NCBI GenBank assembly: GCA_963815195.1
Contig: CAWFGE010000008.1
Span: 288,001 to 352,000 of the forward strand
Direction of reading: 5' to 3'
DNA: 64,000 nucleotides
Source: an uncultured Planctomycetaceae bacterium
Lineage (GTDB): Bacteria > Planctomycetota > Planctomycetia > Planctomycetales > Planctomycetaceae
Shown here: in pieces, positions 1 through 64,000 of the stretch
Layout of the letters: the number at the start of each line of letters is the position of its first letter
Position numbering within the stretch: the stretch's first letter is position 1
Program-made: the position numbers and the translations under genes
Notes under the pieces: model-generated
Seen by the model: the letters and a program-made list of their open reading frames with translations, nothing else
Database searches by the model: none
What the model was told of the DNA's origin: nothing

Positions 1-258
1 ACTTGATCAACCACGGTCAAAAGATTGTTGTCGGGCGGTATCTCTGCAGGGCGTCGCAATCGATGACCGCCATAAAAAGACGCCACGACTCGCAAGAGCA
101 TCAGGCTAATGCCGAACAAATACGCCGCCTCCGATTGCGGCCCCTTGCCACAGAAAATGCGCCAGCGTTACGGTCAGTTGCTCGTAGACCACCACATCGA
201 ACGGAAATGGATTCCACGTGAGCTTCCCCTTTAAGGCGAAGTTGGGATATGGGACCAA

Positions 259-453
259 TCATTGCTTGCGGGCTTTTCGATTGATGATCCGGCGGATTTC
301 CTTGATTTCCTCAAGATCGAGATCTGTCGTTTCCAAAAGTTCCAGCATCATCGCCTTGGCGGACCCCTCGAAGACGCGATCCAAGAGATTGCCTCGCATT
401 CCGCGATTGATCTCCTGGTTGGAAACACACGCCTGGGTGAAAGCCGGAAACTG
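259..453 (-). pseudogene. C-terminal remnant of BlaI/MecI/CopY-family repressor
   Basis: Manual translation FTQACVSNQEINRGMRGNLLDRVFEGSAKAMMLELLETTDLDLEEIKEIRRIINRKARKQ* resembles the BlaI dimerisation half. No N-terminal HTH; begins in frame right after the stop of the upstream gene. Confidence 0.7.
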
Positions 454-1680
454 TCAATTCCTGAGCAGGGCATCGACATCATCGAGTGAGACGTGGAAGA
501 CTTCCGTTTCAACCTTTCCTCGGGAAAAGGCAATCAACAGGCGACCGTTGTGTTCAATAATGTGGGGATACTGTAGGCTCGCGATTCCCGAACGCAGTTT
601 CCTGGCAACGCGAGAGACCTCTGGAGGGATGCTCTGAGGCGAAGGGATATTAAGCCGGGCGAGGCGGCTAAAGGTCTTGCCGTCCCGGCTCACCGCGAGG
701 TGGAGTTCCCGCCGGCCGACGTGGGGATTCGCATTGAGTACGATTACCCGGTAACCTCGGCTGGTCTTTAGGGAAAACAACTTGCTACTGGCGTTCGGAA
801 AATTCGTCCGCTTCGGAGCTTCCCAACTTCGCCCCTGATCGCGCGAGCGGGAATGAAACAGGCGTTGCGATCCTCCGTTGTCCCGAAACAGTGCAGACAA
901 CGTTCCGTCGGGTAGCGCCCAGAAGATGGGTTCATCGGGCCGGAAGGCGGGGATCTGGTCCGTTCGCACGATGGGAAACGCCTGCCAGTCGCTGAGCGAT
1001 TTTCGACCGCCGATGAGCACGCTGACATTGAAACGAGAATCTCGCCGCGTCAGTATCCAATCTCCAGAAGGGAGCTTCTGGGGCGGAAAATTGTTAATGG
1101 CGTTCTCATAGAGTGTGCCTTTGAAATTCCATCTCTCACCGGCGGGGTTGTAAATGTAGGCCTGGAGTTTGAGTTGTTTTTCGGTTAGAGGCCCGAAGGC
1201 CCCTTTGCCGCGATAGTGCGCTCCCAGAGCCAGCAATTCCCCATTCCTAAGCCAAAGCCCCCGAGCAATGAAGGCAAACGGTTCTTCGGGGATCCCCGTC
1301 ACACTTCGAGCAGGTTCCCATGTGAAACCGTCCCGGCTGGTGGAGTATTTGATTTCCTGTGTCGGCCAGTCTTCGATTCTAGGTCCATCACTCCAGATGC
1401 ACCAGAACTTCCCCTCGTGGTGGATCAAATAGTTGTGCAGATTCAGCCTGAGATCCTGCATGTCAACCTTGTCCGGCGTGCGGGCGTGCGGTCCGAGCGA
1501 AGCGGGATTGATCACGGCAAGTTTCCCCGAAATCGTCGGCAACTCGGCATAGCGGATCGCGGCGGGATCCGTACCTGAGTCCGGTAGATCCAGAATGGGC
1601 AACGCATCGCCCCCAGTTGTCGGCGCGGGCGACCAGAGAATGGCGGTGAGGAACAGAACGGTGATGAACGGCTTTGGCAT
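454..1680 (-). CDS. Secreted sialidase/BNR-repeat family protein
   Basis: Signal peptide MPKPFITVLFLTAILW; Asp-box motifs SRDGFTW, SRDQGRSW, SRDGKTF; QYP near the C-terminus. Start placed at ATG 1680. Confidence 0.8.
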   Translation of the reverse strand: MPKPFITVLFLTAILWSPAPTTGGDALPILDLPDSGTDPAAIRYAELPTISGKLAVINPASLGPHARTPDKVDMQDLRLNLHNYLIHHEGKFWCIWSDGPRIEDWPTQEIKYSTSRDGFTWEPARSVTGIPEEPFAFIARGLWLRNGELLALGAHYRGKGAFGPLTEKQLKLQAYIYNPAGERWNFKGTLYENAINNFPPQKLPSGDWILTRRDSRFNVSVLIGGRKSLSDWQAFPIVRTDQIPAFRPDEPIFWALPDGTLSALFRDNGGSQRLFHSRSRDQGRSWEAPKRTNFPNASSKLFSLKTSRGYRVIVLNANPHVGRRELHLAVSRDGKTFSRLARLNIPSPQSIPPEVSRVARKLRSGIASLQYPHIIEHNGRLLIAFSRGKVETEVFHVSLDDVDALLRN

Positions 1681-2015
1681 TATGGGCCTCACGAATAAAG
1701 TGCATTGAGGAAAAACTCGCGTCAAATCGCGGTTGTTGATCACAACAATGTGTGCCCCGTGGCTTGGCGTCAATGGCACGTTTATCTGATGAGTGCCAAA
1801 TGCAACCGCATTCGCCGAAGCAACGCCCCTATTTCGATTCATTGGCGGGCCTCGCGCGATTTGAGCCGGGAGAGCAAATCGAGGGCTTCCCCGTCGGTGC
1901 GATGGTGGAGAAGCCCCGGAATTTCGGCCCGGGCGTCGAATGCAGCGCTTTCCGCAGCGCTCGATTGTTGGGCATTCCCTAAGTCGTTATCGTGAATGCC
2001 GGTTATGTCAGACCT

Positions 2016-2086
2016 ACCCCGTTGGTCTAAGAGCGAAGACGCCGGAACCGTGCCCGGAGATGGGGGTGCAAGTCCCCCACGGGGTC
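2016..2086 (+). ncRNA. tRNA-like sequence / pseudo-tRNA, identity undetermined
   Basis: Acceptor ACCCCGT/ACGGGGT, D-stem GTCT/AGAC, T-arm GGGGG-TGCAAGT-CCCCC; anticodon arm CCGG-AACCGTGC-CCGG is non-canonical; no CCA. Confidence 0.7.
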
Positions 2087-2103
2087 TGTTTTGATCCCAG
2101 GCG

Positions 2104-3222
2104 GTGCCGGTGCGAATTGCGATCTTGTTTGAATTCGGCAGCCTCAACGGCGGCGAGAACTCGATGCTGGCCGTCATCGATTCGCTTCAGGGGCGGGACA
2201 TCGAGTTTGCCACGTTTGCGCCTTCGCGGGGACCTTTGACAGCCGCGCTCCGTGCACGTGGGGTTTCGCCGATTGCGTTTGATGTCCGAGACGTGAAGGG
2301 CCAACGCCGGCCGCGCGGAATTGTTGCCGGAATTGGGCGGCCGATTGCTCGAAACGGATTGCGACCTGGTGCACGCCAACAGCTTGTCGATGGGCCGGCT
2401 GACCGGGCGCTCGCCGATGAATTGCCCATCCCCGCAACAGCCCATTTGCGGGACATCATCAAGCTCAGCGGGGCGGCGATGGCGGATCTCAATCGCAACG
2501 CCCGGCTCGTGGCCGTCTCCCACGCGACGCGGGCGTTTCACATGTCCCAAGGCCTGCGGGCGGAGCGCGTGCACACGATTTATAACGGCGTCGAGACCGG
2601 CCGCTTTCAGCCGCGCGTCTCCGACGGCTCACTGCGGCGCGAGCTTGGCTTATCGGCGGAGGATTTTTTGGTGCTCACCGTCGGGCAGATCGGTTTGCGG
2701 AAAGGCCAGGATGTGTTGGCGGATGCCGCGGTGCGATTGTCCCGCGGGCTGCCGAGCGCGCGGTATTTGCTGGCGGGCCAGCGGTTTTCCGAGAAAGCGG
2801 AGAGCCGGGCGTTTGAAGAGCGGGTGCTCCAGACGTTGGAAAGCCTCGGCAAAGGCCGGCTGTGTGTTTTAGGCTACCGCGACGATGTGCCCCGCCTGAT
2901 GAACGCCGCCGACGTGCTGGTGCATCCCGCCCATCAGGAACCGTTGGGGCGGGTGCTGTTGGAGGCGGCGGCTTCGGGGTTGCCGATCATCGCGACCGAT
3001 GTCGGGGGAACGGCGGAAATCCTCCGCGATGGCGAATCCGCTCTTTTGATCCCGCCCGGCGATGCGGAGGCTCTGGCCGATGCGATGCTCAGAATGGCCA
3101 GCGCCCCCGATTTGCGGACCCGGCTCGCCGCAAACGCCCGCCGGCGAATCGTTGCAAATTTCTCGATCGCCCAGGCGGCCGAGAATCTGCACGCATTTTG
3201 GCGGGATGCGTGTTGCCGGTGA
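2104..3222 (+). CDS. Glycosyltransferase family 4 (GT-B)
   Basis: LNGGE N-terminal motif, RKGQD, EPLGRVLLEAAASGLPIIATDVGG. The segment ~2315-2410 reads better in another frame (DLVHANSLSMGR), implying two compensating indels. Confidence 0.9.
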   Translation: MPVRIAILFEFGSLNGGENSMLAVIDSLQGRDIEFATFAPSRGPLTAALRARGVSPIAFDVRDVKGQRRPRGIVAGIGRPIARNGLRPGARQQLVDGPADRALADELPIPATAHLRDIIKLSGAAMADLNRNARLVAVSHATRAFHMSQGLRAERVHTIYNGVETGRFQPRVSDGSLRRELGLSAEDFLVLTVGQIGLRKGQDVLADAAVRLSRGLPSARYLLAGQRFSEKAESRAFEERVLQTLESLGKGRLCVLGYRDDVPRLMNAADVLVHPAHQEPLGRVLLEAAASGLPIIATDVGGTAEILRDGESALLIPPGDAEALADAMLRMASAPDLRTRLAANARRRIVANFSIAQAAENLHAFWRDACCR

Positions 3223-3226
3223 CGGT

Positions 3227-4090
3227 TCAGCCTTTCACGACGGGATTGGACAGCGTGCCGATGCCGGTGATTTCGATGGAGACCACATCGCCGTTTTCGA
3301 GGCTGAAGTCGTCGTCGGGCACGATGCCGGTGCCGGTCATCAGGATCGCCCCTTTGGGAAAATCATTTTCCCGGCCGAGCCAGGAAATCAGGTCCTCAAA
3401 CGAGCGGGCCATCTGATCGAGGTTCGTTTCGCCCGCGAACACCGTCTTGCCGCGACGGTCGATGCGGAGGGCAATCTTCGTCGCGGCGCGGTCCAGCGGA
3501 GATTCCGGCAGCAAGACGCATGGTCCCAGACCCGCGCACTGCTTGTAGAGCTTGGCCTGCGGCAGATAGAGCGGGTTTTCGCCTTCGATGTCGCGGGCCG
3601 ACATATCGTTGCCGATGGTGTAGCCCACCAGCTTCATCTCCGGCGAGATGACGAGCGCCAATTCCGGTTCGGGCACCGACCAGGAACTGTCGGCCCGCAC
3701 GCGGACGGGATCGCCTGGCCCCGAGACCCGGCCGGGATTGGCCTTGTAAAACAGTTCCGGGCGGTCGGCGGTGTAAACGCGGTCGTAATGCGAGGCCCCG
3801 GTTTCCGATTCTTCCATCCTCGCGACCTGGCTGCGTTTGTAGGTCACGCCCGCCGCCCAGACTTCCTGATGATCGAGCGGGGCCAACAGCGTGACGCTCT
3901 TGAGCGCGATCGGGGCGGCATCGGGATCGATCAAAAACTTCGCCATCCCCAACGGGTTCGGCGAGTGCAAAACGTCGCTGAGCGTGAGCACGTTATCCAC
4001 CTGCGAGAGATCCAGCAGACGCACATCCTCGCCTTCGATCACGCCCACTCGCAGTTCCCCGTCCGCCAGCAAAACCTTCGCAATCCGCAT
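3227..4090 (-). CDS. Fumarylacetoacetate hydrolase family protein (2-keto-3-deoxy-pentonate dehydratase-like)
   Basis: EVWAAGVTY, RPELFYK, VPEPEL, GYTIGNDMSARDIEGENPLYLPQAK, LMTGTG motifs. Start MRIAK at 4090. Confidence 0.9.
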   Translation of the reverse strand: MRIAKVLLADGELRVGVIEGEDVRLLDLSQVDNVLTLSDVLHSPNPLGMAKFLIDPDAAPIALKSVTLLAPLDHQEVWAAGVTYKRSQVARMEESETGASHYDRVYTADRPELFYKANPGRVSGPGDPVRVRADSSWSVPEPELALVISPEMKLVGYTIGNDMSARDIEGENPLYLPQAKLYKQCAGLGPCVLLPESPLDRAATKIALRIDRRGKTVFAGETNLDQMARSFEDLISWLGRENDFPKGAILMTGTGIVPDDDFSLENGDVVSIEITGIGTLSNPVVKG

Positions 4091-4545
4091 CGAAAAAACT
4101 CCGCAATAGGAGAGACTCTTTTCAGTAAGGCAATCGAGATTGAGGATACCAACTTGCCCGAATACCACAACTCTCGCCCGCGATCGGGCAGCGTCCCCGC
4201 CGGTTCGCCTTCGTGGGACCTCGTTTGGCCGTGGAAAAAAACGAATCGGCACCCGGGGATTTCTCCGCGGATTGTTAAGATTTTTTTGCAGTTTGCCCAC
4301 GAATTTTTTCCGGCGGTTGCGTATGCTTAATATATCCCGAAACACCGCGATTCCGCCGAGACGCCCGCCCACGATTCCAAATTCCCCGCGCTTGTGATAA
4401 GAAAGAGCATGCGAATTTTCCCGGAAACCGAGATTTTGTTTCCCGGTGGTCTTCGTTTAGAGCCGGCGGCGCCCCTCGTTTGCATGTTGGCGGACGTGTT
4501 GCGGAGCGCTTGTTTTTGGAGTCCGAGGAGAAAACCGCTCTATCT

Positions 4546-4579
4546 GCGCCCGGTGCCGTGTCGGCATAGGGCGTTTTTT
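4546..4579 (+). terminator. Intrinsic terminator-like hairpin in the leader of the HNH gene
   Basis: GCGCCC-G-GTGCCG-TGT-CGGCAT-A-GGGCGT followed by a T-run, ~100 nt upstream of the HNH start on the same strand. Confidence 0.65.
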
Positions 4580-4675
4580 ATTGGCGGAATTCCGGAGGCG
4601 GGCCGCTCGATTTCGGCGGAGCCGGCCGGTGGAAAGTCTCGTTTCGTCCGTTTTCCATTGGGAGGAGAGTGACGC

Positions 4676-5272
4676 ATGGTCTCGGCGGTTTTACAGCGGC
4701 CCACGCTGATGCTGAACCGGAACTGGCAACCCGTCGGGGTCGCCACCGTTTCGCGTTCGCTGGTCATGGTGTGGAACGGCACCGCGCGTGTGGTCGATCC
4801 CGAAGACTATCAACTCTACACCTGGGCCGATTGGGCGGCCCTCAAGCCGTCGGACAACGAACCGGTGATCCAGACGGTCCGCTCATCGCTCCGGGTTCCC
4901 GAAGTCATCGCGCTCACGCGCTACGACCGCGTGCCCAATAATACCGTCACCTTCAGCCGGCGGAACATCTTCAAACGCGACCGCTTCACCTGCCAATACT
5001 GCGGCGTGCAACCGGGCAAGGAAGAACTGACGATCGACCACGTCGTCCCGCGTTCCCGCGGCGGCGTGTCGAGTTGGGAAAACTGCGTGCTCGCCTGCGT
5101 CGACTGCAACAGCCGCAAGGCCGACTTCTTGCCCGGCGAAGCCCGCATGCCGCTCTTGAGCCTCCCCGAACGCCCCAAATGGCGGCCGGTGTATGCGACC
5201 CGCGGCCAGCGCTTCCGCAGTTGGTCCAAATTCCTCAGCCAGGCTTACTGGGACGTGGAACTGCAGGAATAA
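4676..5272 (+). CDS. HNH endonuclease (McrA-like)
   Basis: FKRDRFTCQYCG, LTIDHVVPRSRGG, WENCVLACVDCNSRK; strong RBS GGAGGAG. Confidence 0.92.
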   Translation: MVSAVLQRPTLMLNRNWQPVGVATVSRSLVMVWNGTARVVDPEDYQLYTWADWAALKPSDNEPVIQTVRSSLRVPEVIALTRYDRVPNNTVTFSRRNIFKRDRFTCQYCGVQPGKEELTIDHVVPRSRGGVSSWENCVLACVDCNSRKADFLPGEARMPLLSLPERPKWRPVYATRGQRFRSWSKFLSQAYWDVELQE

Positions 5273-5353
5273 CTTAAACCCCACAGCACTTTCGCGGCGG
5301 CTTTGTTTTCCGTTCTTGACTCGGCATTTCCCGCGACTCGCTAAAATTGGACC

Positions 5354-5382
5354 TTGACATCCAGTTTTAGGCGTGTTAGCTT
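5354..5382 (+). promoter_or_regulatory. Putative sigma70 promoter
   Basis: TTGACA-17 nt-TAGCTT with an extended -10 TG, ~60 nt upstream of ATG 5445. Confidence 0.55.
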
Positions 5383-5444
5383 GGCGGTGTGGAAAAGTGG
5401 TTGCTGTCGCGGGACAATTCCCCCAGCCTGGGAGCGGAGACGTG

Positions 5445-6761
5445 ATGATTTCCAAGCCGAGTGTTCTTTTTGCAGCCGTGGTGCTCGGATTGTTTTGGCC
5501 GACCCATTGCCTTCGCGCGCAAGTGGAGTTTGAGCGGGAACCGATTCTCTACGAAACAAAGCCCCCGCAGGATCCCATCGCCCGGCTTATCAAAAGGCTG
5601 AAACTGGGCGAATCGAAACTGGCTTATGACGAGAAGCTCGGCTACCTGCCCGCCTTGCTCAAAGAGCTGGAGATCCCCGCCTCGTCGCAGATGCTCGTGT
5701 TCTCAAAAACGAGCTTTCAACTTCGGCGAATTTCCCCCCGCCGGCCCCGCGCGCTGTATTTCAACGATGACACCTACGTGGGTTTCGTGCAGAACAGCGA
5801 TATGCTCGAGATTTCCTCGGTCGATCCGCAGCAGGGGGCGATCTTCTATACCCTCTCCCAAGAGCCGGCCGGCGTGCCGGTGGTTCTTCGCGACAAGGGG
5901 CAATGCCTGATCTGCCATGCTTCGTCGCGCACGCAAAACGTGCCGGGGCATCTGGTGCGTTCGGTGTTTCCCGATGCCGACGGCCAGCCGCAGTTCGGTT
6001 CGGGCACGTTTACCACCGACGACCGCAGCCCGTTTTCGGAGCGTTGGGGCGGCTGGTATGTCACCGGCACCCACGGCGGCATGCGGCACATGGGAAATGC
6101 GACCACCGCCAGCCGGCAGAATCCCGAAGCCTTGGACCGCGAAGCCGGCGCCAATGTGACGGAGCTGTCCAAGCGCGTCGATACGTCGCCTTACCTCGAG
6201 CCCACGAGCGACATTGTGGCGCTCATGGTCCTGGAGCATCAAACGCAGATGCACAACCTGATCACCCGCGCGAACTACGAAGCCCGGCACGCGGCCCATT
6301 ATGATAGGGTCATGAACGCCGCCTTCGACGACCGCCCGGCCGATTACGAAAGCGAAACCACCAAACGCCGGATCGCCTCGGCGGGAGATAAGCTGCTCGA
6401 CTCTTTGCTGTTTAAGGACGAGTTTCCGCTGACGTCCGAGGTCAAAGGCGTGTCGAGCTTTGCACGCGATTTTGCGAGCCGCGGCCCGCGCGACAAACGC
6501 GGACGATCCTTACGGGATTTCGATCTCCACCGGCGTCTGTTCAAATACCCTTGCAGTTATCTGATCGATTCCGCGTCCTTTGACGGGCTGCCGAAACCGA
6601 TCAAGACCCACGTCGTTCGCCGGCTCCACGAAGTGCTCACGCGCAAAGACGCCGACGACGAGTTCAAGCACCTCTCGCGGGAAGACCGGGCGAATATCCT
6701 CGCGATCCTCAACGACACGAAGCCAAATCTTTTCGCCCATCTGAGCGAAGAAGTTCCTTAG
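5445..6761 (+). CDS. Secreted conserved protein with a c-type heme motif
   Basis: Signal peptide; CLICH (CxxCH); LVFSKTSFQ, ERWGGWYVTG and GRSLRDFDL blocks typical of a Planctomycete family. Confidence 0.7.
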   Translation: MISKPSVLFAAVVLGLFWPTHCLRAQVEFEREPILYETKPPQDPIARLIKRLKLGESKLAYDEKLGYLPALLKELEIPASSQMLVFSKTSFQLRRISPRRPRALYFNDDTYVGFVQNSDMLEISSVDPQQGAIFYTLSQEPAGVPVVLRDKGQCLICHASSRTQNVPGHLVRSVFPDADGQPQFGSGTFTTDDRSPFSERWGGWYVTGTHGGMRHMGNATTASRQNPEALDREAGANVTELSKRVDTSPYLEPTSDIVALMVLEHQTQMHNLITRANYEARHAAHYDRVMNAAFDDRPADYESETTKRRIASAGDKLLDSLLFKDEFPLTSEVKGVSSFARDFASRGPRDKRGRSLRDFDLHRRLFKYPCSYLIDSASFDGLPKPIKTHVVRRLHEVLTRKDADDEFKHLSREDRANILAILNDTKPNLFAHLSEEVP

Positions 6762-6783
6762 CGGCGACGGTTGCTGGATCGCG

Positions 6784-8880
6784 TTATGTTTTCTCGGCCA
6801 TCGCGCCCCAGGGCTCAATTTGCTTGAGGTTCTTGGATTGGAGGGCCGCGTAGCAATCCGGAAGGTCGAATTGGGTCAGCACGTTTGGAAGCAACGCCGA
6901 GAGCGGCCAGGTATATTCTTCGCTTTGGGCGATCTCGTCGTAAGAGGTCAAGGCGTGTTTCAGCGTGACCTGCTTGACGTTTTCAGCAAACAGCGCTGCA
7001 AACGTCGCGGCGAGGGCTCCGCGTCCCAGGCCGGCCAGATGCACTTCGGTATGCCCCAGCGAAGCCAGCCAATCCAGCGTTCGCAGCACGTCGAAGGTCT
7101 TCTGGCCGAGATACGGGCGGTCGAGCATCAGGCTGTGGATCGCGTAAAAATAATCGCTGCCGTAGGGCGAATGGAACGAGTTCGGCCCACAAGTGTCGGG
7201 CTGAGATTCTCCGCTGCCCCGCACATCGCAGGTAAACACCGGCGTCTGGGGATCGGCTTGGATCAACTCTTTGATTAAGGGTTCCCCGCGAAGCTCCGCA
7301 TCGCTGGAAAGATGCGCGACGTAGAGGATCGCCTTCGGGCCGGTCTTCGGCGGGCGGGAATAGAGCCGTTCGTCGGAGAGCCGATACACAATCGCCTCGA
7401 TGCCCGGTTCGGTTTCCACCGCGTAGGCGATCCCGGAACGCGTCGGATAACCCCGGCCGCCCAGGTAGCGCCAAATGCGATACTCCGGAGCGGACTTCGG
7501 CAACCGCGGTAGTTTGAGCACATCGCGAGCCGCCGACAGCAAAGTTCTGGCCGGCGGCTTGCTGCGGTTTTTCGCGAGTTCCCGGGCCTTGTCCCGCGTG
7601 AATTGAAACACGGTCCGCGTGCCCTCGAGTTCCGCGACCTGGCCGTGCGGCGTGCATTGGAGAGTTTCGTCGGTCTCGATTTGAATGGCCGGCTCGGATT
7701 GGGCCTGAGAAATCTGTGTGGCCCGGTTGAACCACCGATACATCGCTTCGCGGTTCTCCTGCGAATAGCCGTGATAGGTCGGCCCCACGGCGAGGGCGAT
7801 GTTGTCCTCGGCCCCCAAAAGTTTGTAGAGCCGTTTGAGCCGGGCGTAAGCTTCTTCGGAGCCTCGCACGTCGAAGAAGTCCCGCTCCTTGGCGAGAATG
7901 ATCACCGGCTTGGGGGCGAGGGCCGCGAGAAAATCGTCGTGATCCAAACTGAGGGCGAGCGCCTTGGGCGGGCATTGCTCGGTGTCGGCGGGGAGTTCGT
8001 TTTCCAAATTGCGGCGGAAGGTGGTGACGAAGCACGCGGGGGCGGCCATCGTCCAGCGGGACTCCACGCCCGAGAGCCAGGTCGTCATCGTGCCGCCGCC
8101 GGAGTTGCCGGTGACGCCGACGTGCTTGGGATCGACTTCCTTGCGGGACAGAAGATAATCCAGGGCGCGAATGCCGTCCCACGCCCGCCACATCCCGAAG
8201 AACTCGCCTACCAGAAACTGCTGGTTGCCGGCGTAAAGATGTTCGCTCACGCCGATGCCCATCTTCGGGGAGAGGTCGTCTTTGACATATTGCAGCCGTT
8301 CGCCTTGGCCGATGGGATCGTAGATCAAACAGATATAGCCTTGCTTGGCGAGGCCTTGGGCGAAGGATTGATACGCCTCCGCCGCCTTGCCGTTGTTGGA
8401 ATGCCCGCAGGTGCCGACCACGCCGGGGCGCGGGGCGGTGATGTTTTTCGGCAGATACAAATTGGCCGTCACCGGGAAGTGGGGCCGGCTCTCGAAAATG
8501 ATCTTTTCGATCGTGTAATCTTCGCGGTCCACGATGCCGGTCGTCTGGGCTTTGAGCGGCGTGCGTTCCGGTTCGGGACCGAAGCATTCGCGGATCTTGG
8601 CTCTGACGGATTTGACATAGGCCTCGGCGTCGGCTTTGGATTTCAGCCCGTTCATCAATTTGAGCTTTCGCCGCTCGGCCTCGCGGACTTGCTCGGTGAA
8701 CCAATCCTGCACCATCCGCGGGTAGCGATTGAGCGGTTCATATTCCGCCGCCCGCGCTGCCGTCTGCCAACCACTTAAACAACTGAAACCGACTGTCTGC
8801 GCCACGGCGGCCCGCAACCAATGCCGCCGCGTCAAAGGGCTGGGCAAGAAACTGTGTTGTTCTGGATGTGCCATCGTCAA
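6784..8880 (-). CDS. Tat-exported alpha/beta hydrolase (acetyl xylan esterase-like, two modules)
   Basis: TRRHWL Tat motif; nucleophile elbow GVTGNSGGG; WDGIRALDYL. Confidence 0.82.
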   Translation of the reverse strand: MTMAHPEQHSFLPSPLTRRHWLRAAVAQTVGFSCLSGWQTAARAAEYEPLNRYPRMVQDWFTEQVREAERRKLKLMNGLKSKADAEAYVKSVRAKIRECFGPEPERTPLKAQTTGIVDREDYTIEKIIFESRPHFPVTANLYLPKNITAPRPGVVGTCGHSNNGKAAEAYQSFAQGLAKQGYICLIYDPIGQGERLQYVKDDLSPKMGIGVSEHLYAGNQQFLVGEFFGMWRAWDGIRALDYLLSRKEVDPKHVGVTGNSGGGTMTTWLSGVESRWTMAAPACFVTTFRRNLENELPADTEQCPPKALALSLDHDDFLAALAPKPVIILAKERDFFDVRGSEEAYARLKRLYKLLGAEDNIALAVGPTYHGYSQENREAMYRWFNRATQISQAQSEPAIQIETDETLQCTPHGQVAELEGTRTVFQFTRDKARELAKNRSKPPARTLLSAARDVLKLPRLPKSAPEYRIWRYLGGRGYPTRSGIAYAVETEPGIEAIVYRLSDERLYSRPPKTGPKAILYVAHLSSDAELRGEPLIKELIQADPQTPVFTCDVRGSGESQPDTCGPNSFHSPYGSDYFYAIHSLMLDRPYLGQKTFDVLRTLDWLASLGHTEVHLAGLGRGALAATFAALFAENVKQVTLKHALTSYDEIAQSEEYTWPLSALLPNVLTQFDLPDCYAALQSKNLKQIEPWGAMAEKT

Positions 8881-8890
8881 TTTTCCTCAT

Positions 8891-9041
8891 GAGCCGCGAA
8901 GCGGCGGCAGCAATGCTTAATTCACAGGAGAGAGGTTGTCCCTCATAACATTCTGCTATCGCCGCTTCGCGGCTCAAAATTTTTGGACGAATCGTTCTCA
9001 GGCTTACGCCTGCAGCGACATGCTGTCGCCGCTCCGCGGCT
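8891..9041. repeat. REP-like palindromic cluster
   Basis: GAGCCGCGAAGCGGCGGCAGCA (8891) with inverted copies at 8954-8975 and 9021-9041. Confidence 0.75.
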
Positions 9042-9045
9042 TTTC

Positions 9046-10305
9046 TTAAATCATTTCAAGGCCCGGCAACGTGCCGGTGCATTCGGCGAACGTGTCGGTT
9101 TCCAGGCCGAGACGCTCGAGCATGGAGACGAACAGCTTGGGCAGCGGGTGGTTGTTCCTTGGATCGAAGGCCAGATGCCGCCCGTGCTTGAATCCGCCGC
9201 CCGCAAGCAGGATGGGCATGTTTTTCGTGTCGTGGCTGCTCGCGTTGCCGAGGTTCGAGCCGAACAGCACCATCGTGTTGTCCAACAGGCTCGCGCCGCC
9301 TTCGCCGGAGTCGGCCAATTTCTTGAGGAAGCCGCCCAGGACCTTCATCATTTCGGTTTCCACGATGGTGAGTTGGGCGATCTTGTCGGGGTTTTTGCCG
9401 TGGTGGGAGAGCATGTGGTAATCGGTATCGACGCCTCGAATCGCGGGCACGGCATTCATGCCGGTATCGAAGAACGTCAAAAACCGCGTCGAGTCGGTTT
9501 CGATCGCCAGGTGCATCATGTCATACATCAGGCCCAGGCGTTCGAGCATCTTGCTGCGGTCGGTTTCGTCCCGCGGCGGTTTGACGTCCACCGGGGGCTT
9601 GGGGCGTTTCTCCCACGCCTGGGCTTTGACGAGCCGTTCCTCGGCTTCGCGGACGGCGTGGAAGTATTGGTCCATTTTCTCGCGGTCCCGGCCGCCCAAT
9701 TGCTTTTGCATCCGCCCCGCGTCGGCCAGCACGACATCCAGCACGCTTTGCCCGTCCTTGAGCCTTTGGACCTGCTTGGCCTTCTCGCTGGGTTTGCCTT
9801 CCAGGAACAATCGCTCGAACACCTGCGACGGGCGGGTCTCGGCGGGAATCTCCACGCCCGACCGCGACCACGACAACCCCGGACCCGACGAAGACAACGA
9901 CAGCGACCGAAACCGCGTTTCGGTGCCCAACTGCTCGGCGGCAAGTTGATCGAGCGAGATCGAGTTTTTGAAGCCCGCGCTATTGGGATGTTTCGCGGCC
10001 GTCAAAAACGATTTCCCCGACTGATGCCCGCCGTCCACCCCGGGATGCGAGGCTCCGGAAATGAACGTGAACCGGTCGCGAAACTCCGCGATGGCTTTGA
10101 GATACGGGGGCAAGTCATAACCCCGCCCCGTTTGCTCGGGGACGATGTTCGGCGCATGGAGGCCCAATCCCACATTCACCGCAACCAGCCGACGGCGCGG
10201 TGCCGGTGCCGCGGCGAAGGCGCGGAGTTGAAACGATTCCAAGAACGGCAAACCGACCGCGACGCCGGCGGCGCGGAGAAAAGTTCGTCGGGAAAGCCTG
10301 GGCAT
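9046..10305 (-). CDS. DUF1552 family Tat-exported protein
   Basis: SRRTFLRAAGVAVGLPFLE; SISLDQLAA; YHMLSHHG; VLFGSNLGNASSH; ILLAGGGFKHG. Confidence 0.9.
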   Translation of the reverse strand: MPRLSRRTFLRAAGVAVGLPFLESFQLRAFAAAPAPRRRLVAVNVGLGLHAPNIVPEQTGRGYDLPPYLKAIAEFRDRFTFISGASHPGVDGGHQSGKSFLTAAKHPNSAGFKNSISLDQLAAEQLGTETRFRSLSLSSSGPGLSWSRSGVEIPAETRPSQVFERLFLEGKPSEKAKQVQRLKDGQSVLDVVLADAGRMQKQLGGRDREKMDQYFHAVREAEERLVKAQAWEKRPKPPVDVKPPRDETDRSKMLERLGLMYDMMHLAIETDSTRFLTFFDTGMNAVPAIRGVDTDYHMLSHHGKNPDKIAQLTIVETEMMKVLGGFLKKLADSGEGGASLLDNTMVLFGSNLGNASSHDTKNMPILLAGGGFKHGRHLAFDPRNNHPLPKLFVSMLERLGLETDTFAECTGTLPGLEMI

Positions 10306-12682
10306 TTAGGGTCTCCGAAAGAGTTCGCTTTGGACAATTTCATGAAGCAGCCCCCGAAAGCCATAGTTCTTCGGGGCGACGTTGTGGACGATGCGTTCGA
10401 TCTCCGGCCGATCCGAAAATCCCAGCCGCCGGCCCAGCGCATAAGTCAGGAGTTTTTTCGTCAAGCCGGCGGCGATGGCGTCTTGGTCGCTCAAGAGGAT
10501 TTTCTTGAACTCGCGAATGTCGTGGAAGGATTTTCCGTCGGGCGTGTGGCCGGTGGCATCGACCGGCAGGCCGATGCGGTAGCGGATCCAGGCGAACGTA
10601 ATCGGATGCTGCGAAAACCCGGGCCGTTTGCCTTCGCCCACCGTGCGGTAATTTTCCCGCCAACCGCCGATGACGTCGAAGTTTTCGAGGGCAAACCCGG
10701 GGGGATCGATCTGGTTATGGCACACCGCGCAGGATTCGACGTTCCGGTGCTTGGCGAGTTGTTCTCGCAGTGTCGTCGCGCCGCGGATGTCGGGTTCCAC
10801 CGCGGGCACGTTCGCGGGCGGCGGGGGCACGGGGCGTCCCAGAATGTTCTCCATCACCCACGCTCCGCGAAGGACGGGCGACGTGTTCGTGCCGTTGGCG
10901 GTGACTTTGAGAAGGCTCGCCTGCGTGAGCACGCCGCCGCGGACGCTGTCTTTCGGCAATGTGACTTTGCGGAACGCCTGCCCTTTGATGCCGGGGATGC
11001 CGTAGTGCTTCGCGAGGCGTTCGTTCAAAAACGTGAAGTCGGAATCCACAAAGCTGATCAGGCTCAAATCCTCATCGAGCACTTCCCGGAAGAAGCGGTG
11101 GGTTTCCTCGATCATCGAAATCCGCAACAGCTCGTCGAACTCCGGATACAAGTTCGCGTCCGGCGACGTGAAGTCGATGTCCCGCAAATTGAGCCATTGC
11201 CCCGTGAAGTTATCGACGAATACGGCGGCTTTGGGATCCTTCAACAACCGCTCGACTTGCCGGCGGAGGATTTGCGGATCGGCGAGCTTGCCTTGATCGG
11301 CGAGCGTCAACAGTTCCTCATCCGGCATCGAGGACCACAGAAAATACGACAACCGCGAGGCGAGCGCGTGCTGGCTGATGGTCTTTTCACCAGCCTCGTT
11401 GAGAAACAGAAACCCCGGCGAGCACAGAATTCCCTTGAGCCCCAACCGCAACGCCTCTTCAAAAGATCGGCCCGCAGCGAGGGCCTGCTCCACCAAATTC
11501 AGGTACGGTTCGAGTTCTGCAGGCTCGGATCGGCCGGCGGAAGGCGCGGGGCAGGATTCGGTTCAGAATGATTTTCGCGTCCGCCAAGGTTCCCGTTTGC
11601 GGATCGACATCGCCCAACAATTTCTTGCGGCTCGCGGGCGGCCATTTTTCCAAGGGGCCTTCGATGAGGATGTCGCCGATCTCGAGGCCCGGCTCGGGAT
11701 AGGTGTCGGCATCTTTCCGCGTGTCGCGGGTGCCGTAGCATTTGGGCTGAAACGTGCCGCCGTCTTCGAGAAGCTCATCGGTGAACTCGATCGTGGTCCA
11801 CTCGCCGGGCGGGACGTCGAAATAGCCCACGAGATGATTCTCCCGCCGGCCCACGATCGTATCGCCTGCGTAAATCCGCAAGGTCACCGGCTCGTCGCTT
11901 TGGATGGCCCGCACCTTGAACCGGCCGCGATACGTTCCCGCCGGGGCGCGGAGGCGGGCGAAGTTCACGAGGTTGGTCGGGCAATAATTCGATTGAAAAA
12001 TCACGAGGCCGTTCTCGGTCCGGCGAAACATCGAGCCGATGTGGCTCGCCAGGTAGGGCTTGCCGTCGTGCGTTTTTTGATCGAGCAGGTTCGTCGCGTG
12101 CCGGATGTGCTTGGGCGGTTTCGGCGGACCGAACACGGCATCGAGCGTGACATCCGCCGCCCGCAGATACGCCTGAGCCGCCTCCGCCGAGACCGCGAGG
12201 CCTTCGCCCACGTTGTCGAAGCCGGCGGTGGGATTGTCCTGCGGCAGCACATCTTTCACGCGGACGGCGACGCCGAACAAATCCCGCACCGTGTTTTCGT
12301 ATTCGTTGCGGTTGAGCCGCCGCAGCACCACATCGCTCCGGGCGCGATCCGCTTCGGTCAATGCGCGTTTCAATGTGGAAACGGCTTGGGATTTTTCCGC
12401 GGGCGACGGCCGCGGGTGATCCTTCGGCGGCATTTCGCCGGCTTCGAGACGGTCGTGAATCAAAACCCACCGCCGTAGGGATTCGGCATCTTTCAGATCG
12501 CCCGCCAGCGCGGAGAGATCCAATCCGCCCTCCGGCTCGGCTCCGGCGTGGCAGTCGAGGCAATGGGCTTTGAAGAACGGCTCCAAATCCGTGTGCCACG
12601 ATTCCGCGCGGCCTGGAACCGGGGGCGATCCCCAAACGGAAAGGACTGCAAAAAAATGAAGGATCGCGGCGGAGTATTTCAT
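10306..12682 (-). CDS. Planctomycete cytochrome c / DUF1587-1595-1592-1588-1585 protein (frameshift ~11520)
   Basis: CLDCH, RRLNRNEYENTVRDL, RAFRRP in one frame; LASRLSYFLWSSMPD, TSPVLRGAWV, CAVCH in the next. One gene split into ORFs 11459-12682 and 10306-11496. Confidence 0.88.
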
Positions 12683-12774
12683 GATCCCATCTTATCCAAA
12701 GGCCGGCCTCTCCGCGAATCGCCCATCAAGAAATCTTGACGCGTTTTCCCTTAAAGCGGCAAAGCCGCAACCAA

Positions 12775-12833
12775 CGTCGCGGCGGCATCTTGCCGCCGTA
12801 GATCGATCTCGGCGGCTGGAAGCCGCCGCTACG
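12775..12833. repeat. REP-like double hairpin; partial second copy at 14610-14641
   Basis: CGGCGGCATCTTGCCGCCG-TAGATCGATCT-CGGCGGCTGGAAGCCGCCG; GATCGATCTCGGCGGCyGGAAGCCGCC recurs at 14610. Confidence 0.7.
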
Positions 12834-12862
12834 AAAGGTACGCGCACGCTGCCCAGAAGTTA

Positions 12863-13065
12863 CAAACTCAGACTGTAAGCGGTTGGGTGGCTGGGGCGCC
12901 AATCCCGCTTTGAATAGGCCTCGAATTAAGAATTCTGGGGCTGTGGTCGGGCGAGAAAAATCTCGGACGGCCCCAGGACTCAAAGCCCCTTTTTCCTTTT
13001 GACATTTCTTTGCGCCCCAGCCACCCCTTCCACTTTCGGCTATAGTTTGAGTTGCAAACTCAGAC
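12863..13065. repeat. Nested foldback element
   Basis: Perfect 15-bp IR GGGTGGCTGGGGCGC (12885-12899 / 13012-13026), an inner IR and an outer imperfect IR; direct repeat CAAACTCAGAC at 12863 and 13055. Confidence 0.6.
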
Positions 13066-13076
13066 ACGATTCGTGT

Positions 13077-14585
13077 TCAGCCATTGCTGACCTCGCCGCT
13101 CCACAAGTCGCGCACGGCGGGCTTGGCGACTTTTCCCATCGCGTTTCGAGGCAACGCTTCGACGGCCAGGAACCGCTTGGGGATCTTGTATGGCGAGAGA
13201 CGCTCCCCGCACCAGGTTTGCAGGGCTTCCCAGTCGGGCGATCGGCCGGGACGCAGAACCGCCGCCACGGCGACAATCTCGCCCCAAGTGTCGTCGGGCA
13301 GCCCCACGACGGCGCACTCCGCGATGTCCGCGTGCTCCAAGAGGACCGCTTCGATCTCCAAGGCGGACAATTTGTATCCGCCGCTCTTGATGATATCGAC
13401 CGATTGGCGTCCCAGGATGCGGTAGTAGCCGTTTTCGCGGACGGCCAGATCACCAGTGCAAAACCAGCCGTCCTCGAAGGAGTCCCGCGTCACGCCGGGG
13501 CGGTTCCAATACTCGCGAAACACGCCCGGCCCTTTCACCTGGATCTCCCCCGGTTCGCCTTGGTTTTCGACGACTTCGCCCTCTTCCGATTTGAGCCGCA
13601 CCTCGACCCCCGGCAGCGGCTGGCCGACGGTTCCGGCCCGGCGTTCCCCGTGATAGGGGTTGGACAAAGCCATGCCGATCTCCGTCATTCCGTAGCGTTC
13701 CAACAGGACTTGCCCGGTCAAGGCGGACCATTTGTCGTGGATCGATTCCGGGAGCGCCGCCGAGCCGGAGACCATCAACCGCATCAAAGAAAAGCCGGCG
13801 ACGATGCGGGACCGCTCCTCGTCGGATCGATGCTCCAAGTCCTCGATCAGCTTCACATAAACTGTGGGCACCGCCATGAACAGCGTGTAGGCTTGGGCGG
13901 CGATCCGGTTCAAGATCGCTTCGCGGTCGAAACTCGGGAACGGTTCGAGCACGGCCCCGGACCACAGGGCCGAGCAGAGGATATTGATGATGCCGTGGAT
14001 GTGATGCAGCGGCAAAAACAGCGGAACGCAATCGTCTGCCTCCCATTCCCAGGCTTGGACCAGGGACTCGATCTGGGCGGCGATGTTGGCGTGCGTGGTG
14101 ACTACGCCCTTGGGTTTGCTGGTTGTGCCGCTGGTATAAAGGATCATCCCCCGCCGGTCCGGGGAGACTGTTGGCAGAGTCTTCTCCTTTGGTTCGAGGT
14201 CCTCATCGAGAATCAAAAGAGGCAGCCCAAGTTTTCGGCAGAGCGGCCGCAGTTGGTCGGCCATTGCCGCGGTGACAGCCACCTGGGACGACTCGGAATC
14301 CCGCAGCGTGTATTCGAGTTCCGGTTCCGCGGCCGAAAGGCTCAAGGGCACCGCGATCCCTCCCGCCCGCCAGGTCGCCCATTGGGCGGCGATGTAATCG
14401 GAACCGGCGGGCGCGAGGAACGCGATGCGGGCCTCGTTCAAATCCTCCGCGTCGCCCAGCATCGCCGCCGCGAGCCTCGCCGAGCGATCGAGAAGCTGCT
14501 GGAAGCTGGCTTCACCGCCAACCGAGCGAACAGCGACCGCATTTCCATGCCGACGAGCGTGGGCGATCAAAGGCAAGTCGTTCAT
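13077..14585 (-). CDS. Acyl-CoA synthetase (malonyl-CoA synthetase/MatB-like)
   Basis: YTSGTTSKPKG, LPLHHIHG, ERYGMTE, TGD, IIKSGGYK, PRNAMGK motifs. Confidence 0.9.
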   Translation of the reverse strand: MNDLPLIAHARRHGNAVAVRSVGGEASFQQLLDRSARLAAAMLGDAEDLNEARIAFLAPAGSDYIAAQWATWRAGGIAVPLSLSAAEPELEYTLRDSESSQVAVTAAMADQLRPLCRKLGLPLLILDEDLEPKEKTLPTVSPDRRGMILYTSGTTSKPKGVVTTHANIAAQIESLVQAWEWEADDCVPLFLPLHHIHGIINILCSALWSGAVLEPFPSFDREAILNRIAAQAYTLFMAVPTVYVKLIEDLEHRSDEERSRIVAGFSLMRLMVSGSAALPESIHDKWSALTGQVLLERYGMTEIGMALSNPYHGERRAGTVGQPLPGVEVRLKSEEGEVVENQGEPGEIQVKGPGVFREYWNRPGVTRDSFEDGWFCTGDLAVRENGYYRILGRQSVDIIKSGGYKLSALEIEAVLLEHADIAECAVVGLPDDTWGEIVAVAAVLRPGRSPDWEALQTWCGERLSPYKIPKRFLAVEALPRNAMGKVAKPAVRDLWSGEVSNG

Positions 14586-14657
14586 TATGGCCCCCTATCA
14601 AACGCGGTCGATCGATCTCGGCGGCCGGAAGCCGCCCGTACAGAAGAGGCCTTATCC

Positions 14658-14989
14658 TGGGCTGTTAAATAATTGGTATTGAAGTCTAAAAACGCGGGTT
14701 CTGGCTTGCGCCACCTTGGTTCTCGTTTTTTGAGAAAGCATTAGGGCCGGACCTTCGGTCCTTTTTCTCAAATTCAGAAGTTCCAAAAAAGCTCAGGAAA
14801 TTGGTTTTGTTTTCAAGAGCCGCGCACGAAGTAAGCGGTTTTCAGGGACTCAGACAACGCAAGACCGCTTACTTCGTGCGCGGCTCAGGCATTTTTGGAA
14901 GTACTCAAATTTGAAACAGTTGAATTTACGAACGGTCGAAAAGCTGCGCAAAGACAAATCGTCGTCAACACCAATTTTCTAACGGCCCA
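14658..14989. mobile_element. MITE (non-autonomous IS derivative), complete copy
   Basis: TIRs TGGGCTGTTAAATAATTGGTATTGA / rc TGGGCCGTTAGAAAATTGGTGTTGA; flanking direct repeat GCCTTATCC (14649-14657, 14990-14998); internal perfect 23-bp IR at 14817-14886. Confidence 0.82.
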
Positions 14990-14992
14990 GCC

Positions 14993-15209
14993 TTATCCCT
15001 TGGGGGCGAGCCAATGGAGTTCGGCCGCGAGGGTTTGTTCGCGGTCCCGGTCTCCGCCGGCTTGGGCTTGTTCGATTTCCGAACGCAAGTATTCCACGCG
15101 GCGATGCGCGGACCACCAAACGCAAATCCGCCTTGCACCGCCGGCAGGTGTCTTGCGGCGCTTGCCTGGCCCGGCACACCGGACAGCGGAATTCGGGATC
15201 ATTGGACAT
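14993..15209 (-). CDS. Small Zn-ribbon protein (frameshift ~15105)
   Basis: MSNDPEFRCPVCRARQAPQDTCRRCKADLRLVVRA continues in a shifted frame as HRRVEYLRSEIEQAQ...WLAPKG*; overlaps the Hsp70 stop. Confidence 0.65.
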
Positions 15210-17022
15210 AGAACAAGATGTCGTCCAACTCTTCACAAAGGCTGACCACCGCGGAGGGATCGTCGGCGGCCATCGCCTGGTTGAGGTTTTCGCAAAGCGA
15301 TTCGATATCCCGCGCGTCCTCGGTTTCCACGGAGGATTTGAGAGACTCCGCTTTTTTGAGGAGCGCCACGGCTTCGGGGAATTTCGATTCGAAGTTGGCC
15401 GCAGTCGCCGTCCCGGCCGCGGGAGAAGCTGACGTCTCGGCCGTTTGAACGCCCCACTGTTTCGGCGAGGGCAAATCCGCGTCATCCAGCAACTCGTCGG
15501 AGGCGTCGAACATCGCCCCCAACCGGGCCTCCGCGCGGTCGCGCTCGTCGGCTTGGAATTGGCTCAGGGCGTTGTCGATCGTCAATTCCTTGCTGATCCC
15601 CGTCGCCGGTTGGGTCGCGGTGACTTTCAACGTGCCGTCCAAGGTCAAATCGAACCGCACAACGATCTTGCTCCGATCCCCGCCGCCGGCTTCGAGATCA
15701 AGCAGAAACTCTCCAATGGACCGGTTGCGGTGCACTTCGGAGTACTCGCCTTGGAGCACGTGAATCGCCGCCACCTCCTGGTCGTCGTACATGGTCGAGT
15801 AAGCGTGTTCGTAGCGGGCCGGCAGCGGGCTGTTGCGATGAATGATCGGCGAGAACACCAGGCGCGGCCCGAAAATCGACGCGCCTTCGCAGGCTTCGAT
15901 CCCCAGCGTGTGCGGAGTGACATCCACCAGCACCGGTCCCACCGATTGCCCTTCGATCATCGCCGCTTGCACCGCGGCACCGAGCGCAACCGCCAAATCG
16001 GGATCGACCGCCCGGCTGGGTTCCCGCTGGAACTCGTCCCGCAGGCGTTCTTCCACGAGCGGAATCCGCGTGGACCCGCCGACCAGCACCAAATCCGCGA
16101 TTTGATGAATCGTCAACCCCGCATCGCGGAGGGCTTCATCCACGCTGTGGATCGTGCGTTCGACGAACGGTTCGATCAGATCTTCGAACTCCCGCCGCGT
16201 GACGGTCGCCGTCAGGTTGAGCGGCGCGCCGTCTTTCTCCGCGATGAACTCCTCGGCGATTTGCACGGTTTCTTCGGTGGATAGCCGGCGTTTGGCCGCT
16301 TCGCAGGCTTGAAGAACTCGATACCGCGTCGAGGCGTTTTCGCGGAGGTCGACTTGATGCTCGTCCGCGAACCGGTCGGCGACATGATCCAAGAGCGCCT
16401 GGTCGAGATCATCGCCGCCCAGTTGCGTGTCGCCTTTGCTCGAGAGCACTTCGACCACGCCGGCTTCCATGCGGACGATCGAGACGTCGAACGTCCCCCC
16501 GCCGAAGTCATAGACCAGGATGTGTTTCTGGTCGTGTTCCCCGGCATGGTAAACCAGCGTCGCGGCGGTGGGCTCGTTGATGATCCGCTCCACCTGGAGA
16601 CCGGCGAGTTCTCCGGCTTCGCGGGTGGCCTGCCGCTGGTTCTCGTCGAAAAACGCCGGGACCGTGATCACCGCGCGGTTCACGGCTTGCCCCAAAGCCC
16701 GGCTCGCGCGGTCCCGCAGGCGGCGGAGAATCATGGCGCTGATCTCCGGCGGCGTGAAAGTCTGGTTGCCCAGGGAGATCGGATCCATCGTTCCCATCCG
16801 CCGCTTGATCGAGGCGATCGTACGGTCGGGAAACGCCGCCAATTGATTCCGGGCCACCACGCCGGTGATGAGCTGCCCGTTTTGATTGAATCCCACGACC
16901 GACGGTAGAATCTTTTCGCCGTCTTCCTCAAGAACAGTCGGCTTCCCGTCAATAATCGCGGCCACCACGCTGTTGGTGGTTCCCAAATCGATTCCCACAA
17001 TTGGGCCTTCCGCATTGGACAT
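15199..17022 (-). CDS. Hsp70/DnaK-family paralog
   Basis: VGIDLGTTNS, AVITVPAFF, RIINEPTAA, VYDFGGGTFDVS, LGGDDLD, LVLVGGSTRIP, DVTPHTLG; C-terminus ELDDILFYVQ. Confidence 0.95.
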   Translation of the reverse strand: MSNAEGPIVGIDLGTTNSVVAAIIDGKPTVLEEDGEKILPSVVGFNQNGQLITGVVARNQLAAFPDRTIASIKRRMGTMDPISLGNQTFTPPEISAMILRRLRDRASRALGQAVNRAVITVPAFFDENQRQATREAGELAGLQVERIINEPTAATLVYHAGEHDQKHILVYDFGGGTFDVSIVRMEAGVVEVLSSKGDTQLGGDDLDQALLDHVADRFADEHQVDLRENASTRYRVLQACEAAKRRLSTEETVQIAEEFIAEKDGAPLNLTATVTRREFEDLIEPFVERTIHSVDEALRDAGLTIHQIADLVLVGGSTRIPLVEERLRDEFQREPSRAVDPDLAVALGAAVQAAMIEGQSVGPVLVDVTPHTLGIEACEGASIFGPRLVFSPIIHRNSPLPARYEHAYSTMYDDQEVAAIHVLQGEYSEVHRNRSIGEFLLDLEAGGGDRSKIVVRFDLTLDGTLKVTATQPATGISKELTIDNALSQFQADERDRAEARLGAMFDASDELLDDADLPSPKQWGVQTAETSASPAAGTATAANFESKFPEAVALLKKAESLKSSVETEDARDIESLCENLNQAMAADDPSAVVSLCEELDDILFYVQ

Positions 17023-17175
17023 GGCGATTCCTTTTCGTTGGGGATGCTGGTTTGCTCAAACCCTAAGGCAGGCATTTCATTTCGTGAGTTTTTATTGCAT
17101 TCAAATGGGATTTTCCAGGCCGCAAGGGCCAGTAAAGGATAAAACATGCGGAGACGAGTTTGCGGTTTACGTCGA

Positions 17176-17892
17176 TTACTTCGCCACGCGGACATCCGCG
17201 AACCTGAGGACTTGCCCTTGCCAGCGGTAGCATGGGGAAATCTGTTCCGCGACGTGTCCGGAGGGATGCTCCGAGGAATCCATCGTGCCGATGGCGTTCA
17301 TGGTGTTCCCGTCGAACGGCTGCCCTTCGGTGTCGACTCGCTGAATGTCAAGATCCTTCATCGACCGGCGAAGCCGAGCCAAAACGAGGTTCAATCCTTC
17401 GATGGCGGAGCTTTCCTGGGTCTGTTCCCGGGCGCGGTGTTGCTCCTCGAGGAGTTTCAATAGCGGGCGGGCCAACCAGCGGGCCAAGGCGCTCAGGCTC
17501 GAAATCGATTGCTTAACCGCGTGCGATTCCGCCTCGTCGCAAAGGCGGCGGTTGGTTTCCGCCTGCTCGATGGCGCGGACCGCGCGTGTGAATTGATGGT
17601 CGCTTTCGGCGATCAGTTGGGCGAGTTGTTTGGATGCCTCGCCGGCCTGGTCGCTACTCTCCGGGACGCGGTCGAGGAGTTTCGCTTCGAGGTCTTGAAT
17701 CGCGGCGACCGCAGCTTGGATTTGCTCGGCGATGCCGCGGCTTTCTTTCGATTGCCCGCGCCATTCGTGGCGCATCGCCGTGAACGCTTCCACGATGTCC
17801 ACCGCGCCGAACTGCGGCCCCTCTTCTTGCGGTTGGTCCTCCTCGAAAGACGTTTTGTCGGAAGAAGAAAAGTCATAGGGCGAATCGCTCAT
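17176..17892 (-). CDS. GrpE-like nucleotide exchange factor
   Basis: Coiled-coil N-half; C-terminal GQPFDGNTMNAI...GHVAEQISPCYRWQGQVLRFADVRVAK matches the GrpE beta domain; adjacent to Hsp70. Confidence 0.85.
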   Translation of the reverse strand: MSDSPYDFSSSDKTSFEEDQPQEEGPQFGAVDIVEAFTAMRHEWRGQSKESRGIAEQIQAAVAAIQDLEAKLLDRVPESSDQAGEASKQLAQLIAESDHQFTRAVRAIEQAETNRRLCDEAESHAVKQSISSLSALARWLARPLLKLLEEQHRAREQTQESSAIEGLNLVLARLRRSMKDLDIQRVDTEGQPFDGNTMNAIGTMDSSEHPSGHVAEQISPCYRWQGQVLRFADVRVAK

Positions 17893-17908
17893 AGAAGATC
17901 CAACTGGG

Positions 17909-18268
17909 TTATTTCGGCTTCGTTTGATAATCGGGCTTGGTGTTCGAGGGAACGGGCTCGTCCGGATTGCGGTTCCCCAGGCTCAACAGGAACGCGGGCG
18001 TCAATTTGGGCGGGACTTTCTTCTGGGCGTCAATCGCCGCTTCCCAGGAAGGGGGTTCGTCGTCGGGCGGGGCGATCAGCCGCCGGGCGATCGACAACGG
18101 ATCCTTGGCGGCTTCGAAGGCCGCCCGAATTTCGCGAAACCGGTCCGGATCGCGGTCGGGTGGAAACTGCTTGACGAGTTCCAAGTACCGCGCGCGGATT
18201 TCCTCTTCGCTGGCGTCGCGGGACACGCCCAGAACGGTAAAGGGATCGCCCGCAGGTGAAGTGTTCAT
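17909..18268 (-). CDS. Small J-domain protein with non-canonical FPPD motif
   Basis: DPFTVLGVSRDASEEEIRARYLELVKQFPPDRDPDRFREIRAAFE; His of HPD is replaced. Confidence 0.85.
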   Translation of the reverse strand: MNTSPAGDPFTVLGVSRDASEEEIRARYLELVKQFPPDRDPDRFREIRAAFEAAKDPLSIARRLIAPPDDEPPSWEAAIDAQKKVPPKLTPAFLLSLGNRNPDEPVPSNTKPDYQTKPK

Positions 18269-18309
18269 CCGAGAATCTTTCAAACAAAGGGAATTAAGCC
18301 GACGACGAA

Positions 18310-20661
18310 TTATCTTCTCGAGGCTTCATAAGCCCAGCGGGCGGCCGTGCAAGCCCGGCAGTTGCAATCCGGGTCAAAGCCCAAGTCCTCGTCCTCCTCA
18401 TCGTCGTACTCGTCCTCGTCGTCTTCCCCAAAACTGTTCGCAAACGCGTTGAAACTGAAGCCGAAAGGCCCGGACGAATCGTTTGCAGCCAAGTCGTCCA
18501 ACTCATCGGCCATCGAAGCGAACCAATAGCGGTAATAGGCATCCCGCTGCGATGACGCCATCTCGCGGACTTGCGAACCAAGTTCCCGGTATTCCGGCAC
18601 GCGCCAGCGGTAGCGGAGCTTGAGCACGGCATTCAGCTTGGCCGCCGCGAACATCGGGTGCTCTCTAACGGCTGGTTTGGAATACCAATGAGGCAATTTC
18701 AAGTCGTAGCCGTCATCCAGGAAACGAAGGTGGGAACATAACAAAATCGCCGACGGAACTCGCTCATCGTCGAGATGCTTGATCACCCAATTCGGGTTTT
18801 TCCGGAGGCACGCAAAGAGTTCGTTGGCGATCTTTCCGCCGTGCATGCGGTAAGCCGGGTAGACAAGCTCCGTGCGGTGCAGGTCCCAGAAAAAGCCGCT
18901 GACGTCAAGCAACTCTTCGTCGTCCAACTTGGAAAGCCTCTTGACGGTTTGATCGACCGAGGCCCGCAGCGGCTTCAGATTGGCGGCGGGCACGCGCATG
19001 TGTTGAGCCGCCCCCAGCATCATGCAGGCATCGGCCAAGGAATCCCTGGGCCTCCCCGCCTCTTCGCAGATCCGCTGCCGTTGGGCTTCGAACTCTTCGG
19101 TATGGCCCGCCCGCAAGGTGACGGCCGCCCGGAGATAAGGCAGCCAGTCCCGCGACAGCCAAGCGGGCCAGAGCCGCTCGGCTTCGTCCAGGCGGGCGGG
19201 AACGTCGGCCAGCCAGGCTTTCCGCCGGCACAGCCGCATCGCTTCCAGCAACTGCCACTTCCAAGGCGTGGCCCGCACGCGGGGGTCATCCTGCCGAGCC
19301 CCCGCCAGCCAATCGACATGCGGCTTGGCCTCGTCCATCTGCTCGTTTTCCAAGAGATAATCGACCAGCCACAGCCGCGGTTTGACATCCTCCGGCAAAG
19401 CCGCCGCCCAGTCTTTCATCACCTGGGCCTCTTCGTCCAAGATCGGCTCTCGCTCTGGCTTGGTCAGCCGGTCGTTCTCCAGCTTCGTTTCGAGCCAATC
19501 CACGTAAGTCTTGTAGGCGGACCGATTGGCAGGATAGGCTTTCATGGACGTCTTCAGATGCTTCCGCACGGCCTTGTCATCTTCCGAGTTTCGGAACATT
19601 AAGCCGAACGGCCCTTCGGGCGGCCGCATTTCCAACCGGGCTTCTTCCAGATGGATTTGACTCGCAATCGCCGCCCGGAGCGGTTCGGAAAGCTCCGCGT
19701 TTTTCGGCAGGTCGATTTCGAGATACTCTTTGAGTGCCCGGTTCGTGTTCCGGTCCGCATAGCCATCGTCGTCAAACTTCGCGAAATAGAAAAAGCTGAG
19801 CAGCAGGTTTCGGCGATCGTGACGGGGTCCTTGGAAGGTTCGGACCGCCTCTTCAAACATGTCAATGAAGTCCTGCGCGAACGCCCGGCCCAGCGCCGCG
19901 TGCTCTAAGGCGGCGACGAGATCCGGCTCGGTCTCCCGATACTCGGCCATAAAGCGTTTGAGCCAGCGAATTTTCCTCGGACCCAAGACCAATTCGGTGG
20001 ACTCCTCCGGAACGCGAACGCCCGTTTCCGCGATCTTGATCGCCGCCCGCTCGAACCGCACCCGCCGGAGGAGCTTGGCGTGATACAGCAGTTGATCATC
20101 CAACCGGCCGGCCCAGTCGCCGGGAAACGCCCCGTCCCCTTCCTCGGCTGATTTCGTTGCCGAAGCGTCTTGCAGGTCGGTGCGGAGGGCGTTCATCATC
20201 GCCGTCGCGATTCGCCCGGGCCGCCGGTCGAAGTCCAACCGCTTCCAAGCTTCGCCGGCGGTATCAAAATCGCCGGCCAACCACGCCGTCAGTCCGCGGA
20301 CGAACAACCGCCATTCGCTGAGCGGACTGCTGCGGGCGATCCCGGAAACTCGCTCGACAGCCTCCTCGCCGCGGGAATCACACGCCAGTTGCAGGGCTTC
20401 GCGAACCGCGAGGATTTGATGGATCAACTCGGGGTCGAATTTGACCAAGACCGAGTCGTCGCAAACGGCGGCGTCTTCCGGAGTCTCGCCGGGCCACGGG
20501 TGGGGAACTTGCCGCAACACCCGCTGCTGGTGCCGGGTGTTGCCCCCGGACGCGGTCTGGTTCTGTTGTCGAGAATCGCCCTGGCGTTCCTGCTGCGGGT
20601 TTTTTTTCTTCTTCCGTTTCTGCTTTTGCTTTGCCTTCCGGCGTTGTGATCTGGTCGCCAT
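18310..20661 (-). CDS. Large all-helical (TPR-like) hypothetical protein
   Basis: Basic N-terminus (RRKAKQKQKRKKKK), helical repeat-like body, acidic tail and C-terminal CNCRAC; first gene of the Hsp70 operon. Confidence 0.7.
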   Translation of the reverse strand: MATRSQRRKAKQKQKRKKKKNPQQERQGDSRQQNQTASGGNTRHQQRVLRQVPHPWPGETPEDAAVCDDSVLVKFDPELIHQILAVREALQLACDSRGEEAVERVSGIARSSPLSEWRLFVRGLTAWLAGDFDTAGEAWKRLDFDRRPGRIATAMMNALRTDLQDASATKSAEEGDGAFPGDWAGRLDDQLLYHAKLLRRVRFERAAIKIAETGVRVPEESTELVLGPRKIRWLKRFMAEYRETEPDLVAALEHAALGRAFAQDFIDMFEEAVRTFQGPRHDRRNLLLSFFYFAKFDDDGYADRNTNRALKEYLEIDLPKNAELSEPLRAAIASQIHLEEARLEMRPPEGPFGLMFRNSEDDKAVRKHLKTSMKAYPANRSAYKTYVDWLETKLENDRLTKPEREPILDEEAQVMKDWAAALPEDVKPRLWLVDYLLENEQMDEAKPHVDWLAGARQDDPRVRATPWKWQLLEAMRLCRRKAWLADVPARLDEAERLWPAWLSRDWLPYLRAAVTLRAGHTEEFEAQRQRICEEAGRPRDSLADACMMLGAAQHMRVPAANLKPLRASVDQTVKRLSKLDDEELLDVSGFFWDLHRTELVYPAYRMHGGKIANELFACLRKNPNWVIKHLDDERVPSAILLCSHLRFLDDGYDLKLPHWYSKPAVREHPMFAAAKLNAVLKLRYRWRVPEYRELGSQVREMASSQRDAYYRYWFASMADELDDLAANDSSGPFGFSFNAFANSFGEDDEDEYDDEEDEDLGFDPDCNCRACTAARWAYEASRR

Positions 20662-20924
20662 ACCACGTGTTCCACATTGTCCATGGGTGTCTGCTCGACT
20701 CGTCACGAAACAAGCCGAGAGGTCGCTCGAACCTCAAGTCGATTATCTCTTTTGACCGGATTTTTTGAAAGTCCCGGCCCGGCTTCCCCCCGCCCGAATG
20801 AAACGTCCTTCCGAATCAACATCGGGGTGAGAAATGGACTCATTTTCCAAAAAAGCGCGGATTCCGCAACCGACTGGCGAAGCGAAATCATGATTCACAC
20901 AATGATAACTCTGTGAACCTTGGC

Positions 20925-21171
20925 CTGGGCCCTTAAAAAATTGGTGTTGACGACGATTTGTCTTTGCGCAGCTTTTCGACCGTTCGTAAATTCAACTGTT
21001 TCAAATATGAGTACTTCCAACAATGCCTGAGCCGCGCACGAAGTAAGCGGTCTTACGTTCTCTGAGTCCCTGACAACCGCTTACTTCGTGCGCGGCTCTT
21101 GAAAACAAAACCAATTTCCTGAGCTTTTTTGGAACTTCTGAATTTGAGAAAAAGGACCGAAGGTCCGGCCC
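20925..21171. mobile_element. Second, inverted and truncated copy of the MITE
   Basis: Reverse complement of 14744-14990 over 247 bp, ~7 substitutions by manual count; has one TIR only and runs into REP-like sequence to ~21300. Confidence 0.85.
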
Positions 21172-21339
21172 GATGTCAGCCCACGGCGCAGCCCTGGGAA
21201 CGGGAACGAACAAAATGCTGAAGCCCCAACGGGGCGGCCCGAAATCGGAAATACGCAATGCCTTGTTCCGTGGCGAGAGCGGCCGCCCCCGTGGGGCTTG
21301 CGTTTCAGCCGGAACCGAAGCAGATGATGCCGGACGCCG

Positions 21340-22224
21340 CTAGGTCGACGGGATGCTCTTCCACGCGCGGGCGATGTAGTCGGGCAGATCGGAGGAAATC
21401 AGGCCGGGTTCGGAAAAATCCTCCGCGGCGAGGTCGGCGGCGCGGCCGTGGAGATAAACGCCGAAATGGGCGGCGTCAAACGCGGACAGGCCTTGTCCCC
21501 AAACGGCGGCGATCAGGCCGGTGAGCACATCGCCCGAACCGCCCGTCGCAAGGCCGCTGTTGCCGGTGGTGTTGATCGCCAGTTTTTCGCCGTCGGTGAT
21601 GATCGTGCCCCGCCCTTTCAGCACGAGGACGATGCCGTGCCGGGCGGCGAACTCGGCGGCGAGGGATTCGCGGTCTTTGAGGACCTCGGAAATCGGCCGA
21701 TCGATCAATCGCCCGAACTCGCCGGGGTGCGGCGTCAAGATTCTCGGCACGGGGCCGGCGTCGCAAGGAGGACGTTGGGACAAAACCTCGGGCGTGCGGG
21801 CGAGAAGATTGAGGCCATCGGCATCGACGACCAACCGCTTGGGGACCGAACGATAAAGCCAACCAACGAGCGCGGCCAAATCGTCCGATTGGCCCCACCC
21901 CGGCCCGCAGGCGATCACGTCGGCCTGTTCCGCGGGCGACGCGAGCCGCTCTTGTGCACCCGCGGCGATTCGGCCGTCCGCATCGTCCGGGAGCGGGATC
22001 GTGAGGTACGAAGGCTCCGCGCCGGCGACGATGGCAAGAATCCCCTCCGGGACGGCGAGAAACACGAGGCCCGCGCCGCCGCGCAAAGCCCCTTGCCCGG
22101 CGAGACAGGCGGCTCCGCTCATCCCGCGGCTGCCGGCCACAATCAGCACGCGGCCGAACGTGCCCTTGTGCCCTTCCGCCGGCCGCCGCGGCGCCGCGGG
22201 AATTTTTTCGATACGCTGGGGCAT
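21340..22224 (-). CDS. nnrD: ADP-dependent NAD(P)H-hydrate dehydratase
   Basis: HKGTFGRVLIVAGSRGMSGAA, GPGWG, VVDADGLN, LTPHPGEF, VLKG, LATGGSGDVLTG. Start MPQRIEK. Confidence 0.93.
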   Translation of the reverse strand: MPQRIEKIPAAPRRPAEGHKGTFGRVLIVAGSRGMSGAACLAGQGALRGGAGLVFLAVPEGILAIVAGAEPSYLTIPLPDDADGRIAAGAQERLASPAEQADVIACGPGWGQSDDLAALVGWLYRSVPKRLVVDADGLNLLARTPEVLSQRPPCDAGPVPRILTPHPGEFGRLIDRPISEVLKDRESLAAEFAARHGIVLVLKGRGTIITDGEKLAINTTGNSGLATGGSGDVLTGLIAAVWGQGLSAFDAAHFGVYLHGRAADLAAEDFSEPGLISSDLPDYIARAWKSIPST

Positions 22225-23915
22225 CACTCTTGCAAATTCTCTTCGGAGAAGTCGGCGAGGTATTTGCCCAGGAACCGGATCCAGCCCGGAGCGACCATCC
22301 ATTGGCCCGCCATGTCGTTGCCTTGGCGGGTGAACCGTCCCGCGAACTGGTCGTCGCCGGGCTGGCCGGCTTCGATCATCAGGCGGCGGTATTTTTTGAA
22401 GAGGTCGCTCCCGGCGTCCGCGTTGGTTTTGACCTGCAACTCGAGCCAGGGCGAGATCCGCCCGCTCACCGTCACAAACGGATCGCTGGCTTTGCCCGTG
22501 TTGGGCTTGGCCGCTTCCCGGATGGCGGCTTTCATGTCTTCCACGGCACTCGGACCGGACCCGAACCACACGGTGTCCGGCGACGTTCCGATGTGAACCT
22601 CATAACTTCCGAAGAAGTCCCGCAGGCCGGGGAATTGCTCTTGGGAGATCAAGAAGGAATGGATCTTCACGCCGCCTTCTTCGGCGACGTTCAGTTGGAC
22701 CTTTTGGCCGCCGCGGGTCTTGTCGAGCAATTTCAGAATGTCGATGACGGAATTCCCATTGACGGCTTTGAAGGCCCCGATCGCGGTGTTCGTGCCGTCG
22801 GCGCTCGGGTGGGCTTCGAAGAAGCCGTCGGCCATGCCCGCTTTCACGTTGTCGTTCAAAAACTTGAACGAGAGATCGATCACTTCTTCGGTGGCGTCTT
22901 TTTGCGATTCGGACTTCTTCGTGTTTTTGTCCACATCGTTGTGGGCGATTTTGCGGAGCAGATCGAACGTCTCCATAAGGTGCTTTTGATGCATCTCATC
23001 CAACGGCAGCCGGGCCCTGAGGCTCATGTTGGATTGGGGGGCCTTGGGCACGTTGGCGAAACTCAAGGGAGCTGTGCCGGTGTTCTGGATGGACCGGGCC
23101 AAAGGCGTGCCGGGGAGGGGCGTCAGCAGAAAATCGAGCGTGCCGATCTTTTTGTTCTGATCGAACTTCGCCACCAGCCGGGAATAGGCCGCTTCCGCGT
23201 AGATGCGTTCCAATTCATCGAGTTGATGCCCGAAGGTGAGCTTCCGCAGATCGAAGGCGTCTTGGGTTTCGGTTTTGGTTTTTTTCAGGTCCTTCGTCAA
23301 CTGCTCCCGCAAGCCGACGTCGCTGTTGAACGAATCGTGCCGCTGCTCCACGCCTTGCGGAACGTTGGTCAATTCGACGGCCGCGTTGTCGGTGAACGTC
23401 AACAGGTTGGCGACGGCCTGTTCGGGGGGCGGGGCTCCAAACGGCAGGTCCTGAAGTTTCTCCGCGAAGACGGCGTATTTATCGTGAAACCGCAGATAGC
23501 CTTTGAAGGTGCCGTTGGTGGAATACAGCCCGTTTGAAACGCGGCGCTGTTTGTTGATGCCGTTGGGGATCAGGTTTTGCTTCCAGAAGATTTGCTCGTC
23601 CTGCGGGTTCACGGGGATGGCGGGGCGATAGCGCACCGGACCTTCGCCGAAGATCCAATCCATCCGCACGAGCCGGGTTTTATCCACGCCGACGAGGAAC
23701 ACGTCCAGGTAATTCTTAATCACCTGGGTTTGTTTTTGCTCCTTGACGTTGGCGAGGCTCATCACGGCCTCCAGGTCCGCCAGCAGCCGGTTTGCGCCGG
23801 TTTGCATCATGCGGACTTGGGGTTCCAGGGAGGGCTTTTCCTGTTCCTGGGCCGGTAGCGGGGCGGTCCAGGAAAACACACCGACCAGGCAAGCGGCTAG
23901 CATTATGCGAGTCAC
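22224..23915 (-). CDS. Secreted hypothetical protein
   Basis: Signal peptide MTRIMLAACLVGVFSWTAPLPA; RBS AGGAG; stop overlaps the nnrD start. Confidence 0.75.
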   Translation of the reverse strand: MTRIMLAACLVGVFSWTAPLPAQEQEKPSLEPQVRMMQTGANRLLADLEAVMSLANVKEQKQTQVIKNYLDVFLVGVDKTRLVRMDWIFGEGPVRYRPAIPVNPQDEQIFWKQNLIPNGINKQRRVSNGLYSTNGTFKGYLRFHDKYAVFAEKLQDLPFGAPPPEQAVANLLTFTDNAAVELTNVPQGVEQRHDSFNSDVGLREQLTKDLKKTKTETQDAFDLRKLTFGHQLDELERIYAEAAYSRLVAKFDQNKKIGTLDFLLTPLPGTPLARSIQNTGTAPLSFANVPKAPQSNMSLRARLPLDEMHQKHLMETFDLLRKIAHNDVDKNTKKSESQKDATEEVIDLSFKFLNDNVKAGMADGFFEAHPSADGTNTAIGAFKAVNGNSVIDILKLLDKTRGGQKVQLNVAEEGGVKIHSFLISQEQFPGLRDFFGSYEVHIGTSPDTVWFGSGPSAVEDMKAAIREAAKPNTGKASDPFVTVSGRISPWLELQVKTNADAGSDLFKKYRRLMIEAGQPGDDQFAGRFTRQGNDMAGQWMVAPGWIRFLGKYLADFSEENLQE

Positions 23916-24015
23916 GCTGAGACTCCTTTATTGAATAAATGACTCGGATGATTGGGCGGAGCGCGCCTCGTTCCGTTCGCGAGGACAAACTGGCGCACGC
24001 GCTATGTCTCCAACG

Positions 24016-26535
24016 TCAGTTGGCCTTTGAGGACTTGGGTTTGGTTTCTGCTTTTGTTTCTTCAGGAGGCGGCGGCTCGACGGCGGCGATGAATCCGCGG
24101 TAGGCCGCGATTTGTTGGGTGGGGGACCAGGTTTGCTGTTCGAGTTCCTGCCAAACGGTCTCGCCCCGGCCGGTCGCCGTCGCCAGGGCGGAAATCAACT
24201 CGGCCGCGTCTTCGCCCATAAAGGGATCCCGCTTGAAGAGCACCCGTACGAACGACAAGGCTTTTTCCGTTTCGCCGGAGAGCACGGTTTGGGAGGCCAG
24301 GCGGAGAATCCAGCGGCGGCGCGCGACCTCAGGCAGGGCCTCCGTGCGGCCGCCCAGGTTCTCGGCCAGCTTGGCGATCTGGTTGTCTTTCATCCACCCG
24401 CGCGAATTTTCGACCAGCGCCTGACCGGGCGGTTTTGACAGGCGGAGTTCCTTGAGCTTCGCGGCCAAGGCGTCGGCTTGGGCGGAACCCTGCCCGCGAA
24501 GTTCGGCCAAGACGATCCAGGGCAGATCGGTTTCGAGATACGGTTCGGACGGGCCCGCGTCGCCGGAGGTTTTCAGGATTTCCGCTTGCACTTTGTCCGC
24601 CAGTTTCCAGCGGGCCGCGTGGGACAACAGCGACGCCTGCAATCCAAAGCGGAGCTCCGCGCGGGCTTTGAGGCCATTGACTTTCTGCGAATACGTGCGA
24701 AACGCCCGCCGGGCTTCGTCGCCGGATTGGATCCCGAGCGCGCTTTGCAAATCGCTCCGCACGAAGTCCGGAGAGGATGTCACTTCCCGTTCGAGCGTCG
24801 CGACCGCGGTGGGCGAAGGCGCGAGCGACCGCAGAATGTTGAGGCCTTGTTGAATGGACTGCCACGCGGCGTCGGTCTGCTGGAGCGCTGCCTGCAACCG
24901 GGCGACCTCGAACGCGGCGGCGGCGGTTGTGTTTAAGGGACCCGTCGCCGGGAATTTGGCTTCGTAGAGATCCTTCATCCCCGGAAGCGGCATCGGTTTG
25001 AGTTTCGGAAACGACTGAAGCGCCGTTTGGGCGGTCTTGAGCATCGACTCGGCTTGGGCTTGATTCCCAGCGGCCGCATACCGCTGCCCCATCCGCGCAT
25101 AAGCCCGCGCGGTGACCACCGGCTGCCAATCCGGGCCGGGCAACCCGGCGATCGCGGCCTCGAGGGCCTTCGCGTCCGCGGGTTGTTTCTCCAGGAGAGC
25201 ATTCGCAACAACGGCTTCGCCCCAGGCAATGAGCGCTTCGCTTTGCTCTGGAAGACTCGGAGCGGACTTGGCCCAATCGAGCCCGGCTTTGGCCTCGTCG
25301 TGGAACACCAACTGCCACACGACGCCCGACCACGCCGGATTCGCCGGCAGGATCAGCGGCCGATTGGCTTGGGCGGCTTCCAGGTTGAAGGTGCGATTCA
25401 GCGAGACGCTCATCACGTCCAGCCAAAGCTGCCCGTCGTCCGCATCGCCCAGGTCCCGTTTCATCAGCGGGGCGGTTTCGCCGGCTCGATCGAGGGCCGA
25501 CAACAGGGCGCTCAGCGAGACGGCTTCGTTCCACGACCCCTGGAGCGACGCCGGGACGTTCTGGGAAAACCGAAGGGCCTTGTCCGCGGCGTCTTTGGCC
25601 GACTCTTCCCGCTCCCGCTGTCTCCAGCCGATCTCCACCCAAGGTAGCACGCGGTAGTGCGGCTCATCGTCGCCGAACTTCGACAGCCGATCCATCTGGG
25701 CCTGGGCCTTTTCCACTTCGCCCATCTCGGCATACGCCACTGCGATCCAATGCACGCTGAGCGGTTTGTTGCGGTTCTGGAGCCGGCCGCCCGTCTGCTG
25801 TGAAATGCGAACCATCCGCTCGGGGGCCTCGGCCCGGAGTTTGGCCAGGTCCGGGCCTTCGGGCTGGACCGCGACCTGCGGTTTGGGATTGGGAGCGGTA
25901 TTTTCCGGGGAATCGGTCCGGTTGGAATTTTTATCGTTCGAGACGACAGGATTCGTGCCGTTCGCGGGCGGGGCTGTGGTGCCGTCGTTTCGGAACACAA
26001 AGTACCAGAGCCCCGCGCCGACGGCCGCGAGAAACGCGACGGAAATCAATCCCAACTGCGTGGTGGACAGGCCCGCGGGTTCAGGCGGAGCCTCTTCGAC
26101 CGGTGCGGGCGGCGGTTCGGGGCAGGTGAAGATCGGCACCAGGCATTTCGGGTTCGCACATTTGACTTCCCGCCCGCCGGCTTTCGGCGAGGTGTAGCCC
26201 GGGGTCTCGCACATCGGACACACGACTTTGTAGGTCCGTCCCTTGGTGGGTTTCGGCCTCATAGGAATCGCGCTCGACATCGCGACCTTGTCCACGGCGA
26301 ACGGCTCGTCTTGGCCGGGCGATTCCGAGGCGGGGGCGGTTTTTTTGGCGGGGGCTTTGGCTTTCGTCTTGGTTGCGGTTTTTTGGGGAGCGGGTTTTTC
26401 CGCCGGGGCGGGAGCAGGCTGGGCTTTCTTTTTTCCGGAAGGCTTCGCGGACATCGACTCGCCGCAAAACGGGCACTCGTCGACCTCGTCGTCGAGCACC
26501 GATTGACCGCAATGGGGACAGGTGGGCAGATCCAT
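24016..26535 (-). CDS. Membrane-anchored hypothetical protein with N-terminal Zn ribbons and TPR-like domain
   Basis: CPHC/CPFC and CPMC/CANPKC motifs, Pro/Lys linker, one TM (LISVAFLAAVGAGLWYFVF), helical C-terminal region. Confidence 0.75.
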   Translation of the reverse strand: MDLPTCPHCGQSVLDDEVDECPFCGESMSAKPSGKKKAQPAPAPAEKPAPQKTATKTKAKAPAKKTAPASESPGQDEPFAVDKVAMSSAIPMRPKPTKGRTYKVVCPMCETPGYTSPKAGGREVKCANPKCLVPIFTCPEPPPAPVEEAPPEPAGLSTTQLGLISVAFLAAVGAGLWYFVFRNDGTTAPPANGTNPVVSNDKNSNRTDSPENTAPNPKPQVAVQPEGPDLAKLRAEAPERMVRISQQTGGRLQNRNKPLSVHWIAVAYAEMGEVEKAQAQMDRLSKFGDDEPHYRVLPWVEIGWRQREREESAKDAADKALRFSQNVPASLQGSWNEAVSLSALLSALDRAGETAPLMKRDLGDADDGQLWLDVMSVSLNRTFNLEAAQANRPLILPANPAWSGVVWQLVFHDEAKAGLDWAKSAPSLPEQSEALIAWGEAVVANALLEKQPADAKALEAAIAGLPGPDWQPVVTARAYARMGQRYAAAGNQAQAESMLKTAQTALQSFPKLKPMPLPGMKDLYEAKFPATGPLNTTAAAAFEVARLQAALQQTDAAWQSIQQGLNILRSLAPSPTAVATLEREVTSSPDFVRSDLQSALGIQSGDEARRAFRTYSQKVNGLKARAELRFGLQASLLSHAARWKLADKVQAEILKTSGDAGPSEPYLETDLPWIVLAELRGQGSAQADALAAKLKELRLSKPPGQALVENSRGWMKDNQIAKLAENLGGRTEALPEVARRRWILRLASQTVLSGETEKALSFVRVLFKRDPFMGEDAAELISALATATGRGETVWQELEQQTWSPTQQIAAYRGFIAAVEPPPPEETKAETKPKSSKAN

Positions 26536-26871
26536 AAATCCTATCTTCTCGCGTCAGAGAACAGACAGCGGGGAAATCTCAAAAGTAGGGGACTTGAGTC
26601 GATTGAAGATACCATCTTAGAGAGCCGGTTGGCCAGTCTATGAACAATCGGGTGTGTGCAGAGATTATCAGCCGGTACGCGCTAGCCTCAATGAACCGGG
26701 GCTAGCGCCCTGCGGCGAATTGCGACACGTCTTCCTTTATTGATCCCCAATTCTCCGCCACGTCCCGATTCGATTCCGATCAGAGAATCCCGCTGGCATT
26801 TTGACGCGGCCAGCCAGGCGGGTTACCATGCAGAAAACCTTTTGTTGTTCGCCTGTTGTGATTTCAGCGAG

Positions 26872-29850
26872 ATGCTCATGCGGGTCCTTGGCTTCGTGTC
26901 TGTGGTTCTGTCGATCGGGTTCGCGGTCCCGGTTCTTCAAGCGGACAAGCCTCAATCCTCCGAGTCGACGGCCCGAGGTCGTGCATCGGCGGATCGGCCC
27001 AACAATCGCGTTTCGTGGACGACTTCCCGGGTGAAAGGTTCCCCCGATCCGCCTCCGCCTTACCGCATTGACAGGGTTTTCCCTCAATTGCACTTTGAAA
27101 ACCCGATTGCCCTCGTTTCCGGCCCCTTGGGACATCGGCTGTTTGTCGCGGAATTGGGGGGGACAATTTATTCCTTTCCATCAAATGGGAGGGATGTTAA
27201 ACCGGAAGTTTGCTTTGCGGGGAATACAGAAATTCCCGGATTAAGGAGACTTTACGGCTTCGCGTTTCATCCGCAATTCCGCAAAAACCGGCTCGTCTAT
27301 CTATGTTACGTCACTAAGGATCAACAGGATACTGGAACGCATGTTTCGTCGTTCCGCATGCGGGACACCGATCCGCCCGCCCTCGATCCCGCCAGCGAGA
27401 CCGTTTTGATCGAGTGGCGGTCCGGCGGGCACAACGGGGGCTGCTTGAAATTCGGCCCCGACGGGTTTCTCTACATCAGCACCGGCGACGCTTCGCCTCC
27501 CAACCCGCCGGACATTTACGCCACCGGGCAGGACTTGAGCGATCTTCTGGCGTCGATTTTGCGGATCGACGTGGACCACAACGATGCGGGGCTCAAATAT
27601 CACATTCCCCAAGACAATCCCTTCGCGGGACAAGCCGGGGTTCGGCCGGAAATTTGGGCGTATGGATTTCGCAACCCGTGGAAGATGAACTTCGACGCCG
27701 ACGGCAACCTGTGGGTCGGCGACGTGGGCTGGGAATTGTGGGAGATGATCTACCGCGTGGAGCGCGGGGGCAACTACGGCTGGAGCGTGATGGAAGGCCC
27801 GCAGCCCGTCCGCACCGAATATCGCCGCGGCCCCACGCCCATCCTGCCGCCCGCCGCCGTCCATTCACACATCGAATCCCGCTCCATCACCGGAGGCTCT
27901 GTCTACCGCGGCCAGGCCCTTCCGAAACTTCGCGGAGCCTACATCTACGGCGACTACGTCACCGGCAAAATTTGGAGCATCCGCTACGATTCCAAAACCA
28001 AAGCGGTGAGCGAACCGCAAGAACTCGTGGACTCGCCGCTGCAAATCATCACCTTCGGCGAAGCAGCCGGCGGCGAGCTTTACATCGTCGATTACCACGG
28101 CGGCATCTACCGCCTCGCCGACAACTCCGGCCGCCAGGCCAACCGCGATTTCCCCACGAAGCTCAGCGAGACCGGCCTGTATCAATCAGTCAAAGCTGAC
28201 AAACCGGCCGCGGGGGTGATTCCGTACTTCATCAACGCCGCGCCCTGGGAAGATGGCGCCGACGCGGAGCGGGTGTTGGCGATTCCCGGTGCACCGACCT
28301 TGGGGCTTTATCAAACCTCCGACGCCCAGATCGGTTATTTGAAAGGCCACTGGGAATATCCGTCGGGCACGGTGTTCGTCAAGACGCTGTCGCTGGAAAT
28401 GGAAGCCGGCCGGCCCGAAACCGCCCGCCGAATCGAAACGCAAATTCTGCACCGCGATGAAGACACCTGGCGGGGCTACACGTTTGAATGGAACGAAGAC
28501 CAGACGGATGCGGCGCTCGTTCCCGCCGATGGCCGGTCGCGAACCTACAAAATCAAAGATGACGCGGCCCCCGGCGGGAAGCGCGAGCAAACCTGGCGTT
28601 TCGCGAGCCGCACGGAATGCCTCGTCTGCCACGTGACGCGGGCGGGCACGGTGCTCGGTTTTCACGTGCCCCAGTTGGACCGCGCGTTGGATCAACAGGG
28701 GGGTTCCCCGAACCAGCTCGAGGCGTTCGTAAAACTCGGCCTGTTTGAAGAACCCTCTTCGGCCCTCAAAAAGCTCAACATCAAACCGGAGCCGGCGTAT
28801 CCCGATCCGCAGGATGCCTCGGCTTCGCTCGATCGGCGGGCTCGGACGTATCTGCAAATCAACTGCGCCCACTGCCATCGCCGGGGCGGCGGGGGGACGG
28901 CTCCGTTTGAACTCTTATCGAGTCTGCCGCTTTCCAAAACCGACGCCCTCGCCGCCCGGCCGACGCAGGGAGCTTTTGACATCTTTGGAGCGGAAGTCAT
29001 CTCGCCCGGTGATCCGTATCGTTCGGTGCTCTACTACCGCATGGCCACTCTCGGCAAAGGGCACATGCCCCACATCGGTTCGCAGCGCATCGATCGGCGC
29101 GGGCTTGGACTGATTCACGATTGGATTGCTTCACTTCCCCCCCAGTCAAATCGGGACAACAGCGACGGCGTCCGGCAGCGATTGCGAACAGCCGACGAAA
29201 AGGCAATCGCCCAATTGCCCAGCCAGAAAAGCCTCGATCATCTGCTCGGTTCCACCAGCGGGGCATTGATGCTGATGCACAGGACCGATCTGGATGACAA
29301 GGAAGTCCTCAAACTCGCTGCGGAAACGTCGGCTCCGATTCGCGGGTTGTTCGAGCGGTTCCTGCCGCCGGACCAGCGAACGAAGCAGTTGGGCACGTCG
29401 GTGAAGGCGGAAGAGATTTTGGCCCTCAATGGCAGCGCCGATCGGGGCCGGCAGTTGTTTCTCACCGGAGAGGGCGTCCAATGCCGAAACTGCCACCAGG
29501 TCGGGAGCGCCGGCAAAGAACTCGGCCCGAAATTCGACGAGATTGCGAAGCGGCTCTCGCCAAAGGACCTCTTAGAGAGTATTCTGGAACCGTCCAGGAA
29601 AATCGATCCCAAGTACGTCTCCTACCTGTTGGAGACGTCCCAAGGGCAGGTGCATTCGGGGCTCTTGGTGAAGCGGTCGGCGGACGAAGTCGTGCTCAAG
29701 GATGCCGCCGGGAAAACATTGACAATTCCCGCCGCCCAGGTCGAGCAACTGGTCCCGCAGCAGAAATCGATCATGCCGGAGCTCTTGCTCCGCGACCTGA
29801 CCGCCGAGCAAGTCGCGGATCTTTTGGCGTTTCTCAACGCATTGAAATAG
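26872..29850 (+). CDS. PQQ-dependent sugar dehydrogenase (GSDH-like) fused to cytochrome c domains
   Basis: HNGGCLKFGPDGFLYISTGD, EIWAYGFRNPW, VGDVG, GGNYGW; three CxxCH motifs (CLVCH, CAHCH, CRNCH). Confidence 0.88.
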   Translation: MLMRVLGFVSVVLSIGFAVPVLQADKPQSSESTARGRASADRPNNRVSWTTSRVKGSPDPPPPYRIDRVFPQLHFENPIALVSGPLGHRLFVAELGGTIYSFPSNGRDVKPEVCFAGNTEIPGLRRLYGFAFHPQFRKNRLVYLCYVTKDQQDTGTHVSSFRMRDTDPPALDPASETVLIEWRSGGHNGGCLKFGPDGFLYISTGDASPPNPPDIYATGQDLSDLLASILRIDVDHNDAGLKYHIPQDNPFAGQAGVRPEIWAYGFRNPWKMNFDADGNLWVGDVGWELWEMIYRVERGGNYGWSVMEGPQPVRTEYRRGPTPILPPAAVHSHIESRSITGGSVYRGQALPKLRGAYIYGDYVTGKIWSIRYDSKTKAVSEPQELVDSPLQIITFGEAAGGELYIVDYHGGIYRLADNSGRQANRDFPTKLSETGLYQSVKADKPAAGVIPYFINAAPWEDGADAERVLAIPGAPTLGLYQTSDAQIGYLKGHWEYPSGTVFVKTLSLEMEAGRPETARRIETQILHRDEDTWRGYTFEWNEDQTDAALVPADGRSRTYKIKDDAAPGGKREQTWRFASRTECLVCHVTRAGTVLGFHVPQLDRALDQQGGSPNQLEAFVKLGLFEEPSSALKKLNIKPEPAYPDPQDASASLDRRARTYLQINCAHCHRRGGGGTAPFELLSSLPLSKTDALAARPTQGAFDIFGAEVISPGDPYRSVLYYRMATLGKGHMPHIGSQRIDRRGLGLIHDWIASLPPQSNRDNSDGVRQRLRTADEKAIAQLPSQKSLDHLLGSTSGALMLMHRTDLDDKEVLKLAAETSAPIRGLFERFLPPDQRTKQLGTSVKAEEILALNGSADRGRQLFLTGEGVQCRNCHQVGSAGKELGPKFDEIAKRLSPKDLLESILEPSRKIDPKYVSYLLETSQGQVHSGLLVKRSADEVVLKDAAGKTLTIPAAQVEQLVPQQKSIMPELLLRDLTAEQVADLLAFLNALK

Positions 29851-29930
29851 GTTGACAGTTTTGGCGAGCCGAGGCCGCGCCAGCGGCCGGGTGATAACAG
29901 TTTTGAATTTTCAGTTTGCGGTTTTAAATA

Positions 29931-31505
29931 ATGGATGAGTGGTTTTACAAAGCGTTTGGCGAAGAACACGGACCGGTTTCGTTTGGCCGATTGCAGGAGA
30001 TGGCTCTGAAAAACCAGCTTTCCCCGCAGGACCAGGTGCGGACTGCGGAATGGAAAGAATTCGTCGCGGCCCGCACGGTGCCGCAGTTGTTCCCCAAGCA
30101 TCGGCTGGAAGACGAAGCCCACGCCGCGGAGGAAATTGACGACCTGGATTTCGCGAGCATCGAATTGTCCGACGGCAATAAAGAAAGCGAATTGAGCAGC
30201 CTGGACGACTTGGACATTCAGGTGTCCGATGCGCCCACCGCCGCCAAAGTTTCCGGCCCCGTGGATGCCTATGGCTCGGTGATTGAGGAACAGCATTCGC
30301 CGCGTGAATCGGAATTCGCGAGTCTGGACGATTTGGACATCCAGATTTCGAACGCCCCGAGCGCGGGCCAATCCTCCGGGTCGATGGGTGCGTATGGCGC
30401 GCCCATCACAAAGACCGTGGAAGCACAATACATCTGCCTGGCGCTGGGCCACGAACTCGGCCCGATGCCTTTCGAAGACCTGCGGATGATGGCCCGCAAA
30501 GGGGAACTCGGCCTGGACGACGACGTTCGCCGGGAGGATGAAACCGAATGGCGGCCGGCGCGAACTGTTGACGGCTTGTTCCCGGGGTTTCAATACATGC
30601 CGGCCCCGGAGTCCGACGCCGCGGTCAGGATACCCGCATCGGAAGTTCCCGCCGCTCCGCCCGTGGAAGCACCGCCGCCCAAGCCGCAGACCGCAGGGTC
30701 CAACGGCCGGTCCGCCGCCAAGCCTGCGGAGAAACATCCTGAGAAACCCGCGGCTCGGAAACGCGCGAAGAAAAAACGCGCCGCAAAAGAAAAAAAAGAA
30801 GACCTCCAAAAATGGCTCTCGGATGAAGTTCCTTCCGCACCGGAAATACCGGCGGAGCCCGAACCGCAACCGGAGCCGGCGTCCCCACCCGCCGAGGAAG
30901 CAGCGCCCGCACCGGCTGCGGACACACCGAATCCGGCCGCGGCCTACCAGGCCCGCATGGCCGAACTCGCCCGCCAGCAATCCGTCGCCAAAACCCCCGC
31001 CGCCAAAGCCAAGGTGCAGGGCCCTTCGATGGGGGAACGAATCTCCGGCCTCGGGGAAAAGCTCAAAGGGAACCCCATCGCGTTGGGGATCTTCGTCGTG
31101 TTGGCGCTGGTGTTGATCGTCAAATACGTCCCCTGGCCGTTCGGCGCCGGGAATCAAGTCTTTTTCGATGAGATCACAACCATCGGCAGCGGTGTCAAGG
31201 AACTGCGGACGAAAAATGCCGGCCAGTCGCAAATCGACACTTACAAACGGCAAGTCATGCCCCGACTCGACGCCCTGGAACAGGAATTAAAAGATGCTGG
31301 TGCGGGATCAAAGGATCGACCGAAGCAGGAAATGCTCTGGGCCGTCGGAAATCTGAAAACCATCCTTGAAGGCGGCAAGCTCCCGAAGGAACCGACGCAA
31401 ACCGAGAAGCTTTACGACAGCCAAATGGCGACCGCGAAGGACTTGATGGAGGGAAAAACTCCCCAACCGCCCCCTCCGGCCACACCGGCTTCCAACGAGC
31501 CATAA
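29931..31505 (+). CDS. Double GYF (DUF4339) domain membrane protein
   Basis: WFYKAFGEEHGPVSFGRLQEMA and LGHELGPMPFEDLRMMARKGEL; Pro-rich linker; one TM. Confidence 0.8.
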   Translation: MDEWFYKAFGEEHGPVSFGRLQEMALKNQLSPQDQVRTAEWKEFVAARTVPQLFPKHRLEDEAHAAEEIDDLDFASIELSDGNKESELSSLDDLDIQVSDAPTAAKVSGPVDAYGSVIEEQHSPRESEFASLDDLDIQISNAPSAGQSSGSMGAYGAPITKTVEAQYICLALGHELGPMPFEDLRMMARKGELGLDDDVRREDETEWRPARTVDGLFPGFQYMPAPESDAAVRIPASEVPAAPPVEAPPPKPQTAGSNGRSAAKPAEKHPEKPAARKRAKKKRAAKEKKEDLQKWLSDEVPSAPEIPAEPEPQPEPASPPAEEAAPAPAADTPNPAAAYQARMAELARQQSVAKTPAAKAKVQGPSMGERISGLGEKLKGNPIALGIFVVLALVLIVKYVPWPFGAGNQVFFDEITTIGSGVKELRTKNAGQSQIDTYKRQVMPRLDALEQELKDAGAGSKDRPKQEMLWAVGNLKTILEGGKLPKEPTQTEKLYDSQMATAKDLMEGKTPQPPPPATPASNEP

Positions 31506-31548
31506 ACAAACATCCAGAATCAAATCCGATCTCGAGCCCCTCTCCCGG

Positions 31549-31576
31549 TTGACGCCTCCATCTCGAACCGTAGAAT
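31549..31576 (+). promoter_or_regulatory. Putative sigma70 promoter
   Basis: TTGACG-16 nt-TAGAAT, ~200 nt upstream of the GT2 gene. Confidence 0.4.
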
Positions 31577-31777
31577 GACTGCGCGTTTCGCCTCGTCACC
31601 GATAACCGATTTTTGTTCATATAATTGGGCGAGCGAAGCGATTGTGATTATCCGGGCGGCGGGGCCAACCGAAACCGGCTTTGCGATATAACCTCTTAGG
31701 TTTCTTGAGCTTTTGGCTATCATCGAATCCGTCCCGCCGCGGAATGTGTTTTCTCCTTTGCGAGTGCTGACTCAATC

Positions 31778-32536
31778 ATGTCTTACCGTTTGCTGACCGC
31801 CCTGCCTGTGTACAACGAGGCAAATCATGTGGCGGATGTGCTCCGCGAAGTCACCCGGCACGCGGATGAGTTGTTGGTCGTCGATGATGGATCGGCCGAC
31901 GAGACGCCCCAAATCCTGAAGGATCAACAGAAGCTCTACGGCCGCAAGGTGTTGCAAATCCAACGCCACCGCAAAAATCAGGGATACGGGGCGGCCCTCA
32001 AGACGGCTTTCGAGTTCGCCCAGAAAAACGGCTACGATGTGCTCGTGACCATCGACTGCGACGGACAGCACGAGCCCAAGTGGATTCCCGCCATTGCCGA
32101 CGCGATCTATTCGCCCGAAGCCGAGGCCCCGTATGATCTTGTGTCGGGCAGCCGGTATCTGAAGCCATTCAAAGGCGACAGCAAGCCGCCCGCCGACCGC
32201 CGGCGGATCAACCGGGAGATCACGCAGATTCTCAACTGTCGTCTGGGGCTCGACCTCACGGACGCGTTTTGCGGCTTCAAATCCTACCGGGTCGAAACGT
32301 TGTCGGCGTTCGAGATCACGGAACTGGGCTATGCGATGCCGCTCCAACTTTGGGTGCAAGCGGTCGCGGCGGGGCTCAGGATCACGGAGTTTCCCGTGCC
32401 GCTGGTGTATCTGGAAGAGGAACGCTCTTTCGGCGGCTCGTTGGATGATGCCGAGCGGCGGATGGCGTATTATGAAGAAGTCCTCGACCGCGAACTGGCC
32501 GCCGCCATGCCCGAGGCCTTCGGCTGCCGGCGTTAA
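31778..32536 (+). CDS. Glycosyltransferase family 2 (polyprenol-phosphate glycosyltransferase-like)
   Basis: LPVYNE, VVDDGSAD, NQGYGAAL, TIDCDGQH, VSGSRY, TDAFCGFK. Confidence 0.9.
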   Translation: MSYRLLTALPVYNEANHVADVLREVTRHADELLVVDDGSADETPQILKDQQKLYGRKVLQIQRHRKNQGYGAALKTAFEFAQKNGYDVLVTIDCDGQHEPKWIPAIADAIYSPEAEAPYDLVSGSRYLKPFKGDSKPPADRRRINREITQILNCRLGLDLTDAFCGFKSYRVETLSAFEITELGYAMPLQLWVQAVAAGLRITEFPVPLVYLEEERSFGGSLDDAERRMAYYEEVLDRELAAAMPEAFGCRR

Positions 32537-32562
32537 AGACATCTTCAGAAAGACTGCCGCTT

Positions 32563-34337
32563 GTGAATCCCGCCGCTGACTTGTCGGACTGTCCGTCCTC
32601 AGACACCACCCACCAATCGTGGAAAACCAGCGAAAGCTTTGCCCAAGCCGAGGCGGCGCACAATCTGTCGGTCCACGAAGCCCCGTGGGTCAAGACCCGG
32701 CTTCGCATTCCGCGCGGGGATGAGATCATTTTCGCCCGGCCGGATTTGCCCGAGACGCCGGACCTCGCGCGGTCCAATCGCGATTTGCTCACCGGAGCGG
32801 CCGTCGAAATCCAGGGCCGATCGCTCGCGGAACTTCGCCAATCGGCCCGGCGGGAGGTGCTCGAACTGGCGCGGCAGTACACCGCGGATCTGTCGGGCGA
32901 AGCGGTGGAAATCGACGCCGCTCCCGAACTCCTGTTTTGCAGCGGGCATCAGCCGTCGCTGTTTCATCCCGGCGTGTGGATCAAGAATTTTGTGATCGAC
33001 GCGTTGGCCCATTACGCGGGGGGAACGGCACTCAATCTGGTGATCGACAACGATACCGTGGGCAGCCGGCAACTCCGCGTGCCCGCGGGCGACCGAGAAC
33101 ATCCCGCCACCGACCGCATCGCGTTCGACGATCCCCTGCCCGCGCTGCCTTGGGAAGACGCCGTCATCACGAATGTAAAGACGTTTGAACGGTTCGGGGA
33201 AGAAGCCGGCGCCGCGATGGAGCGGTGGAACATCGACCCGCTTTTGTCGTCGATGTGGCCCGACGCCGTTTCCGAGGCCCGGCGTTCGTCTTCGCTGCGG
33301 GACGCGTTCACCGCCGCCCGCATGAAGCAGGAACGCCGCTGGGGGCTGTCGAATCTGGAAATTCCCTTGAGTCGGGTCTCGGAAACGGATTCGTTTCTGT
33401 GGTTCGTCGCCGCGGTTTTGACCCGGCTCCCCAAGTTTTGGGAAATCTATAACACGGTCCTCGCGGAGTTTCGGCAGGTCAACCGCGTCCGCAGCCAAAC
33501 CCACCCGGTGCCCGCGCTCGCGGAGAATGACGGCTGGTACGAAGCCCCGTTCTGGGTCTGGTCGGAAGGCGACGCGAAACGGCTCCGCGTGATGGCGAAG
33601 GCGTGCAGCCGGGAAGTGCGACTGTCGGACGGGCGGGAGATTTTCGCCCGCCTGCCGATTTCCGCCGCGGGCGATGTCCGAGCCGCCGTGGATGTGCTCA
33701 AGCAACTGCCCGAGCGGGGCATTCGCTTCCGCACGCGGGCTTTGACGACCACATTGTTTGCGCGGTTGTGTCTCGCGGATTTGTTCGTGCACGGCATCGG
33801 CGGGGCGAAGTACGACGAGATGACCGACCGCCTGATCGCCCGGTTTTTCGGCCTCTCTGCGCGGGATTTCTGACGCTGTCCTCGACCGTGCATCTACCCT
33901 TGGGCGGACCTTTCCACGCGACCGCGGAGGAAGAGCAGCGTCTTCGGCACGAGCTCCGGGATTTGGATTATAATCCCGAACGCCATGTGCCCCGCGGAGC
34001 CAAACCGGATTGGGACGCTTTGATCGCGGAGAAGCAATCCCTGATCGTCGAGCAGCACGCCGCCGGCTCGCAGACAGGTTTAAGCCATGCCGAGCGCCGC
34101 CGCCGCAGCCGCGAAAACCATCACCGCTATCAAAGGCTGAAAACCATCACCGCGGAACTCGCCGCCCACACCGAACAACCGCGCCGGCTCTTGGAAGCCG
34201 AACTCGCCACGGTTCGGCAGCACCTCGCCGCGAATGCCATTCTCGGCGACCGCGAGTTCTCCTTCAGCCTGTATCCCGAGGAAAAACTCCACCCGTTCCT
34301 CGCCGGCCTCGGTTCGAGAATCGCTGCCAAGAGTTGA
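32563..34337 (+). CDS. Conserved protein, possibly BshC-like (frameshift ~33865)
   Basis: SGHQPSLFHPGVWIKNF, NLVIDND, RTRALTTTLFARL, LFVHGIGGAKYD; continues in a shifted frame to DREFSFSLYPE. Confidence 0.6.
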
Positions 34338-34367
34338 GCGGTTCGATCGGGCCGGGTGATGTTTCAC

Positions 34368-34401
34368 CCCTCGTTCCCAAGCTGGAGCTTGGGAACGAGG
34401 G
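34368..34401. repeat. Perfect palindrome (REP-like)
   Basis: CCCTCGTTCCCAAGCT-GG-AGCTTGGGAACGAGGG. Confidence 0.8.
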
Positions 34402-34598
34402 AGAATCGCTTCGCACTGAGCCGACGGGTTCCACGGCCGGGCGACGTTTCTTCCGGACATCCGGGCGTTTCGGCATGGCATCTGCGTTTGTTTCCTACGC
34501 GGGCCAATCCGCTTCGTTTCTGTTGACGTGGGGCAACATCCCTCTGGGAATGTCGCGATTCGGCAACAGCGAACGCTCCGAATGCAATGGGTTTGCCG

Positions 34599-34952
34599 AT
34601 GATGAAACCGACGACCAAAACCAACCGGCGAGCGGGGAGCGTGAGCCCCCTGGTTCTGTGGGCCGCAAAATTCCTTCCCTTACTGGCACTCGCCTTCCTG
34701 TTATCCGCCGAGACCGCGCAGGCACAAGATTGGATGTTCCGCCGCTCGTACTACAGCCACGCTTATCCTCCCGAATATTACGCCCAGTTTCCGCCGCCCG
34801 ACCGCCGGACCGCGTACCGCCCCGCCTTCCGCGCGACCACGCCCGGGTTTGGCATTCGCGGCGTTTACCGCTATAACCGAATTCAGTTGGGGCAGGGGCA
34901 GAATTCCGACATCACCCTCTATCGCCAAGGCTGGTTTGAAGTCCAACCGTAA
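34599..34952 (+). CDS. Small secreted hypothetical protein
   Basis: Signal peptide ending AQA; WMFRRSYYSH aromatic-rich block. Start uncertain. Confidence 0.65.
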   Translation: MMKPTTKTNRRAGSVSPLVLWAAKFLPLLALAFLLSAETAQAQDWMFRRSYYSHAYPPEYYAQFPPPDRRTAYRPAFRATTPGFGIRGVYRYNRIQLGQGQNSDITLYRQGWFEVQP

Positions 34953-35027
34953 GGAAACCAAGAGGACCGGGACACGCCGCTCCGCTCTCTAAAGAACTGA
35001 ATACCGGATACGAAAAACGATAATCCC

Positions 35028-35756
35028 ATGTGGAGCGAAACGGAGATCGAAGGCAAGTCGGCGGACGTTTACGAACCCCGGCAACCCGCGGCGGAGCCTC
35101 GCGTGGTTTTGTTTCTGCACGGGCACGGGCGAGAACGGCTCCGCGACAATCCCGTGTTCACGCGGGAATTCGATCGCCACGGCCTCACCGTCGTCTGCCC
35201 CGAAGGGAAGCGCTCGTGGTGGGTGGACGAACTCTGTGCCGAGTTTGATCCCGCCGTCACGCCGCTTGCGTTTCTGCGCGACAAGGTCGTGCCGTTCATC
35301 GAAGAACGATTGGGGGCCTGTCCTCCGGCGATCGGGCTCTTGGGCGTAAGCATGGGTGGCCAGGGGGTGCTCCAGTTGGCGTACCGCGAGGCCCGGCGGT
35401 TTCCCGTGGTGGCGGCGATTTCGCCCGCGATCGATTTTTACCGCTGTTGGGGGCAGGGACTGCCGTTGGATGAGATATTCCCCTCCGCCGAGGACGCCCG
35501 CCAGGCGACCGCGATTCTCAAAATCCATCCGCTCGCCTGGCCTAAACACCAACTCCTGGTTTGCGATCCGCGGGATGAATATTGGTTCGAAAGCTCCGAG
35601 CGATTGACGCTCAAACTGCATTCCAGCGGGATCCCTTTCGAGTCGGATTTTCAAACTTCCGCAGGCGGCCATAGCTGGAAGTACTTCAACAAGATGGCCG
35701 AGCCGGTGGTGAAATTCCTCGCCGACCGCCTCGAGCAGGAAAGCCAGCGGCTGTGA
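35028..35756 (+). CDS. Esterase (alpha/beta hydrolase)
   Basis: VLFLHG, GLLGVSMGGQG, GGHSWKYF. Confidence 0.88.
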   Translation: MWSETEIEGKSADVYEPRQPAAEPRVVLFLHGHGRERLRDNPVFTREFDRHGLTVVCPEGKRSWWVDELCAEFDPAVTPLAFLRDKVVPFIEERLGACPPAIGLLGVSMGGQGVLQLAYREARRFPVVAAISPAIDFYRCWGQGLPLDEIFPSAEDARQATAILKIHPLAWPKHQLLVCDPRDEYWFESSERLTLKLHSSGIPFESDFQTSAGGHSWKYFNKMAEPVVKFLADRLEQESQRL

Positions 35757-35846
35757 ATGGCCGAGTCGCTTGTGCCCGCTCCGCCCGTGTGTTACGACCG
35801 ATACAGGACAACTCAAACGACACAAACCGCGGTTGGAATAGATCAC

Positions 35847-36905
35847 ATGACGGACAAGACGAACAAATCCCTCGCCCACCGCGTTTGCGCATTGCTGTGG
35901 GGTGCGACTTTGATGAGCGTTCTGGGATGCGGCGAAGAGCCGAAACCGGAATCCGCTGCCGGCTCGACAAACACGCGGTCTTCGCTGGACCGCGTGGCTC
36001 CCGTGGACTCGGCTCCCGAGGACATCGAAGCCGATCTGCGGGAAAAGCTGGGGGCCAACCAGAAAGCCTCGTTCCAGCAAAAAGACGGCCGGATCAACGT
36101 GGCCGTGCTGGGCGATTCCGGCGTGAAGGACCTGGCTCCGCTCAAAGGATTGAAGCTCGAGATCCTGCAAATCGCGCGATTGCCCATCTCCGATTTGTCG
36201 CCTTTGGAGGGCATGCCCCTCGAATTTCTGGAAGCCCCGATCACCAACGTGAAGGACCTGTCGCCGCTCCGGGGCATGCCGCTGAAGTTTCTGGACTTAA
36301 GGCACACGCGGGTGGAAGATCTTTCGCCGCTCAAGGGGAGGACCACTCTGCGGGAACTCTATCTTGAAGAAACCCGCGTGACCGATTTGAGTCCGCTCCA
36401 AGGGATTCCGCTTCAAAAACTGTATCTCAGCAAGACGTCGGTCCGCGATCTCTCGCCGCTGGCGGGCATGAATCTCGAGGAATTGAACCTGGTGGGCACG
36501 GAGCTCGAGTCGATCGAGGGCTTGGAGACCGCCGGCTTGGGCACGCTGTGGCTCAACGAGACCCAGGTGAAGTCCTTGGCACCGTTGACCGGCAAGCCGA
36601 TGGTCAGCCTGGATGTGACGGACACCCCGATTTCCGATCTGGGTCCGTTACATGGAATGTCTTCGCTTCGGCGGCTGAACATCATCGGTACCGAGGTGAC
36701 GGATCTCACGCCGTTGGCGGGGTTGTCGCTGGATCGGCTGCTGTTTACGCCGCAAAACATCACGAAAGGCATCGAGGTCGTCCGCAACATGCCGTCGCTT
36801 AAGGAACTCGATACGACGTTCCGCGAGCCGAAGCGCCTCACCCCCGACGCGTTTTGGCGGCAATACGACCAAGGCGCGTTCCGCGCCCCACCGGAGAAGC
36901 CTTAA
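35847..36905 (+). CDS. Leucine-rich repeat lipoprotein (internalin-like)
   Basis: Lipobox VLGC; ~10 repeats of the type V.DLSPL.GMPL..L.L..T. Confidence 0.85.
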   Translation: MTDKTNKSLAHRVCALLWGATLMSVLGCGEEPKPESAAGSTNTRSSLDRVAPVDSAPEDIEADLREKLGANQKASFQQKDGRINVAVLGDSGVKDLAPLKGLKLEILQIARLPISDLSPLEGMPLEFLEAPITNVKDLSPLRGMPLKFLDLRHTRVEDLSPLKGRTTLRELYLEETRVTDLSPLQGIPLQKLYLSKTSVRDLSPLAGMNLEELNLVGTELESIEGLETAGLGTLWLNETQVKSLAPLTGKPMVSLDVTDTPISDLGPLHGMSSLRRLNIIGTEVTDLTPLAGLSLDRLLFTPQNITKGIEVVRNMPSLKELDTTFREPKRLTPDAFWRQYDQGAFRAPPEKP

Positions 36906-36922
36906 ATCATTGGAATCGGCCC

Positions 36923-37246
36923 TTAGTGGACCGGATGTTCGATGGGGAACTCGTCGGAGGGCGACTCTGAGGTTTCCGCGTCCTCCGAAATCGCATCGTC
37001 TTCCGTCCCCTCGGTCGATTCATCATACGATGCATTGAACAATCGCTCCCCGACGTGGAAATGCAGATACCGCGAGTCCACGACGCGGCACTCGATCTGG
37101 CAGCCCGCCTGCCGGAGGATTTCCAAGTCCCGCCACAACGTGCGAACCGTCACCCCCAACTCCCGGGCGGCGGTCTGGAGATGCAGACCATCCGCGGCGA
37201 GGCGGTTATCGAGCGCAATCAACCTTGGGAGACGCTTGGTGTCCAT
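36923..37246 (-). CDS. Stand-alone HTH protein resembling the N-terminus of WYL/YafY regulators
   Basis: RLPRLIALDNRL...AARELGVTVRTLWRDLEILRQAG; acidic tail; no WYL domain. Confidence 0.7.
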   Translation of the reverse strand: MDTKRLPRLIALDNRLAADGLHLQTAARELGVTVRTLWRDLEILRQAGCQIECRVVDSRYLHFHVGERLFNASYDESTEGTEDDAISEDAETSESPSDEFPIEHPVH

Positions 37247-37382
37247 ACCACTTTAGTCGTTGCCGGGCGGAGGAACCGGGCAAGAATTTTCCAAGTTTTC
37301 CGCCCGAGCCGCGCAATCGATGCAACCCCAATGGATTCAAGCGTTTAGAACTGGGGTCAATTCGGCTGGATATAGTCAAACG

Positions 37383-39146
37383 TTATGGACACCCAGTCAC
37401 CATAAAGGTATTGACCGGTGTTCGGATCAAATTCGCAGGCCCGGACATTGATGGTGACTTGCCCGTAGCTGATCGTTGCTGGAGGGATCGTATTGCGAAG
37501 GATGCCATCGGAGATTGACGATCGTATAGTCGTCCGGATTCGCCGTCGCCGTCGAAGTCGAACTCCGCATCGACATAATCCATGCTGCCGTCGTTGGTCA
37601 TCATCCCCGTTAGGGTGGGATCCGTGGTTACATTATCCCCGGCCATGCCGGTGTCATTGAGCAGGCTCACGCTGGAGACCGTCGCCGGATTGTTCGCGGG
37701 CGCTTTGTATGTGAACGAGATCGGCACCCAGTCACCATAAAGGTATTGACCGGTCTTCGGATCAAATTCGCAGGCCCGGACATTGATGGTGACTTGACCG
37801 TAGCTGATGTTGCTGGAGGGATCGTATTCGAAGGATCCATCGAGATTGACGACGGTGTAGTCATCCGGATTGCCGTCGCCGTCGAAGTCGAACTCCGCAT
37901 CGACATAATCCATGCTGCCGTCGTTGGTCATCATCCCCGTTAGGGTGGGATCCGTGGTTACATTATCCCCGGCCGTGCCGGTGTCATTGAGCAGGCTCAC
38001 GCTGGAGACCGTCGCCGGATTGTTCGCGGGCGCTTCGTATGTGAACGAGATCGGCACCCAGTCACCATAAAGGTATTGACCGGTGTTCGGATCAAATTCG
38101 CAGGCCCGGACATTGATGGTGACTTGACCGTAGCTGATGTTGCTGGAGGGATCGTATTCGAAGGATCCATCGAGATTGACGACGGTGTAGTCATCCGGAT
38201 TGCCGTCGCCGTCGAAGTCGAACTCCGCATCGACATAATCCATGCTGCCGTCGTTGGTCATCATCCCCGTTAGGGTGGGATCCGTGGTTACATTATCCCC
38301 GGCCGTGCCGGTGTCATTGAGCAGGCTCACGCTGGAGACCGTCGCCGGATTGTTCGCGGGCGCTTCGTATGTGAACGAGATCGGCACCCAGTCACCATAA
38401 AGGTATTGGCCGGTGTTCGGATCAAATTCGCAGGCCCGGACATTGATGGTGACTTGACCGTAGCTGATGTTGCTGGAGGGATCGTATTCGAAGGATCCAT
38501 CGAGATTGACGACGGTGTAGTCATCCGGATTGCCGTCGCCGTCGAAGTCGAACTCCGCATCGACGAAGTCCATGCCGCCGTCGTTGGTCATCACCCCGGT
38601 TAGTGTGGGATCCGTGGTCACATTGTCGCCCGCTGTGCCGGTGTCGTTGAGCAGACTCACGCTCGACACGGCGGCCGGCGCATTGGTGTTGTTCGGGTCC
38701 TCGTAGGTGAAGCTGATGGAGACCCAATCGCTGAAGGAGTATTGCCCGGTTTGCGGATCGACGTCGGCGGCCCGCACATCGATTGTGACTTGTCCATAAC
38801 TGAGGAAGTTAGAGGGGTCGTATTCGAAACCGCCGGCGCTGTCGCAGTAGGTGTAGTCGTCTCCGTTGCCGTCGCCGTCGAAATCGAACTCCGCGTAAAC
38901 GGGAATTAAATTGCCGTCCGTGGAAAGCGAGCCGGCGAGGCTGGGATCGGTGGTCACATCGTCGCCGGCCGTCCCGGTGTCGTTTTGGAGGTTCACGCTG
39001 GGCATGGGGGCCACAGCCGACAAATACAACCGGTATTCCAGCGTTTCGACCGAGAGCCGGGTCCGCACACATCGGCGGCGTGATGAGACACCACCATTTC
39101 CGAAAGTGAGCGCCCGAAACACAGCCAGCCAATTGGGAATCCGCAT
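37383..39146 (-). CDS. Truncated Ig-like repeat surface protein with Planctomycete extracellular N-terminal motif
   Basis: RRR...RLSVETLEYRLYLS motif; five ~110-aa units (LLNDTG..GDNVTTDPTLTG...DFDGDG); the last unit decays by indels and ends abruptly. Confidence 0.75.
   Translation of the reverse strand: MRIPNWLAVFRALTFGNGGVSSRRRCVRTRLSVETLEYRLYLSAVAPMPSVNLQNDTGTAGDDVTTDPSLAGSLSTDGNLIPVYAEFDFDGDGNGDDYTYCDSAGGFEYDPSNFLSYGQVTIDVRAADVDPQTGQYSFSDWVSISFTYEDPNNTNAPAAVSSVSLLNDTGTAGDNVTTDPTLTGVMTNDGGMDFVDAEFDFDGDGNPDDYTVVNLDGSFEYDPSSNISYGQVTINVRACEFDPNTGQYLYGDWVPISFTYEAPANNPATVSSVSLLNDTGTAGDNVTTDPTLTGMMTNDGSMDYVDAEFDFDGDGNPDDYTVVNLDGSFEYDPSSNISYGQVTINVRACEFDPNTGQYLYGDWVPISFTYEAPANNPATVSSVSLLNDTGTAGDNVTTDPTLTGMMTNDGSMDYVDAEFDFDGDGNPDDYTVVNLDGSFEYDPSSNISYGQVTINVRACEFDPKTGQYLYGDWVPISFTYKAPANNPATVSSVSLLNDTGMAGDNVTTDPTLTGMMTNDGSMDYVDAEFDFDGDGESGRLYDRQSPMASFAIRSLQQRSATGKSPSMSGPANLIRTPVNTFMVTGCP
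37389..38990. repeat. 330-bp tandem repeat array (~5 units)
   Basis: GTGAACGAGATCGGCACCCAGTCACCATAA at 37711, 38041 and 38371; central units almost identical. Confidence 0.95.
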
Positions 39147-39343
39147 AGGTTATCTCCGCAATGAACAACAGATCGGTCGTGAAACACTACCTTTCGGTTG
39201 TCGTTGCGGAGAAAAGAATTCCCGGCGGGAAGTCGAGAGCGGCGGGGGCGAGGTTCAAATGCAGCGGATTTAACGCGTGACACGCCGGTCAAAAACCTCG
39301 CCCCACATGGTGCGGTTTTCCGACGTTCAAGTTGGCATTGCGT

Positions 39344-41368
39344 TCAGAATTGCTGCGAAAAGCGTTTGGGAATTGCCGTGGGCAGCGAGTAGACAATTCC
39401 CGTTGCGGGCGAGCACACTGGAATGTTCAATTCCAAGTCCGGAGCGAGGTCAGGCTCGGCTTGTTTGATCGAAAGCAGCGGTTCCGATCGATTCGCTTCG
39501 GGCAAGATATATCCGACAGCCAGCGCTTTCGGTTTGGCGAGTCCGCGGGCGAGCGCGAACTGCGTGTGCTGCGTGACGCGCCGGAACCAGTTATCGTGAC
39601 TTTTGCCGTCAGTGAGTCTCACTTCCAATGCGTTCAAAATAGCCGACACATGGTAAAGCTCAGCGTTTTGGGCGTTGAGGGGAATCGCTTTCCGCACGAG
39701 CAGCGTGGCGTAGCGAAGTCTTTCCGCATCGGGCGAGTTCTGTTGCAGGCAGGATAAGCTTTCCGCCGCGGCCTGATTGATGGCCGAGGTGCTATTGAGT
39801 CCCACGTCCGGAAGCAGCGCGTCCAAAAGGTCCCCGGCTTTGTCGAATTGACCGTCCATCAAAAGACAAAACGCAATCGAGTGTTTCACCTTCAAATACT
39901 GCTCCTTCTCCAGCGTCCGGTTTTTCAATTCCTGTTCCAAAACCTGCTCGTAGAAAACCTGGGCCTCGGCAAACCGCCCCTGCTTTTCCGCCTCGAACGC
40001 CTTCCCCAGAAGTTGAGCGACCGAGAGCTCGGGCGGAGCCGGCACAACCTCGGGAGCGGGATGCTCAGGTTTTTCCGTCCCGGCTGGCGAATCCACAGGC
40101 TCCGGCGAATTGGAAAACATCCCCGTGAGCGAAAAACCCCCAGCGATTGCCCAACCCGCGGCAGCGGTCAGGAGGATTCTCCCCACCCAGGACGACCGCG
40201 GCCGGGCGATCGCGCGCCGGCAGGCCGCCAACTGCTCCGAAAACGCTTTGGCGGTGGGCATGCGATCGTCGGGATCAAACGCCAGAGCCCGCAGCAAGGT
40301 GGACCGGAGCGGTTCGGGAATCGGAGGCTCCCGGCGGAGAAAGGCCTGCCGTTCTTCCAAAGCGGCTTCGAGCGCCTGATTCAACCGCGGCCGGGAATCC
40401 GCGCCGATGGAAAACGGGGGCTCGCCCGTCGCCAGGTGATACAGCGTGGCACCCAGGCAAAACACGTCCGTCTTCTCGGTGATGGAAGCGGTGTGGTCGC
40501 CCGCGGCCAGCCGGAGTTGCTCGGGGGCCATGTACATCAACGTGCCGCCCACCAGATGGCTTTGCTCCCGGTGGTCCCGCGAGAGATTGAAATCCAAAAG
40601 CAACGGCTCGCCGTCGTGGGTGATTAAGATGTTCGAAGGCTTCACGTCGCAGTGCAGCACGTCGTGCTCGTGAGCGAACCTGAGCCCCTGGCAAACGCCG
40701 AGCCCGATGTCAATCACGGATTGGAGATGCGGAACGGACTTGAGCCGCCGCGAATCGGGCTTCTTGAACCGGGCGCGGATCCAGTCGGCGCCGGTGGTGC
40801 GTCCGAGGTACGGCATGCACAGCGCGGACAGCCGGACCACCTCGTCGGTTGTGATGGAATACACGGGAACGATATTCGGGTGATCGAGCAGGCCGAGCAT
40901 CGTGGCTTCCGCCGCCCCCCTCTCGGAGACTTTGACGACGACTTGCCGGTTCCCCAGTTCCACTTCCCGCGCCAAGAACACCCGCGAGAACGCGCCTTTG
41001 CCGATCTCCTCCTCGAGCTGAAAACCCAGAAACATATCGCCCGGGGCGGGCCAATGGGATTCCGATTCGCTCTCGGAAAACAGCGAGTGGCCCATCACGA
41101 ACGAGTGCACCTCGAGGACTTTGATGAGGGACTCTTCGATTTCGGGAAACCGCGCGGCAAACTGCTTCGGGTCGACGGCATCGCCCCGGTCCCGCGTTTG
41201 GCAGTATTCCTCGTAAGCCAAATCCACGAGGGCGGAATGATCGTTTTGGAGTTCCGGATGCCGAGCCAGAATGTCCCGCGCAAAAAACGGCTCCGTCGGG
41301 GGTGCCGAGGAAACCGCCCGGCGAACTCGTTCATCTCGGAACGTGCTGAACGACGGCTGAATCATCAC
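39344..41368 (-). CDS. Membrane Ser/Thr protein kinase with C-terminal TPR-like region
   Basis: IGKGAFSRVF, VVVK, HPNIV, LHCDVKPSNIL, LLDFNLS, GGTLMYMAPE, TDVFCLG; one TM. Confidence 0.93.
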   Translation of the reverse strand: MMIQPSFSTFRDERVRRAVSSAPPTEPFFARDILARHPELQNDHSALVDLAYEEYCQTRDRGDAVDPKQFAARFPEIEESLIKVLEVHSFVMGHSLFSESESESHWPAPGDMFLGFQLEEEIGKGAFSRVFLAREVELGNRQVVVKVSERGAAEATMLGLLDHPNIVPVYSITTDEVVRLSALCMPYLGRTTGADWIRARFKKPDSRRLKSVPHLQSVIDIGLGVCQGLRFAHEHDVLHCDVKPSNILITHDGEPLLLDFNLSRDHREQSHLVGGTLMYMAPEQLRLAAGDHTASITEKTDVFCLGATLYHLATGEPPFSIGADSRPRLNQALEAALEERQAFLRREPPIPEPLRSTLLRALAFDPDDRMPTAKAFSEQLAACRRAIARPRSSWVGRILLTAAAGWAIAGGFSLTGMFSNSPEPVDSPAGTEKPEHPAPEVVPAPPELSVAQLLGKAFEAEKQGRFAEAQVFYEQVLEQELKNRTLEKEQYLKVKHSIAFCLLMDGQFDKAGDLLDALLPDVGLNSTSAINQAAAESLSCLQQNSPDAERLRYATLLVRKAIPLNAQNAELYHVSAILNALEVRLTDGKSHDNWFRRVTQHTQFALARGLAKPKALAVGYILPEANRSEPLLSIKQAEPDLAPDLELNIPVCSPATGIVYSLPTAIPKRFSQQF

Positions 41369-41944
41369 TCATGACTCCGCGATCTTTCGCTTCAGTTTCG
41401 CAAACACCCGCCGAACGGTCCGCTCGTGAAGTCCGCCCTGCTCGGCAATCGCGTCAAACGTCATTCCCCGCAAGCGGCAATCGATCATCCATTGCAGGTC
41501 GGGGGGAATCTCCGTTTGGAGACGTTCGAGCTCTTCATCGGCCATCAGGTATTGGCTGGCGGTCGTCTCCGTCATCGGGGCTTGCGGATTATGCGAACCC
41601 TCCGCGGGGAGGGACACTTCGCGGTTCAGATTCCTGCGCTGGACCTGCGTGTGCGCTCTCCGCTCGTCAATGACTTTGTGAAATGCAATCTGTGTCAGAA
41701 GCGCGACGAGCTGCGCTTCGTTCTCGATGTCGCGAAAGGCGGTGGATTTCACCAACAGCGTGGCCCAAACGGCTTGGACGAAATCCTCGGAGTCAAATCG
41801 AATCCGCATCTTTTGGCCCAGATGCCGGCGCACGACGCGCAGAATATGCCGGCCGTATCGTTTGACCAACTCCTGGACCGCCCGCTCGTGTTTGTGTTCG
41901 AGACTCTCGATGAGTTCGGCGAACGTTAGATTGTCATCATTCAT
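41369..41944 (-). CDS. ECF-type sigma-70 factor (kinase-associated)
   Basis: ELVKRYGRHILRVVRRHL, FDSEDFVQ (region 2), FDAIAEQGGLHERTVRR (region 4); stop abuts the kinase ATG. Confidence 0.88.
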   Translation of the reverse strand: MNDDNLTFAELIESLEHKHERAVQELVKRYGRHILRVVRRHLGQKMRIRFDSEDFVQAVWATLLVKSTAFRDIENEAQLVALLTQIAFHKVIDERRAHTQVQRRNLNREVSLPAEGSHNPQAPMTETTASQYLMADEELERLQTEIPPDLQWMIDCRLRGMTFDAIAEQGGLHERTVRRVFAKLKRKIAES

Positions 41945-42035
41945 CTCGGTTCTCCCAGCCGGGGCACCTTGGGGTTCCCAACAATCCAGCGTAACCAAAT
42001 CGGCCAGTATTTTCACCTATAATTCCTAGGCGCAT

Positions 42036-42054
42036 TTTAGGAATAATTCCTAAA
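42036..42054. promoter_or_regulatory. Perfect 19-bp palindrome, candidate operator
   Basis: TTTAGGAAT-A-ATTCCTAAA, with an extra half-site AATTCCTA at 42021, in an AT-rich patch upstream of the sigma gene. Confidence 0.55.
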
Positions 42055-42117
42055 TCCCATTAGACCAATCCCCTAGTTCAGTATGAATGCCCATTCAGGA
42101 GACATCGCGGAATCGTT

Positions 42118-42861
42118 TTATTGAGCCGGCTGCCAGGCGGGGGTTTCGTGGTCTTCGATGTACTTGGTCAAGACCTCGTGCGGAGCGAAGCGGGCTTTGT
42201 AGGCCATCGATTGGCACTCGGCGATCCAATAACCGAGGTACAAAAACCGCCGGCCGGTTTGCCGGGCGTGTTCGATCTCTTGGAGCACGGTGAACGTGCC
42301 GGGGCTGTCCGGCCGCCAGTCGGGGTCGTGATAGAAATACACGCTCGACAGAGCATCGGGGAGCGCATCGACAAGACCGACGCCGATCAGCCGATCCCCG
42401 CGGTAATAGCGAAACTCCCGCGCGAAGTCCCATTCGCCGGCGAGGAATGCCTCGGCGTAGGTCTGGGCGTCGATCTGGTCGTTCCGCCAGCCGCTGCGGA
42501 CGTGCATGTCCGCGTGCCAGTCGTTGTAGAGCCGAACGTGGTCGTCGGTCACATCGGGCCGGGCGACTTCCAATCGAACATCGCGATTTTTGTTGAGCGC
42601 CCGCCGCTGGCTTTTGGTGGGACGAAACGCGTTCACATCGACCCGCAGGCTTTGGCATTTTCGGCAGGAAGGGCAACCGGGCCGGAAAAAATTGCGGCCG
42701 TGCCGACGCCAGCCCCGCTCCAACATCCCCTGAAACGCCTCCCCGGTTATGTGCGCCAGCACGCGGTATTCCAGCGAAGCCGTCTCGTCCGGAAGATAAG
42801 AACAATCTCCCGGCGGCATTTGAAACCGAAACAATTCCAGAATGTCGAAGAAACGATTCAT
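42118..42861 (-). CDS. Arginyltransferase-like Asp/Glu leucyltransferase (ATE/Bpt family)
   Basis: CSYLP, RGWRRHG, FRPGCPSC.KC.SLRV, LSSVYFYHDPD, LYLGYWI..C.SMAYK. Confidence 0.9.
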   Translation of the reverse strand: MNRFFDILELFRFQMPPGDCSYLPDETASLEYRVLAHITGEAFQGMLERGWRRHGRNFFRPGCPSCRKCQSLRVDVNAFRPTKSQRRALNKNRDVRLEVARPDVTDDHVRLYNDWHADMHVRSGWRNDQIDAQTYAEAFLAGEWDFAREFRYYRGDRLIGVGLVDALPDALSSVYFYHDPDWRPDSPGTFTVLQEIEHARQTGRRFLYLGYWIAECQSMAYKARFAPHEVLTKYIEDHETPAWQPAQ

Positions 42862-43053
42862 CCGCTGCGAAGGTTGGGCTGACTGGGTGGGAAAACGCCG
42901 GGATACGGGTTCTTCAGATTATATCAAAACCGCGGATGGCCGGCGGATGAAATCTCCCTTGAAATTCGCGGAGGGTTCTGACACAGTCAACGAACGGGCC
43001 GGCCCCGAGGTTTTTCGCACTTCCTCTTCCATCTCCCCTCCAGAGGTCTCGCC

Positions 43054-44426
43054 ATGCCCAGGCTGATTTCCTGTTCCTTCCTGGCCGTCGCCGTTTGCTT
43101 GGGGATCGCCATTCCCGCGGCGGCTCAATTTGGCATCGGCGTCGTGGGCGGCGTGAGCATCGATGCCCAAGGCATGCTCCGCGACACCCGCACGCTCTCC
43201 AAGGATGAGCAATTAAAACTCCTCGAGCAGCAAGCCGTCGGCCAACCGGGTTCGCAGAAACTGGCCGCGGGATCGAACTTGCGAAGGGTTTCTTTGAAGC
43301 GGCTGGAGCAAACGGTCCAAAAACTCCACAGGGCCGGCGATCCCTTGCCCGCCGACGTGGAATATCTCGCCGGGCTGACGGCGGTCGAATACATCGTCTT
43401 CGATCCGGCCCACCGGGATGTGATTCTCGTCGGCCCCGCCGAGGGTTGGTCGCTACTGCCTACGGGCGAAGTCGCCGGGCAGAAATCCCAGCGGCCGGTC
43501 GTGCATCTGGAGGATTTGATCACCGCGATCCGGTATGCATTCGCGAAGCCGGGGAAAGACCCGTTTATCGGGTGTTCGATCGATCCGACGCCCCAAGGCA
43601 TGGCGCGATATGCCGCCTACATGAACGGCTTGGGAGGCATGGACCGCTCGCGGGTCAAGCAGATCTTCGCAGGGATGGAGCAGGCGATGGGGCCGCAGGC
43701 GGTGCGACTGTTCGGGGTCGAGCATTCCAGCCGATTCGCTTTGGCCATGCTCGCGGCGGATTACCGTTTGAAACGCCTCTCGCTCGGCCACGATCCCTCG
43801 CCGGTGAAGGAGTTCGTCAATTATCTGGACCTGTCGGCCAAGTCGTTTCGGCCCGGTCCGCAAAAGCAGCACCGCTGGTGGTTTCAGGGCAAGTATGACG
43901 CCATCCTCGAAACGCCCGACCATCTCGCGTTTCAACTGATCGGCCAAGGCGTGGAAGTCGTGACCGCACCCTCCAGCCTCGCCCAGCAGCCGGCGCAAAA
44001 GCCAGCCCCGCAGCCGAGGAAGTCGCGGAAACCTTCACCAAGCACTTCGCCGCGATCGCCAAAAAAGAGCCGGTCTTCGCGGAGCTGCAAAACCTGATCG
44101 CACTCGCGGCGACGGCGGAACTCATCGCCGAAAAACAGCGCCAACCCGGCGGGAAAAGGCATTGGCAGCCCCGGCATTTTCTCGACGCCAAGGCCTGCAG
44201 CCTGCAGGAATACAACGTCCCCAAGCACGTGCCCGCGATCTCCAATTACCGCCTGATCCGCAATCGGCACTGGCTGATCTCGATCAGCGGCGGCGTGGAC
44301 ATCAACCCCACCAAGCTGATCGACGCCAAGAAAAACGGCCAACCCGAATCCCCGCGGCCGCTCTCGCAGGTTCAAGAGCAAACCGAACCGCCCAAGGCGG
44401 CCTCCGAATGGTGGTGGGATGAGTGA
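43054..44426 (+). CDS. DUF1598 family secreted protein (frameshift ~44005)
   Basis: VGGVSIDAQG, LRRVSLKRL, DVILVGPAEGW, IGCSIDP, AADYRLK, RWWF; shifted frame continues AELQNL...SGGVDI...WWWDE*. Confidence 0.85.
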
Positions 44427-44506
44427 GCTTGTCGCCGAAGCGGTTTTGGCGGTTCCCCACCCAATCTGCTTCAAAATAGGACAATTCTGATCTTTGCCTC
44501 GGCGGA

Positions 44507-46043
44507 ATGCCCATGCCCGATGTTGTGCTGACGACCTTCAACGCCCGCTATCATCACAGCGCATTCGGGCTGAGATATTTGCGGGCGAACATGGGCGAGC
44601 TTCGCGGCGAGACGGAGATTCTCGAGTTCGGGCTGAGCGAGAATCCGCTCGAAGTGATGGATCAGATCCTCGTGCGGAATCCGCGGATCGTCGGCGTGGG
44701 GGTTTACATCTGGAACGTCGAACCCTCGACGCGGCTGGTCGCGGACTTGAAGCGGGTGCGGCCGGACTTGACCGTGGTCTTGGGCGGCCCGGAAGTCAGT
44801 TACGAATGGGACGATCAACCCATCGTGCCGCTCGCGGATTATGTCATCGCCGGCGAGGGGGATTTGGTTTTTCCCGAGCTTTGCCGGCGGGTGCTCGGCG
44901 GAGATCGGCCTCGCGAGAAGTTTCTCATCGCCGACCCGCCCGCGCTTGCGGAGGTGAAGTTGCCCTACGACGAGTACACGGACGAAGACATCGCGCACCG
45001 CGTGGTGTATGTGGAGGCTTCGCGGGGCTGCCCGTTTACGTGCGAGTTTTGCCTCTCGGCCTTGGAGATTCCGGTCCGGCAGTTTCCGCTGGCGGATTTT
45101 TTGAGGGCGATGCAGTCGCTGTTGGACCGCGGGACAAGGCAGTTCAAATTTGTGGACCGCACCTTCAATTTGAACCTCAAGACGAGCCGGGCGATTCTGG
45201 AGTTTTTTCTGGACCGCTACGAGCCGGGGTTGTTTTTGCACTTCGAGATGATCCCGGACCGATTGCCGGAATCGCTCAGGGACATCATTGCCCGCTTCCC
45301 GGCGGGGGCGCTGCAGTTCGAGGTGGGGATTCAGACGTTTGACGCCGCGGTGTCGGAGCGCATCAGCCGCCGGCAGGATGCCCTCAAGCTGGAAGAGAAC
45401 CTCGTCTTTCTCCGCGAAGAAACCGGCGTCCATGTCCACGCGGATTTGATCGTGGGACTGCCGGGCGAGGATCGTGGAAACTTTTGCGGCGGGGTTCAAT
45501 CGCCTGGTGGCGTTGGGGCCGCAGGAAATTCAAGTGGGAATGCTCAAGCGGCTCCGGGGCACGCCGATTGTCCGCCACGATGCCGAGTGGCAGATGGTGT
45601 ATAGTCCGCACCCTCCGTATGAAATTCTGCAAACTCGCGACATCGATGCGGCGATGATGTCGCGGATGCGGCGGTTTGCGAAGTCTTGGGACCAGATCGC
45701 CAACAGCGGGAACTTTGTGGAGACGGCCCCGCTGTTGTGGGAGCGAGCGGAGCCGTTCGCCGGGTTCTTGGCGTTTACCGATTGGCTTTACGAACGGGAA
45801 CAGCGGACGCACGGGCTCTCGCTCGTGCGGCTGATGGAGGGGTTGCTGTGTTACCTGACGGACGTCGGTAAGTTCTCGGGGCAGGATGTGGCCGAGCGGT
45901 TGTGGCCGGATTACCAGCGCGGCGGCCGCAGCGACCGCCCGCGGTTGTTTGCCGGTTACGAACTCTCGCCGCCGACGCGCCAGCGAAAGTCCGTCCAATT
46001 GCCCCGCCGCCAGTCCCGGCACATTGTGGAAGCGGAGAGTTGA
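44507..46043 (+). CDS. B12-binding radical SAM protein with DUF4080-like C-terminus (frameshift ~45472)
   Basis: [47 protein letters not shown]; next frame [21 protein letters not shown]. Confidence 0.88.
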
Positions 46044-46059
46044 CCGGCGCAAGCGGTCA

Positions 46060-47754
46060 TCACTCGCCGCCCCCATTCAAAGCATAAAAGATGCCGCCTT
46101 TGATGAGGTCGGCAATGAGGGCGACGGCGATCATTTTCGCACCTTTGGGTTTTCCCTGAATCGCCCACACGATGCCCAGGATGAGTCCAATGCCGGAGAG
46201 AATCACGCCGCAGAGAACTTCGCCTGTGGAGAGATTGTCCTCATCGTCAAATCCGCCGCCGCCTTCGTCGAACTCATCGTCGCGGCGTTTTTTCGGATCC
46301 CATTTGACTTCCTTTTCTTCCCGGATGAGCGCTAATTCGGGCTGGAAGTAATAGGTAAACAGAGCATTGGTCCGCATATTGAAGACCGCGGCGAACGCGA
46401 ACGGGGCGCAGGCCAAAAGCCAGAGAATGGACGGGACGATGACGGGTTCCATGTCGATCTCGCGTTCCCAGGGTTTCTTGGCAGCGGTTCCGCCGGTGGC
46501 GATTCCTCCCTCGCCGCCGCCACTTTGGTCCGCGTAGTATTTGCGTTCGGAGAGAATCTGGTCCTTCGTCGCGAACAACCACCAGGACACGGGGTTCAGT
46601 TCGGTGGTGATCTGGCCGGGAAGCTCTTTTTCCTGCTCGCCTGCTGCGTTTTTCTTTTTGGGCTCTTCGTAGGACATCACGAGCTGGACGCGGGCGTTGT
46701 GGTTGAGGTCTTCCACGAGTTTGCTCAGGTCGCTCCCGAACGCGAGCGGGATAATCGACACGAGGATCAGCGACGGGAGCATCGTGGCTCCGCAGAACAG
46801 GCACCAATACATCGCGGGTTTCACCAGACCCTTAAAGTACTGGGGCAGGATTTTGGGGGAGAGCCAGCCGGGCCACTGCACGGGCATCGCCATATGCGAC
46901 ATCGCGACGGGAAAGCAGAAAAACGCGGGCAAAAAGCCGAGGGCGATCAGCACCAGGCCCACGACGGCGTTGTCGTTGGCAATGAGGATCCCGCCCACGG
47001 TTCCAAACACGATCTGGAAGGGTGCGGAAAACACGATCAGCCAAGAAACGAACTTGATGCCCAAGGCCGCGCTGGTGAAGAACTCGTAGCGCACGCGGTC
47101 GAGCTTGATCTTTTTATCGAACGTGCTTTGGATGAGGACGGTATCGAGAAACCAGCACCAGCCCGGCCCGACCATCGCCAACAAGAGCGCGATCACGCCC
47201 CAGAACGCTTTGAGCGGGAGCTTCGAGGTGTAGATCATCATGAACGCCGCCGCCCCGCAAATGACGGTGGTGATCATCACGTAGACCATCGTCCGCATGC
47301 CGAAGCCCCAATGCTTTTTGAGGAACTCCCAGCCGTCGGACAGGAATTTTTCGTAGTATTTGTCGGGGTCGGGGCCGCCGCGTTCTTTTTTTGCGAGTTT
47401 TTCCGCGCTGAGCCGGCCGGTGACCAGATCGACGCCGCATTTCGGGCATTCGATGTCTTCCTCATCGACCTGGATCCCGCATCTGGGGCAGACGCGGGTG
47501 CTGCGGTCTTCCGCGCGGGACAGGTCGAGGTTGGCGAACAAAGCGTCCTCGTCTTCCGGGGCCGCGCTCCGCGCGGGCTTGCGGGTTTTTGCTGCTCCGG
47601 CGGCGGCTTTTTGACGTTTCGGTCCCGAGGATTTCTGCCCGCGCGGCACCGGCACCCGGCCGGAACACGCGGGACACTTCACCGCTTTTCCCCGCGCTTC
47701 ATCGGGGACGGTCAACACTTTTTCACATTCGGGGCAACGCACTTTGACGGGCAT
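46060..47754 (-). CDS. Zn-ribbon domain multi-pass membrane protein
   Basis: MPVKVRCPEC...KCPAC and CPRC...CPKC, followed by several TM helices. Confidence 0.8.
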   Translation of the reverse strand: MPVKVRCPECEKVLTVPDEARGKAVKCPACSGRVPVPRGQKSSGPKRQKAAAGAAKTRKPARSAAPEDEDALFANLDLSRAEDRSTRVCPRCGIQVDEEDIECPKCGVDLVTGRLSAEKLAKKERGGPDPDKYYEKFLSDGWEFLKKHWGFGMRTMVYVMITTVICGAAAFMMIYTSKLPLKAFWGVIALLLAMVGPGWCWFLDTVLIQSTFDKKIKLDRVRYEFFTSAALGIKFVSWLIVFSAPFQIVFGTVGGILIANDNAVVGLVLIALGFLPAFFCFPVAMSHMAMPVQWPGWLSPKILPQYFKGLVKPAMYWCLFCGATMLPSLILVSIIPLAFGSDLSKLVEDLNHNARVQLVMSYEEPKKKNAAGEQEKELPGQITTELNPVSWWLFATKDQILSERKYYADQSGGGEGGIATGGTAAKKPWEREIDMEPVIVPSILWLLACAPFAFAAVFNMRTNALFTYYFQPELALIREEKEVKWDPKKRRDDEFDEGGGGFDDEDNLSTGEVLCGVILSGIGLILGIVWAIQGKPKGAKMIAVALIADLIKGGIFYALNGGGE

Positions 47755-48028
47755 AAAAGACACTCCGCGCCGAGGGTTTGTCGCAAAGACGCTCGGCGGC
47801 CGTGGATGGGAGAACCGTTTGGGATCGGAAACCCGTCCGCTGCCGGACTCGGCCAACCGGAACGGGTTTCTTTTTAATGTACCATCTTTCCCGCCCGTGT
47901 CATGTCCGAACGGGCAATCCGAGAGCTGGGCAAGACGCCGCGTCTCTCCGCAAATCTCCGCCGCGGGCTTGCGGATTGGGCTTTCACCGCCGAAAATTCA
48001 ATGTCACCTGAACAGAAAAGGAACATTG

Positions 48029-49156
48029 ATGGATGCCCTGCAGTACGCCCAGGACCTGGTTGCTTTCAAATCGCCGAGCGCTCTGTCCAACGTCGCGGTC
48101 AGCGATTTTGTCCAAGAGGCCTTGAAGAAACTGGCCTTCGACACCGAACGGCTGGAATACAATGATGCGAACGGGGTTCGCAAATGCAGCATCATCGGCA
48201 AAAAAGGCGAAGGCCGCGGCGGGCTGGCGTACTTCGGCCACACCGACGTCGTCCCGGCCGACAATTGGTTCAGCGACGAGCACGGCCCGTTCACGCCCAC
48301 CGTCAAAGACGACCGGCTCTACGGCCGGGGAAGTTGCGACATGAAAGGATCCGTGGCCACGATGCTCGCGGCGGCGTCAAGGTTCTCGGCTTCGGAACTG
48401 AAGCACCCCATCTACATCACCTGCACGGCGGATGAGGAAGTCGGTTACGTCGGGGCGAAAGACGTGGCCTCCCGCTCGGTGCTGTTTCGCGAAATGGTCG
48501 ACGGCCACAGCAAGGGCATCATCGGCGAACCGACCCGCCTCGAAGTCGTACACGCCCACAAGGGGACTTACGGATTAAAAGTCACGAGCCGCGGCCGGGC
48601 CGCCCATTCCAGCACGCGGGAAGGCCTCAATGCGAACCTGGCGATGATTCCCTTCCTCGCCGAAATGAAAGCCATCCACGATCAAACCGATTTCGACCCC
48701 AAATGGCACAATCCGGAATTCGATCCGCCCACGCTGAGTTGGAACATCGGCATCAACGACCACACCAAGGCCGTCAACATCACCGCCCCCTTGAGCATCT
48801 GCACGGTGTATTTCCGCCCGATGCCCGGCATGGACGTCGGCGAACTGATGGACCGCACCGCGCCAAGGCCGAGGAATGCGGCCTGGAATTCGAAAGCCAC
48901 TGTGGAAACGCCGCCCTTGTATGTCGATCCACAATCCGAATTTATCCGCGACGTGCTGCAACTCGCGGGACGGGAAATATCCTCCACCGTGTCCTACGGC
49001 ACCGACGGCGGCAGCTTTCTGGCGATGAAAAACCTCGTCGTCTTCGGCCCCGGCGACATCGCCCAGGCCCATACCAACGATGAATGGATCTCCCTCGATC
49101 AACTCGAACGCGGCACCGACATGTACGCCCGTGCCATCCGCCGCTGGTGCTGCTGA
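48029..49156 (+). CDS. argE: M20 metallopeptidase, acetylornithine deacetylase-like
   Basis: GHTDVVP, LYGRGSCDMKG, ADEEVG, IIGEPT, AHKG, GRAAHSS, YGTDG, GPGDIAQAHT; a short compensated frameshift ~48860-48900. Confidence 0.78.
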   Translation: MDALQYAQDLVAFKSPSALSNVAVSDFVQEALKKLAFDTERLEYNDANGVRKCSIIGKKGEGRGGLAYFGHTDVVPADNWFSDEHGPFTPTVKDDRLYGRGSCDMKGSVATMLAAASRFSASELKHPIYITCTADEEVGYVGAKDVASRSVLFREMVDGHSKGIIGEPTRLEVVHAHKGTYGLKVTSRGRAAHSSTREGLNANLAMIPFLAEMKAIHDQTDFDPKWHNPEFDPPTLSWNIGINDHTKAVNITAPLSICTVYFRPMPGMDVGELMDRTAPRPRNAAWNSKATVETPPLYVDPQSEFIRDVLQLAGREISSTVSYGTDGGSFLAMKNLVVFGPGDIAQAHTNDEWISLDQLERGTDMYARAIRRWCC

Positions 49157-49159
49157 CCC

Positions 49160-49457
49160 AGTGAGCGGAACGGCGCTAGCCGCCGGCCGTTTGTAGGTTG
49201 CATTCCGCCAGCCGGCGGCTAGCGCTGAGGGTGCCTGGGGCGCAAAGCGATGGATCAAGCCAAAAACGCGTTCCGAAAGCTGGGGCCGTGGGAGTTTTTT
49301 CGCACGCGCCCGTCGCCCCAGTATTCGCTTGCCTCACTTTAATTCCTAGAGGAATCTGCACCCAGGCACCCCAACCGCTTACCGCTTGAGTTTTTATAAG
49401 CCATTTCGGGGTGGCGGTACGGCTCCCTTGACCGGCGGCTAACGCCCAGCCGCTCAC
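49160..49457. repeat. REP-like cluster (related sequence at 26668-26720)
   Basis: GCGCTAGCCGCCGG and its inverted copy at 49175-49226; CCGGCGGCTAACGCCCAGCCGCTCAC at ~49432. Confidence 0.6.
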
Positions 49458-49550
49458 GAGACTTCCAAAGTGGAACGCATCCACGGCGTCTGTTATGGTG
49501 GGGTGAACTCGAAATCTCCCTTGCCCCACCAAACCACGATGGACGACCGA

Positions 49551-51208
49551 ATGGCGTTTCCTACAGGCATCAATTTTTCCGTTCGATTGCTTGGGTTCAT
49601 CGCGTTGACGTTGTTTATGGGCGGCTGCGGGCCATCGGAAGAATCCGCCAGTAAAAGCCCGCCGGCGAAAAGCGTGAGCACCGGCGACGCAAAAGAACCC
49701 ACCGGCCGCGAAAAACCCGCGGCAAAAAAACCCGATCCCGGGCAGGTGTGGAAGGATTTGATCGCCCGAGCCGGCACGCAGCTTGAGGCCGGCGACCTCG
49801 AAGCCGCCGGGAAAACTTTGGAAGCGATCGGAAAGGTTTATGCCGATCCCGACGAACCCGCGGCGGAACAACAGGCCGCGCTCGACGAACTCAAAACCCG
49901 CTTCGCGGAAAAGAAAGAACAGTCGATCGCGAAACAGCGGGAAGAGAACTTGGCCGAGGCGGAGCGGCTGATGAACGTGGGCAAGTTGACCGAAGCCGCG
50001 CAAAAGGTGAACGATGTGATCGCGGCCGCGCCCACTTCGGAACAACGGGAAAAGACGCGGGCGATTCTCGCGGAGATCGCGAGCCGGCGAAAGGCCCGCC
50101 GCGACCTGCGGACGTGGGTGCAGCTTTTGGAGCGCGAGGACCGCGGGAACATCGCCACCGCGCATTCCAATTTGCTCCGGCAGCCCGACGTCGCGCTCGG
50201 GATGATGATCGAGGCGTCGGAAAACCTCGAGAAGCCGATTCTCGCCGCGAACTCGCTGGAAGTCCTGCGAATGCTGGGCCGGCCGAAGGAAGCGATTCCT
50301 GCGATGATCGCGGTTCTCAAGCGGCCCGAACAGAAGGACATCTGGCCCGCCGCGGTCCGCGAACTTGGACTCACAAACCAATCCGGTGCGGGGGAGCCGT
50401 TGTTGGAATTGGCTCTCTCGGCAGATGATCTGGACCAGCGAATCGCAGCCCTGGATGCGCTCTCGGAGGTTGTGGACATTCCCAACTCCACGTTCGCCCG
50501 GTTGTTGCCCATGCTGCGGGCCGACGGGCCGGAACTGGCGGCGGCACTCCGGGCGGCCTATCAAGCGGTCCGGCAGCACAACCAATACGACTTCGCTGCC
50601 CGGCGGGGGTTCGATGAGGAACTCACCAGCGAACAGGCCGACCTGTTGTCCCGTTTGCCGGAACGGCTCAAGCAACTCGTGGAACGGCCGGCGGACGATG
50701 CGATGGACGCCGAGGTCGTTCACGGGGCGAAGGTGCTGGCGATGGCGACGCACCTGGTCGCGCCCAACCGCTCGAGAAAGTCGCCGTCTTAAGGGCCGAG
50801 GCGGAAGAGCCCAACAGTCCCGCGAAGGCGGTGTTGGACGGCGTGTGGAATTCGACCGATCCCGCGACGATGTGGCGGCATCCCGCGGCCCGGCGGAGCA
50901 CGATCACGCTCGACTTGGGCGAGACGAAAACGGTCGCCGGGGTCCGCCTGTGGAATTTCAACGAGCCCGGCGGCACGCACCGCGGCTGGAAAGAGGTCGA
51001 GGTTTTCGTCAGCGATTCGCCCACGGCGTTGACGCCCGCGGCTTCCGGTATCGTCCCCAAAGCCCCCGGTGCCGCCGACACGCCGGATTATGGAACCGTC
51101 ATCCCCACGCCCTTCGTCCGCGGCAGGTATGTGCGCCTCTTCGCGAAATCCCTGTGGAACCCCGACAACGACACCGGCCTCAGTGAAATCCAAGTGCTGG
51201 GGTTTTGA
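49551..51208 (+). CDS. Lipoprotein with HEAT-like repeats and C-terminal discoidin (F5/8-like) domain (frameshifted ~50765-50790)
   Basis: Lipobox MGGC; helical repeats; last ORF ITLDLGETKTVAGVRLWNFNE...GRYVRL...TGLSEIQV. Confidence 0.7.
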
Positions 51209-51220
51209 TTTCACACGACG

Positions 51221-54080
51221 ATGATAACTCACAATAAAAACCACCGTTGGAGCGGTCTGATGCCAACGCGTATTGTTTCGACAATTCTTCCCGCCCTTGG
51301 GTTCTTGGCTGTGCAGTTTTCCCACGGCTTGATTCAAGCCCAACAGCCGCCGGCTCAGGTGCGGTTTTTGGAAGGGCATCAAGCACCGGCCCGCACGGTG
51401 GCGTATTCGCCGGATGGAAAAAGCATTCTCTCGGGCAGCGCCGACGGCAGCGTACGCATCTGGGACAAAGCCAACGGCGGGTTGATTCGCACGATCCAAA
51501 ACCACTCCGGGCCGGTGCTCGGTTTGGCGATTTCCCCGGACGGCACGCAGTTCGCCGCCGCCGGTTTGGATCGGAAGATTTCCATCACCGATTTGCCCGC
51601 GATGCACCCGCTGGCGAGCCTCGGGAACACGCCGGGCAAACCCTCGGCTCTCGCGGTGTCGTCCGACGGTAAGCTCGCGCTCACGGGCGACGGCAACAAT
51701 GTCGTCCGCTTATGGAACACCGAAACCAAAACCGTGCTCCGCGACTTCGGCGGCTCGACGAAACCCATCACCGGCGTCGCGCTCTTCCCCGAAGCCAAGC
51801 AGGTCGTGGGAGCATCGCGGGATGGGAACCTGCGGGTGTGGAATCTCGACAACGGCCAGCCGATCGCCGCGATTCATGCCACGCCGCTCAATGCCTTCGC
51901 CGTCCATCCGGATGGAAACATGGATCGCAGGAGCGGGGCAGGACGGGCTGTTGCGGTTGATCGCCTGGCCGCCGATTCCGGTCCAATCTCTGCCGGGGCA
52001 TGGCGATCAAGTCTCGGCGGTGGACTTGTCCAAGGATGGAAAACTGATCGGCAGCGGCGGGCTGGACGGGCGGGTGCTGCTGTTTCATGCCGAGGATGGA
52101 AAACAGCTTCGTGCGCTTGCCGGTCAGGACGGGCAGGTGACGGCGTTGGCTCTGAATGAGGATGCGTCCCTGATCGCCGCCGGCAGCCACAAGGGCGGGC
52201 TGAAAATCTGGAAAACCGCCGACGGCCGCGAACAGATCACGTTGGAAGGACACACGGGAGCCATCCACGGCGTGGCGTTTCATCCGAAACAGACGCAAGT
52301 CGCCACCGCCGGTGCCGACGGCACGCTGCAAATCTGGTCGCTGTCTCCGAAAGCCGACGACGATGCGGTTTCCAAAGAACCGCTGGTGCTCAGCAGGTTA
52401 ATGCAGATCAAAGCCCATCAAGGCGGCGTGACGGGCGTGGTCTTCTCGCCGGACGGCCGGTTTCTTTTCAGCAGCGGTGCGGACAAACTCGTTCGCCAAT
52501 GGGACGCCGCGAGCGGGCAGGAAGTCGGCACCTTCACCGGCAGCAGCAATCAACTGACCGACCTTGCGATCAGCGGCGACGGCAAAAAACTCATCGCGGG
52601 CGGGGCCGATGCGAAGGTTTATGTCTGGAATGTTCCCCCCAATCCCACACCGAACAAACCGGCTGAAACGAAACCTCTCGCCACTTTTGCGCACACCGCG
52701 GCGGTTCGCAGCGTTGCGGTGAGCGGCGACGGGGCGATCATCGCCGCGGGCGGGGACGATCGGCTGATTCGATTCTGGGACGCCGCGACCGGACAGGAAC
52801 GCGAAGAGTTCGCCGGGCACACGTCCACGGTGCGGGCGATCGCCCTGTCCGCCGACGGCCGGATTTTGATCTCCGGCAGTGCAGATCACACGCTCCGGCG
52901 TTGGCAGCCCGCGGTCGCCGCGATCACGGAAGCCCATCCCGGCGAGGGCGGAGTTTTGGACGTGGCGTTTTCCGCGGACGGAAACCACATTTTCACCGCC
53001 GGTGCGGACAAATCCGCGAAAGAGTGGCAGACGGCGGATCTCAAACCGGTGCGAACTTTCGCGGGGGCCGCGGGACCGCTGCGGACTCTCGCGGCGAGCG
53101 ACGATGGCAAACTCCTCGCGGCCGGCGGCGATGATGGGGACGTCACTCTCTGGACAATCGCCGACGGCAAACCCGCGGGGACGGTCAAACTGCCCGCGGC
53201 GGTTGTTTCGATCCTCCTCGCCGATCAGGGCCGGAAACTCGTCGTGGCGGCGGCCGATCAAACGATCCGCAACTTCGGCGTGCAAAACACCAACGGCGAG
53301 ACCCAAATCAAGTTGACCAATGAATTCCTCGGCCACACCGCCCAAATCGCAAAATTGGCCCTGGCGGCGGACGGGCACACGCTCTTGAGCACCGCCGCCG
53401 ATCAGACGGTCAAGAAGTGGTACGCCGCGTCCCCGCAGCCCCGGCAAATTTTAATGGGGCACAGCGGCATCATTTATGACCTGGCTTACAAGGCCGACGG
53501 TTCGCTTCTGGCGAGTGCCGGGGGCGACGGCTCGGTCCGCATCTGGAATCCTCAATCTGGCGAGCAAGTCGCCCAATGCCAAGGGCACGAATCGCAGGTG
53601 CATGCCGTCGCGTTTCATCCGACGGCACAACAACTCGCCAGCGGCGGCCGCGATGGAATCGTTCGCTTGTGGAACCCCAAAACCGGCGAAGAAACCAGCC
53701 CGCGGACCGCGGCACCGATCGGCAGCATCGATTCGCTGGCCTATTCCAAGAACGGAAAACTTCTCACCGCCGCCGGCGCGGACAAAACCTGGCGGTCGAT
53801 TCCCGAAGAGAAGCCGACGGAGAACACGATCGTCGGTTTGGGTCATAACGACACCATCCAGGCCGTCCGCTATAACGCCGCGGGCACGCGGATGGCCAGC
53901 GTGGATTTTTCCGGCCAGCTCATCATCTGGAACCCCGCGAACGGCGACATCCTGTTCCACCAGCAATTGCCTGTGCACACGGCGTATTCGCACGCGTATT
54001 CCCCCGACGGCACCGAACTCGCGGTGGCGACGAACGATCCCCGCGTGCTCCGCGTTTTGATTCCACAATCCGCGCGTTAA
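51221..54080 (+). CDS. Secreted WD40-repeat protein (frameshift ~51915)
   Basis: Many GH...VAYSPDG...SGSADGSVRIWD repeats across ORFs 51221-52159 and 51699-54080. Confidence 0.9.
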
Positions 54081-54085
54081 CGGCC

Positions 54086-54865
54086 ATGTCTCAAACTTCG
54101 CGCCCAGCCGAGGAAGTCCCCATCGACCGCATCGCCCCCACGCGGCGGCCGGCCGGACGCTGCCGGGGCTATCAAAACTGGCGGTCGCTATTGTTCATGC
54201 ACTGGCCGGTTCCGGTGCAGACGATGCGGAGTCTGGTGCCTTCGGAATTGGAATTGGACTTGTACAAAGGCGAAGCCTATGTGGGCGCGGTGCCGTTCGC
54301 GATGGAAGGCGTTCGCCCGCGTTGGTGGCCGAAGCGGCTGGCCTTCAACTTTTTGGAAACCAACGTGCGGACTTATGTGTCATATAGGGGCCGCCCGGGA
54401 GTTTATTTTTTCTCGCTGGAAGCGGCATCCGGGTTAGCCGTGCGGGCGGCCCGCAAGTTGTGGAGCCTGCCTTATTATCATGCCCAGATGAGCCTCGAAA
54501 CCAAGGGCGACGAAGTCCGGTATCAATCCCGCCGTTACCGGGGGAACGTACAGCACAAAGTCCGCTACCGCGTGGGTGAAAAGCTCGGCCTCTCGGAGCC
54601 GGGGACCATCGAGTTTTTTTTGCTCGAGCGTTATCTGCTCTTCGCCCCGCGAAAGGGGCACATCTACGCCGGCCAGGTGCATCACACACCCTATCCCGCG
54701 CAAAGGGCGGAGGTGTTGGAGTTGGAAGATGATCTGCTCGAAGCCGCGGGGTTTGGGGTCTGTCCCGGGCTTCCGACGTTGACGCATTACGTCGCGGGAG
54801 TGGATGTGGAGATTTTCGATCTGAAACGGCTCGCTCCCGCGTGCTCGCCGGGTGAATCGCCATGA
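54086..54865 (+). CDS. DUF2071 / YqjF family protein
   Basis: QNWRSLLFMHWPV, FLETNVRTYV, PGVYFFSLEA, LPYYHA, FLLERY, VHHTPYP. Confidence 0.9.
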   Translation: MSQTSRPAEEVPIDRIAPTRRPAGRCRGYQNWRSLLFMHWPVPVQTMRSLVPSELELDLYKGEAYVGAVPFAMEGVRPRWWPKRLAFNFLETNVRTYVSYRGRPGVYFFSLEAASGLAVRAARKLWSLPYYHAQMSLETKGDEVRYQSRRYRGNVQHKVRYRVGEKLGLSEPGTIEFFLLERYLLFAPRKGHIYAGQVHHTPYPAQRAEVLELEDDLLEAAGFGVCPGLPTLTHYVAGVDVEIFDLKRLAPACSPGESP

Positions 54866-55860
54866 GCGATTTTCTGGATGCGCTGCGGGCCGGGCTCGAT
54901 GCGTTTGATCTCAAAGGCCGGCGGGTGCTGGCGGCAGTTTCGGGCGGGGCCGACAGCGTGGCTTTGTTGTGCGGCCTTGCGGAACTCTGCGCCGAGCTTT
55001 CCCTCGAACTCGGCGCGGCGCATTTGGATCATCGCTTGCGGGGAGAAGAGTCGGCCGCGGATGCTGTTTGGGTCGGGGAACTTTGCGATCGATTCAAGAT
55101 TCCCTGCGTCATCGAATCGCGGGATGTCAGGTCCCTCCACGCGGAAACCAAGCAGACGCTGGAAGAATCCGCCCGCCAGGCGAGATACGATTTCTTGAAG
55201 CGGACCGCCATCGCCCAAGGCTCGACTGCAATCGCCCTCGGACACACCGCGGACGACCAGGCCGAGACGGTGCTGCATCACATCCTCCGGGGCACCGGCC
55301 TCGCGGGACTCCGGGGCATTCCCCGCGAGCGAGAAATTTCCGCCGGCCTGCGGTTGATCCGCCCGCTACTTAACATCCGCCGGTCCGAGATCGAAGGCTG
55401 GCTCGCGGAGCGCGGGCAGGATTACCGCACCGATGCCAGCAACATCGATCCCACCTTCACCCGTAATCGGCTAAGGCATCAACTGCTGCCTCTTCTGGAA
55501 AAAGACTTTAATCCGCAAGTTATCCCGGCGCTATTACGGCTCCGCGAGCAAGCCGCAGAGATGGAGGACGTGCTCGATCAGTTCGCGGAAGAAGAACTCC
55601 GGCAGGCGGTCATCGAGCGATCGCCGCACCGCTGCCGGCTCCGCTGCGAATCCCTCGCCGCCCGCCCGCCCGCGTTCCGCCGAGTGTGTTTTACCCTTCT
55701 TTGGCGAGAGCAAAACTGGCCCCGCGGGCGGATGACCTTCGCCCACTGGAACCGCCTCGCCGACCTCGTCGCCCAAAACCGCGGAGCCCTCAGCCTCCCG
55801 GGCGGCCTCACCGCCCGCCGCCGCAAGGACGGCCTCACTGTGGAATGGCAAGCCGAATGA
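54862..55860 (+). CDS. tilS: tRNA(Ile)-lysidine synthetase
   Basis: PP-loop AVSGGADS, HLDHRLRG, ARQARY, GHTADDQAETVL, IRPLL, DASN, RNRLRH. Confidence 0.95.
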   Translation: MSDFLDALRAGLDAFDLKGRRVLAAVSGGADSVALLCGLAELCAELSLELGAAHLDHRLRGEESAADAVWVGELCDRFKIPCVIESRDVRSLHAETKQTLEESARQARYDFLKRTAIAQGSTAIALGHTADDQAETVLHHILRGTGLAGLRGIPREREISAGLRLIRPLLNIRRSEIEGWLAERGQDYRTDASNIDPTFTRNRLRHQLLPLLEKDFNPQVIPALLRLREQAAEMEDVLDQFAEEELRQAVIERSPHRCRLRCESLAARPPAFRRVCFTLLWREQNWPRGRMTFAHWNRLADLVAQNRGALSLPGGLTARRRKDGLTVEWQAE

Positions 55861-55977
55861 CTGATTTCGCCATCAAAAACCTCTCGGCTCGCACCTGAGA
55901 TTGATTCAACCCCTGATGCAAGCCATAATTCCTTTGCAGACGTCTTTTGGCCGCAATTCCAACTTGGAACCATTCAC

Positions 55978-57105
55978 ATGTACCGGGAAATCTCTATCAC
56001 CAACTTTCGCGGATTTCCAAAGTTCCGCATGCACGACTTGGGGAGAGTCAACCTGCTTGTGGGAACAAACAACAGTGGGAAGTCAACGCTTCTTGAGGCA
56101 ATTGAACTGCTTTCGTCGTTTGGTAATCCACGATCCCTTTGGGCCGTTACATCCCGTCGCGGAGAACAAATCTGGTACGATGATAGACGACGAAAGAGAG
56201 AAGGAGCAGTAGCGCATTTGTTTCATGGCCATGAGATCGAACTAGGAAGTGAATTCAGCGTCAGAGGAAACCATCACGACTTCGTAATAGACACCTTCGT
56301 GTCGAAAATTGGCGAAAAACACGGAGCACAAAAACAACTAACCCTCTTTTCGTCACCATCGCCATCTCCCTCCCTTGAGTTTAGCGAGGAGTACATAGGC
56401 CCCTATTCTTTGATAATGGAATGGAAGTTTGAAAATCGAGGAAATAGTGCATTCCGCTCCGCCTTAACAGCCAGGGGAGGGCTTCCTTTTGATGACGTGA
56501 TCGCATTCCATCGAACTGGCAACAGCAATCCGCCTGTGCGATACATCACCACGTCGTCGATGTCCGTCGAACAAGTCGCGAGACTCTTTGATGACATCGT
56601 TTTAACAAATGAGGAAGCTGTCCTTATTGATGCGCTAAAAACCATCGAACCGTCGATTGAACGAATCGCCAGTTTAGGCAGCGAATCGCGGCGATCCTCG
56701 TCCAGCCGCGGCAATATCGTCTTAAAGTGCAAGGGCATCGATCAGCGAATCCCGATTGGCACGATGGGCGACGGCATCTGGAGGATGCTAGGCATTGCGA
56801 TTGCCTTGGTCACGGCGGAGAATGGGTTTCTTCTAGTGGATGAAATCGACACGGGGCTTCATTACTCCGTGATGGCGGACATGTGGCGGCTCGTTGAGCG
56901 AACGGCCGCACGGTTGAACGTGCAGGTTTTTGCGACGACGCATAGTCGCGATTGTTACGAAAGCCTTGCGACAATTGCCCGTGAATCCGTCACGGAAGAT
57001 AGCCAAGTTACGATACAAAGAATCGAGAGAGACAAATGCGAGACCGTTGCGTTCAACGAGCGTGACATTGTCATTGCCGCCGAACGTGGACTTGAGGTGC
57101 GTTAA
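55978..57105 (+). CDS. ABC/AAA_21-type ATPase
   Basis: ITNFRG, Walker A GTNNSGKS, signature MGDG, Walker B LLVDEIDTGLH, H-loop ATTHS; AT-rich DNA. Confidence 0.9.
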   Translation: MYREISITNFRGFPKFRMHDLGRVNLLVGTNNSGKSTLLEAIELLSSFGNPRSLWAVTSRRGEQIWYDDRRRKREGAVAHLFHGHEIELGSEFSVRGNHHDFVIDTFVSKIGEKHGAQKQLTLFSSPSPSPSLEFSEEYIGPYSLIMEWKFENRGNSAFRSALTARGGLPFDDVIAFHRTGNSNPPVRYITTSSMSVEQVARLFDDIVLTNEEAVLIDALKTIEPSIERIASLGSESRRSSSSRGNIVLKCKGIDQRIPIGTMGDGIWRMLGIAIALVTAENGFLLVDEIDTGLHYSVMADMWRLVERTAARLNVQVFATTHSRDCYESLATIARESVTEDSQVTIQRIERDKCETVAFNERDIVIAAERGLEVR

Positions 57106-57107
57106 TA

Positions 57108-57762
57108 ATGCCGAATCGCTCTCATGAGAAAAAACTATTGGTTGAGGGAAGAGAAGATAAGCGGTTGATTCCTCAACTCATTGAGGCCAATGGAATTCCG
57201 TGGGGAGAAACGGAAGCGGACTGGATTGTTGCAATCGAGGAATATAATGGCGTAGAAGAGATTCTCAAACCCGGCGTGATCGAAGTGGAACTTAAAGCCT
57301 CGGGGTTACGAATACTTGGGATTTTACTGGATGCCAATGAGAGTCTGTGGTGCCCGATGGGCTGCGCTGCGAAACCAATGTTTGCCACAATTCCCAACTT
57401 TGCCCTTGGATCTCCCCAAGGAAGGCGTCATTACGCAGAATCAGGTTGGCAAACGCTTCGGGGCCTGGCTATTTCCCGATAATGAATCCAAAGGCATGAT
57501 GGAAACATTTCTTTCCTATCTTGTTCCAGACGGTCAAAGCAGTGTTTGGGATTATGCCGAGCAAGCGGCCTTGGAAGCGAAGAATCAAGGCGCCATTTAC
57601 AAGGATGCTCACTTGGATAAAGCCAATATCTACACCTGGCTGGCCTGGTGTGATCCTCCCGGTCGCCAGCTTCACGATGCCGTGATTCAGAAAATCTTTG
57701 AACCGGCATCACCTTGGGCCGTCCCGTTTATTACATGGTTCAAAACTCTTTACGAATTATAG
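57108..57762 (+). CDS. DUF3226-like (TOPRIM-type) protein (frameshift ~57345)
   Basis: LLVEGREDK, GILLDAN; next frame WLFPDNESKGMMETFL, DKANIYTWLAWCDPPG. Confidence 0.78.
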
Positions 57763-57772
57763 ATTGGTTAAT

Positions 57773-58972
57773 ATGCAACAACTTACGAATAACCAAATCG
57801 ATCGGCGGCGGTTTTTGCGGGTCTCGGCATCGGCGGGGCTGTTGGCGGCCGGGGGGCGGTTTGTTTTTCCCGGCGGTTTGAACGCTCAGGATGCGGGGCA
57901 TCCGGGCCTCGAGGTGTTGACCGAATCGCCCTTGAATGCGGAGCCGGCTTTGACGGATCTCATTGAGGATTGGATGACGCCGATCAAGTCTTTTTACGTG
58001 CGGAGCCACGCCCCAAATCCGAAGGTCGATCTCGCGAACTATCGGCTGAAAGTCGAAGGACTCGTCGAAAAGCCTTTGAATCTTTCGCTCGCGGAATTGA
58101 AGGAGCGGTTCGCTAAGCAGTCGGTCATCGCCACGATGACCTGCGCCGGGAATCGGCGGGCGGAGTATAACGAAATCCAAAAGGTCGGCGGCGTGCAGTG
58201 GGGGCCGGGGGCGGTCGGCAATGCCCGCTGGGGCGGCGTGAAATTGTCGGACGTCCTCAAAGCCGCGGGCCTCAAGGAAGACGCGAAGCACGTCTGGTTC
58301 GAGGGGCTCGATGAAGTTCCCCACGGCGGCGGGACGATTCCGTTCGGCGGTTCGATTCCCGTGACCAAAGCCCTCGCCGACGCCGAAGACATGCCGGGGG
58401 CGATGTTGTCCTTCGAAATGAACGAGGCCCCGTTGACCGTCGATCACGGTTACCCGCTGCGGTCGGTGGTGCCGGGATATATCGGAGCCCGCAGCGTGAA
58501 GTGGCTGGGCAAGATCACCGTCAGCAATCGCCCTTCGCCCAACCACTATGTGGCGGATGCCTATAAGCTCGTCATCGAAGACTCGCCGCTCGCCTGGGAT
58601 GAAGCGGGCGTGATTTATAACTATCTCATCAATTCGGTGATCGCCGAGCCGCGGCCGAACGCCAAACTCTCCACCGGCACCACGAAGGTCAAAGGCTACG
58701 CCCTGCCGACGGGCGACGGCAGCCTCGTTACGAAGGTGGAAGTCTCCGCCAACAACGGCCGCTCGTGGACGGCCGCGAAGCTCCTTACAAAAGCGGAGCC
58801 CTATTGCTGGGTGCTTTGGGAAGCGAGCGTCCCCGTCACCCCCGCCACGAAGCAGTTGGTGGTCAAAGCCGACGACTCCAAAGGCAACACCCAACCGCAA
58901 ATCGTGCCTTGGAACATCAAAGGCTATATGAACAATTCCTGGCACGACCTCAAAGTGAACGTGGAGAGTTGA
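57773..58972 (+). CDS. Tat-exported sulfite oxidase-family molybdoenzyme
   Basis: DRRRFL Tat motif; FYVRSH, CAGNRR, GNARWGGV, DHGYPLR, GARSVKWL, WNIKGYMNN. Confidence 0.92.
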   Translation: MQQLTNNQIDRRRFLRVSASAGLLAAGGRFVFPGGLNAQDAGHPGLEVLTESPLNAEPALTDLIEDWMTPIKSFYVRSHAPNPKVDLANYRLKVEGLVEKPLNLSLAELKERFAKQSVIATMTCAGNRRAEYNEIQKVGGVQWGPGAVGNARWGGVKLSDVLKAAGLKEDAKHVWFEGLDEVPHGGGTIPFGGSIPVTKALADAEDMPGAMLSFEMNEAPLTVDHGYPLRSVVPGYIGARSVKWLGKITVSNRPSPNHYVADAYKLVIEDSPLAWDEAGVIYNYLINSVIAEPRPNAKLSTGTTKVKGYALPTGDGSLVTKVEVSANNGRSWTAAKLLTKAEPYCWVLWEASVPVTPATKQLVVKADDSKGNTQPQIVPWNIKGYMNNSWHDLKVNVES

Positions 58973-59041
58973 GCAGGATCCCGCACCTCTGCGTTTTCGC
59001 ACTTCGACTTTCATTCTTCGACACGATCCGAAAGGCCCGCG

Positions 59042-60313
59042 ATGATTTCCCGACGTTCGTTTTTGCAGGCTTTGGGCACGGGCGTGGCGGCGGCGCCCTG
59101 GTTCTCCCTTTACGCCGCGGACGACGACAAGCCTATCAAGCGGTTGGCGGTCGTGACGACGGTCTGGCGGTATCGCTCGCACGCGTGGCATATGGCGGAG
59201 CGGTTCCTCGCGGGTTATCCGATCGACGGGCATTGGCATCGGCCGAACTTGAAGGTCGTTTCGGCTTATGTCGATCAGAAGCCCGAAAACGACCTGAGCC
59301 GGATGCGGTCGAAGAACTTCGGGTTTCCGATCTACCCCACGATTGCCGAGGCTTTGAGGTGCGGAGGCAAGGAACTGGCTGTCGATGCCGTGCTGATCAT
59401 CGGCGAGCACGGCGACTATCCGCAGAACGAATGGGGCCAGAAAAAATATCCGCGGTATGAGTTCTTCAAGCAGGTGACGGACGTTTTCAAAGCCGACGGC
59501 CGCGTGACGCCGGTGTTCAACGACAAGCATCTGTCGTGGAAATGGGAGTGGGCGCTCGAGATGGTCGAGACCGCCCGCGAGATGCAGATTCCCTTTCTCG
59601 CCGGCTCTTCGCTGCCGGTGACCTGGCGAATGCCTGCGGTCGATATGCCTTACGGCGCGGAGGTGGAGGAAATCCTCTGCCTGGCCTACGGCGGTCTCGA
59701 TAGTTACGACTTCCACGCGCTCGAGGTTCTGCAGTGCATGGCCGACCGGCGAAAGGGCGGCGAAACCGGCGTGAAAAACCTGCACGCCGTGCGCGGCGAT
59801 GCGTTCTGGCAGGCGATGGACAAGGGCCGTTGGCCCGCGGGCGGTTGGAGCCCGGAGCTTTTCGAGGCCTGTCTCTGCCGGACGCAAACGCTGGCCCAAG
59901 CCCCCACGACCAGCGACCGCCATCCCACGCCCGAGCAAATCCGCGAATGGGTGAAGGACCCGGTGGCGTACCGGTTTGAATACAACGACGGCCTCAAAGC
60001 GACCATGCTGTTGATGAACGGACTCGTCGAGGATTTCACCTTCGCCGCCCGCCTCAAAAACCAAAGCCAACCGCTTTCCACGCTGTTCTATCTGCCGCCC
60101 AATCCAAACGTGACCTACTCGGCCGCTTTGATGTCGAAGGCTGAAGAAAACTTCCTCACGGGGAAGCCGCCTTATCCGATCGAGCGGACGCTGCTTACGT
60201 CCGGTCTCGTGGAAGCGGGCATGCAATCCCTCGGCAAGGGCAAACGCCTGGAAACGCCGCACCTCAAAGTCCGCTACCAGCCGGCGAAGGAGTCGATCTT
60301 TCTGCAATCGTAA
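59042..60313 (+). CDS. Tat-exported conserved protein (Gfo/Idh/MocA-like oxidoreductase fold possible)
   Basis: SRRSFL; DAVLIIGEHGDYP, PVFNDKHLS, AGSSLPVTWR, YDFHALE, YPIERTLLTSG. Confidence 0.7.
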   Translation: MISRRSFLQALGTGVAAAPWFSLYAADDDKPIKRLAVVTTVWRYRSHAWHMAERFLAGYPIDGHWHRPNLKVVSAYVDQKPENDLSRMRSKNFGFPIYPTIAEALRCGGKELAVDAVLIIGEHGDYPQNEWGQKKYPRYEFFKQVTDVFKADGRVTPVFNDKHLSWKWEWALEMVETAREMQIPFLAGSSLPVTWRMPAVDMPYGAEVEEILCLAYGGLDSYDFHALEVLQCMADRRKGGETGVKNLHAVRGDAFWQAMDKGRWPAGGWSPELFEACLCRTQTLAQAPTTSDRHPTPEQIREWVKDPVAYRFEYNDGLKATMLLMNGLVEDFTFAARLKNQSQPLSTLFYLPPNPNVTYSAALMSKAEENFLTGKPPYPIERTLLTSGLVEAGMQSLGKGKRLETPHLKVRYQPAKESIFLQS

Positions 60314-60335
60314 CCGTGCACCCGCTGGCCCCATT

Positions 60336-60391
60336 CATCACGGAATCATGGTTCACAAAATCATGATTCTGTAATCCATGATTTTGTGATG
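60336..60391. repeat. AT-rich imperfect palindromic repeat between convergent genes
   Basis: TCATCACGGAATCATGG...CCATGATTTTGTGATGA enclosing ACAAAATCATGATTCTGT. Confidence 0.6.
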
Positions 60392-60406
60392 AACAGCCAC
60401 CGCCCG

Positions 60407-61480
60407 CTACGAATCGCGCAGCAGTTTTTGGATCGTGTCGCGGTTGACGGGTTGGATCACGCCGCGTTCGGTGATGATGCCGGCGATGAGCTCGGCGGGG
60501 GTCACATCGAAGGCGGGGTTATAGATGTCGATGCCTTCGGGAGCGGTTTGACGGCCGAAGCCGTGGGTGATTTCTTCCGGGCTGCGTTCTTCGATGGGAA
60601 TCTCCGCGCCGCTGGCAATGGCGAAATCGAATGTCGAAGACGGGGCCGCGACGTAGAACGGGATGTGGTGGGCTTTGGCCAATAAGGCGACGGAATACGT
60701 GCCGATCTTGTTCGCGGCGTCGCCGTTGGCCGCAATGCGGTCGGCCCCGGTGACGACTGCGGAGACCTTGTGCTGCTGCATCACCCAACCGGCCATCGAA
60801 TCGCAGATCAAAGTGACCGGGATGTTTCGCTGCTTGAGTTCCCAAGCCGTCAGCCTCGCCCCCTGAAGCAGCGGCCGGGTCTCGTCGGCATAGACGTGAA
60901 TCGCCTTCCCCGCAGCGGCGGCGGCGAACATCACCGAGAGCGCGGTCCCATCGCCCGCCGTCGCCAGCCCGCCGGCGTTGCAGTGCGTCAACACGCCCTG
61001 GCCGTCCTGGAGGAGTTCCGCCCCGTACCGCCCGATCGCCGCGCACATCTCGCGGTCTTCGCGTTCGATGGCTTGGGCTTCCTGGAGCAATCGTTCGATC
61101 ATTTTTTCGGGAGAGAGTTCCGCATTCGCGGCGGCGCAGGCTTTCATGCGGTCGAGCGCCCAAAACAAATTCACCGCCGTGGGCCGGCTCGTCGCCAAAT
61201 AGTCGGCGACCTGGTTTAGCTGCTGATCGAACTGTTTCCGTTCGTCCGAAGGGTTTCGCACGCCGAGCACCAGCCCATAAGCCGCCGCGACTCCGATGGC
61301 CGGAGCCCCGCGAACGCGGAGCGATTTGATCGCTTCCCAAACCTGTTCCGCGGTGTCCAATTCAATTTCGACCAACTCGACGGGCAGGCGGGTTTGATCG
61401 ATCATCCGCAACCGCCCCTTCACATCGCCCACCCAAGCCAGAGTCGCCGGAGGCGTTTTCGCGGCACTTTCTAAATTCAT
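60407..61480 (-). CDS. mtnA: Methylthioribose-1-phosphate isomerase
   Basis: IDQTRLP, LRVRGAPAIG, SRPTAVNLFWA, LTHCNAGGLAT, DETRPLLQGARLT, ANKIGTY, NPAFDVTP. Confidence 0.96.
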   Translation of the reverse strand: MNLESAAKTPPATLAWVGDVKGRLRMIDQTRLPVELVEIELDTAEQVWEAIKSLRVRGAPAIGVAAAYGLVLGVRNPSDERKQFDQQLNQVADYLATSRPTAVNLFWALDRMKACAAANAELSPEKMIERLLQEAQAIEREDREMCAAIGRYGAELLQDGQGVLTHCNAGGLATAGDGTALSVMFAAAAAGKAIHVYADETRPLLQGARLTAWELKQRNIPVTLICDSMAGWVMQQHKVSAVVTGADRIAANGDAANKIGTYSVALLAKAHHIPFYVAAPSSTFDFAIASGAEIPIEERSPEEITHGFGRQTAPEGIDIYNPAFDVTPAELIAGIITERGVIQPVNRDTIQKLLRDS

Positions 61481-61592
61481 GACCTGAGCCTTTTTGTTGT
61501 TCGTCGAACCAGAAGGTCGTGCAGCCCTTCAAGATTCTAATCAATTTTCTGCGGGCGAGCTAACCCCTGAAGTGCCGCCGGGCGGCGCGCGA

Positions 61593-61702
61593 TGTCCGCC
61601 GGGAATCGAATCGGGCACCGCCCGAAGGATGGTCCTACGAGCTTCACGAAGCCTGCGGCTCGGTGCCCGAGCCAGGGCGTTCTGCCGTTTGCCGACCGAG
61701 CC
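61593..61702 (-). pseudogene. Disrupted/chimeric tRNA (5' half probably Leu-type) with two mini-element inserts
   Basis: 5' half GGCTCGG-TC-GGCAAACGGCAGAACG-CCCTGG-CTC, then two opposed GGGCACCG hairpins, then TTCGATTCCCGG; the 3' end does not pair with the 5' end. Confidence 0.6.
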
Positions 61703-61716
61703 GATTGTGTTTTCAA

Positions 61717-61790
61717 TACCCAGAGCAGGAATCGAACCTGCAAACACTCGGGTTTAAGCCGAGTCGCTCTGCCAGTTGGCGTATCTGGGC
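61717..61790 (-). tRNA. tRNA-Leu(TAA), short variable loop
   Basis: Anticodon arm CTCGG-CTTAAAC-CCGAG; variable loop TGTTT; T-arm GCAGG-TTCGATT-CCTGC. Confidence 0.85.
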
Positions 61791-61802
61791 CTATTCTTTC
61801 AG

Positions 61803-61874
61803 TAGTCCCGGACGGAATCGAACCATCGTTTCCTGGACGTCAACCAAGCGTCGTCACCATTGGACCACGGGACT
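61803..61874 (-). tRNA. tRNA-Val(GAC)
   Basis: Acceptor AGTCCCG/CGGGACT; CTTGG-TTGACGT-CCAGG. Confidence 0.85.
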
Positions 61875-61882
61875 GAATTAAG

Positions 61883-61980
61883 TGGACCCACCCGGAATTG
61901 CACCAGGGCACCGATGGGCCGCAGGCGGGATTGATCCTCCGGCCTGCGACGCCGGCATCTTCCTGTTGGACGATGAGCCC
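61883..61980 (-). tRNA. tRNA-Ala(CGC) with mini-element insert in the variable loop
   Basis: Acceptor GGGCTCA/TGGGTCC with G3:U70; CCGGC-GTCGCAG-GCCGG; T-loop TGCAATT; 98 nt long. Confidence 0.75.
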
Positions 61981-62008
61981 CTTTGGCAAGCGAAGGTTTG
62001 CTCGCAAG

Positions 62009-62079
62009 CACGCCCCCAAGGACTTGAACCCTGACCAACTGGGTTGGAGCCAGTCATGCTGCGATGACACCAGAGGCGT
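62009..62079 (-). tRNA. tRNA-Trp(CCA)
   Basis: ACTGG-CTCCAAC-CCAGT; discriminator G; D-loop lacks GG. Confidence 0.8.
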
Positions 62080-62090
62080 GTGTTGTTGAG

Positions 62091-62175
62091 CGGAAGCCGT
62101 GAGACTCGAACTCACAAGCGGTTTACGCCGCCACCTGTTTTCAAGACAGGCTCCTCATCCGGCCGGATGACTTCC
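62091..62175 (-). tRNA. tRNA-Ser(TGA)
   Basis: CCTGT-CTTGAAA-ACAGG; long variable arm GCGG-CGTAAA-CCGC; discriminator G. Confidence 0.85.
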
Positions 62176-62184
62176 GATTTTTAG

Positions 62185-62209
62185 CTGCGGGAGTTGAATC
62201 GAACCAACG
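62185..62209 (-). pseudogene. 3' fragment of a tRNA (T-arm and acceptor strand only)
   Basis: CGTTGGTTCGATTCAACTCCCGCAG; the 5' part is replaced by unrelated DNA. Confidence 0.6.
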
Positions 62210-62353
62210 GTTTCCTGAGATGGAGGGATGGAGCAATTTGATAGACGAATTGCCGATACATCTTCCGATCGAATTGCCAGACTGGCGAGAAGAAATCAAT
62301 GCAGCCTAGCCTGACGATGAAACGCTTGTTCTTTTCAAACGAGGACAGGAAAC
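62210..62353. mobile_element. Possible IS remnant replacing the 5' part of a tRNA
   Basis: Bounded by GTTTCCTG/CAGGAAAC; contains an ORF tail GWSNLIDELPIHLPIELPDWREEINAA*. Confidence 0.4.
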
Positions 62354-62361
62354 TTGAAAGG

Positions 62362-62436
62362 CTGCGGAGGCAGGAATCGAACCTGCGTCTGGGCGATTAA
62401 CAGTCGCCTTCCCGTACCAACACAGGACCCACCGCA
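62362..62436 (-). tRNA. tRNA-Asn(GTT)
   Basis: GGCGA-CTGTTAA-TCGCC; T-arm GCAGG-TTCGATT-CCTGC; G8 instead of U8; one acceptor mismatch. Confidence 0.82.
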
Positions 62437-62462
62437 GAATTATGAAACCGTCAATGGCGGAG

Positions 62463-62547
62463 TCAGGATGGTCGGGACCAATCCGGACTTCGGCCGATCG
62501 GTGCCCGAACCGGCGGTCGGCGGATGACCAGACTTTCCCATATCCTG
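62463..62547 (-). pseudogene. Pseudo-tRNA (Pro-like) lacking the anticodon arm, with mini-element in the T-loop
   Basis: Acceptor CAGGATA/CATCCTG-A, D-arm GGAAAGTCTGGTCATCCG, then GACC-GCCGG-TTC[insert]CCGAC. Confidence 0.65.
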
Positions 62548-62555
62548 AAATCGAA

Positions 62556-62626
62556 AGCGCCCAGCGGGAGTCGAACCCGCAATTCCGCCATGGCAAGGCG
62601 GTAGGTTTCCGCTACATCATGGGCGC
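62556..62626 (-). tRNA. tRNA-Gly(GCC)
   Basis: Acceptor GCGCCCA/TGGGCGC-T; CCGCC-TTGCCAT-GGCGG. Confidence 0.88.
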
Positions 62627-62638
62627 GGCTTGATTGAG

Positions 62639-62711
62639 TGGGACCGGAGGGGCTCGAACCCTCACCGAACCGGTTAAGAGCCGGTCATGCTGCCGCTAAC
62701 ACCTCGATCCC
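62639..62711 (-). tRNA. tRNA-Lys(CTT)
   Basis: ACCGG-CTCTTAA-CCGGT; T-arm GAGGG-TTCGAGC-CCCTC; A8 instead of U8. Confidence 0.85.
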
Positions 62712-62728
62712 GTGTTGATATTCTTGAT

Positions 62729-62800
62729 TGAGCCTGGATGGAGTCGAACCATCGTCTGGCCCTTATAAGGAGCCGGCTCTGACCGTTGAGCTACAGGCCC
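62729..62800 (-). tRNA. tRNA-Ile(TAT)
   Basis: GGGCCTG-TA-GCTC-AACGGTCA-GAGC; GGCTC-CTTATAA-GGGCC; T-arm GATGG-TTCGACT-CCATC. Confidence 0.88.
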
Positions 62801-62815
62801 TTTTTCGTTTGGCAA

Positions 62816-62887
62816 TGAGGCCGGAGGGATTTGAACCCCCACCGTGCAGGTTAAAAGCCTGCTGTGCTCCCGTTACACCACGACCCC
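62816..62887 (-). tRNA. tRNA-Lys(TTT)
   Basis: GCAGG-CTTTTAA-CCTGC; T-loop TTCAAAT. Confidence 0.88.
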
Positions 62888-62951
62888 GGAATTGATCGTG
62901 GCGTCTGTTTCCATCGCTGCAAAAAAAACATGAGATAGCCTCTCGGAAAAG

Positions 62952-63024
62952 TAGCCCGGGAAGGAATCGAACCTTCATTTCCGCCTTATCAGGGCGGCGT
63001 CCTAAACCATTGAACGACCGGGCT
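62952..63024 (-). tRNA. tRNA-Ile(GAT)
   Basis: Acceptor AGCCCGG/CCGGGCT-A; CCGCC-CTGATAA-GGCGG. Confidence 0.88.
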
Positions 63025-63041
63025 AATTGGTGAATTGTAAG

Positions 63042-63106
63042 TCGGGATGGCCGGACTCGAACCGGCGACTCCGTGCTCCCAAGGCACGTGGGGTGCCGCT
63101 CGCCAC
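63042..63106 (-). pseudogene. tRNA-Pro(TGG), 5' acceptor strand removed by IS insertion
   Basis: CGTGC-CTTGGGA-GCACG and T-arm intact; 3' strand CATCCCG-A has no 5' partner because the IS end begins there. Confidence 0.78.
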
Positions 63107-64000
63107 CCCTTTCAACATGTTAGATTTTTGCTATAAGTCGCTTCTACAGGGATTGTTGTATCAAACCTTATGGAGGCGGCAAGGATGTGGCCCGACGCTG
63201 TGCTTGATCGTTTTGTGGAAGAATGTCCAGCGGCAGTGATGGTTCGAGCAACGCTCGAGAATCTTGTGTCGCCGGATCGACTGGATGAGATTTTCGCCGA
63301 CGCTTCGCAGAGACAATACGAGAAAGAATTGCTGTTTTCGCAAGTGGTGGCCCTGATGATGGGCGTGGCGACGCGGACGCACACGTCGGTCCATGCCGGG
63401 TACTTGGCCGCCAAGGAGCAACTGGCGGTTTCGCCGGCCGCACTTTATGGCAAGTTGAACCGTCTGGAACCCGGCCTTTCGGCGACGATGATCCGGGAAA
63501 CGAGCCAGGACGCGGCTCAAGTCATCGATGCCATGCCGGGAGCATGCCGCGAACTTTTGCCGGGCTATCACGTGCAGTATTTGGACGGGAATCATTTGGC
63601 GGCGACTGAGCATCGGCTGGCGGAATTGCGCGTCACGCGGGAAGGCCCTTTGCCGGGCCAGACCTTGGCGCTTCTGGACGCGCAGCGGGATCTGATTTCG
63701 GAACTGCTCCCGTGTGAAGACGGGCATGCTCAGGAACGTTCGCTTCTGCCGGAGCTTCTGGAATGGATCCGGGCCGAGACGGTGACAATCGCCGACCGGA
63801 ACTTCTGCACGACCAAGTTTCTGTTTGGAATTGTCAAGCAGTCGGCCTACTTTGTCATTCGCCAACACGCTTCGACACTCACCTGGAAACTCGTCGGTCG
63901 CCGGAAACGCATCGGACGCATCGAAACGGGTCTTGTTTTCGAGCAGTCGGCCGAGCTGTCCCAGGGTGAAGAGACGTTGCGAGTCCGGCGGATCACCATC
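63104..64000 (+). mobile_element. IS4-family insertion sequence (left part; runs off the window)
   Basis: Left end ~CACCCCTTTCAAC abuts the broken tRNA-Pro; transposase ORF follows. Confidence 0.8.
63185..64000 (+). CDS. IS4-family DDE transposase (3' incomplete; absent from the ORF track)
   Basis: Manual translation MWPDAVLDRFVEECPAAVMVR...QYEKELLFS...YLDGNHLAATEHRL...CEDGHAQERSLL...IADRNFCT...FVIRQH; open to the window end; RBS GGAGG. Confidence 0.9.
   Translation, partial: MWPDAVLDRFVEECPAAVMVRATLENLVSPDRLDEIFADASQRQYEKELLFSQVVALMMGVATRTHTSVHAGYLAAKEQLAVSPAALYGKLNRLEPGLSATMIRETSQDAAQVIDAMPGACRELLPGYHVQYLDGNHLAATEHRLAELRVTREGPLPGQTLALLDAQRDLISELLPCEDGHAQERSLLPELLEWIRAETVTIADRNFCTTKFLFGIVKQSAYFVIRQHASTLTWKLVGRRKRIGRIETGLVFEQSAELSQGEETLRVRRITI

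Follow-up and report, generated by a model that had tools for sequence, protein, structure and literature searches.

A 22- to 38-nucleotide hairpin element that replaces target bases in tRNA arrays and REP-like repeats of Planctomycetaceae

We describe a family of ultrashort elements, 22 to 38 nt in length, that run from GGGCACC to GGTC, fold into a bulged stem with a C-GNA-G loop, and take the place of four to six bases of their target without duplicating any. The element likely ranks among the smallest mobile DNAs, and it is probably moved in trans by an enzyme that cuts folded single-stranded DNA. The family came to light in a window of 64,000 nt (the whole stretch of DNA that was analyzed) from an uncultured Planctomycetaceae bacterium, in which a preliminary description had taken four related inserts in tRNA genes for a noncoding, ultrashort mobile element; empty alleles at individual sites, the many unrelated hosts, the nesting of copies, and the spread across taxa bear out that view. 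The genome holding the window is referred to as G000, relatives as G001, G002, G003, G041, and G508, and a provirus record as G810.

Sequence and fold of the GGGCACC family

The element is 23 nt long in 192 of 252 contexts, with credible copies ranging from 22 to 38 nt. The fold consists, in order, of GG, a GC bulge, ACC-G, a variable stem of 7 to 14 pairs, and the C-GNA-G loop, followed by the return to TGGT-CC. The triloop fold previously read from four inserts is seen across the family: among 66 distinct sequences selected by their ends and pairing only, a set whose remainder includes some chance coding matches, 46 have the C-GNA-G closure, with all four bases represented in the middle position. 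The middle base is likewise free in a set of 203 copies, whose pattern already demanded the loop; in this set, positions 9 and 17 are Watson-Crick paired in 190 copies (C-G in 93, A-T in 93, and G-C in 4). Across 37 distinct 23-mers, four and three versions of the two inner pairs occur, respectively, 25-mers gain one pair, and the fourth stem pair, which is G.T or A-T, pairs only on the GGGCA strand. The covariation matches the triloop register and not the shifted UNCG loop of the other strand, and stem covariation in this register points to a single-stranded DNA hairpin; GNA triloops are extra stable in DNA. Judged from the sequences, the conserved G.T pair and the GNA loop would work on the GGGCA strand only. 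Against this fold, ViennaRNA DNA folds of the window inserts gave z-scores from −0.8 to +1.2, no better than those of shuffles, with insert 1 preferring another fold. No Rfam family matches the element.

Nesting occurs, with copies found inside the 3' end of other copies. Two further observations concern possible derivatives. Tandem expansions of 17 nt of the 5' part of the element occur in G000 copies of the REP-like repeat REP-A (e.g., at C5:30717 and C13:650522) and are likely the result of slippage between similar sequences in the host flank and the element core. A 14- to 15-nt GNA hairpin is common to the 32-nt variant and one abundant G002 repeat (235 matches; L029, L047, and L081) and may represent a smaller, second element that contributes 9 nt; as an explanation of the 32-mer and of one REP variant, a second element of 14 nt was set aside as suggestive only, the pattern being common as background and an indel screen of the whole genome giving a single peak, at +18 (40 of 209 rows).

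Insertion sites and replaced bases

The four inserts of the preliminary description were all recovered in place (Table 1), with two amendments. Insert 2, read earlier as 23 nt (61668-61646), comprises 20 nt (61668-61649), since its last three bases belong to the anticodon loop of tRNA-Arg(GCG), and the first of the three host genes is a chimera in which a Leu(TAG)-type 5' half is followed by insert 2 and by an Arg(GCG) 3' half that carries insert 1. The Leu and Arg genes lie approximately 1.7 kb apart in the intact C12 array, which suggests that a deletion ending in the element fused them; the 3' end of insert 2 would have been lost in the deletion that joined Leu to Arg(GCG). G001 carries a Pro/Leu chimera whose junction lies at a T-loop insert.

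Table 1. Inserts, host genes, and tRNA array in the window
Feature	Positions	Strand	Remarks
Insert 1, full 23-nt element	61613..61635	+	Antisense to host tRNA-Arg(GCG)
Insert 2, 5' 20 nt of a 25-nt-type element	61649..61668	−	tRNA-Leu anticodon loop
tRNA-Leu(TAG)-type gene, 5' half, host of insert 2	61669..61702	−	
tRNA-Arg(GCG)-type gene, 3' half, host of insert 1	61593..61648	−	
Insert 3, 32-nt long-stem variant	61906..61937	+	Antisense to host
tRNA-Ala(CGC)-type host of insert 3	61883..61980	−	Rfam tRNA match, 29.2 bits
Insert 4, 32-nt variant in T loop	62475..62506	−	Short-read contig bridges copy
Fifth-insert remnant, five bases	62515..62519	+	Edge of deleted anticodon arm
tRNA-Pro pseudogene, host of insert 4 and remnant	62463..62547	−	Anticodon arm lost in G000
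Decaying accessory tRNA array (L-array type)	61593..63119	−	11 ARAGORN genes plus interrupted ones

Alignment with uninterrupted tRNAs reveals empty alleles. Insert 1 replaces GACCA (5 nt, in host sense) immediately 5' of the T arm of tRNA-Arg(GCG), and allele comparison shows that its site is empty in the C12 paralogue of G000 and in the provirus; the site of insert 2 is filled in G001 as well. Insert 3 replaces GATCC of the variable loop/T stem (net gain, 27 nt) in a host that reads as having a CGC anticodon and a G3.T70 pair. Its site is empty in the G000 C12 paralogue, in G003, and in run X2 and holds a diverged copy in G001; the empty allele of the G000 paralogue and the G003 orthologue is GCCGGA-GATCC-CGGTG, with 32 nt exchanged for the central 5. 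Insert 4, common to G000, G001, and G003, replaces the 5 nt after GGTTC in the tRNA-Pro T loop (net gain, 27 nt), and the fifth insert is present as a whole 25-nt copy at the same tRNA-Pro site in the G001 orthologue. Inserts 2, 3, and 4 are thus shared with genus relatives, in diverged form. Inserts 1 and 4 have read support, short-read contigs of run X1 being identical over 61500-61659 and 62324-62807, with insert 4 bridged and insert 1 covered with only 24 nt on one side; X1 is possibly the source sample, so this agreement counts against assembly error, yet it is not independent. RNA run X20 yielded only tRNA pieces of relatives, which say nothing about expression or splicing.

The array extends past an insertion sequence (IS) at the end of the window. 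This IS, with a DDE_Tnp_1-type open reading frame (ORF) (63170 onward), splits tRNA-Pro(TGG) (window positions 63105-64000 and G000:C8 at about 352,580) and has inverted ends of approximately 18 nt and a direct repeat of approximately 8 nt seen on both sides; the array beyond it carries another copy of the element. Between tRNA-Ser and tRNA-Asn lies a non-tRNA stretch of approximately 160 nt (window positions 62190-62350), which starts after a tRNA-like 3' end. G000 has two further array fragments, C5:30370-31947, which is invaded by REP-like repeats, and C12:573209-575422, which is largely intact and has one 24-nt insert in tRNA-Ala.

The replacement seen in the window holds across the family. 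In 59 site clusters with a usable empty allele, added tRNA arrays included, the loss is 5 nt in 38, 4 nt in 13, and 6 nt in 6, and the remaining 2 look spurious. An earlier clustering, in which the empty allele was usable in 27 of 76 clusters, gave 17 losing 5, 4 losing 4, and 3 losing 6, with two outliers at 7 (one of them REP-A mismatched to a tandem derivative) and one at 9. Random windows, used as a null for the replaced length, produced 6 spurious matches in 150, none of them at 5. Among 158 flank pairs, which are not independent, 78 had three or more empty matches, and the modal loss was 5 in 59 of these. The empty forms of the two main repeat hosts read GCAGGG-CGCTA-GCCCC (REP-A) and TACGC-CCCCC-GCTCG (REP-B), and filled copies carry the 23-mer instead of the central five bases. 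The earlier observation of no target duplication stands, none being present in any usable filled/empty pair, but it was incomplete, as each insertion deletes 4 to 6 target bases.

The ends of the element are uncertain by one base. In 25 of the 38 clusters that lose 5 nt, both flanking bases agree with those of the empty allele, so that a 22-nt core replacing 4 is possible. The 13 four-base clusters are better read as a 24-nt form replacing 5, as their front base departs from that of the host in 10 cases and their last base in 12. The 24-nt form has an extra terminal C-G pair: C stands in front of all 48 G-ending contexts, and G is the last base in 11 of the 13 four-base clusters. C directly precedes the site in 33 of 44 clusters, and no other flank position is conserved; the flanks of 23-mers are mostly C...C and not dyad-symmetric C...G, and a flank-pairing test gave a signal equal to that of the control. 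Frame keeping was rejected as a rule, since the net gain is +18 in only 27 of the 59 clusters and gains of +19 to +22 are found in tRNAs; it is a trait of the commonest variant, not of the mechanism. Excision scars, in the form of random 5-mers in empty REP-A and REP-B copies, were likewise discarded, as none were found and the empty copies fall into one to four common types plus point variants.

That the tRNA array might be either tolerant or targeted had been left open, and arrays look targeted, not merely tolerant. Six copies lie inside tRNA genes in the 5.8 kb of array DNA of G000 (four in the window, plus C8:352631 and C12:574462), a density of approximately 1 per kb versus approximately 1 per 100 kb overall (about 100-fold). 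None of the 31 tRNA genes in six ordinary clusters of relatives holds a copy, but several arrays lack one too. All six copies in a 94-kb provirus are located in its array; outside it, a loose pattern gave four loopless matches versus three for the control. Among 67 rows listed in arrays, two of them misclassed and a few false, the element lies just 3' of the T loop in 24 sense and 17 antisense cases, in the loop in 1, and elsewhere in 25; the sense class is inflated because searches targeted that site, while the antisense class was barely selected for. T-arm scans gave 7 strict copies among 136 rows, many of the latter being natural tRNA ends or unrelated matches, and only hairpin-bearing rows were used. 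One tRNA-Thr site holds five different element sequences. On either strand, the element keeps a single orientation with respect to the T loop, and the occurrence of both orientations in tRNA genes argues for insertion at the DNA level.

The family is genome-wide and not confined to tRNA genes: 74 of 87 G000 copies lie in two REP-like repeats (44 in REP-B and 30 in REP-A, with 13 in other contexts). A group II intron domain V holds a copy, an IstB gene has a clean insertion of six residues relative to its G000 paralogue, and an IS ORF has two in-frame copies. Judged by open frames only, copies are also spanned by genes for DDE transposases, intron reverse transcriptase (RT), a serine recombinase, kinases, a polyprenyl synthase, and AcrB. 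In-frame peptides of the kind predicted earlier exist (GPTSGRCP, GHRPQVG, and others), and six REP-B-borne copies are in frame within coding genes; enrichment of filled REP-B copies in coding frames was not significant (6 of 47 versus 7 of 160; P = 0.08). REP-B with the element is in frame twice in a UvrA-like ORF (G000:C12:886898 and 887951) and once in an aldehyde dehydrogenase-like (PutA-type) ORF (C13:352443), both ORFs being named from sequence motifs.

Spread and the search for a mobilizing enzyme

The 8-nt head alone is not enriched, either in the window (10 versus 5.0 expected, a count reached in 2 of 100 shuffles) or genome-wide (813 versus 766 expected). The full motif is enriched: 61 to 64 strict copies occur in G000, 116 in G001, 98 in G002, and none in G003, with a reversed control giving 0 in G000 and in all 101 genomes. 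Two C14 matches were dropped as coding look-alikes without the GNA loop. The strict pattern is present in 32 of 398 family genomes, with 21 to 117 copies in five of them (21 in G508) and 1 to 4 in the rest, and the control again gave 0. A loose pattern (head, 9 free bases, and tail) returned mostly coding background in 401 genomes of the phylum, with more than seven matches in G000 only; as this is background only, the family is patchy. A scan of a genome collection returned at least 75 loci, and among the matches listed, 66 carry the title Planctomycetota, with 5 from Gemmatimonadota, 2 from Acidobacteriota, and 2 from Alphaproteobacteria; all come from metagenome-assembled genomes, so misbinning is possible for single cases. 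An intergenic copy occurs in two viral contigs of one phage, a plasmid search gave four matches attributable to chance, and the 32-mer pattern had no match in metagenomes. The 94-kb provirus (L423, in the bacterial record G810) has a 36-gene tRNA array with an HNH gene and six inserts, adjoining terminase and serine recombinase genes, and a provirus of this type is a possible vehicle for arrays and element alike.

No mobilizing enzyme was identified among the Y1_Tnp, RT, and array HNH families, none of which discriminates between genomes with and without the element. Co-occurrence with HUH/RAYT or RT genes had been put forward as a guide, but these genes do not separate carriers from noncarriers: Y1_Tnp genes occur in 49 of 61 relatives whether the element is present or absent, and RT genes occur in all five genomes tested, including G003, which has no strict copy. 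G000 has nine Y1_Tnp matches, and no copy of the element stands as a cognate end beside a Y1 gene at any of the Y1 loci examined. One of these genes, the REP-B RAYT, is flanked by three empty REP-B copies; it has an 85% orthologue in G001 and only distant matches in G002 and G041, and no orthologue was found in G003 or G508. Its locus (L281; G000:C13:615625-618921), with a RAYT-like gene of 186 amino acids, is a planctomycete REPtron without the GTAG foot, and the G001 orthologue has the same repeats. Five insert-rich arrays contain an HNH nuclease gene, but its family occurs in 67 of 70 genomes, with or without the element. The window itself has an HNH endonuclease gene of the L-array type (4676-5272), 67% identical to the provirus copy and 57 kb from the array; HNH genes are described as sitting in cyanobacterial tRNA L-arrays too (PMC8421152). 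With 9 copies scorable and a GC skew too weak for the purpose, no lagging-strand signal of replication-strand bias was readable.

Mechanism and relation to known elements

We lean, tentatively and with somewhat less than even confidence, toward a mechanism in which the element swaps in as a folded single DNA strand, moved in trans by a RAYT/TnpA-like HUH (Y1) enzyme. The GGGCA strand would fold out while the DNA is single stranded; the enzyme would read the bulged base of the hairpin, cut at the hairpin foot, and cut a second folded strand, such as a tRNA arm or a REP, twice, 3' of C and four to six bases apart. The hairpin would then be exchanged for the short target piece, with replication fixing the change, and copies landing in a REP would be amplified or converted with it, giving rise to high copy numbers. 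An HUH/Y1 enzyme is favored because of the strand-specific bulged hairpin, the C before the cut, and the RAYT-type hosts, as reported for TnpA-REP. The loss of target bases requires two target cuts, which is an added assumption; to our knowledge, no target bases are lost in IS200/IS605 and RAYT strand transfer. E. coli TnpA-REP is described as cutting between C and T, requiring a bulged stem, and being strand specific (PMC8266576), and it counts against an HUH reading that the element has no GTAG foot and that the cuts are not at C-T.

Other routes account for parts of the data. Break repair is rather unlikely in our estimation; here, a nuclease or type II topoisomerase would cut hairpin-forming DNA, leaving a 4-nt stagger, and once the overhangs had been trimmed away, a stable mini-hairpin would be captured, or copied from another element, with no dedicated transposase. 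With both flanking bases assigned to the host, only 4 nt are lost unambiguously (the 25 of 38 clusters noted above), a length equal to the stagger of gyrase; the HNH gene within the five insert-rich arrays fits such a route, as do the filled copies in all REP-B head/loop subtypes with more than three copies, which gene conversion would give. T4 SegB reportedly favors tRNA genes (PMC8421152). On the other side stand the C...C flanks of most 23-mers where dyad-symmetric C...G would be expected, the high precision of the element ends, the fixed orientation relative to the T loop on each strand, and the presence of the HNH family irrespective of the element. We consider it improbable that the hairpin is transcribed and that an RT writes the copy at a staggered nick, with deletion of target sites as occurs for some non-LTR elements. 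The targets do include structured RNA genes (tRNAs and the group II intron domain V) and an intron RT ORF, RT genes were present in all the genomes tested, and, as RNA, the opposite strand would be able to adopt a UNCG-type loop; however, the covariation backs the DNA triloop register and not the shifted UNCG register, tails and 5' truncations are lacking, and G003 has RT genes and no strict copy.

A crossover by a tyrosine recombinase, as in integrons, on a folded single strand, with a short nonhomologous target overlap being overwritten, seems to us quite improbable. The fixed short exchange and the extrahelical bases of our single-stranded hairpin recall IntI/attC and coupling sequences, and the extra C-G pair of the 24-nt form, with its invariant preceding C (48 of 48) and the G at the end of most four-base clusters, resembles a carried-over flank. 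Yet target bases are kept at neither end, a DNA of this size could not close into a double-stranded circle, and no att-like core is common to the targets. Passive spread, through a few ancient insertions followed only by inheritance, REP amplification, and array transfer, would suit the concentration of G000 copies in two REP families and the sharing of inserts 2, 3, and 4, in diverged form, with genus relatives, but it is very improbable in view of the 76 site clusters, the five different sequences at one tRNA-Thr site, the near-identical copies in unrelated hosts and phyla, and the nesting of the element in its own 3' end.

The closest known elements are the small dispersed repeats (SDRs) of cyanobacteria, compared here by description only; the mode is the same, and the element is a variant of a known but unexplained kind. 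SDRs reportedly have a conserved fold, insert into other repeats, nest, and form frame-keeping copies in genes, and no enzyme is known to move them; SDR1 to SDR8 are those of the Nostocaceae (Elhai 2008, Genome Res 18:1484). Our element resembles SDRs in being a dispersed repeat of about 20 to 27 nt whose insertion is seen in filled/empty pairs and in conserving structure while sequence varies. SDRs are described as dispersed elements of about 20 nt, thought to be mobile and precise in insertion (PMC4390886, PMC5861425, and PMC2884548), and SDR5 inserts between bases 3 and 4 of HIP1 (PMC4390886), whereas our element has no HIP1 target and no octamer shared by its sites. None of the at least 75 loci is cyanobacterial among the matches listed. 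No description of the GGGCACC family was found in the literature covered, outside which lay subscription papers, Elhai 2008 included.

The element fails the defining tests of a REP, an IS200/IS605 derivative, a MITE, and a tRNA intron. Like REPs and REPINs, as far as these are outlined in PMC8266576, PMC3116915, PMC3733652, and PMC6006769, it is a short, bulged, strand-specific, nonautonomous hairpin with C at the cut; unlike them, it has no GTAG/CGTC foot, its flanks vary freely save for the C at −1, it does not occur in doublets or flank a RAYT (host REP-B does flank one), and it inserts into REPs and tRNA genes with the removal of target bases. It shares the single-stranded hairpin substrate and the lack of target duplication with the ends of IS200/IS605 and their nonautonomous derivatives, but it has no tetra- or pentanucleotide target, loses 4 to 6 target bases, and is about ten times smaller; in a limited search, no autonomous parent with shared ends was seen as a long form among Y1 loci or T-arm matches. 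A MITE or other DDE-mobilized element would have terminal inverted repeats and leave target-site duplications, and no usable pair shows a duplication; in contrast to a tRNA intron, the element takes the place of host bases, occurs in both orientations, and sits in hosts that are decayed or chimeric. Double-hairpin elements are likewise tiny, palindromic mobile DNA. Mitochondrial GC clusters, as described in PMC4478555, are similar in being tiny, GC-rich, palindromic mobile DNA with constrained stems, variable loops, and both merging and nesting.

How repeats of approximately 20 bases move has been an open question since cyanobacterial SDRs were described, and the GGGCACC family provides a set of bench-testable rules: invariant ends, a freely variable stem of 7 to 14 pairs, a strand-specific GNA loop, a C before the cut, the loss of 4 to 6 bases, and a recurrent site in the tRNA T arm. 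As a tool, an enzyme able to exchange a few bases for a short hairpin cargo, with no duplication, would be attractive. A bolder idea, which we regard as possible but somewhat unlikely, is that one enzyme swaps a patch of 4 to 6 bases of any folded single-stranded target for a 22-base hairpin by new chemistry, with sites chosen by shape (the 3' side of a stem-loop) and not by sequence, and that SDR-like microelements are substrates of one widespread family of such enzymes; if this were true, the GGGCACC family would be the easiest of them to work with: its donor and its hot spot in the tRNA T arm are defined, and it would help to break up tRNA arrays acquired by horizontal transfer. In the genomes that carry it, the element accounts for six-residue insertions in proteins and for part of the decay of accessory tRNA arrays, including pseudogenes, Leu/Arg and Pro/Leu chimeras, and missed tRNA calls.
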